Positions 1 through 30,162 of a stretch of 30,162 nt of DNA are shown here, piece after piece. The stretch is from Candidatus Pacearchaeota archaeon (GTDB lineage Archaea; Nanobdellota; Nanobdellia; Pacearchaeales; GW2011-AR1). The DNA lies in NCBI GenBank assembly GCA_016866975.1, contig VGKP01000011.1, positions 1-30,162 on the forward strand, read 5' to 3'. How positions within the stretch are numbered: position 1 is the first letter of the stretch; each line of letters opens with the position of its first letter. A program made the position numbers and the translations under genes. The notes beneath the pieces were generated by a model, which was not told the DNA's origin, searched no databases, and saw nothing but the letters and a program-made list of their open reading frames with translations.

Positions 1-44
1 CCTTATAAGTATTGCGTTACAGGAAATTCTATATGTTTTTATAA

Positions 45-1028
45 TTAAATCTGTTCTTTTAGGAAATCTCTGACAAAACCTCTCCTTATTTTATCATGCT
101 CCCTGATACAATACTTTAGAGATAGGACGAAATATCTAAATTTCAACAAGTCTTCCTTTTTCCTTGTGAGGGCCATCTTGGCTGCGCGCAATAATATAAT
201 CCCAAATAGAGACCATATGAATACGGATTTCTGCCTTAGAGAATTCATATTTTTTGCTTGAAAGTAGAAGTGATCTACCTGATTGATATAGCTTATCTTA
301 GGAGTAGGGGCTCTTTCAGTCTTCGAGACTCTATGCACCAGTTTCGCATAAGGTGTTATAAATAACGATCCTGGGTATTTCTTGTAAAGCCTATAAGAGA
401 AGTCAATATCTTCAGCTACAGTATATCCTAATAACTTATCATCAAAAAGTTGCTCTCTGAATACTTCCGTCTTATATACCATATTTACTCCGGGGAGCCA
501 TTGGGCTTTTATAGTCTTAGACAGGGATGAAGGGTATGTATTTCCATAAGTCGAAATGATTCTCGCCCTGTTCTTCTCCCCATAACTTATAAAAAAGATC
601 TTTCTTAACAATCTCTCCATGAAAGGCATACTCCTCAATTCAGGAGATGGCACATATCCTGCTACAGCCTTTGCGTCAGGGTTTGCATTGAAGACATTAA
701 GTATCTCATTGAAATAATTTTCATCTATAGACACATCATCATCTATGAAACATGCCAGCCTTGATTTATCCGATAGTTTTTCAATTCCCTTGTTCCTAGC
801 TATTGTTATTGAAGGTATTTTTGAGAAAATATAACGAATATTCTTTGATTTTCTAGAGAGGATATCCACGACTTTCTTCGTATCCTTATTTGTGCTTTGG
901 TCTACTATTATTATCTGGCAGAGCTTCTTTGAGAATGGCAAGATATATTCAAGGGTAGTTTTTAAGTCATTGGCACGGTTGTATGTAGGTATTATGACTG
1001 ATATTTCAGAGATAGAAATGTGACTCAT
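45..1028 (-). CDS. Glycosyltransferase family 2 (GT-A)
   Basis: SVIIPTYNR N-terminus, IIVDQS, ARNKG and FIDDD (DxD). Starts 1 nt after the stop of the upstream GT2, so probably one operon. Confidence 0.9.
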   Translation of the reverse strand: MSHISISEISVIIPTYNRANDLKTTLEYILPFSKKLCQIIIVDQSTNKDTKKVVDILSRKSKNIRYIFSKIPSITIARNKGIEKLSDKSRLACFIDDDVSIDENYFNEILNVFNANPDAKAVAGYVPSPELRSMPFMERLLRKIFFISYGEKNRARIISTYGNTYPSSLSKTIKAQWLPGVNMVYKTEVFREQLFDDKLLGYTVAEDIDFSYRLYKKYPGSLFITPYAKLVHRVSKTERAPTPKISYINQVDHFYFQAKNMNSLRQKSVFIWSLFGIILLRAAKMALTRKKEDLLKFRYFVLSLKYCIREHDKIRRGFVRDFLKEQI

Positions 1029-1029
1029 A

Positions 1030-1839
1030 TTAGACGGTCTGTCTTTTCATTAAAAAACCTTTCCAAAAGCCATATATATAGAATATGTGGCTGAATGGAA
1101 TAGTAAATAAGAATGGTACCAGTAAAGATATGCCCTTTCTGAAAGGATATGTTAAACCAAAAGCTATTATTCCCATGACAGGAATGGCTTTAAACAATCC
1201 GATATACCAATGAGGCATATCATTCCAGTAAATTCTTACCAATGCACCATATCCATTTGCATATTGGTAATCTTTTCTTATTCTCTTGACAAATGCTGTT
1301 GGATGTAGATGCAAAACTTTAGCATCAGGATAGGCAATTTTACCAATCTTTTTCAATTTAATATAGGTGTCAAAGTCTTCCCCCGCAGTTTTAAATGTTT
1401 TCTCATCAAATAATCCTATCTTTTCCATTACACTTTTTCTATAGGCTCCACCTTTTCCATCCAATAAGGAAGTTATCGTTCCTCTCTCTTTCAAGATAAG
1501 GGCCTTGGCAAATATACTCATTGGCTGCCATAACTCTTCAGGCAGTTGTACTTTTGAGACACTTGCAACAACTTCTTTATCCTTAAATGGCTCTATCAGG
1601 TTAGATAACCAGTTCTTTGTGGAAGGAACGCAATCTTGTGGAAGCATTACGACTATAGGATATTTTGATTTTTTTATTCCGAGGTTCATCTGATGAGAGA
1701 ATCCTGCATTTTCATTTATTTGAATGATTTCTACTTTACCTTTATATTGCTGCTTTTTCAAAGAATCAATGACTTTATTTAGAACCTTTTGGTCTGGTTT
1801 GAACAATGGCAAAACAATAGAGACCCCATAGCTTTTCAT
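1030..1839 (-). CDS. Glycosyltransferase family 2 with C-terminal membrane segment
   Basis: SIVLPLF, GFSHQMNLGIK, MLPQDC (degenerate DxD), GLFDE..F..AGEDFD and a hydrophobic C-terminus. Confidence 0.85.
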   Translation of the reverse strand: MKSYGVSIVLPLFKPDQKVLNKVIDSLKKQQYKGKVEIIQINENAGFSHQMNLGIKKSKYPIVVMLPQDCVPSTKNWLSNLIEPFKDKEVVASVSKVQLPEELWQPMSIFAKALILKERGTITSLLDGKGGAYRKSVMEKIGLFDEKTFKTAGEDFDTYIKLKKIGKIAYPDAKVLHLHPTAFVKRIRKDYQYANGYGALVRIYWNDMPHWYIGLFKAIPVMGIIAFGLTYPFRKGISLLVPFLFTIPFSHIFYIYGFWKGFLMKRQTV

Positions 1840-1860
1840 TTTTAAGTCAGATTATGATAA

Positions 1861-1872
1861 TTTAAATAGTTT
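1861..1872 (-). promoter_or_regulatory. Archaeal BRE/TATA-like box (AAACTATTTAAA) for the GT2 operon
   Basis: Lies 21 nt upstream of the ATG at 1839. The same motif occurs upstream of the gene starting at 7676. Confidence 0.55.
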
Positions 1873-1901
1873 CTCAAGGCATGTACTAATCTATCATTAT
1901 A

Positions 1902-1909
1902 TTTATAAA
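1902..1909 (+). promoter_or_regulatory. TATA-like box TTTATAAA, probably giving a leaderless rmlB-rmlA transcript
   Basis: 22 nt upstream of the ATG at 1932; no Shine-Dalgarno visible. Confidence 0.55.
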
Positions 1910-1931
1910 CTTTCTAAAAACCATCTTTTTA

Positions 1932-3809
1932 ATGGAATATCGTGGGAGTCATATAAAGAAGATTCTAGTGACTGGAGGGGCAGGATTCATAGGGAGTAAT
2001 TTCTTAAAGATGATGGTCCAGAAGTACCCAGGGTATCAATTTGTCAATGTCGATGCTCTCACATATTCAGGCAATCTTAATAACCTTAAGGATGTGGAGG
2101 GCAAGCCAAATTATAAGTTCTTCCATGCAAAGATAGATGACAGAGAGTTGATGGAAAGGCTGATAGATGAGAACACAGTTGTAGTCAACTTCGCAGCCGA
2201 ATCTCATGTAGACAGATCAATCAGTGCAGGAGATAGGTTCCTTAAGAGCAATACTGAAGGTACCTTCATTATTCTTGAAGCTGCCAGAAAAAAGAAAGCA
2301 TTGCTTTTTGTTCAGATATCTACAGATGAAGTATATGGTTCTCTAACATTTGATCAGCCATCATCTAAAGAAGGAGACTCTTTTTATCCTTCTTCACCTT
2401 ATAGCGCATCAAAGGCCGCGGCAGAGATGTTTTGTTTGAGTAATGTTAAGACACACAAACAGCCGATAATAATAACACGTTCTTCTAATAACTTTGGACC
2501 TTATCAGTTTCCTGAGAAAATAATTCCTCTTTTTATAACTAACTTGATCCAAGGTAAAAGAGTCCCAGTGTATGGCACTGGCAAGAATATAAGGGATTGG
2601 ATATTTGTCTTGGATAATTGCGAGGCTTTAGACTTTGTCATTCATAAAGGAAACGTAGGAGAGATATACAATATAGGTGGAGGCAACGAGATAAATAATA
2701 TGGACCTGACTCGAGCTATCTTGAATGGCACTGGTCTAGGTGGTGAGATGATAGAATATGTAGCAGACAGACCGGGCCATGATTTAAGGTATTCTTTGGA
2801 TAGTAGCAAGATCAAGTCTCTTGGATGGCAACCCAGGTTTAAATTTGAGGAGGCATTGCTTCAAACAATAAACTGGTACAAGGATAATCCTCAATGGTGG
2901 ATGCCTCTCAAGAAAAAGATGAAAGGAATTATTCTGGCGGGAGGGGCAGGATCGCGTCTTTATCCCCTCTCATTAGTCATGAGCAAGCAACTGCAATCAA
3001 TTTATGATAAGCCTGTGATTTATTATCCCCTCACAACACTTATTGAGATGGGGATTAATGACATCTGTATCATTTCAACACCCAAGGACATTCCTAAGTT
3101 CAGAGACCTTCTTGGAGATGGAAAACGGTTCGGCCTTCATATCATATATAAGGAGCAGCCAAGGCCCGAGGGAATTGCGCAAGCGTTTATTATCGCGGAA
3201 GAGTTTATAGGAAAGGATAATGTTGCACTCATCTTAGGAGATAATGTCTTTTACGGTTCAGATACCTTTGCGAAAGCAGCAGAAGAGTTTAAGGAAGGGG
3301 CTATGATCTTTGGCTATCAAGTCAAGGATCCATGGCGTTTCGGAGTTGTTGAATTTGATGAGCTAGGTAACCCTCTTTCTATTGTGGAAAAGCCTAAAGA
3401 GCCCAAAAGCAACTATGCCATCCCAGGTATCTATTTATATGATGGAGGCATAGTGGATGTGGCAAAAAATCTTCAGCCTTCTCCAAGAGGAGAACTTGAG
3501 ATTACGGATGTTAACAAAAGATATTTGCAGAAAAACAATCTTAAGGTGATGAAACTTGATAGGGGGATCGCATGGCTTGACGTCGGCACGAGCAGCAGCC
3601 TCCAGGAAGCATCTATTTTTATTGAAAAAATCGAAAGCCGCCAAGGCATTAAAGTCGGATGCCCTGAAGAGGCAGCCCTAAGAAAGGAGTTTATCACTGC
3701 TCGAGAACTGGAAGAGACCATTCAAAGCACACCGGATTGTGAATACCGGAATTATCTTATCAGCATCGCCAAGGAAAAGCGAACGAAGCAGAACAACACG
3801 CTTTTCTAG
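1932..3809 (+). CDS. rfbB-rfbA: Fusion of dTDP-glucose 4,6-dehydratase (RmlB/RfbB, aa 1-329) and glucose-1-phosphate thymidylyltransferase (RmlA/RfbA, aa 330-625)
   Basis: RmlB half: TGGAGFIG, AESHVDRS, STDEVYG, YSASK, DRPGHD. RmlA half begins at the in-frame ATG 2919: MKGIILAGGAGSRLYP, LGDN, VEKP, RGELEITD, WLDVGT. No stop between the halves. Confidence 0.93.
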   Translation: MEYRGSHIKKILVTGGAGFIGSNFLKMMVQKYPGYQFVNVDALTYSGNLNNLKDVEGKPNYKFFHAKIDDRELMERLIDENTVVVNFAAESHVDRSISAGDRFLKSNTEGTFIILEAARKKKALLFVQISTDEVYGSLTFDQPSSKEGDSFYPSSPYSASKAAAEMFCLSNVKTHKQPIIITRSSNNFGPYQFPEKIIPLFITNLIQGKRVPVYGTGKNIRDWIFVLDNCEALDFVIHKGNVGEIYNIGGGNEINNMDLTRAILNGTGLGGEMIEYVADRPGHDLRYSLDSSKIKSLGWQPRFKFEEALLQTINWYKDNPQWWMPLKKKMKGIILAGGAGSRLYPLSLVMSKQLQSIYDKPVIYYPLTTLIEMGINDICIISTPKDIPKFRDLLGDGKRFGLHIIYKEQPRPEGIAQAFIIAEEFIGKDNVALILGDNVFYGSDTFAKAAEEFKEGAMIFGYQVKDPWRFGVVEFDELGNPLSIVEKPKEPKSNYAIPGIYLYDGGIVDVAKNLQPSPRGELEITDVNKRYLQKNNLKVMKLDRGIAWLDVGTSSSLQEASIFIEKIESRQGIKVGCPEEAALRKEFITARELEETIQSTPDCEYRNYLISIAKEKRTKQNNTLF

Positions 3810-4783
3810 AATAGTGAAGAATACAATTCCCTGACTTTTTTCAGTTTTATAATTGTCTCTTTAACAATCTCTTCAATTTTTCCTTCGGGCTTAAATCCAA
3901 GTGTTTTTATCTTATCGGAATTAATAGTGTATACTTGCCTATTCTTGGTTTGTTCCGGAAGTATGGTATATGCAAACTCTTCTCCCAGCTCTTTTTTAAT
4001 CAAAGTCAAAATCTGATTGAGGGTAGCATTAAAAGAAGTCACATTATACGCTTGCCCCTTCATCTGTTCAGCATGCTCAATGGCAAAAACCACTGCGCGC
4101 GCATTGTCGCGCACATCAAGAAAAGTCTTCGGATTTTCCAGTGCACTTTCAAAAAGTGTGAAAGGAACTTTAAAGACCGAGCGCACACACACAATATTGA
4201 AAATATTTTCATATTTGAAATGAAGGTTATAACCCGCAATCGTGGCGGGTCGCAGAACAATGACATTAAATTTTTCGTCATTAAATTGCAAAACGCTCTC
4301 TTCTCCAAGGAACTTTGATTTCATATAAGCCGAAACAGGATTCATAGGAGCATCTTCTTTCAAATCTCCACCGGGTTCGTAAATGCCAATGGTCGACTGA
4401 TGAATGAACGTCTTGACGCCGGCATCCTTAGCTAAGCGGGCCAGGTTGGCAGTAGCAACATAATTCGTCGAGGTGCACTCCTCATCTTTTCCAACCTTAT
4501 TTTTAGCAAAATCCGTCACTTTTGCAGCGAGATGCACAATCGCTTCAGGCTTATATTCTGCAAGAACGCCCTGGATATGCATCACATCACGAATATCTGA
4601 TTTTTCCGGCAAAACAAAATCAACATTCTGAAATTTATTTTTCAGTAATGAAACTAGTTCAATACATCCCTTCTGATTCCGATCATAGACAAGAATCCGA
4701 GAATCAGGATAATGCTGCGCAAGCATTTCTGTGACAGTAAATCCTGCATAGCCTGCGCCTCCTGTAATCAAGATAGTTTTCAT
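3806..4783 (-). CDS. Extended SDR, NAD(P)-dependent nucleotide-sugar epimerase/reductase
   Basis: TGGAGYAG, HLAA, ST and YMKSK (YxxxK). TGATG overlap with rmlC; 4-bp convergent overlap with rmlB-A. Confidence 0.88.
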   Translation of the reverse strand: MKTILITGGAGYAGFTVTEMLAQHYPDSRILVYDRNQKGCIELVSLLKNKFQNVDFVLPEKSDIRDVMHIQGVLAEYKPEAIVHLAAKVTDFAKNKVGKDEECTSTNYVATANLARLAKDAGVKTFIHQSTIGIYEPGGDLKEDAPMNPVSAYMKSKFLGEESVLQFNDEKFNVIVLRPATIAGYNLHFKYENIFNIVCVRSVFKVPFTLFESALENPKTFLDVRDNARAVVFAIEHAEQMKGQAYNVTSFNATLNQILTLIKKELGEEFAYTILPEQTKNRQVYTINSDKIKTLGFKPEGKIEEIVKETIIKLKKVRELYSSLF

Positions 4784-5340
4784 CAGAATAATGCTCCAAC
4801 ATCCCGAAGGAGGGAAAGTTTTTTATCTTTTTCCGAAACAATAACCTTCTCGATACCATGCTTCTCCAGTTGCCAATCAATAGCAAGAGCAGGGTCATTC
4901 CAAAGAATCCCCGAAAGCGAAGCAGAATCATAGTGATTTGTCAATTTATACAGCATCAACGTATTATCTTCCAATGCCAAGAATCCGTGCGCAAATCCTT
5001 CAGGAATCCAAAGCATTACCTTGTTATCAGCACTCAGAAGCACAGAAATCCATTTCCCATATGTCGGAGAGTTTTTTCTTATATCTACAACAACATCCAG
5101 GACTTTACCATTTACAACTCTTACCAGCTTGCATTGTGCAAAAGGTTTCTTCTGAAAATGCATCCCTCTAATTACTCCCTTTTTTGAAGTTGACTGGAAT
5201 TCAAGTGGGAAATGCCCAGATATCCCAGCTTCTTGCATCTTCATTTCATTATAGTTCTCAAAAAAATTTCCTCTTACATCTTCATATATTTCAGGTATTA
5301 TCTCAAGAACTCCATGTAAAGAAGTCTTTCTTATCTGCAT
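4783..5340 (-). CDS. rfbC: dTDP-4-dehydrorhamnose 3,5-epimerase
   Basis: DVRGNFFE, RGMHFQ, KLVRV..G.VLDVVVDIRK.SPTYGKW, PEGFAHGF, WNDP.LAIDW. Confidence 0.95.
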   Translation of the reverse strand: MQIRKTSLHGVLEIIPEIYEDVRGNFFENYNEMKMQEAGISGHFPLEFQSTSKKGVIRGMHFQKKPFAQCKLVRVVNGKVLDVVVDIRKNSPTYGKWISVLLSADNKVMLWIPEGFAHGFLALEDNTLMLYKLTNHYDSASLSGILWNDPALAIDWQLEKHGIEKVIVSEKDKKLSLLRDVGALF

Positions 5341-5420
5341 GAAAAATCGAGTATTATTATACTTTTAAACATTTAGCAGGCTACAGATATATTTAAAAGT
5401 ATATTCCAGATACAGGAATT

Positions 5421-6479
5421 ATGCAGAATATTGAAGATTCTTTAAACTGGCTCAATGGGTTTGCAAAGGAGGTTGCAGTAGCTTCCACTATGCACGAGCC
5501 TGATCAATCTCTACTTGAAGGCATAAGTCGCATTGCACCTATCTTGAAAGATGCAGGGTTTGATTGGCATATTGCTATGACTGAGACCACGCGTACTCAA
5601 GGTCTTAGAAAAGAAGATTTTTACAACCTTCTCAGTAAAAAATTTAATGTCAGGACAGACTCAGGACTAAGAGATCAATTTCCAAATTTTGATACAAAAG
5701 ACAAGATTGAAGCAAATCATTATGAAGTTTTCTTGAGAGCAGCAAGGAGCGGCAAACCATTTATCTTGTATATGGATTCTGACAGAATCACAGTGGGAGC
5801 AAATTACTACCCCAGAGAGTTCTCAGAGTCATTGAATACAGCCTTAAGAATAGCTAAAAATGGCAAGATTGTGGCATTGGCAAGATCGCCTAGCGCCATA
5901 AATACTCATCTTTCATCTTTAGTTTTGACAGAGGGCCTGGTTCACTCATTTTATAATCGTGAATTGCAAGTAGGCTCGGCATTTGTTGACTTGCTGTCTA
6001 CCGGTTATCTGATCCCTTCAGATAGAGTGGAGAGGCTGCTCTCAGATTATAAGGGAGGAGAGTTCTTAGGGGTGCGCTCAAATTATCCTCATTCAAAAGT
6101 AATCTTGGCCCTCATGGCACAAAATGGCATAGGTCTTGAATCAATCCAGACTGATAACATTCTTAGATATGAGGCTCCAGAGCAGATGAGGGGAGCAGGA
6201 AAGATAAATCTGGGCTACCATCAGTGGACTCCAGCACACTATGATGAGGTGACTCTGGCGTCTAGACCTCTGCAAGAAGAAATCATGCAGAATCCGAGAG
6301 AATGGCAAAACAGATTCTCTACAGTAGTACAATATCTAAGTGTTTTGGATAAACTTTGGATTAGGTCTAGGGGCGAGCAATGCCAGGAATTAGATAATTT
6401 GGTTAAAGAGATTAGCTGTTTCAGCGGTTCAGCTGATGAGTATCGCTCTAAAGCTGTAGAGTTATCAAAAAGATACTAA
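5421..6479 (+). CDS. Uncharacterised protein, possible divergent GT-A-fold glycosyltransferase
   Basis: 352-aa ORF with its own TATA-like box (TTTAAAAG, about 5392-5399). Has a DxD-like YMDSDR after a hydrophobic strand. No family recognised with certainty. Confidence 0.6.
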   Translation: MQNIEDSLNWLNGFAKEVAVASTMHEPDQSLLEGISRIAPILKDAGFDWHIAMTETTRTQGLRKEDFYNLLSKKFNVRTDSGLRDQFPNFDTKDKIEANHYEVFLRAARSGKPFILYMDSDRITVGANYYPREFSESLNTALRIAKNGKIVALARSPSAINTHLSSLVLTEGLVHSFYNRELQVGSAFVDLLSTGYLIPSDRVERLLSDYKGGEFLGVRSNYPHSKVILALMAQNGIGLESIQTDNILRYEAPEQMRGAGKINLGYHQWTPAHYDEVTLASRPLQEEIMQNPREWQNRFSTVVQYLSVLDKLWIRSRGEQCQELDNLVKEISCFSGSADEYRSKAVELSKRY

Positions 6480-6485
6480 AAATAT

Positions 6486-7676
6486 TTATCTTTTATGCTT
6501 ATCCAGGAAATCTCTTATTATCTTGTAATAATATCTCTTCTGGTCTTCAGGCATCCCCCAGCAAGGAATAAACATTCCTGCTCTCTCTATTTCATCAGCA
6601 ATAGGATAAGAATCTTGCAATGTGATGTGCCTGGAGTTCTTGAATGGCGGCTGTACTAATATGTTCCCGCACATTATTGGCCTTATTTCAACTCCGTTTT
6701 CAACGAGGTATTCAACAAATTGATCTCTATTGAATGGTGAGCTTTGCTTTACGATCAATGGATATCCAAACCAACTCGGTTGCGACTTTTCATGTGTCAC
6801 AGGCAATTTGAAATAATCATAGTTCTTGAACAATATATCCATCTCTCTAAATTGCAATTCTCTTGCTTTTAGATAACCAGGCAATCTATCCATCTGGGCA
6901 AGACCAAATGCTGCTTGGATGGCTGGCATCTGGCTGTTTGTTCCAAGAGTCTTATATTTATACCTGTTTAAGAAAGCGTTTCCCTTTGAAAAGTCTCTCC
7001 CCCAGAAAATGATGCTTCTCGCAGTATCTGCATATTGAGAGTTATTGGTGATTACTGCTCCGCCTCCGCCTCCGGCAGAAATGTGATGTGAACCATAGAA
7101 GCTGAACACGGCAATATCTGCCATTGAACCAGTATGTTTTCCATTGAAATATCCTCCAAGAGAGTCGCACGAGTCTTCAATCAAAACTCTCCCATTGAGT
7201 GCCTTTACAATCCTCTCGATATCAGCTATATTTCCAAGTATATGGGGCAAGACCATGCCTTTTATTTCAGGATATTTTTGAATGGCTTTTTCAACCTGTT
7301 CGGGATCCGCGGCATAAGTATTTTGTTTAGTCTCTATGAATACGGGCACAAGGCCTAGGTCTATACTTGATGATACGCTTGTTGCAAAAGTGCTTATTGG
7401 ATGAATTACTAAGTCTCCAGGCTTGAGTCTGCCTTCATGAATCATAGTTTTCAAAGCTACTAAGACTGCAGATGAACCGCTATTGGTCAACGTAGCATAT
7501 TTTACTCCAGTAAATTCAATGATTTTCTTCTCAAATAACTTATTAGATTCACCTTCTCCAAACCAGTCAGACATGAAGACTTCTTTGACAGAGTTAAATT
7601 CATTCTCATCCCATTGTATCCTGTTCATCAGATGAGGATCAATCTTCCATTTTTTCCAATTAAGTTTCTCAGGCAT
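6486..7676 (-). CDS. DegT/DnrJ/EryC1/StrS-family PLP enzyme of the His type (ColD/RfbH-like nucleotide-sugar 3-dehydratase)
   Basis: NSGSSA, TFAT, PHILGN, EDSCDSLG and FSFYGSHHIS, with His197 at the usual Schiff-base Lys position. Also WFGYP and RPIMCGN. Confidence 0.85.
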   Translation of the reverse strand: MPEKLNWKKWKIDPHLMNRIQWDENEFNSVKEVFMSDWFGEGESNKLFEKKIIEFTGVKYATLTNSGSSAVLVALKTMIHEGRLKPGDLVIHPISTFATSVSSSIDLGLVPVFIETKQNTYAADPEQVEKAIQKYPEIKGMVLPHILGNIADIERIVKALNGRVLIEDSCDSLGGYFNGKHTGSMADIAVFSFYGSHHISAGGGGGAVITNNSQYADTARSIIFWGRDFSKGNAFLNRYKYKTLGTNSQMPAIQAAFGLAQMDRLPGYLKARELQFREMDILFKNYDYFKLPVTHEKSQPSWFGYPLIVKQSSPFNRDQFVEYLVENGVEIRPIMCGNILVQPPFKNSRHITLQDSYPIADEIERAGMFIPCWGMPEDQKRYYYKIIRDFLDKHKR

Positions 7677-7727
7677 AAAAATTTCATAAGAAGTTATTTT
7701 AAATAGTTTCTGATAGTGAGTTATATA

Positions 7728-8408
7728 TTATATCTTATATCTTGTAGGGTCTTCCAATCCAGCCCAATAAAATCCTGCTTTTCTTAATCTACACGCCAAA
7801 CATCTACCGCAGTGGTTCTTTCTTCCAATATAACAACTATACGTATCCCTATAATTTAGCCCCATACGATTTCCAAGTTTTATTATATCTTCTTTATCAT
7901 ACTCTATAAGGGGAGCCACTACTTTTATTTTATGATTTGGTGCGGCCGTTCTTGCCAGAAGGTTAATGACCTTAAGATATTCTTTCGTAGTATCGGGATA
8001 AGGTTCTTTCCCTTCACATTTAAATCCTGTCACTATGTTGATCTTTTTTAATTTATTTCTCATAGATATGCTTTCTGCAAATGATAATGCTTGAGAGATA
8101 AATAACGTATTTCTGAATGGGATATACCAGTTCTTGCTTTCTTTCTCAGTATTTTTAAGGCCACTATATTTGGTCGATATTCTCTTCATACACATATTTT
8201 TTAACCTTGGTATTGAGAACTCAATCCATTCGGCAGATAAATCTCTAGCACATTTTCTTGCGCATTTCCTCTCAATATTTAGCTGGTTTTGCCCGTAATT
8301 GAAAAAAATGATGGTCATTTTTGAACCAGAATTTCTTCTTTTAATCATGTGTGCAGCAGTAACACTATCAATGCCTCCTGAACAGAGCACAATTATTTCT
8401 TTCTTCAT
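7728..8408 (-). CDS. queC: 7-cyano-7-deazaguanine synthase
   Basis: SGGIDS PP-loop, NYGQ, YIPFRN, YPDT and TYSCY...HCGRCLAC Zn motif, ending DPTRY. Start moved from the track's TTG 8417 to ATG 8408, which fits TATA spacing. Confidence 0.92.
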   Translation of the reverse strand: MKKEIIVLCSGGIDSVTAAHMIKRRNSGSKMTIIFFNYGQNQLNIERKCARKCARDLSAEWIEFSIPRLKNMCMKRISTKYSGLKNTEKESKNWYIPFRNTLFISQALSFAESISMRNKLKKINIVTGFKCEGKEPYPDTTKEYLKVINLLARTAAPNHKIKVVAPLIEYDKEDIIKLGNRMGLNYRDTYSCYIGRKNHCGRCLACRLRKAGFYWAGLEDPTRYKI

Positions 8409-8429
8409 CAAGAACAAGAGTACAGAAGG

Positions 8430-8437
8430 TTTATAAA
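8430..8437. promoter_or_regulatory. Palindromic TATA box TTTATAAA shared by divergent queC and the eIF5A-like gene
   Basis: Exactly 21 nt from both ATG 8408 (-) and ATG 8459 (+). Confidence 0.6.
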
Positions 8438-8458
8438 TTTCTTTCAGCCTCTGTAAAT

Positions 8459-8656
8459 ATGATTAAGAAAAAGGCATTTGAGGTAAAGAAAGGTGATTCT
8501 ATCAAGATAGGTGGAGAAGAGATGATTGTTGAAGAGACGGAGATTTCAGACATTGGCAAGCAAGGAGCAAAGAAGGTGAGAATAGTCGCCAAGAAGAAAA
8601 ATGGAGAGAAGGCGATCCTCATAAGACCAGAGGATTATCCATTAGATATCTCATGA
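8459..8656 (+). CDS. Small eIF5A/EF-P N-terminal (KOW/SH3-like) domain protein, 65 aa
   Basis: KKGD.I.IGG and SDIGKQGAKKVRIVA resemble the aIF5A loop SKPGKHGxAKxR, followed by G.K..+IRP. ATGA overlap with the next GT2. Confidence 0.7.
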   Translation: MIKKKAFEVKKGDSIKIGGEEMIVEETEISDIGKQGAKKVRIVAKKKNGEKAILIRPEDYPLDIS

Positions 8657-9561
8657 TAGATATAATAATTGCCTCATACAGAGAACCAAAGTCGACTTTA
8701 AGGGCCGTAGAGACTTTTCTTAAGCAGACAAAGGGCAGGAAAGATATCAGAGTGACAGTGGTCGATCCTTTCATAGAAGTGGAAGAATATCTTAATAAGA
8801 GAATAAAAGATCCAAGGTTTGTGTTTTATTTAGATCCAGGAGAAGGAAAAAGCTATGCCTTAAATCTACTTTTTCAGGAATATGCCTCTACAAATACAGA
8901 AGATTTTTTCATTTTGACCGATGGAGATGTATATGCATCAGATGGTGCAGTGTCAGCCATAGAGGAAGCATTTGCAGACGAGAAGGTAGGATGCATTACT
9001 GGAAAACCAGTTTCTGTGGATCAGTTGGATACAAAATATGGTTATTGGGCACATGTAGCATTTTCAGGCATAGATAGGGCAAGGCGAAGTTATTCTATAC
9101 AGAAAAAATTTTTTGAGTGTTCAGGATATTTATTTGCTATTAGGAAGAGTGTGGTTATGGATTTCCCATTGGAGACCAGCGAAGATAGCATAATACCTTA
9201 CTTATTCTGGAAGAAAGGGTATGGTATAAAATATGTCTCAAATGCAGAAGTATATGTTAAAAATCCTTCCAATTGGAAAGACTGGTTGGCACAGAAAATT
9301 AGGAATATAAAAGCACACGAGAACCTTAATAAGATAGCTCCAGATCTTCCAAGAACAAAATCTTTCTGGAACGAAATAAGATGGGGAATATTTTTTGCAC
9401 TCCGGCAGCCAAGATCATTAAAGCAGTTTTGGTGGACAATAGAGTTGTATTTTGCCAGATTGTATTTATATGTCAAAGCATTCAAGGAATTAAGGAAAAA
9501 GTCAAATTATCAAGATGGGTGGCGCGGCCAGGCAATCACTGAGAGTACAAAAATGGAGTAG
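8653..9561 (+). CDS. Glycosyltransferase family 2
   Basis: DIIIASY.E, GKSYALN, ILTDGD (DxD), SGYLFAIRK, SED and QKIR (QxxR-like). Confidence 0.85.
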   Translation: MIDIIIASYREPKSTLRAVETFLKQTKGRKDIRVTVVDPFIEVEEYLNKRIKDPRFVFYLDPGEGKSYALNLLFQEYASTNTEDFFILTDGDVYASDGAVSAIEEAFADEKVGCITGKPVSVDQLDTKYGYWAHVAFSGIDRARRSYSIQKKFFECSGYLFAIRKSVVMDFPLETSEDSIIPYLFWKKGYGIKYVSNAEVYVKNPSNWKDWLAQKIRNIKAHENLNKIAPDLPRTKSFWNEIRWGIFFALRQPRSLKQFWWTIELYFARLYLYVKAFKELRKKSNYQDGWRGQAITESTKME

Positions 9562-9679
9562 TTTGTCGTCGACATAAAAATTGTTTTTAGAAAGCTTTAA
9601 AAATATACATTAACGAATATCATATACCTATAAGAAGAAATTCAAAAAGATAAGGCAGATACAATAGTTACTATATCCT

Positions 9680-9791
9680 ATGTCAGGGAACTTGACTGAT
9701 AACTCCCCACTTAAGTATGGGGTCGTTCCTTGAACATCAGGAACTTTCAGTTCCTGAATGCCTCGAAAACCAAAGGTTTTCTCTGCATTCA
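9680..9791. repeat. Cluster of nested inverted repeats (MITE/REP-like, or IS200/IS605-type end remnant)
   Basis: TCAGGGAAC(9683-91)/GTTCCTTGA(9725-33) encloses CCCCA..TGGGG(9705-22). Then TCAGGAACT-TTC-AGTTCCTGA(9737-57) and TGAATGC-CTC-GAAAACC-AAA-GGTTTTC-TCT-GCATTCA(9755-91). Confidence 0.7.
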
Positions 9792-9887
9792 AATCTCAAG
9801 AATATACCATTCTTGATGGCGCGAACAGCAAAGTGCTTTTGATTTTGGATAGACAGCAACTGGCGTAAGCTCTCTTCAATTGATAAA

Positions 9888-10166
9888 ATGAAAAACTTAA
9901 ATGGAAGAATCGCAAGGAGATTGAACAGGCCTCAGCAAATGGACCTATACGATATGGAGTCAAACATAGTTTTAACAGATATGCAGGAGAGATTTGTCTT
10001 CGCTCATTTTTTCTCACCAGATAGTCGGGAAGGCAGATTCAGGCTTGCGCTGCTTGATTTTCCAGAACCAGCAGAGCAGATAGAATTGGTAAGGAGAAAG
10101 AACATACCTCTGGAAGATATATTGCATATTAAGGGGAAAAAGAATTATAGGGATAAGGAAAATTGA
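9888..10166 (+). CDS. Hypothetical protein, 92 aa
   Basis: ORF fills the gap and converges on the NDT gene with a 4-nt spacer. No motif and no clear promoter. Confidence 0.45.
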   Translation: MKNLNGRIARRLNRPQQMDLYDMESNIVLTDMQERFVFAHFFSPDSREGRFRLALLDFPEPAEQIELVRRKNIPLEDILHIKGKKNYRDKEN

Positions 10167-10170
10167 CTCA

Positions 10171-10584
10171 TCAGACAAGCAGCATCTCTTTTATTTTATT
10201 CTCCAATTCTTTAAAAGATGTCACTATAGGCATGCTCGCAATCAAGATTGAAGATAGATATTCAAATCCTTCTGCAGTGCTTTCATCTGTCTTCAATCCA
10301 ATGGCAGGGATTCCCTTCGCATAGGCATATCCAAGTTCCCAAGCAGTGCCTGCACCGACATGTAATCCGTCTAATGAGGCGATCACAAGTTCTACTTCTT
10401 TGAATCCCTCAGTTATATCTCCTTCAAATATTCTATCTGCATCTTTTATGTTTTCAGCAAATCCCACATCTCTATGTGGTAGGAATGTCTCCAAACCGAG
10501 TTCCTTGCATAGCTTGTCTATCTTTTCCAGTTGCTCTTTTTCACTCTCAGTCCATATTTTACCTGCAAGGTATACTTTAGCCAT
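10171..10584 (-). CDS. Nucleoside 2-deoxyribosyltransferase / nucleotide N-hydrolase family protein
   Basis: KVYLAG, FLPHRD, IF..D, LDG..VG.GTAWELGYAYAKGIP with the catalytic Glu kept. ATG 10584 chosen from the TATA-like box at 10606-10613. Confidence 0.88.
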   Translation of the reverse strand: MAKVYLAGKIWTESEKEQLEKIDKLCKELGLETFLPHRDVGFAENIKDADRIFEGDITEGFKEVELVIASLDGLHVGAGTAWELGYAYAKGIPAIGLKTDESTAEGFEYLSSILIASMPIVTSFKELENKIKEMLLV

Positions 10585-10622
10585 CCTAAAGACCATAAAA
10601 AAGAGATTATAAGGTTTCCTAA

Positions 10623-11399
10623 TCAGAATTTCTTTTCTAAACGAATAAAACCGCCGAACTTGTTGTCTTTGCCGTTGAAGCCTGCCTGCGCGCGGACGCC
10701 GAGCGTTGCGCTCATGCTTTTGCTGAATGCATACGTGAAAGGCAGGATTGCACGTACATGCGCAGTGCCTTCGTCACTGTTGTAGAAATTTTTGCCAGAG
10801 AGATACGTCCATGAGACAGTTGGAGCAAGGGAGAGCTTTTCAGTGCGTTGATAAGGCAAAGTGGCAGAAGCGACAAGCATCGAGCCGTCGCTACCTTGCT
10901 GTCCGAGTAGCTGCACTATGCTTGCTTTTGCTTCGAGCGAAGTTTTCTCGCTCAGTTTCTGCTGAAGCCAGAGACTTGGCTCGATGATAGCGTGGCTCTT
11001 TCCCAACTTGCCTGCGATGCCGTATTCCCACCACGCGCCATGCAGCGATAAGCCTGCTTTCATCGTATCTGTTTTTATGATAGGGGGCGAGCTGTAACTG
11101 ACGCCGAGGTCAAGCTCGTGCATGCCTTCTTTGTTTAAACCAGAATCAAGATTCTGATTGAGCCAAGTATATGCAGAGAATCTGCCGAGCTTACCTGCGT
11201 TGTAGAAAATAGAAAATTCGGGCTGCACAACAGGTCCTTCTTTATCCGTTGGAAAAAATCCGGGGCGTGTCCAGTATACATCTCCTAAAGTAATTGCTAC
11301 GTTTGCGCTCAAAGGAGATTTTTTGGAATCAGCAGCATTCAGGGAAATTGCCTGTACGAAAGCTAATCCCACCAGTTGAAGTTTACTGCAGAGTTGCAT
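10623..11399 (-). CDS. Secreted beta-strand-rich protein resembling bacterial outer-membrane beta-barrels (TorF/Gcw_chp-like putative porin)
   Basis: Signal-peptide-like N-terminus (…QAISLNA|A). YWTRPG…GPVVQP…W…ELDLGVSY parallels the TorF-type pattern. Alternating amphipathic strands and a C-terminal Phe (GFIRLEKKF). AGGAGG at 11412-11417. Confidence 0.6.
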   Translation of the reverse strand: MQLCSKLQLVGLAFVQAISLNAADSKKSPLSANVAITLGDVYWTRPGFFPTDKEGPVVQPEFSIFYNAGKLGRFSAYTWLNQNLDSGLNKEGMHELDLGVSYSSPPIIKTDTMKAGLSLHGAWWEYGIAGKLGKSHAIIEPSLWLQQKLSEKTSLEAKASIVQLLGQQGSDGSMLVASATLPYQRTEKLSLAPTVSWTYLSGKNFYNSDEGTAHVRAILPFTYAFSKSMSATLGVRAQAGFNGKDNKFGGFIRLEKKF

Positions 11400-11959
11400 T
11401 GTAACTGCTTCCCTCCTTTTTCAATAGATTCTCTTGTAACTTGCATTATCAAAGGTTTCAGCGAGTCTGCTATATTCTTATAATCGTCTTTCTGATAAGA
11501 AGTTTTTACTGCTGAGTGAATATTCACTTTCAAACACGCGTTATGATAAGGAAATTTTTGTAGCATCATTGTTACAATTTCAGAGGCGATGTTTTTTTCG
11601 TTGCTTTGAGCTGCAGATATAGCTATAGAATCTGGATTCGCCCTTAATCTATCGTACCTGCCATCTTGCTTGATGTCATCGAAATGGTCTACATACGCAA
11701 TATACCATGTGACATTTTTCGGCAAAACTTGGCGTTCAGACAATTCTAGATTCGTGAAGACTTGCACAGGGGTCTTTCTCTGGGCGCGGTAATGCTCCGA
11801 TTTTTTATTTTCTTCGTTAAAACGAGTTGCTTCAACATCAAAAGTATATAAAAAGATTGGAGTCTGGTACTCTAGTACAAGCTTCCTCTTGGTAGGTCTG
11901 AAAGTGAAGCTTTGCTCTGTTCTTGTCTCCAAATCTTTTGGTTTATTTTGTTCTTTCAT
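11363..11959 (-). CDS. Hypothetical protein, 198 aa
   Basis: Soluble-looking ORF with a TATA-like TATATAG about 22 nt upstream. Overlaps the beta-barrel-like gene by 37 bp. No recognised motif. Confidence 0.55.
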   Translation of the reverse strand: MKEQNKPKDLETRTEQSFTFRPTKRKLVLEYQTPIFLYTFDVEATRFNEENKKSEHYRAQRKTPVQVFTNLELSERQVLPKNVTWYIAYVDHFDDIKQDGRYDRLRANPDSIAISAAQSNEKNIASEIVTMMLQKFPYHNACLKVNIHSAVKTSYQKDDYKNIADSLKPLIMQVTRESIEKGGKQLQCNSAVNFNWWD

Positions 11960-11996
11960 AGTAATGAATCTCTAAGAAGCCTATATAGTTTATTGC

Positions 11997-12012
11997 GGTG
12001 GCAAAAACCACC
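11997..12012. promoter_or_regulatory. Candidate operator GGTGG-N6-CCACC between divergent promoters
   Basis: Inverted repeat between the TATA-like boxes of the 11959 (-) gene and the TrmB (+) gene. Confidence 0.35.
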
Positions 12013-12053
12013 AAAATAGGAAGAGTTAAAAGGTAAGGAAACAGAGAAAGTGA

Positions 12054-12797
12054 ATGCATGAAGAACTCTTGCGTGAGATTGGTCTGAGCGTGAATGAGGC
12101 ACGCGTGTATGAAGCACTTCTTTCCACTGGAGAGACTTCAGTGCAGTCCCTATCTCTCAAATCAAAAGTACATCGCAGGAATGTCTATGATGCGCTGGCG
12201 AAGCTGCTGGAGAAAGGCCTTGCGGCAGAAGTCTTTGTTGGAGGGGAGAAGCGCTTTAGAGCTGTTGAGCCTGCCCGTCTTCTTGCACTCCTTAAGGAAA
12301 GAGAAGAAAAAATTACTAAGGTTCTGCCAGATATGCAACAGAAATTTACATCTAAGGAAGAAGAAACTGCAGCATACCTATACAAGGGAATTGAAGGTTT
12401 CAAGAATTACCTGCGCGACATTTTGAAAACGCGTGAGACTGTGTATTTCATCGGTGCGAAAGCGTTCTGGCTCGATGCGCGATTACAGCACTTCCTGCCA
12501 GGATTTGAGCGAGAGAGGAAAAGATTGGGCATCAAATACATGCATCTCTTTGATTTTGAAGTAAAGACGCAAATGCCCGACATCTTGAAAGTTGTGGGCA
12601 AGCCCTATAAATTTCTTCCAAAGGGATACTCAAGCCCCACTTCCATAGATATCTTCGGAGACCATGTTGTTACTTTTGTCGGTGTTGGTCCAGGAAAACT
12701 CGATGAAGAGCCTTTGCAATTTGTCATGAAAAATAGGCGGCTTGCTGATGGCTATCGTAAATTCTTTCAATTTATGTGGGATCATTGCGAAGATTAA
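12054..12797 (+). CDS. TrmB-family transcriptional regulator
   Basis: IGLSVNEARVYEALL…R.NVYDAL.KL.EKGL wHTH, then A..P..L, YKG..G.K.Y..DIL and a C-terminal IFGD.V effector-type domain. Confidence 0.9.
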   Translation: MHEELLREIGLSVNEARVYEALLSTGETSVQSLSLKSKVHRRNVYDALAKLLEKGLAAEVFVGGEKRFRAVEPARLLALLKEREEKITKVLPDMQQKFTSKEEETAAYLYKGIEGFKNYLRDILKTRETVYFIGAKAFWLDARLQHFLPGFERERKRLGIKYMHLFDFEVKTQMPDILKVVGKPYKFLPKGYSSPTSIDIFGDHVVTFVGVGPGKLDEEPLQFVMKNRRLADGYRKFFQFMWDHCED

Positions 12798-12841
12798 GAC
12801 TGTTCCATAAGCATTAAAAACTCTGTTCTTTTTTGAGAATC

Positions 12842-13843
12842 ATGAATGCATGTATCATAAAATTAGGCGCAGATGGCGACGTTCTGCGCACACTTCCTCT
12901 AGCCAAAGCAATACATGAAGAAAAGAAAGCCACAATAACATGGATTACTAAAGGGGATATATCAACTCTTCTTGAAGGTCTGCCTTATATTAAAAGAGTT
13001 ATAACTCTAGAGAACATTCAAGAAATTGAAGATGAAAGTTTTGATATATTATATAATTTTGACGTAGATGAGGAAGCACTTGAACTTGCTGAAGTTATTC
13101 AATCAGATAAAAAATATGGATTTTATGATGCCGATGGCTATCCAGTAGCATATAATTCAGGCGGAGAATACTATCTCAACACAATGTTTGATGACGATCT
13201 CAAAAAGACAAACAAGAAGACATATCAGGAGATGATGTTTGAAGTTGCAGAAATGCCCTTTAAGAAAGAACGTTGTTCATTGAAACTAAATAAAGAAGAT
13301 CAAGTATATGCAAAATCATTTGCAGATTCTCATACTCTCAAAGGAAAAAAAATCATAGGAATACACATGGGCTCTTCTTCTCGGTGGCCTTCAAAAACAT
13401 GGCACTTAGAAAGAGTTCAAGATTTTATTCAAATAGCAAATAAAAAAGGATATGAAATAATATTATTTGGGGGGCCCAATGAAGTGGATAAGCATGCATT
13501 ATTAGTTGAGCACTTACATAATGCAGGGCTTAAGGTATATCGTAACGACCCTAGAAACACCAAACGTGAATTTGCATCTTTGGTTTCTCTTTGTGATTTA
13601 TTGGTATGTGGCGACAGTTTTTCTCTTCATGTCGCCTTAGGTTTGGGAATTAAATCAGTAGTATTATTTTTTGTGACAAGTCCAGCCGAGGTCGAAACCT
13701 ACGGATTGAGTATAAAAATAGAATCTCCTTTATTAAAGGAATTTTTTCCGGAAAGGAGCAACGAATACAACGAACAGCTTGTAAAGAGCATCTCTGCTGA
13801 GGAAGTTATGGGTGCTGTTGATAAGCTGCATAACAAAACATAA
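12842..13843 (+). CDS. Glycosyltransferase family 9 (LPS heptosyltransferase-like, GT-B)
   Basis: IIKLGADGDVLRTLPL, IGIHMG.S.RWPSK.W, LVCGDS…LHVA. ATG 12842 is 21 nt from ATTAAAAA. Confidence 0.85.
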   Translation: MNACIIKLGADGDVLRTLPLAKAIHEEKKATITWITKGDISTLLEGLPYIKRVITLENIQEIEDESFDILYNFDVDEEALELAEVIQSDKKYGFYDADGYPVAYNSGGEYYLNTMFDDDLKKTNKKTYQEMMFEVAEMPFKKERCSLKLNKEDQVYAKSFADSHTLKGKKIIGIHMGSSSRWPSKTWHLERVQDFIQIANKKGYEIILFGGPNEVDKHALLVEHLHNAGLKVYRNDPRNTKREFASLVSLCDLLVCGDSFSLHVALGLGIKSVVLFFVTSPAEVETYGLSIKIESPLLKEFFPERSNEYNEQLVKSISAEEVMGAVDKLHNKT

Positions 13844-13867
13844 AAACCCTCTTTTCTTCAGGAAAAT

Positions 13868-15481
13868 ATGCCTGATGATTCGGAGAATACAAAAAAAGTG
13901 AAGTTATGGTTAAGGGATCATAGCAATATACTGGCGTTATTGATAACAGCATTTGCATTCATCCTTCACATATATTTCCTTAGAATGGCATCTGGCCAGG
14001 TACTTTGGTGGGATGAAGCTGAATATATGTCTACAGCCAAGCACTGGGCCCTTGATCTTCCTTATACTCTAAATCCTCAAAGGCCCCCCTTGTTCCAATT
14101 AGCAGCAGCCTTTTTCATTAGGCTGGGGCTTGACGAATTCATAATAAAGTTATTGCTGATAGTCGTTCCAGCAACTGCTCTTGTTTTCTTTACATATCTG
14201 TTAGGTAAAGAGTTGTTTGATAAGAAGACAGGATTGTTTGCTGCTTTGGCATCTGCTGGAATGTGGTCATATTCATTTTGGGGGGCAAGATTCCAACCAG
14301 ATTTTCTTTCAGTAAGTTTCCAGGTTTTTTCTCTTTTTTTCTTTTGGAAGATGTTTAAAAATCCCTCGAGCAAATTTGCAGTTTTGGGAGGTATATGCGC
14401 TGCACTCGGATTTTACTTTAAGATCTCAGCACTATTGGTGCCGCTGGCAATTTTTATCTTTGCAATCTGGAAAGACCATCTTGAAGCTTTTAAGAAAAAA
14501 GAGTATTGGTATGCAGCCTTAGCCTTCATAATAGCCCTTATTCCATTTATGATCTGGCAGTATTCTTCATTTGGTCATCCATTGGAATTCGCCAAATCCT
14601 ATGGTATAGAGGGAGGCACAGCCGAGAGGGATTTTGGATGGAAGACATTAGACTTTTTTACATTATTTCCCAAGGAGGTTTTTTTCATTCTTTTTGTGAT
14701 AGGAGTAATAGGCTCTTTCATATATTTAGGATTAAGATTTGACTTGATCTTGAAAGATAAGGATAAAAGGTTGGATCCCAAAATATTCTCACTGATTGTT
14801 CTTGCATCAGTCGCAGCATTCTATATATTTTACATCCAGGGAGAGATAGAGGACAGATGGGTATTTCTTATAACTCCATTTATTTTCTTCTTTGCAGCTC
14901 AGGGCATCTTCTCTCTTTTCTCATTATTCAAGATACATAAGAAAGAGGCCAAGATAGTGCTTCTGCTTTTACTCTTCGGTATATATTTCTACTCGCAAGT
15001 TCCATTTGCTACTGACCTAATCAAGAGTAAATTACCTTCTTATGTGCCTGTAAAGGAAGCAGGTCTTTGGGTAAAAGAGAATTCTTCACCCTCAGATTCC
15101 ATTGTAAGTGCTTCTTATACTCAGATGACTGCTTATTCAGAAAGACAAGTTCACATTTTCGCACCTTGTCCTTATGTATGCTTACCTTATAAGAATGAAG
15201 AAGAATTTGATCAAGCACTTTTAGAAAAAAAACCCAAATATGTGATGGTATCTCTTTTTGAGGGCCACCCGCCATGGATATTTCAGCAACAGATGCAGAA
15301 GAATGGCATTCAAGCAATAATAATGCCTTATTTTAATTCTTCTATAGCTTTCAATCAACAGAGACAAGTTATTGCAGCCGATATAAAGCAGGCAACTCAA
15401 AGAGGACCTATAGAATTTGAACTTGTATTTCCAAAAAATCAATTCAACGGCGTGTTTATCTACGAAGTAAGGTATTCATAA
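13868..15481 (+). CDS. GT-C fold membrane glycosyltransferase (ArnT/PMT-like)
   Basis: WWDEAEY and RPPL in the first external loop, about 11-13 hydrophobic segments, and a C-terminal soluble domain. Confidence 0.8.
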   Translation: MPDDSENTKKVKLWLRDHSNILALLITAFAFILHIYFLRMASGQVLWWDEAEYMSTAKHWALDLPYTLNPQRPPLFQLAAAFFIRLGLDEFIIKLLLIVVPATALVFFTYLLGKELFDKKTGLFAALASAGMWSYSFWGARFQPDFLSVSFQVFSLFFFWKMFKNPSSKFAVLGGICAALGFYFKISALLVPLAIFIFAIWKDHLEAFKKKEYWYAALAFIIALIPFMIWQYSSFGHPLEFAKSYGIEGGTAERDFGWKTLDFFTLFPKEVFFILFVIGVIGSFIYLGLRFDLILKDKDKRLDPKIFSLIVLASVAAFYIFYIQGEIEDRWVFLITPFIFFFAAQGIFSLFSLFKIHKKEAKIVLLLLLFGIYFYSQVPFATDLIKSKLPSYVPVKEAGLWVKENSSPSDSIVSASYTQMTAYSERQVHIFAPCPYVCLPYKNEEEFDQALLEKKPKYVMVSLFEGHPPWIFQQQMQKNGIQAIIMPYFNSSIAFNQQRQVIAADIKQATQRGPIEFELVFPKNQFNGVFIYEVRYS

Positions 15482-15497
15482 GCAAACTTCCTCAATC

Positions 15498-15505
15498 TTT
15501 ATAAA
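15498..15505 (+). promoter_or_regulatory. TATA-like box TTTATAAA
   Basis: 21 nt upstream of the ATG at 15527. Confidence 0.5.
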
Positions 15506-15526
15506 TAATCGAGGAATCTTCTTCCT

Positions 15527-17362
15527 ATGTGTGGAATAACAGGTTTTTCTTGGGAAGATAAAGAGCTTTTAAGGAATATGACACAGGAGATAGCTCACAG
15601 AGGTCCAGACGACTTTGGATATTATACCGATAAAGGTATTTCTTTGGGACATAGGAGACTCAGTATCTTAGACCTTTCAAGGCGAGGTCATCAGCCAATG
15701 TTCAATGAAAATAAAGATATTGTAGTGGTATTTAACGGAGAGATTTACAATTTTCCCTCTCTGAAGGAAGACTTGCAAAAAAAGCGCCACAAGTTCGCGA
15801 GCACTTCAGATACAGAAGTCATAATTCATGGTTATGAAGAATATGGTTTGGATATTTGCAGTAAACTAAAAGGCATGTTTGCCTTTGCTTTATGGGATAC
15901 AAAGAAAAAATTACTTCTTCTTGCAAGAGACCAGATAGGAGAGAAACCTCTCTACTATTCCATAATGGGGAAAACTATAATTTTTGCATCTGAGATAAAG
16001 GCCCTATTGACGCATGATATCGCTAGGTCTGTAAATATGCAGGCTCTTTCAGACTATCTAGGATTAAGATTTTCTCCAGGAGAGCAGACTATTTTTGAAG
16101 GAATAAACAAACTTCGTCCTGGCAACTATCTTGTATGGAAGTCTGGAAATGCATCTATTAAAAGATATTATAGTCTGCCAAGTCAGTCTAATGGAAAGGG
16201 AGATGCTAATCAATTAAGGGATATGATGGAGCAAGTAATAAATGAGAGGTTAATGTCAGATGTGCCTCTAGGGGTATTTCTCTCTGGAGGTCTTGATTCC
16301 AGTGCGATTGTCTCATACGTCTCGAGAAACGTGAAAGACCTAAATACTTTTTCAATAGGTTTTGGAGATAAGACAGACGAGACCCATTATGCAAAACTAG
16401 TCTCGGATAAATTCCAGACTAAGCATCATGAAATAATGTCTAGTCAAGATGAGATTCTTAAAAATCTTCCTCAAGTAGTATGGCATCTTGACGAGCCTCT
16501 TGCGGACCCAGCATCTCTCCCTCTTTATGTATTGTCTAGAGAAGTCAGAAGAAAAGTAAAGGTCGCACTTTCAGGAGAAGGTGGAGACGAGGTATTCGGC
16601 GGTTATATTCCTCCAAATGTCTTGGATAAGGTAAGAAAAGTTTTCAGCATTCCTCATCCAATTCGCTCAGTAGTAGCTAAGACAGTGGTAAAGCCCGCAT
16701 CAAGTTTGTTCAGTTATCCTCACAAACAGATGATACTGATGGCAGGAGATATAATTAGGAGCCGAAATATGGTAGAGGGCTATAAGAAATTATTTTATCT
16801 CCCATTCGAGCCCAAGGAAAAAAAAGACACGATATGTTCAAAGAATGTTCGTTATGAGACAGTATTTGATGATTTGTTAAAAGATAAGAACTCTCTTTAT
16901 AATGGCACATATCAATATTACTTGAATCACTGGCTTCCAGAGGACCTCCTTATGAAGACGGATAAAACAGGTATGGCGCACGCCCTAGAAATAAGAGCAC
17001 CATTTTTGGACAAAAACCTGATTGATTTTTCTCTGAGGCTGGACCGAAGATATAAGCATGATAGGGCACTATTTAGGCAGACAGTCAAGGAGATTCTACC
17101 TAAAGAAGTTCTAAGGAGAAAAAAGCAAGGTTTCACTCTTCCTTTGTCTAGGTGGTTCGCTAGGAAGGACTTTCTTTCCCGTTCCTTGTCTCACATTGAG
17201 GACTTGGGCAATAGGAAACTATTGGCAAAATCGGAGATAAAAAAGATAGCAGATAATCCACAGCACTTCAGGAATGACCATAAAATATGGGTTCTTCTTC
17301 AACTAGAGCTTTGGTGCAAGATTTATTTAGACAAGAAAAAACTAAATTCAATAGGTATCTAG
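15527..17362 (+). CDS. asnB: Asparagine synthase (glutamine-hydrolysing) family amidotransferase
   Basis: MCGI (catalytic Cys2), HRGPD, GHRRLSILD, FNGEIYN, SGGLDSS, SGEGGDE.FGGY, R.PFLD. Confidence 0.92.
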   Translation: MCGITGFSWEDKELLRNMTQEIAHRGPDDFGYYTDKGISLGHRRLSILDLSRRGHQPMFNENKDIVVVFNGEIYNFPSLKEDLQKKRHKFASTSDTEVIIHGYEEYGLDICSKLKGMFAFALWDTKKKLLLLARDQIGEKPLYYSIMGKTIIFASEIKALLTHDIARSVNMQALSDYLGLRFSPGEQTIFEGINKLRPGNYLVWKSGNASIKRYYSLPSQSNGKGDANQLRDMMEQVINERLMSDVPLGVFLSGGLDSSAIVSYVSRNVKDLNTFSIGFGDKTDETHYAKLVSDKFQTKHHEIMSSQDEILKNLPQVVWHLDEPLADPASLPLYVLSREVRRKVKVALSGEGGDEVFGGYIPPNVLDKVRKVFSIPHPIRSVVAKTVVKPASSLFSYPHKQMILMAGDIIRSRNMVEGYKKLFYLPFEPKEKKDTICSKNVRYETVFDDLLKDKNSLYNGTYQYYLNHWLPEDLLMKTDKTGMAHALEIRAPFLDKNLIDFSLRLDRRYKHDRALFRQTVKEILPKEVLRRKKQGFTLPLSRWFARKDFLSRSLSHIEDLGNRKLLAKSEIKKIADNPQHFRNDHKIWVLLQLELWCKIYLDKKKLNSIGI

Positions 17363-18361
17363 ATGAAATTCAATCCAAAAGTAAGCTACATTTTAGGTAT
17401 ATTAAATGCAGAAAGAACTCTAGAAGAATGCCTTAAAGGTATTTACAAACAGAAATATCCACTGAAAAAGTTTGAAGTCATATTAGTTGACGGAGGTTCA
17501 AGTGATGGCACTCTCGATATAATTAAGGGATTTCAGAGAAAGTATGACAATATAAGGCTCCTTCATAACCCTAAGAAGTTATCAGAAGGGAAGGGCATGA
17601 GTAAAGATATGGGTGTCAAAGCAGCAAAACACGATATTCTCATTTTCTTAGATCATGATAATATAATCGTTGAATCTAATTGGCTGGAAAACATGCTAGA
17701 GCCATTCAAGGATAAAAAAATAATGGCTACACAATCGCTTCTTCAATCTCGCCCAGGAGATTCTCTTTTCCTTCACTATATCAATGGCGTAGGTGTTGAA
17801 GATCCCTTTGCCGTACCCTACTCTCTAGTATCTCAAGTCGTTCTGCATTCACAGCAATTTCCCCTAGAAAACAACGCATATTATACTTACACCGTCAAAG
17901 GCAACCCTCCACTCTTTGGTGGAGCAAACGGGGCAGCTTTCCGAAAATCAGTCTTCACAATCATTGGAGGATACACGCGTGACGTTGATATTTATGCAGC
18001 CATGGGGGATCAATTCATGAAAGTAGCAGTTCCTCTACACGGAAGAGTCTACCATCAAACTTCGTCCAGCATGGCCCTCTACTTAAAAAAGAAAGCAACT
18101 TACTACTATCGTTTCATCGCCAACGATGTTAGTTGGAAGCAGTATCGTTGGGTTCCCAAAGGTTTTCGCGGCAACATCAAGTTTTGGCTCATGATCGCCT
18201 CCAATCTTTCGTTTATTACTCCTTTTCTTCTTTCTCTCAATCAAGCAATTAAAAGAAGGGAAGCCTTCTGGCTTCTTCACGCGCCTTTTCTATGGTACAT
18301 CACGATGATCTATGGCATCACCACACTCATTAAAATTAAGAATTTCTTCAGGTATGCCTAA
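17363..18361 (+). CDS. Glycosyltransferase family 2 with C-terminal membrane helices
   Basis: NAERTLEECL, VDGGSSDGT, FLDHDN (DxD). Abuts the asnB stop. Confidence 0.87.
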   Translation: MKFNPKVSYILGILNAERTLEECLKGIYKQKYPLKKFEVILVDGGSSDGTLDIIKGFQRKYDNIRLLHNPKKLSEGKGMSKDMGVKAAKHDILIFLDHDNIIVESNWLENMLEPFKDKKIMATQSLLQSRPGDSLFLHYINGVGVEDPFAVPYSLVSQVVLHSQQFPLENNAYYTYTVKGNPPLFGGANGAAFRKSVFTIIGGYTRDVDIYAAMGDQFMKVAVPLHGRVYHQTSSSMALYLKKKATYYYRFIANDVSWKQYRWVPKGFRGNIKFWLMIASNLSFITPFLLSLNQAIKRREAFWLLHAPFLWYITMIYGITTLIKIKNFFRYA

Positions 18362-19024
18362 TCATTTCTTTCTTGCTTTCACTACAATATCCAGCCCATG
18401 TCTGTTTTTCTGGCCATAAGTTCTTTCAGCACTCTTTTTGAATGTCGCAAATGGCCTTTTTTGCCTTAATATATTCTTGAAAAAGAGATGCAAGTAAAGA
18501 TTTGCCAACAATGTCCAATTCTCAACAACATTCAAATCCTCTAAACGCAATCCTGCTTCCTCTAACCTTCGCGTAATCTTCGCATTAGAATAATGTCTCT
18601 TATGCTCAAAATAAAGTACAGGATTGATTATATGAAGAGGATGCATGTTCGGCACAGACACAATGAGAGTCCCTCCTTTCTTTAGATGAGGCATAATAAT
18701 TGACAATGCTTTTCTATCATCAACATGTTCCAAGACTTCTAGGATAATTATTGCATCAAAATATTCTCTCTTGAAAGGCAAGGGCTTATGTATATCTCCT
18801 TCGATAAGTCTTGTTTTTTTCAGGTATTTGGAAGCTTCATACAACTTCTTTTTGTCATAGTCAAGCGTCACAACTTCGCTCACTTTATTCTCAAGTTCAT
18901 GTTCAATCTCAGGGATATTCGAAATTCCTATATTGAGTATTTTCATATCCTTTTTAGGTTTTAGTAGACTTAGTATATAATTTGTTCTTGCCGAAATGTC
19001 CTTAACTTCTTTTTGCGATGTCAT
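18362..19024 (-). CDS. Class I SAM-dependent methyltransferase (Methyltransf_11-like)
   Basis: KILNIG, LDYD, GDI..PLPF…YFDAI..LEVLEHV, LKKGG.LIVSVPN. Start placed at ATG 19024 because the longer ORF runs deep into the upstream gene. Confidence 0.8.
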   Translation of the reverse strand: MTSQKEVKDISARTNYILSLLKPKKDMKILNIGISNIPEIEHELENKVSEVVTLDYDKKKLYEASKYLKKTRLIEGDIHKPLPFKREYFDAIIILEVLEHVDDRKALSIIMPHLKKGGTLIVSVPNMHPLHIINPVLYFEHKRHYSNAKITRRLEEAGLRLEDLNVVENWTLLANLYLHLFFKNILRQKRPFATFKKSAERTYGQKNRHGLDIVVKARKK

Positions 19025-19481
19025 TGAATAATCTTTTGAAATATTCTTGCAATTTAGAAAAGTTTCTTTTATCAATTTTCGCGACTTTCTTGTAAGAATT
19101 AAGTAATTCAGGAGTAAGTTCATCAATGTTCAAGACAGCTTTTATCCCAGTTCGTTCTTGCAAATAGATAGCAAATTCAACTTGATGGTCATTCAAGTGC
19201 TCATGGAATTTCTTCTGCCTAGGAACAGTAATTAAAGGTTTCTTATTAAATAAAACAAATTCTAAAAGTGAAGTTGCAGACTGACTAACCACTAGACGAG
19301 CTTTCTTGAAGTAAGGTTCAAGGGAATCAGCGAATTCAAACGACTCGCAATTCTTGGGAATATATTTCGTAAAACCTCTTTGAATCAATATTTTTTCCTT
19401 CACTTGCGGAGCAATCTCATCTATTCTCTTTATTAATCGTTCAAAAGATTCAGGATGTGTACCTACAGCTACAAAAATCAT
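19002..19481 (-). CDS. Alg13/PssE(CpsG)-like glycosyltransferase nucleotide-binding subunit
   Basis: MIFVAVGTH..SF.RLI..ID, IQRG, KPLI.VPR…EH.NDHQVEFA. Confidence 0.88.
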   Translation of the reverse strand: MIFVAVGTHPESFERLIKRIDEIAPQVKEKILIQRGFTKYIPKNCESFEFADSLEPYFKKARLVVSQSATSLLEFVLFNKKPLITVPRQKKFHEHLNDHQVEFAIYLQERTGIKAVLNIDELTPELLNSYKKVAKIDKRNFSKLQEYFKRLFNDIAKRS

Positions 19482-19975
19482 AAAATACCTCCCTCATATT
19501 TTGCTTTGTTGCCATATTTTGCAGCCATGCTCTGATGTTGCACAAGAAAAAGATGGGAAAGGTAGTAACAAGCACGCGCAGACCAATTAGGTGTTTTCAC
19601 GCGAATGACAGTATCAATAAAAACAGTGTATATTCCCAAAGAGCGCGCAGCGATGCATGCAGGAATAGAGATTTGTGCACCATTAGTTACAATACAATCA
19701 ATTTTCTCTTCTTTAAAGACCCGCCGTAATTGGAGAGTTTCCTGTATATAACGCCAAGGATATAATTGAAGGTGGTCCTTTGGAAAAAAATATGTTCTGA
19801 ATTTCTTCAGAAAACTTTTTTCTTTTACTTTATAACCTGATTTTACTTTCTGGTTTTCTGTAATAAAGATTGCACCATATTTTCCCAATACTTTTTTTGT
19901 GAATAGAATGTGTATTTGCCCTGAGTGCCCCCCTTGGGAAGCTACAAATGCTATATTCATACTATCTTTATTCAT
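19478..19975 (-). CDS. Alg14/PssD(CpsF)-like glycosyltransferase subunit
   Basis: FVASQGGH, VTNGA.I.IP, FIDT..RV..P, FLVQ..M…Y…A.Y.GG. ATGA overlap with its partner; GAGAGGAG SD upstream. Confidence 0.88.
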   Translation of the reverse strand: MNKDSMNIAFVASQGGHSGQIHILFTKKVLGKYGAIFITENQKVKSGYKVKEKSFLKKFRTYFFPKDHLQLYPWRYIQETLQLRRVFKEEKIDCIVTNGAQISIPACIAARSLGIYTVFIDTVIRVKTPNWSARACYYLSHLFLVQHQSMAAKYGNKAKYEGGIL

Positions 19976-20131
19976 ATAGTTCTCCTCTCATGTCTGGAAT
20001 CGGAGAAAACCGCGTCATTTATGGGAAGGTAGCACATCGTGCTATTGATATTAGTATACTTTACCTTATAAAACGCAATTTGTCCTTGAAGATTTAATTC
20101 TAATTTGAATTCGAGGATGTTAACCATCGCT

Positions 20132-20920
20132 TTACAAGCGATGGTGGATTTTTAAGGCTTCTGGCATCACATCATATGCTCTGACAATGAAATTAAATGG
20201 GGAATTAAGCAGCCTCAGTCGGACTATGCTGGTGAACATCTGGAATGGAACCTTTAATACATTAAGTCTTGAGTTTTTCTGGTCTTCCCATATGGTGGGT
20301 ATTTCTCTGACTTTGAAACCTGCCTGTTTCAGTTTAAACAAGACTTCAATATCAAAAGACCATTGTGTAAGTCCAAGATGAGGGATTATCTTTACTAATG
20401 ACGCAGGAGTAAATATTTTTGCACCGCACTGCGTGTCCGTAAAGTGTAAAAAAAGTATTCCTCTGTTCAATATATTGAATCCTCTGCTTAGGATTCTTCT
20501 AAAAAACGTCTGAGGAGTCTTTACTGTGCTCCCCTTCATCCATCTGCTAGCTATAACTCCATCCCATCCTGGAAGGGCATTGATGAGGTCGAGATATGCT
20601 TGAGGAGGGGTAGAACTGTCCGCATCTACAAATCCTATCCCATCATAATCTCCTTTTAATGCTTTCTTAAATCCTTCAATGGTAGCATAGCCTTTTCCTC
20701 CCCTTATTAGGTCCAGATATTGGATATGCTTGTTTTTCTTCGCGAAGGCCTTCACTATGTCTATAGTCTTGTCTTTAGAGTTATTGACCACTACCAAGAG
20801 TGTGTATTTCAGTTCCCCTTTCTTCTCGATAGAATCAAAGAATGATGTGTAACTTTCAAGCGTAGGCCCAATCCTCTTCTCTTCATTATAGGCCGGTATT
20901 ATTATAGCAATTCTCTGCAT
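20132..20920 (-). CDS. GT2 polyprenyl-phosphate hexose synthase (ALG5/AglK-like)
   Basis: IIPAYNEEKRI, GKG.A..EG, FVDAD, ASR, DTQCGAK, W.FDIE, EIP..W.D…SRL. The start may instead be 20926. Confidence 0.88.
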   Translation of the reverse strand: MQRIAIIIPAYNEEKRIGPTLESYTSFFDSIEKKGELKYTLLVVVNNSKDKTIDIVKAFAKKNKHIQYLDLIRGGKGYATIEGFKKALKGDYDGIGFVDADSSTPPQAYLDLINALPGWDGVIASRWMKGSTVKTPQTFFRRILSRGFNILNRGILFLHFTDTQCGAKIFTPASLVKIIPHLGLTQWSFDIEVLFKLKQAGFKVREIPTIWEDQKNSRLNVLKVPFQMFTSIVRLRLLNSPFNFIVRAYDVMPEALKIHHRL

Positions 20921-21075
20921 TATCATTCTAGGTCAACTTGCTTTAAAACTTTGTGTATGATTACTCTTTAATATGATTTTCAATACATTATGAGCCAAAG
21001 TTCTTGATTTCCTCTTAGTTTGTGGCTTATAAGTTCGAGAACAACTTTTAAATATCGCTCTGGCATAGCCTCATA

Positions 21076-23001
21076 ATGGGATTTTATGAAAAATGGTTGG
21101 ATAAGGTATGGGGAATATTCTTCTCAAAAGACAGGACTAAGTTCTACCTTCTTTTGATAATCCTTTTGGGATTTGTGTTGCGTCTTGTCGGGGCTATTAA
21201 TCTTGGAGTATCTGCAGACGATATGCATTTTAGTGTACACGCCATAGAATTTCTAAGCTCAGGCAAGCTGGTCGTTTACGACCAGTCAGCATCTCTCTGG
21301 TATGCAGTTACAGATATATTCTATAATATTTTTGGTGCATCTCAATTAGGCTCAAGGATGGCTGCCTTGTTGTTCGGAAGCCTGTCAATAATCGCAATAT
21401 TCTTTCTAACTAGGGAATTCTCAGATACCAAGGCTGCCCTTGTAGCATCTCTATTGCTTGCAATATCACCTTTCCACATAAAATATACTGTGTCCGAGAT
21501 GGATGTCATGGCTATGTTTTTCGTTTTGATGAGCATGACTGTCTTTTTTAAGGCAATAAAGACTGGAAAGGCAATTCACTTTGCATCTAGCGGCATAGTT
21601 TTGGGGCTGGCATTGATGACAAAAGTATATACATTATTATTTGTGCCTGTATTAGTCGTATACGCATTATACCACAACAAGTCTATTAATAAGCAAGCAC
21701 TGACAAAGAGTCATCTCAAGCTCCTTACTATATTCATAATTTGTGCAGGCATATTTGCAATACCAAGCTTAACTCATAATTACCTTCTGTACAAAGAGAA
21801 AGGAATAATGGACCTAATATACACCAATGCGCTTGGCACAAAGGCAGGAGAGGGCAAAGGTATTATGGGTACAATCTTGTCCCCCATAATTGACACTGAA
21901 AAATTATTTTCTAATGGTGCCCCCCATTACTCTTGGGATACAGGCTTTGGTCACGGTGCTGATTGGCGTGGATTCTTTTTAGGCAATTCCATGCATTTGG
22001 GAGGTGATCCAAGACCATCTTCTATTTATGCATTCACATTTATCTGGAACAATGACCCTATAATCCTTCTAGCTGGCATATTGGGTATTATCTTTCTAGT
22101 GTACAGAAAACAGAAGGCGTATCCAATTCTTTCTATTTTAGTATTAGTATTGGTCTTTGCTTATCTGGCATCCCGTATCCTTCTTGCTAAGCATTATATA
22201 TTTCTACTTTTGTTATTCATTCCTCCAGCAGGCATCTTCTTGAGTGAGATGCACGGGTTAATATCAAAAAAGATAAGGGCATTTAGACTACGTTATATTA
22301 TCATGATCTTGTTATTATTTAGTTTATTCTGGTTAGGTTACAAAACACCATATGCCATGAGTCCATTTTACATTCAAAGCGAGGTGGGCCAACTTATGAA
22401 TTATAAGGAGCAATCAATTCCTGACAAAGCTTTTGTTTTTGCAGATTCCAGGATTTATAGAGGCCAAATACATTGGGCATTAAATGGTAAAACATACGCC
22501 GAGGCAGCCTATCTTCCTCAGATTGTAGAAGCCTCTCAGAAATCTGGGAGGGCAGTTCAGACTGAAACTTATTTTATAGAGTGCGCAGTAGATGATTGCG
22601 GATGGGGCACTATTAAGGACCAGCCACAATTTAATCAGAGCATGGAGAATATTGTCGAGATATTCAGCACACAGGGCAAACTACAAAAAGAAATTTTGAG
22701 CACTTCTTTCGAACCTTCTTATTTTCCAGGAATATCTAAACCAAAGACAGTTCATTTTAAGGTCTATAAGACAACCATCCCTATAGACCCTTCCATTTCA
22801 CACTCTTTGGATTCAAGCAAGGTTTGGTTCCTTTACCCAATAGGTTACGATGAAGACATAGCCATACCATTTGACAAATATTATGTAGATAATCCCTTAG
22901 ATAGCCTAATAGATCTTATCGCCCATGCCATACAATACCTAGCCATAATTCTTGCATTCATCACAGCCCTTTTAGCGGTGAAATGGCTCCTTGACGAGTA
23001 A
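21076..23001 (+). CDS. GT-C fold membrane glycosyltransferase (ArnT/PMT-like)
   Basis: SADDMHF acidic pair in loop 1, RMAALLFG, LAISPFHI.Y, many TM segments and a C-terminal domain with ECAVDDCGWG. Confidence 0.8.
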   Translation: MGFYEKWLDKVWGIFFSKDRTKFYLLLIILLGFVLRLVGAINLGVSADDMHFSVHAIEFLSSGKLVVYDQSASLWYAVTDIFYNIFGASQLGSRMAALLFGSLSIIAIFFLTREFSDTKAALVASLLLAISPFHIKYTVSEMDVMAMFFVLMSMTVFFKAIKTGKAIHFASSGIVLGLALMTKVYTLLFVPVLVVYALYHNKSINKQALTKSHLKLLTIFIICAGIFAIPSLTHNYLLYKEKGIMDLIYTNALGTKAGEGKGIMGTILSPIIDTEKLFSNGAPHYSWDTGFGHGADWRGFFLGNSMHLGGDPRPSSIYAFTFIWNNDPIILLAGILGIIFLVYRKQKAYPILSILVLVLVFAYLASRILLAKHYIFLLLLFIPPAGIFLSEMHGLISKKIRAFRLRYIIMILLLFSLFWLGYKTPYAMSPFYIQSEVGQLMNYKEQSIPDKAFVFADSRIYRGQIHWALNGKTYAEAAYLPQIVEASQKSGRAVQTETYFIECAVDDCGWGTIKDQPQFNQSMENIVEIFSTQGKLQKEILSTSFEPSYFPGISKPKTVHFKVYKTTIPIDPSISHSLDSSKVWFLYPIGYDEDIAIPFDKYYVDNPLDSLIDLIAHAIQYLAIILAFITALLAVKWLLDE

Positions 23002-23002
23002 A

Positions 23003-23710
23003 ATGAGACTTTCAATCTTGATTCCAGTATACAACGAAGAAAAAACAATCCTTGCAGTTCTTGAGAGGATAAAGAAGGTAGACCTTGGATTGGCAAAAGA
23101 GATTATCATAGTAAATGATGGGAGCAAAGATAATTCAGAGGAAATAATTAGATCTTTTCTTAAGAAGAACAAATCATCAAAAGGCACATCTTGGAAATTT
23201 TACTCCAAGGAGAATGGTGGTAAAGGCTCTGCAATTAAGATGGCTCTATCTCATGCAACAGGAGACCTTTCTATAATCCAAGATGCGGACTTGGAATATC
23301 TTCCAGAGGAAATAGAGACACTCATAGCAGAATACAATAAGAGAAAGTCTGAAGTGGTCTATGGTTCCAGGATACTTAAAAGAGATAATAAGGCCTCTTA
23401 TATCTTATATTACTTGGGCAATGTATTTCTAAGCTTTATGACCAGTATTTTATATGGCAGAGTCATAACTGATATGGAGACTTGTTACAAGCTTATCCCC
23501 ACAAAGATTTTCAGGGAACTTAAAATAACTAGGAACAATTTTGATCTTGAACCAGAGATTACTGCTAAGATATTGAGGAAAGGGTATAATATAAAAGAGA
23601 TACCTATAACTTACAATCCAAGATCTAAGACTGAAGGAAAGAAAATAAGCTGGAGAGACGGGTTCTCTGCTTTATGGGTTCTATTTAAGATAAGGATAAG
23701 CAGGGCTTAA
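23003..23710 (+). CDS. GT2 polyprenyl-phosphate hexose synthase (DPM1-like)
   Basis: SILIPVYNEE, VNDGSKD, NGGKGSA, IQDADLEY.P, YGSR, TDMETCYK, F..EPEIT, EGKKI.WRDG. ATG 23003 preferred over TTG 22991. Confidence 0.9.
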   Translation: MRLSILIPVYNEEKTILAVLERIKKVDLGLAKEIIIVNDGSKDNSEEIIRSFLKKNKSSKGTSWKFYSKENGGKGSAIKMALSHATGDLSIIQDADLEYLPEEIETLIAEYNKRKSEVVYGSRILKRDNKASYILYYLGNVFLSFMTSILYGRVITDMETCYKLIPTKIFRELKITRNNFDLEPEITAKILRKGYNIKEIPITYNPRSKTEGKKISWRDGFSALWVLFKIRISRA

Positions 23711-24945
23711 TTTTTTCTCTCTTCACTCAGGAAAGTCGTTGCCCACCAAAGAAAACATATATTTGCGGTAAGGAAAGCAAGAGAAAACTGTTGTAATGAA
23801 TGCGAGAACGTGAATAGCAGGACTATTTCCAATGCCAAGAATACGAGGGCAAATCCAGCGCCCTTAGTCATTCCTTTTGATAACTTGTATAATAATGTCA
23901 TATTTGTAAGGGATAGGACGCTGGTTCCCAATCCCAATATGAAGAGTATAGACTGAGATAATGGTGCACTCTTTCCTGAGGATAGCCATATTAGAAAGTC
24001 TGGAAAGAAATAGATGAATGTCAGGGCAGAAATTATACACAATAATAATAATATCAGCGCATTTTTGAATGTGCCAGGGTTTTTCTTTCTTCTCTCATCT
24101 TCAGCAGATAGTGGAAACATAGCTTTTCCTATAGGGTACGTGCCAAAGAATATTGTCTTAGCAAGAATAGCTGCAAGTGCATAATATCCTGCAGTCTCAG
24201 CGTCAAACACTATTTTTGCTATGAATATATCTAAACTATAGAATGCCAAAACTGTGAAAGTTATTATAAAAACAGGTAATGAATAACCTCTTATTCCTAC
24301 AGTCATTGCTTTTTTCTCTTTAGACTTTAATATCTTTCTTATATCCTTGTCGGCAAATGAGAGGAGCAACGCCATGACGACTCCCAGGGCACTCGCAGTC
24401 ATAGCACCGTATACTTTCCATCCCCACAATACAAGAGCCACAGCAAATCCCAACTTTACAACAGATTCTATCATCATGCTGACTCCAAGGGAAAGAAATC
24501 TCTGCCTTCCCTGCATCACTCCCCTTGTTATAGGTAGGAGGAAGGAAGTAAATATCATTACTCCAGTTATTGCAAAAAGTAAGTAGGGTATTTTTAGAAG
24601 AGGTGAGAGGAAGATAGACAAGATAAGATATAAAACGAAGAGCATAAAAGATACAGAAATAGCTTTCCTTCCAGAGCGCATTATTATATTCTTTAGCTTT
24701 CCAGGATCTTTTTCAGTTGATGTGTATTTAGTGATTATGGTCTGTATAGATTCTGTGAATATACCGAATATATAAATGACTGAAAATAAAGTAGCTACAA
24801 TACCATACTCTGCGACTGTAAGGAGATGCAGCATAGTGAAATGGAAAACATAATTCAGGGCGTTGAATATCCCGAATGTTATTAGAAGTATTATGCTTCC
24901 TTTTACTATCGGCCTCTTCATATGTTTCTTTACGTCAAAATTCAT
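23707..24945 (-). CDS. Oligosaccharide flippase (Wzx/MOP family)
   Basis: About 12 TM segments, L…EYGI…LFS, RGVMQG.Q.F..LG, AGYY..A…K..FF, FP. ATGA overlap with aglH. Confidence 0.82.
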   Translation of the reverse strand: MNFDVKKHMKRPIVKGSIILLITFGIFNALNYVFHFTMLHLLTVAEYGIVATLFSVIYIFGIFTESIQTIITKYTSTEKDPGKLKNIIMRSGRKAISVSFMLFVLYLILSIFLSPLLKIPYLLFAITGVMIFTSFLLPITRGVMQGRQRFLSLGVSMMIESVVKLGFAVALVLWGWKVYGAMTASALGVVMALLLSFADKDIRKILKSKEKKAMTVGIRGYSLPVFIITFTVLAFYSLDIFIAKIVFDAETAGYYALAAILAKTIFFGTYPIGKAMFPLSAEDERRKKNPGTFKNALILLLLCIISALTFIYFFPDFLIWLSSGKSAPLSQSILFILGLGTSVLSLTNMTLLYKLSKGMTKGAGFALVFLALEIVLLFTFSHSLQQFSLAFLTANICFLWWATTFLSEERKN

Positions 24946-25955
24946 GATATAAATATCCCGTCCTTAAATAACCAGAATCCAATTAATATTACTGCTAGTT
25001 GGAAGCACCATAATAGATAGACTACATTTTTTTCAGTAGAAGGAATATTAATGTTCTTCAATATTCTTATTGCAAAATGTTCAAGACCGTATATTTTATC
25101 ATAGGGCTCGTTCAATGTACCATCTTTCTGGGGCTTGCCAAATGAGTATTTTACAAGCTTTCCTCTAGATTTCAATACGGTTTCTATTATATACGGTATA
25201 AAGAAGAATATTGCTATCTTCTCAAAATTCCCCAAAATCGCCATAGTAGCTATCAGGCTGCCTATGGCATAAGTCATCACATCTCCTGGAAATACTTGGG
25301 CAGGGCAGAAATTGAATAGTAAAAATGCAAGAAGGGCAGCCACCATGCAGAAAGCTATCAAAGATAACCATGCAGCATTTGTGAATAAAGCCACAATACC
25401 TAATGCAGACAGGATAAGCACTCCTTGTCCGGCCTCAAGCCCATTATAGCCTGCTAGAAAATTATATGTCGAAGTAGCACCAACTACTCCTATTGGCACT
25501 AATATCAAAGAATACAATACTCCTATATTTACAGCTCCAAGAATAGGGATATTGATATCAGCTCTTCCGGCATTTATAGCAATTAATGGAACAGACACGA
25601 AGAGGAGCACGGCTAGCCTAGATTTCCTTGACAGGCCCCCAGATCTCCATCCAAGAAGGTCATCAATAAATCCTATTCCAGAGGCAAATACGACTACGAG
25701 AAGGAGTGCAAGTATGTCAGCAAGGTTATCTGTAGTAAAAAAGAATGTCTGATAAGCCACAAAAAACATTGCTCCGAATAGAAATCCTAGCATGACCATT
25801 ATTCCACCAGAGCCAGCCACTTTCCCTCTCTTTAGCTTATTCATGTCTTCCCATTCAAGATTTATTGAATGTGCCTTCTGTATCCATATTTTCAAAGAGA
25901 ACAAAGTTACCAGGAAACTTATCAACAAAGGTAATATAAGTATTAGATCTGCCAT
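24942..25955 (-). CDS. aglH: UDP-N-acetylhexosamine:polyprenyl-phosphate HexNAc-1-P transferase (MraY/GPT family, AglH/ALG7-like)
   Basis: GSGGI, GFIDD, NFLAGYNGLEAG, FPGD..TY. TAATG overlap with aglB. Confidence 0.88.
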   Translation of the reverse strand: MADLILILPLLISFLVTLFSLKIWIQKAHSINLEWEDMNKLKRGKVAGSGGIMVMLGFLFGAMFFVAYQTFFFTTDNLADILALLLVVVFASGIGFIDDLLGWRSGGLSRKSRLAVLLFVSVPLIAINAGRADINIPILGAVNIGVLYSLILVPIGVVGATSTYNFLAGYNGLEAGQGVLILSALGIVALFTNAAWLSLIAFCMVAALLAFLLFNFCPAQVFPGDVMTYAIGSLIATMAILGNFEKIAIFFFIPYIIETVLKSRGKLVKYSFGKPQKDGTLNEPYDKIYGLEHFAIRILKNINIPSTEKNVVYLLWCFQLAVILIGFWLFKDGIFIS

Positions 25956-28900
25956 TATCTTGCCAGCCTTAAGTCTTGGAAGTTTTTCTGGAGATACGTA
26001 GAATTGGTTTGTATATCATCAGGATAATTTATCTCCCATATTCTTATAGGTCCTTGCACTCCTTGATAAAATACAATGTCTCCGATATCAGTTCCAACTG
26101 CTTGCGGTCTTATCTGTTCTACAATTGGAGAGTCTTGAGTATGGACAAGCTTGAAATAAAGATTATCCTCTTTGTAAAGATAAAGTCTTGCAAGCTGGGA
26201 CCTTACAGTTTTCGAGCTTAAGTATAATAACGCGCCATCTTTCTCAAGACCTATTCTTTCCCCATTAGGTTGTAAATTGTTCATGAAAAACACTCCAGCA
26301 TCTATTCCAGAGCCAAAGTCATAGAATGTGTCATTATAGAAAGCATATCTTAATGGAAAAGATTCTTCTTTCTGTTGATCTTTTTGCCTATATACATATA
26401 TTCCTTGAGCAGGTCCTCTCAGATTGCCTTGCGGGTCCATCTCTATGCTTATTCCAATTATACCTGATCTGTCTGCAAGGATAGAAACAGTACTGGTCCC
26501 ATTAGTCTGGTTCTGAGTATAAAGTATGTCTCCGTCTAATGGTATTATGGATTGATATTTTTGCGCCCCAGGATAATAAAATACCTTGGTACCATTCTTT
26601 ACTTCTTTAAAATCTACAGGAGAACGAGTCATTGTTTGTATCCAGCTTCTTCTATCTCCACTAAGATCAGAACCTATGCTGGAGAAAGCAGTATACTTTC
26701 CAATGTCCGAGGAATCTATTAGGAAGTGGGTCGTCTTATGAGTATAGAGATAGCTCAATACTTCCATTTGTTCTTCTGGGGGAGCTGTCAATGCATATCT
26801 CCCCATAAGAAAGTTCCAGTAAGGTATCGCATTTCCTCCATCCAATACGGTAGCTCTGTCTCCTATGGATTGTAGCCAGTATCCATAATCCCACCAATGC
26901 CCGAATACAGCATTTTGAGGTGTATTGTCTCTCACCCACCCCATGGCTTTCTGCCATTGGAAAGTATACGAGTAAGGTATACTTCCCTGGGCTCCCCCTC
27001 TGCTTGCTTGATAGAAATTATAGGCTGCAAAAAGAGAAGACACAAGGATCATAATCATGATGATTATCGCTATTATTTTCCATCCTTTTTCCTTTACTCT
27101 GTAAGCCTTTATGCTAGTTATTACAAGATATGCAACTATTATTGCGGCAGGGATAGCCAGGACCATAATAAGTCTCACTGCTCCTCTAGCTGATATGATG
27201 CTAAGGAAGAAGAATGCAAATAACATCACTGTCCCAGGATTAAGTGTCTTAAATCTTTCTTCCTTTGATATACCTATCAAAGAAAAGGCACCAAAGCAGG
27301 CAATAAGCATTCCTGATAATATCATGAAGAAAGTAGAATCTTTGAAATAAAGTATCCAAATCATGTAAAATAAGAATGATGCTCCTGCTATTTGATAATA
27401 TAGCTTTGTTTTGGCAGTTTTTGCCATCCCTGGCCAGCCTAATACAAATACAAGTAGAAGAAATCCTAGACCATATAACAACAAACTCATTGAACTTGTT
27501 CCATTAAGCACACTGTCTCCCCTATACCTACTGAATATGAGTGCAAATAGGAATCCAAGGTAACCTCCAGTCATCACTAGTCTTTCCTTGATTGAGAAAG
27601 ATTTGACCATTGAGAAAAACAATAGTACTGATCCAAAAAAGAATAGCCAGAAGAACAAAGGTATTTGAGACCAGGAACTTGCTGTGCTTTGCGAGACTTT
27701 GAACCAATTAAATGTTAAGAATGTGAACAAACTGTAGAATGAGGGTCCAAAATTGCCTGCCCATTCATCAAAGAACGGTTGCCTGTTTTCAGCAACAGTT
27801 ACTCCAAGTCTGTCAGTAGTTGGTGTTACAAGTTGATTCACTACATTTTGTACTTTTCCTTGTATGAAATTAGGACCAAGAGCAAGAGATCCTGCAAGAA
27901 TACACACAAGAGCAATACCTATTGCTATGAGTTGATTTGGAAGATGCGACAGTTTCCCTCTCTCAATAAATTTCTTCAAGGGGGTCTCCCTTAACGCAAA
28001 ATCCACTACCATTACTACTAGTATAAAAGTGGCTATCCCAGTTGTTGTAGAAGTAAGTAAGCCCATGAAAGTATAACGTTTTGTGAAAGCTGCAGTAATG
28101 CCCATCGATCCCAGAAGCCATAGTCCATAGATGAATACCGAGTGTCTATGGGTTTGTCCTACAAGGAATAGAACTGTTGCAGCAAGGCCGATAGTAATAT
28201 AAATATAGATGTATCCTCCCCATACGAGGGCCATTGCAGCTGTAGTTATGGCAGACAGTATAGCATATAAATATCTGGGCAGATTTTCCTTAGCCTTCCA
28301 AGCAAGAAGGAAGAAATAGAATGCTAAGAAAAGGAATGGTAATGCACTCACTTCTTTTTCAGGTATTCCCGCCACTGTTCTAGGTAAGAGTACAGGTATA
28401 ACAGTCAGGATAAATGATGCAAATAAAGCGATTGCACTTGACGTGTTCTCACCAAGCTCATCTCTAAACATTTCTCTTACAAGGAAAAAGAAAGTTATTA
28501 TCCCGAGAGCAAACATAAATACAGGATATATTATCGCTGAATATTCAACAGATGTGCTTCCAAATGCACTAGCTAGTTTATGGAACCAAGCCATAAGAAT
28601 AGGGTGAAGGATTAATTCTTCTGAAGTATTGAACCCTATAGGAACATATCTCATAGGGTCAATCTCAAATAAGGATCCATTTGCCACTATATCCTTCATC
28701 CATCTTAAGAATAAGAATGGGTCTAGGTCTGGACCAAGGGTCCAAGTGTCTCTCGAGATGTCCCACAGTCCAGGTTTTCCAGTCCCAGGGTTGATGCTCA
28801 TTGGCAGGGTCCTTATCTTTATGGAAATCCACACAATCCATGCAAATAATGGATAAAACGCATACTTGTCTTTCCTATAATAGACGCATGCCGCAGATAA

Positions 28901-29134
28901 TGAAGCAAGTAGTGCAAGAAGAAACCAATCTCCTGGGTTCCATGCATAAGCTATAGATGCAAAATAAGCTATTGGGGCAAAGCCAATGTTTGGGTTAAAC
29001 AGGCCGCTTTTTACCCAAATACTAATGGATAGACTAATGGCAGCTATTGTCAGGAATGATGAGAACAATATATCTCTTTTAAGAAAATCTATAACTAGTT
29101 TCTTGCGCTCATGGATTAGTTTGTCTTCTTCCAT
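25955..29134 (-). CDS. aglB: Oligosaccharyltransferase STT3/AglB
   Basis: DLDPFLFLR, PEKE, TVAE (TIXE-like), WWDYG, DGG and DSSDIGK (DK-type motif), after a large TM region. Confidence 0.95.
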   Translation of the reverse strand: MEEDKLIHERKKLVIDFLKRDILFSSFLTIAAISLSISIWVKSGLFNPNIGFAPIAYFASIAYAWNPGDWFLLALLASLSAACVYYRKDKYAFYPLFAWIVWISIKIRTLPMSINPGTGKPGLWDISRDTWTLGPDLDPFLFLRWMKDIVANGSLFEIDPMRYVPIGFNTSEELILHPILMAWFHKLASAFGSTSVEYSAIIYPVFMFALGIITFFFLVREMFRDELGENTSSAIALFASFILTVIPVLLPRTVAGIPEKEVSALPFLFLAFYFFLLAWKAKENLPRYLYAILSAITTAAMALVWGGYIYIYITIGLAATVLFLVGQTHRHSVFIYGLWLLGSMGITAAFTKRYTFMGLLTSTTTGIATFILVVMVVDFALRETPLKKFIERGKLSHLPNQLIAIGIALVCILAGSLALGPNFIQGKVQNVVNQLVTPTTDRLGVTVAENRQPFFDEWAGNFGPSFYSLFTFLTFNWFKVSQSTASSWSQIPLFFWLFFFGSVLLFFSMVKSFSIKERLVMTGGYLGFLFALIFSRYRGDSVLNGTSSMSLLLYGLGFLLLVFVLGWPGMAKTAKTKLYYQIAGASFLFYMIWILYFKDSTFFMILSGMLIACFGAFSLIGISKEERFKTLNPGTVMLFAFFFLSIISARGAVRLIMVLAIPAAIIVAYLVITSIKAYRVKEKGWKIIAIIIMIMILVSSLFAAYNFYQASRGGAQGSIPYSYTFQWQKAMGWVRDNTPQNAVFGHWWDYGYWLQSIGDRATVLDGGNAIPYWNFLMGRYALTAPPEEQMEVLSYLYTHKTTHFLIDSSDIGKYTAFSSIGSDLSGDRRSWIQTMTRSPVDFKEVKNGTKVFYYPGAQKYQSIIPLDGDILYTQNQTNGTSTVSILADRSGIIGISIEMDPQGNLRGPAQGIYVYRQKDQQKEESFPLRYAFYNDTFYDFGSGIDAGVFFMNNLQPNGERIGLEKDGALLYLSSKTVRSQLARLYLYKEDNLYFKLVHTQDSPIVEQIRPQAVGTDIGDIVFYQGVQGPIRIWEINYPDDIQTNSTYLQKNFQDLRLAR

Positions 29135-29224
29135 CTTTTATCTTTAACAAAGCGCAGGAGGACTATTTAAAGTTTCACAATTTAGCTTAGAATAACTTTG
29201 GAGTTACCCAGACATTAACAGTCA

Positions 29225-30103
29225 TCATCTTGGGCAAATTTTTGGAACAAGATCCGGGGTTATCCATACTTCTATAAGGCCAGCTCCAAGAAGTACGACT
29301 ATCGAAACTAATACAAGGCTTAATGAATCCTCCAAGACTTCCCAGAATTTGTCAGTTCCCCACTCGTGCCTTATTACCGCTGTAGAGACTATACCTCCCG
29401 CGAGGGCGACAATGAAATATGCCGCTATCTCAGGTATCCCATGAATTAGGTAACGAAATAACCCACAGGGCATTGCAGAAATATTTGATCGAGCGAAAAT
29501 CCCTATCGCAGCTGCAATGACACTTGCGTTCCAAGCAAGGACAAATATAGCTCCTGCTCCAAATATTAATGAGAATATTAGAGTGAACATTAGGACAGAG
29601 AGATTATTCGAGAATATAGCTCTGAACCTATCTGTCTCGGACAGTACGTTGGCGTTTATTACTCCAGATTTCTTTATCCCATACTGTGTGACGCAATCGT
29701 TGAAGTTATTTGGCCTATTTATCATGCAGAAAGTCTCTATCTGTGCCTGGAAACTTGAGGCCGATGATAATACAATATACCAGAATGAGAACGCAACAAC
29801 AAATCCTACAAATAACCATAAGAAAGCGAATATGGCATTTTTATGCTCGCCAAGCAGTCTCTGAATAGTCTTATCTTTTGTGATCTTTTTCTCTTCATAT
29901 CTTATTGTGAAGTATACGAATGGCAAGGAGAACATAACTGTAAATGTCACTATTAGTATTCCAGAATATTTTGACAGCACCGGATCGGCAGAAAACATCC
30001 AATTTACAAGTAACAGGGAAATGCTGGCATAAAATGCACCAACAAAAAAAAGTTCCCATGGCCTTCTCTCTGCCTTCTTAGGACTCAACAACATCTCAAA
30101 CAT
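29225..30103 (-). CDS. SpoIIM/DUF95-family membrane protein
   Basis: IFSNNL.V..F.LIF..IFG.GA…L.WNA, HGIPEI.AY…..AGG, L..A..IEV.ITP. Confidence 0.75.
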   Translation of the reverse strand: MFEMLLSPKKAERRPWELFFVGAFYASISLLLVNWMFSADPVLSKYSGILIVTFTVMFSLPFVYFTIRYEEKKITKDKTIQRLLGEHKNAIFAFLWLFVGFVVAFSFWYIVLSSASSFQAQIETFCMINRPNNFNDCVTQYGIKKSGVINANVLSETDRFRAIFSNNLSVLMFTLIFSLIFGAGAIFVLAWNASVIAAAIGIFARSNISAMPCGLFRYLIHGIPEIAAYFIVALAGGIVSTAVIRHEWGTDKFWEVLEDSLSLVLVSIVVLLGAGLIEVWITPDLVPKICPR

Positions 30104-30162
30104 TCTTTTTTACTCCCATATTAAAAATAATCCAGACCTTATAATATTTTGCTATTTTAATT

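Follow-up and report, generated by a model that had tools for sequence, protein, structure and literature searches.

Beta-barrels of the outer-membrane type are taken to mark diderm bacteria and the organelles derived from them, and are believed to require Omp85 proteins for assembly. Among the described barrels, KdgM, NanC and VhGalP are 12-stranded specific porins, the KdgM/NanC type being porins for oligogalacturonate or sialic acid. Gcw_chp (PF09694) belongs to a superfamily of putative porins and is named "TorF family putative porin" in the NCBIfam model TIGR02001. All cultured DPANN archaea have, to our knowledge, one membrane and an S-layer. When BAM is absent, outer-membrane proteins left to fold spontaneously enter native-like bilayers slowly, the process being kinetically unfavorable (Horne et al. 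2020, PMC7383365). Both an inner and an outer membrane have been reported by cryo-ET for cells of ARMAN, another DPANN lineage (Klingl 2014, PMC4243693). In searches of the full-text literature, no description of a porin or outer-membrane-type barrel was encountered for Pacearchaeota, Woesearchaeota or Nanoarchaeota, and a search on TorF or Gcw_chp returned irrelevant papers only. The nearest published item was one sentence from 2025 on a possible distant relative of PopA in Altiarchaeales (PMC12228718).

The window analyzed here is a stretch of 30,162 nucleotides that constitutes an entire contig (C11) of G000, the genome of a Candidatus Pacearchaeota archaeon. This genome comprises 0.806 Mb in 31 contigs, is 89.4% complete and 0.52% contaminated, and contains an archaeal SSU rRNA (1309 bits). 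A preliminary description of the window had proposed that it carries the gene for an outer-membrane beta-barrel, a TorF-like porin, within an archaeal chromosome. The features of the locus are listed in Table 1. Every one of the strand peptides quoted in that description (FSAYTWLNQ, ELDLGVSY, LSLHGAWWEY, LAPTVSWTY and ATLGVRAQAGF), together with the terminal FGGFIRLEKKF, was present in the barrel ORF, and the Shine-Dalgarno sequence was likewise located ahead of the start codon. The remaining part of the contig forms an island of cell-surface glycosylation that carries two STT3/AglB-like genes, Alg13/14-like genes, GT2 and GT4 glycosyltransferases, a flippase, RmlABCD, QueC and TrmB.

Table 1. 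Features of the barrel locus, in window coordinates
Feature	Position	Strand	Basis and remarks
Barrel coding sequence	10623..11399	-	ORF with ATG start, 258 aa; 12-strand beta-barrel predicted
Signal-peptide-like N-terminus, about residues 1-24	11328..11399	-	Sequence, plus low-pLDDT helix 2-18 and disordered linker 19-25
Shine-Dalgarno-like AGGAGGG	11411..11417	-	Direct reading; 11 nt 5' of barrel ATG, within the 3' end of the upstream ORF
Upstream 198-aa ORF, without signal peptide	11363..11959	-	Overlaps barrel start by 37 nt; lineage-variable slot
Divergent intergenic region, barrel operon/trmB	11960..12053		TATA-like palindrome CTATATAG 11981-11988; GGTGG-N6-CCACC 11997-12012
TrmB-family transcription regulator, 247 aa	12054..12797	+	PF01978, E 1.3e-14; divergent from barrel operon

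The barrel gene is native to a Pacearchaeota-type DPANN archaeon. A separately assembled JGI contig of 16.7 kb had an identical gene order around the barrel, and contigs from three further lake-water runs spanned both junctions of the gene with zero differences, joints or loose ends, so that continuity over the gene was established without a sign of a break or chimera. The stretch was contained in 13 sequencing runs, none of which is listed as RNA; the runs that were compared were all represented by contigs, so that their depth carries no information on expression. Orthologues were detected in five other assemblies, one of which carries the NCBI label Nanoarchaeota archaeon, at 58 to 69% identity and with the archaeal flanks kept. 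The neighbors retained at these loci were TrmB, a nucleoside deoxyribosyltransferase, GT2, a 65-aa IF5A-like ORF and QueC. A scan of metagenomes with the profile of the window subfamily (A2) added one partial orthologue, whose synteny was as in L002. Gene context, synteny and independent assemblies all agreed, therefore, with the archaeal chromosome that had been described.

Structure prediction returned a barrel in each of three models. AlphaFold2 gave a pLDDT of 80.4 when run with 5 sequences and of 88.6 (pTM 0.81; range over five models, 86.8 to 88.6) when run with 26 sequences, with the 12 strands being identical in both runs, and an independent model in the ESM Atlas (pTM 0.76) was likewise a 12-stranded barrel. 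Foldseek matched the model to OmpG, FapF, NanC and KdgM with E values of 1e-8 to 1e-5. In an exhaustive structural comparison, KdgM was the best match (4pr7; Z 18.0, rmsd 2.2, 170 of 171 residues aligned), followed by NanC (2wjr) and the COG4313 channel (4rl8), both with a Z of 17.4, and by VhGalP (17.1), PcoB (16.8), FapF (16.8) and Tsx (16.6). All 47 top-ranked matches of this comparison were membrane barrels, in accordance with the outer-membrane-type barrel of the preliminary description. Profile searches of PDB sequences detected nothing below an E value of 0.4, the sole match being OmpG at 0.43.

The surface of the predicted barrel was of the membrane type. Over the 12 predicted strands, one face had a mean Kyte-Doolittle value of +1.71 and only 2 charged residues among 67, while the opposite face had a mean of -1.05 and 16 charged residues among 71. 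This difference (z = 4.9) was reached by none of 2,000 shuffles of the mature sequence, placing the alternating amphipathic strands noted earlier above chance. The hydrophobic faces had an aliphatic center with Y, W or F at the ends, which is the aromatic-girdle pattern. The lumen face was net-basic, with 10 basic and 6 acidic residues, and E95 and D97 were invariant throughout the barrel family; this composition and the two invariant residues can be read as those of a water-filled, possibly anion-preferring channel.

The signal-peptide-like N-terminus, as read from the sequence, has Lys6, a hydrophobic run over residues 7 to 20 and small residues thereafter, and was modeled as a low-confidence helix followed by a disordered linker in both AlphaFold2 runs; among homologues the region is hydrophobic yet weakly conserved. 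The BAM-type beta-signal consists of hydrophobic residues at -3, -5 and -7 and a terminal aromatic residue. In the window protein, the terminal residue is Phe and positions -5 and -7 are occupied by Leu and Ile, but position -3 departs from this signal, being a Lys that is invariant within the window subfamily. Across 31 archaeal members of the family, the last residue was Phe in 23 and Trp in 2 (25/31 aromatic), position -5 was hydrophobic in 26, position -7 was I, L or V in 22, and position -3 was K in 8 and Y in another 8. The pattern across the archaeal members resembles the classical outer-membrane C-terminal signal.

The window protein had no match in Pfam (E ≤ 0.1) or NCBIfam (E ≤ 1), and a HMMER scan of 1.84 billion representative proteins detected two clusters, its own and one at 43% identity, and no bacterial protein. 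Profiles extended the family further. A 9-sequence profile matched 19 of 401 genomes of the order, all of them in one GTDB family and some with two to three copies, while a 26-sequence profile (A4) matched 19 of the 401 genomes sampled from the phylum (at high quality, 18 of 400), distributed over no fewer than 11 families of the class to which the window genome belongs. Occurrence was patchy: the family was present in about 5% of the sampled genomes of the class and in 5 of the 11 other genomes sampled from the genus. All of these prevalence figures are minimum values, as the first-look filter misses some true matches (one genome, G772, was matched in a search of four genomes and missed in the phylum sample). 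Archaeal members stand singly amid housekeeping genes, including those for EF-1alpha, S28e, aminoacyl-tRNA synthetases, enolase and UvrC, and some lie deep within large contigs of near-complete genomes. A viral vector for the gene was considered and rejected, as no relative of the barrel was detected among IMG/VR viral contigs or GenBank phages.

The proposed likeness to TorF held as remote homology, although the window protein itself failed the PF09694 and NCBIfam models. At an E value of ≤1, the 26 sequences of alignment A4 were all without a match to PF09694. A further DPANN member (L041; E 1.8e-36 with A4) passed this model with 34.2 bits against a cut-off of 24, as did two Planctomycetota proteins, L064 and L071, with 29.6 and 24.7 bits. 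When the window subfamily was aligned by hhalign with a Gcw_chp-type set that included three sequences passing PF09694 (A7), the probability was 94% (E 1.5e-7, 177 columns). In this alignment an N-terminal Y-x-x-R-G ... P-V-x-Q-P, an E-x-D strand and later strands were in register and the terminal Phe was aligned. The archaeal profile also retrieved a Planctomycetota hypothetical protein, whose nine relatives are mostly from Planctomycetota MAGs, one of them on a contig of 6.6 Mb. Alignment of A4 with this family gave an hhalign probability of 98.65% (E 4.9e-16) at full length over 209 columns, and relatives were found with a DPANN-built profile in 9 of 301 Planctomycetota genomes. In the Atlas, the closest clusters were hypothetical proteins of PVC-group bacteria and Gcw_chp clusters, a Gcw_chp cluster being the best structural row (TM 0.78). 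These comparisons indicated that the window barrel is probably a divergent member of the Gcw_chp/TorF putative-porin superfamily.

Homologues were not confined to bacteria, and in a 45-row tree the window protein was nested among archaea. A branch with 97% support divided 28 archaeal rows from 14 bacterial and 3 archaeal rows, and the window clade of five (100% support, long branch of 1.39) lay within the 28. A single origin of the archaeal set would fit this tree; being unrooted and with bacteria represented by Planctomycetota alone, the tree carries no information on the donor or the direction of transfer. The orthologues had a dN of ∼0.3 and a dN/dS of 0.07 to 0.32 wherever dS was estimable, a range which, for these coding sequences, shows purifying selection. 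The composition of the gene was unusual, with a GC content of 48.4% and a GC3 of 0.50 compared to 38.8% and a mean GC3 of 0.355 for the genome, at about the 99th percentile of ORFs. The orthologues were not GC3-rich. As the high-GC3 ORFs of this genome include translation genes, expression-linked codon bias is an alternative reading of the GC3 value; either such a bias or replacement of the allele from a GC-richer relative is possible. GC content was, therefore, set aside as ambiguous evidence for transfer.

The surroundings of the gene were examined for partners. The 198-aa ORF upstream matched no Pfam or NCBIfam family, and its Atlas model (pLDDT 0.53) had no usable feature match. ORFs in the same position at orthologous loci had no significant similarity to this ORF or to one another. 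The ORF in the slot between trmB and the barrel changes from lineage to lineage, with no homology among the occupants, and one lineage has none; each such ORF runs into the start of the barrel gene, by 37 nt or by 4 nt. The divergent intergenic region may contain the promoters. Both TrmB-barrel intergenic regions were devoid of inverted repeats of ≥8 nt according to a repeat finder, so the 5-nt arms of GGTGG-N6-CCACC may be due to chance, and an operator is not claimed from palindromes of 5 to 6 nt spotted by eye. TrmB adjoins the barrel at the orthologous loci, and a divergent TrmB is found at two distant loci of the family. Among the 79 ORFs flanking 27 distant loci, TrmB was the sole recurrent Pfam family (at 3 loci); the others were housekeeping genes, with no conserved partner or insertase near family members. 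As about nine TrmB paralogues occur in genome G000, two of which are beside barrels, adjacency constitutes weak evidence of regulation, and the pairing of TrmB with the barrel is only suggestive.

The second of these TrmB-linked barrels emerged from a genome-wide screen for exported, strongly amphipathic beta proteins. This predicted barrel of 273 aa (contig C2, 26073-26894) matched PF13557 (Phenol_MetA_deg, the COG4313 channel family) with 44 bits against a cut-off of 22 and had no sequence kinship to the first family. The gene is transcribed divergently from a further TrmB paralogue, which shares 28% identity with the TrmB of the window along its entire length. Across the order, 4 genomes of 381 had a PF13557 match. 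The same genome was searched for the machinery of outer-membrane assembly. At E ≤ 1 there was no match to Omp85 (PF01103), POTRA (PF07244), TamB, OmpH/Skp or LptD in this genome, whose completeness of 89% means that such genes may have been missed, and Omp85 (PF01103) was also not detected in five barrel-bearing relatives that are 91 to 100% complete. All of the machinery models detected the expected control bacteria.

The reading that we favor, with a probability of about 0.5, is that the gene encodes a native, exported, monomeric 12-strand barrel that serves as a passive channel outside the cytoplasmic membrane, as an accessory that is independent of BAM and switched by TrmB. The protein would be exported via Sec by its N-terminal signal peptide, which would then be lost, and would fold into a transmembrane barrel with a hydrophobic, lipid-facing belt and a polar, net-basic lumen. 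Insertion would occur, without BAM, into a lipid layer outside the cytoplasmic membrane, as an open barrel in the cell's own energized membrane would be harmful. There it may act as a passive, water-filled channel for solutes, possibly with a preference for anions, and this accessory function may be switched by the divergent TrmB-family regulator. A broader form of this reading, in which DPANN archaea of the Pacearchaeota and Woesearchaeota type place working porin barrels, free of Omp85, into a second lipid layer, either their own or that of a partner, is advanced tentatively, with the balance somewhat against it. As to which layer would be the target, the patchy distribution of the family, its varying copy number, its fast evolution, a possible dedicated regulator and the presence of only two barrel genes make us lean to insertion at a contact site, into the membrane of another cell (a partner or host), rather than an outer membrane of the archaeon, although this choice is more doubtful still. 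Against it stands the slow folding of such proteins into native-like bilayers when BAM is lacking, and we know of no route by which a monomeric 12-strand barrel could enter a foreign membrane from outside.

One alternative is that the archaeon is diderm, which the preliminary description had listed as one possibility, and that the barrel is the porin of an outer membrane that has gone unrecognized in this cell, inserted by an unknown pathway independent of Omp85. Such an envelope would accommodate the diversification of the family within the class, the retention across the family of a C-terminal pattern like the classical signal, the occurrence of two different barrel families in one genome and the position of the gene within a cell-envelope glycosylation island, and the inner and outer membranes reported for ARMAN cells offer a precedent among DPANN archaea. 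A basic envelope plan should, however, be conserved, whereas the family occurs in ∼5% of the genomes of the class and 5 of 11 of the genus; these figures are lower bounds, and other barrel families could substitute for this one. Furthermore, just two barrel genes were found, compared to dozens in diderm bacteria, and Omp85, TamB, LptD and Skp were not detected in the genome. A diderm cell is, on balance, an unlikely explanation of the locus.

A second alternative, which we consider similarly improbable, is that the protein is exported but is not a channel, the barrel residing in the S-layer, in vesicles or in nanotubes or acting as a carrier of lipids or other hydrophobic cargo. DPANN archaea often scavenge lipids. 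Such a role would be consistent with this habit and with the lack of a detected insertase, and similarity of fold alone does not show function. The distribution of residues argues against it, as the exterior is hydrophobic, almost uncharged and has aromatic ends, while the lumen is polar and charged, which is the reverse of a soluble barrel; in addition, the high-scoring structural matches were all integral membrane barrels. A bacterial contaminant, a chimeric assembly or a very recent transfer from bacteria that is not yet functional, the last of which had been raised in the preliminary description and could be prompted by the high GC of the gene and the existence of bacterial relatives, is highly improbable and is rejected because of the nesting in the tree and the purifying selection, together with the bridging of both junctions by independent assemblies, the archaeal synteny in five other assemblies, the absence of any bacterial protein from the two matches among 1.84 billion representatives, orthologues that are not GC3-rich and the alternative of codon bias.

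The favored reading, a BAM-independent channel outside the cytoplasmic membrane, bears on how archaeal envelopes are viewed. As a family that is native to archaea, under purifying selection and diversified in genomes in which no such machinery was found, these barrels call into question either the view that the cells have a single membrane or the requirement for BAM. If the broader reading, with a second lipid layer, is true, these proteins would be the first archaeal porins and would point to a new route of beta-barrel assembly or of tapping a host. The barrel gives studies of solute exchange between ultra-small symbiotic archaea and their partners a defined molecule to work with and, being small and monomeric, is amenable to direct expression, refolding and measurement. 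Whether DPANN archaea have bacterial hosts is an open question (Castelle et al. 2021, PMC8204110). Set beside this question, the homology to Planctomycetota proteins supplies a testable lead on the identity of a partner.

Comparison with known systems places the window protein close to several of them in different respects. KdgM, NanC and VhGalP (4pr7, 2wjr and 8xua), together with the COG4313 channel (4rl8), aligned with its model at Z 17 to 18 and an rmsd of 2.2 to 3.1 over 170 to 212 residues; these are monomeric, 12-strand barrels, a fold that they have in common with the model, and the net-basic lumen may be loosely similar to those of these acidic-sugar channels. With an identity of just 8 to 11% and no match to any of their Pfam families, which places it outside the KdgM/NanC sequence family, the likeness is at the level of fold only and does not extend to a substrate. 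The related Planctomycetota family of outer-membrane lipoproteins (e.g., AB8H80_01660), none of whose nine aligned rows (A5) has a Pfam match, differs in its lipobox-type signal, longer loops and diderm hosts. Gcw_chp differs from the window protein in that the latter lacks a match to the PF09694 and NCBIfam models, lies on a long branch and comes from an archaeal host in which BAM was not found. The two are nevertheless alike in size (about 230 to 260 aa for Gcw_chp), in having a signal peptide (a putative one in the window protein) and in their all-beta, 12-strand prediction.

A second gene for an outer-membrane-type barrel was detected in the same genome, on contig C2 (Table). The 273-aa product scored 44 bits for the Pfam family Phenol_MetA_deg (PF13557), whose cut-off is 22, and this family was found in 4 of 381 genomes of the order. 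In sequence, this protein is unrelated to the barrel of the window. The second barrel gene was divergent from a trmB paralogue, repeating the arrangement with a TrmB-family regulator seen in the window.

A screen of the genome for beta-amphipathicity gave its top score to another 273-aa protein of contig C2, which has a signal-like N-terminus and a C-terminal end of ...AARY. No match to this protein was found in Pfam, its central region appeared helical when inspected by eye, and it may be something other than a barrel. In the genome of a relative (G302), two members of the barrel family and one PF13557 match were located on one contig within ∼12 kb and constitute a small barrel-gene cluster.

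Third-codon-position GC (GC3) within positions 10623-12797 of the window was 0.50 for the barrel gene and 0.435 for trmB, above the values of 0.27 to 0.38 exhibited by the neighbours. The trmB gene adjoining the second barrel on C2 was also GC-rich (GC3 of 0.49), and further high-GC3 reading frames of this genome included aSUI1, ribosomal proteins and two aminoacyl-tRNA synthetases.

One orthologous locus (L004) lacked an ORF in the slot that separates trmB from the barrel gene. In each lineage having such an ORF, its overlap with the start of the barrel gene was 37 or 4 nt, and these ORFs differed by lineage, being mutually non-homologous and without a family. On the other side of the barrel gene, just 26 nt separated it from a deoxyribosyltransferase gene in the window; at this point, orthologous loci carried inserted genes of toxin-antitoxin or nuclease type (HicAB in one locus, NYN and PIN in another).

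Elsewhere on the contig, a 65-aa ORF resembled the N-domain of IF5A only; orthologous loci retained it at the corresponding place, where it gave a weak PF21485 match. Besides two candidate STT3-like oligosaccharyltransferases, the window encodes another PMT_2 protein and many glycosyltransferases, a glycosylation island that is large relative to the 0.8-Mb genome.

Features of the window, of orthologous loci (L001, L002), of contig C2 of this genome (G000; L046 is a stretch of C2) and of other archaeal barrel or PF13557 loci (L017, L019, L026, L030, L050)
Feature	Position	Strand	Remark
Second barrel gene	L046:13074-13895 = G000:C2:26073-26894	+ (L046)	Phenol_MetA_deg
TrmB paralogue	L046:12225-12986	-	
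273-aa protein	L046:2980-3801 = G000:C2:15979-16800	+ (L046)	
Barrel-gene cluster	G302:C4:74093-86231 (L017, L030, L050)		Two barrel-family members, one PF13557 match
ORF between trmB and barrel	Window 11363-11959	-	Non-homologous ORFs in this slot: L002:2-631, L001:625-1405
Inserted toxin-antitoxin/nuclease genes	7,986-bp contig of sample ERZ1292636 (ENA/NCBI) 5826-6271; L001:2204-2649; L002:1505-3227		
65-aa ORF	Window 8459-8656	+	N-domain of IF5A only
STT3-like candidate, 1059 aa	Window 25955-29134	-	
STT3-like candidate, 641 aa	Window 21076-23001	+	PMT_2, weak STT3 match
Barrel-family members with lipobox-like signal	L019:1477-2472	-	
	L026:592-1512	+	

Some archaeal members of the barrel family carried lipobox-like signal peptides (…TGC, …GGC), and the proteins concerned may, judging from these motifs, be lipid-anchored. 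A lipobox-like signal (…ATGC) was likewise present in the relatives of the family from Planctomycetota (alignment A5).
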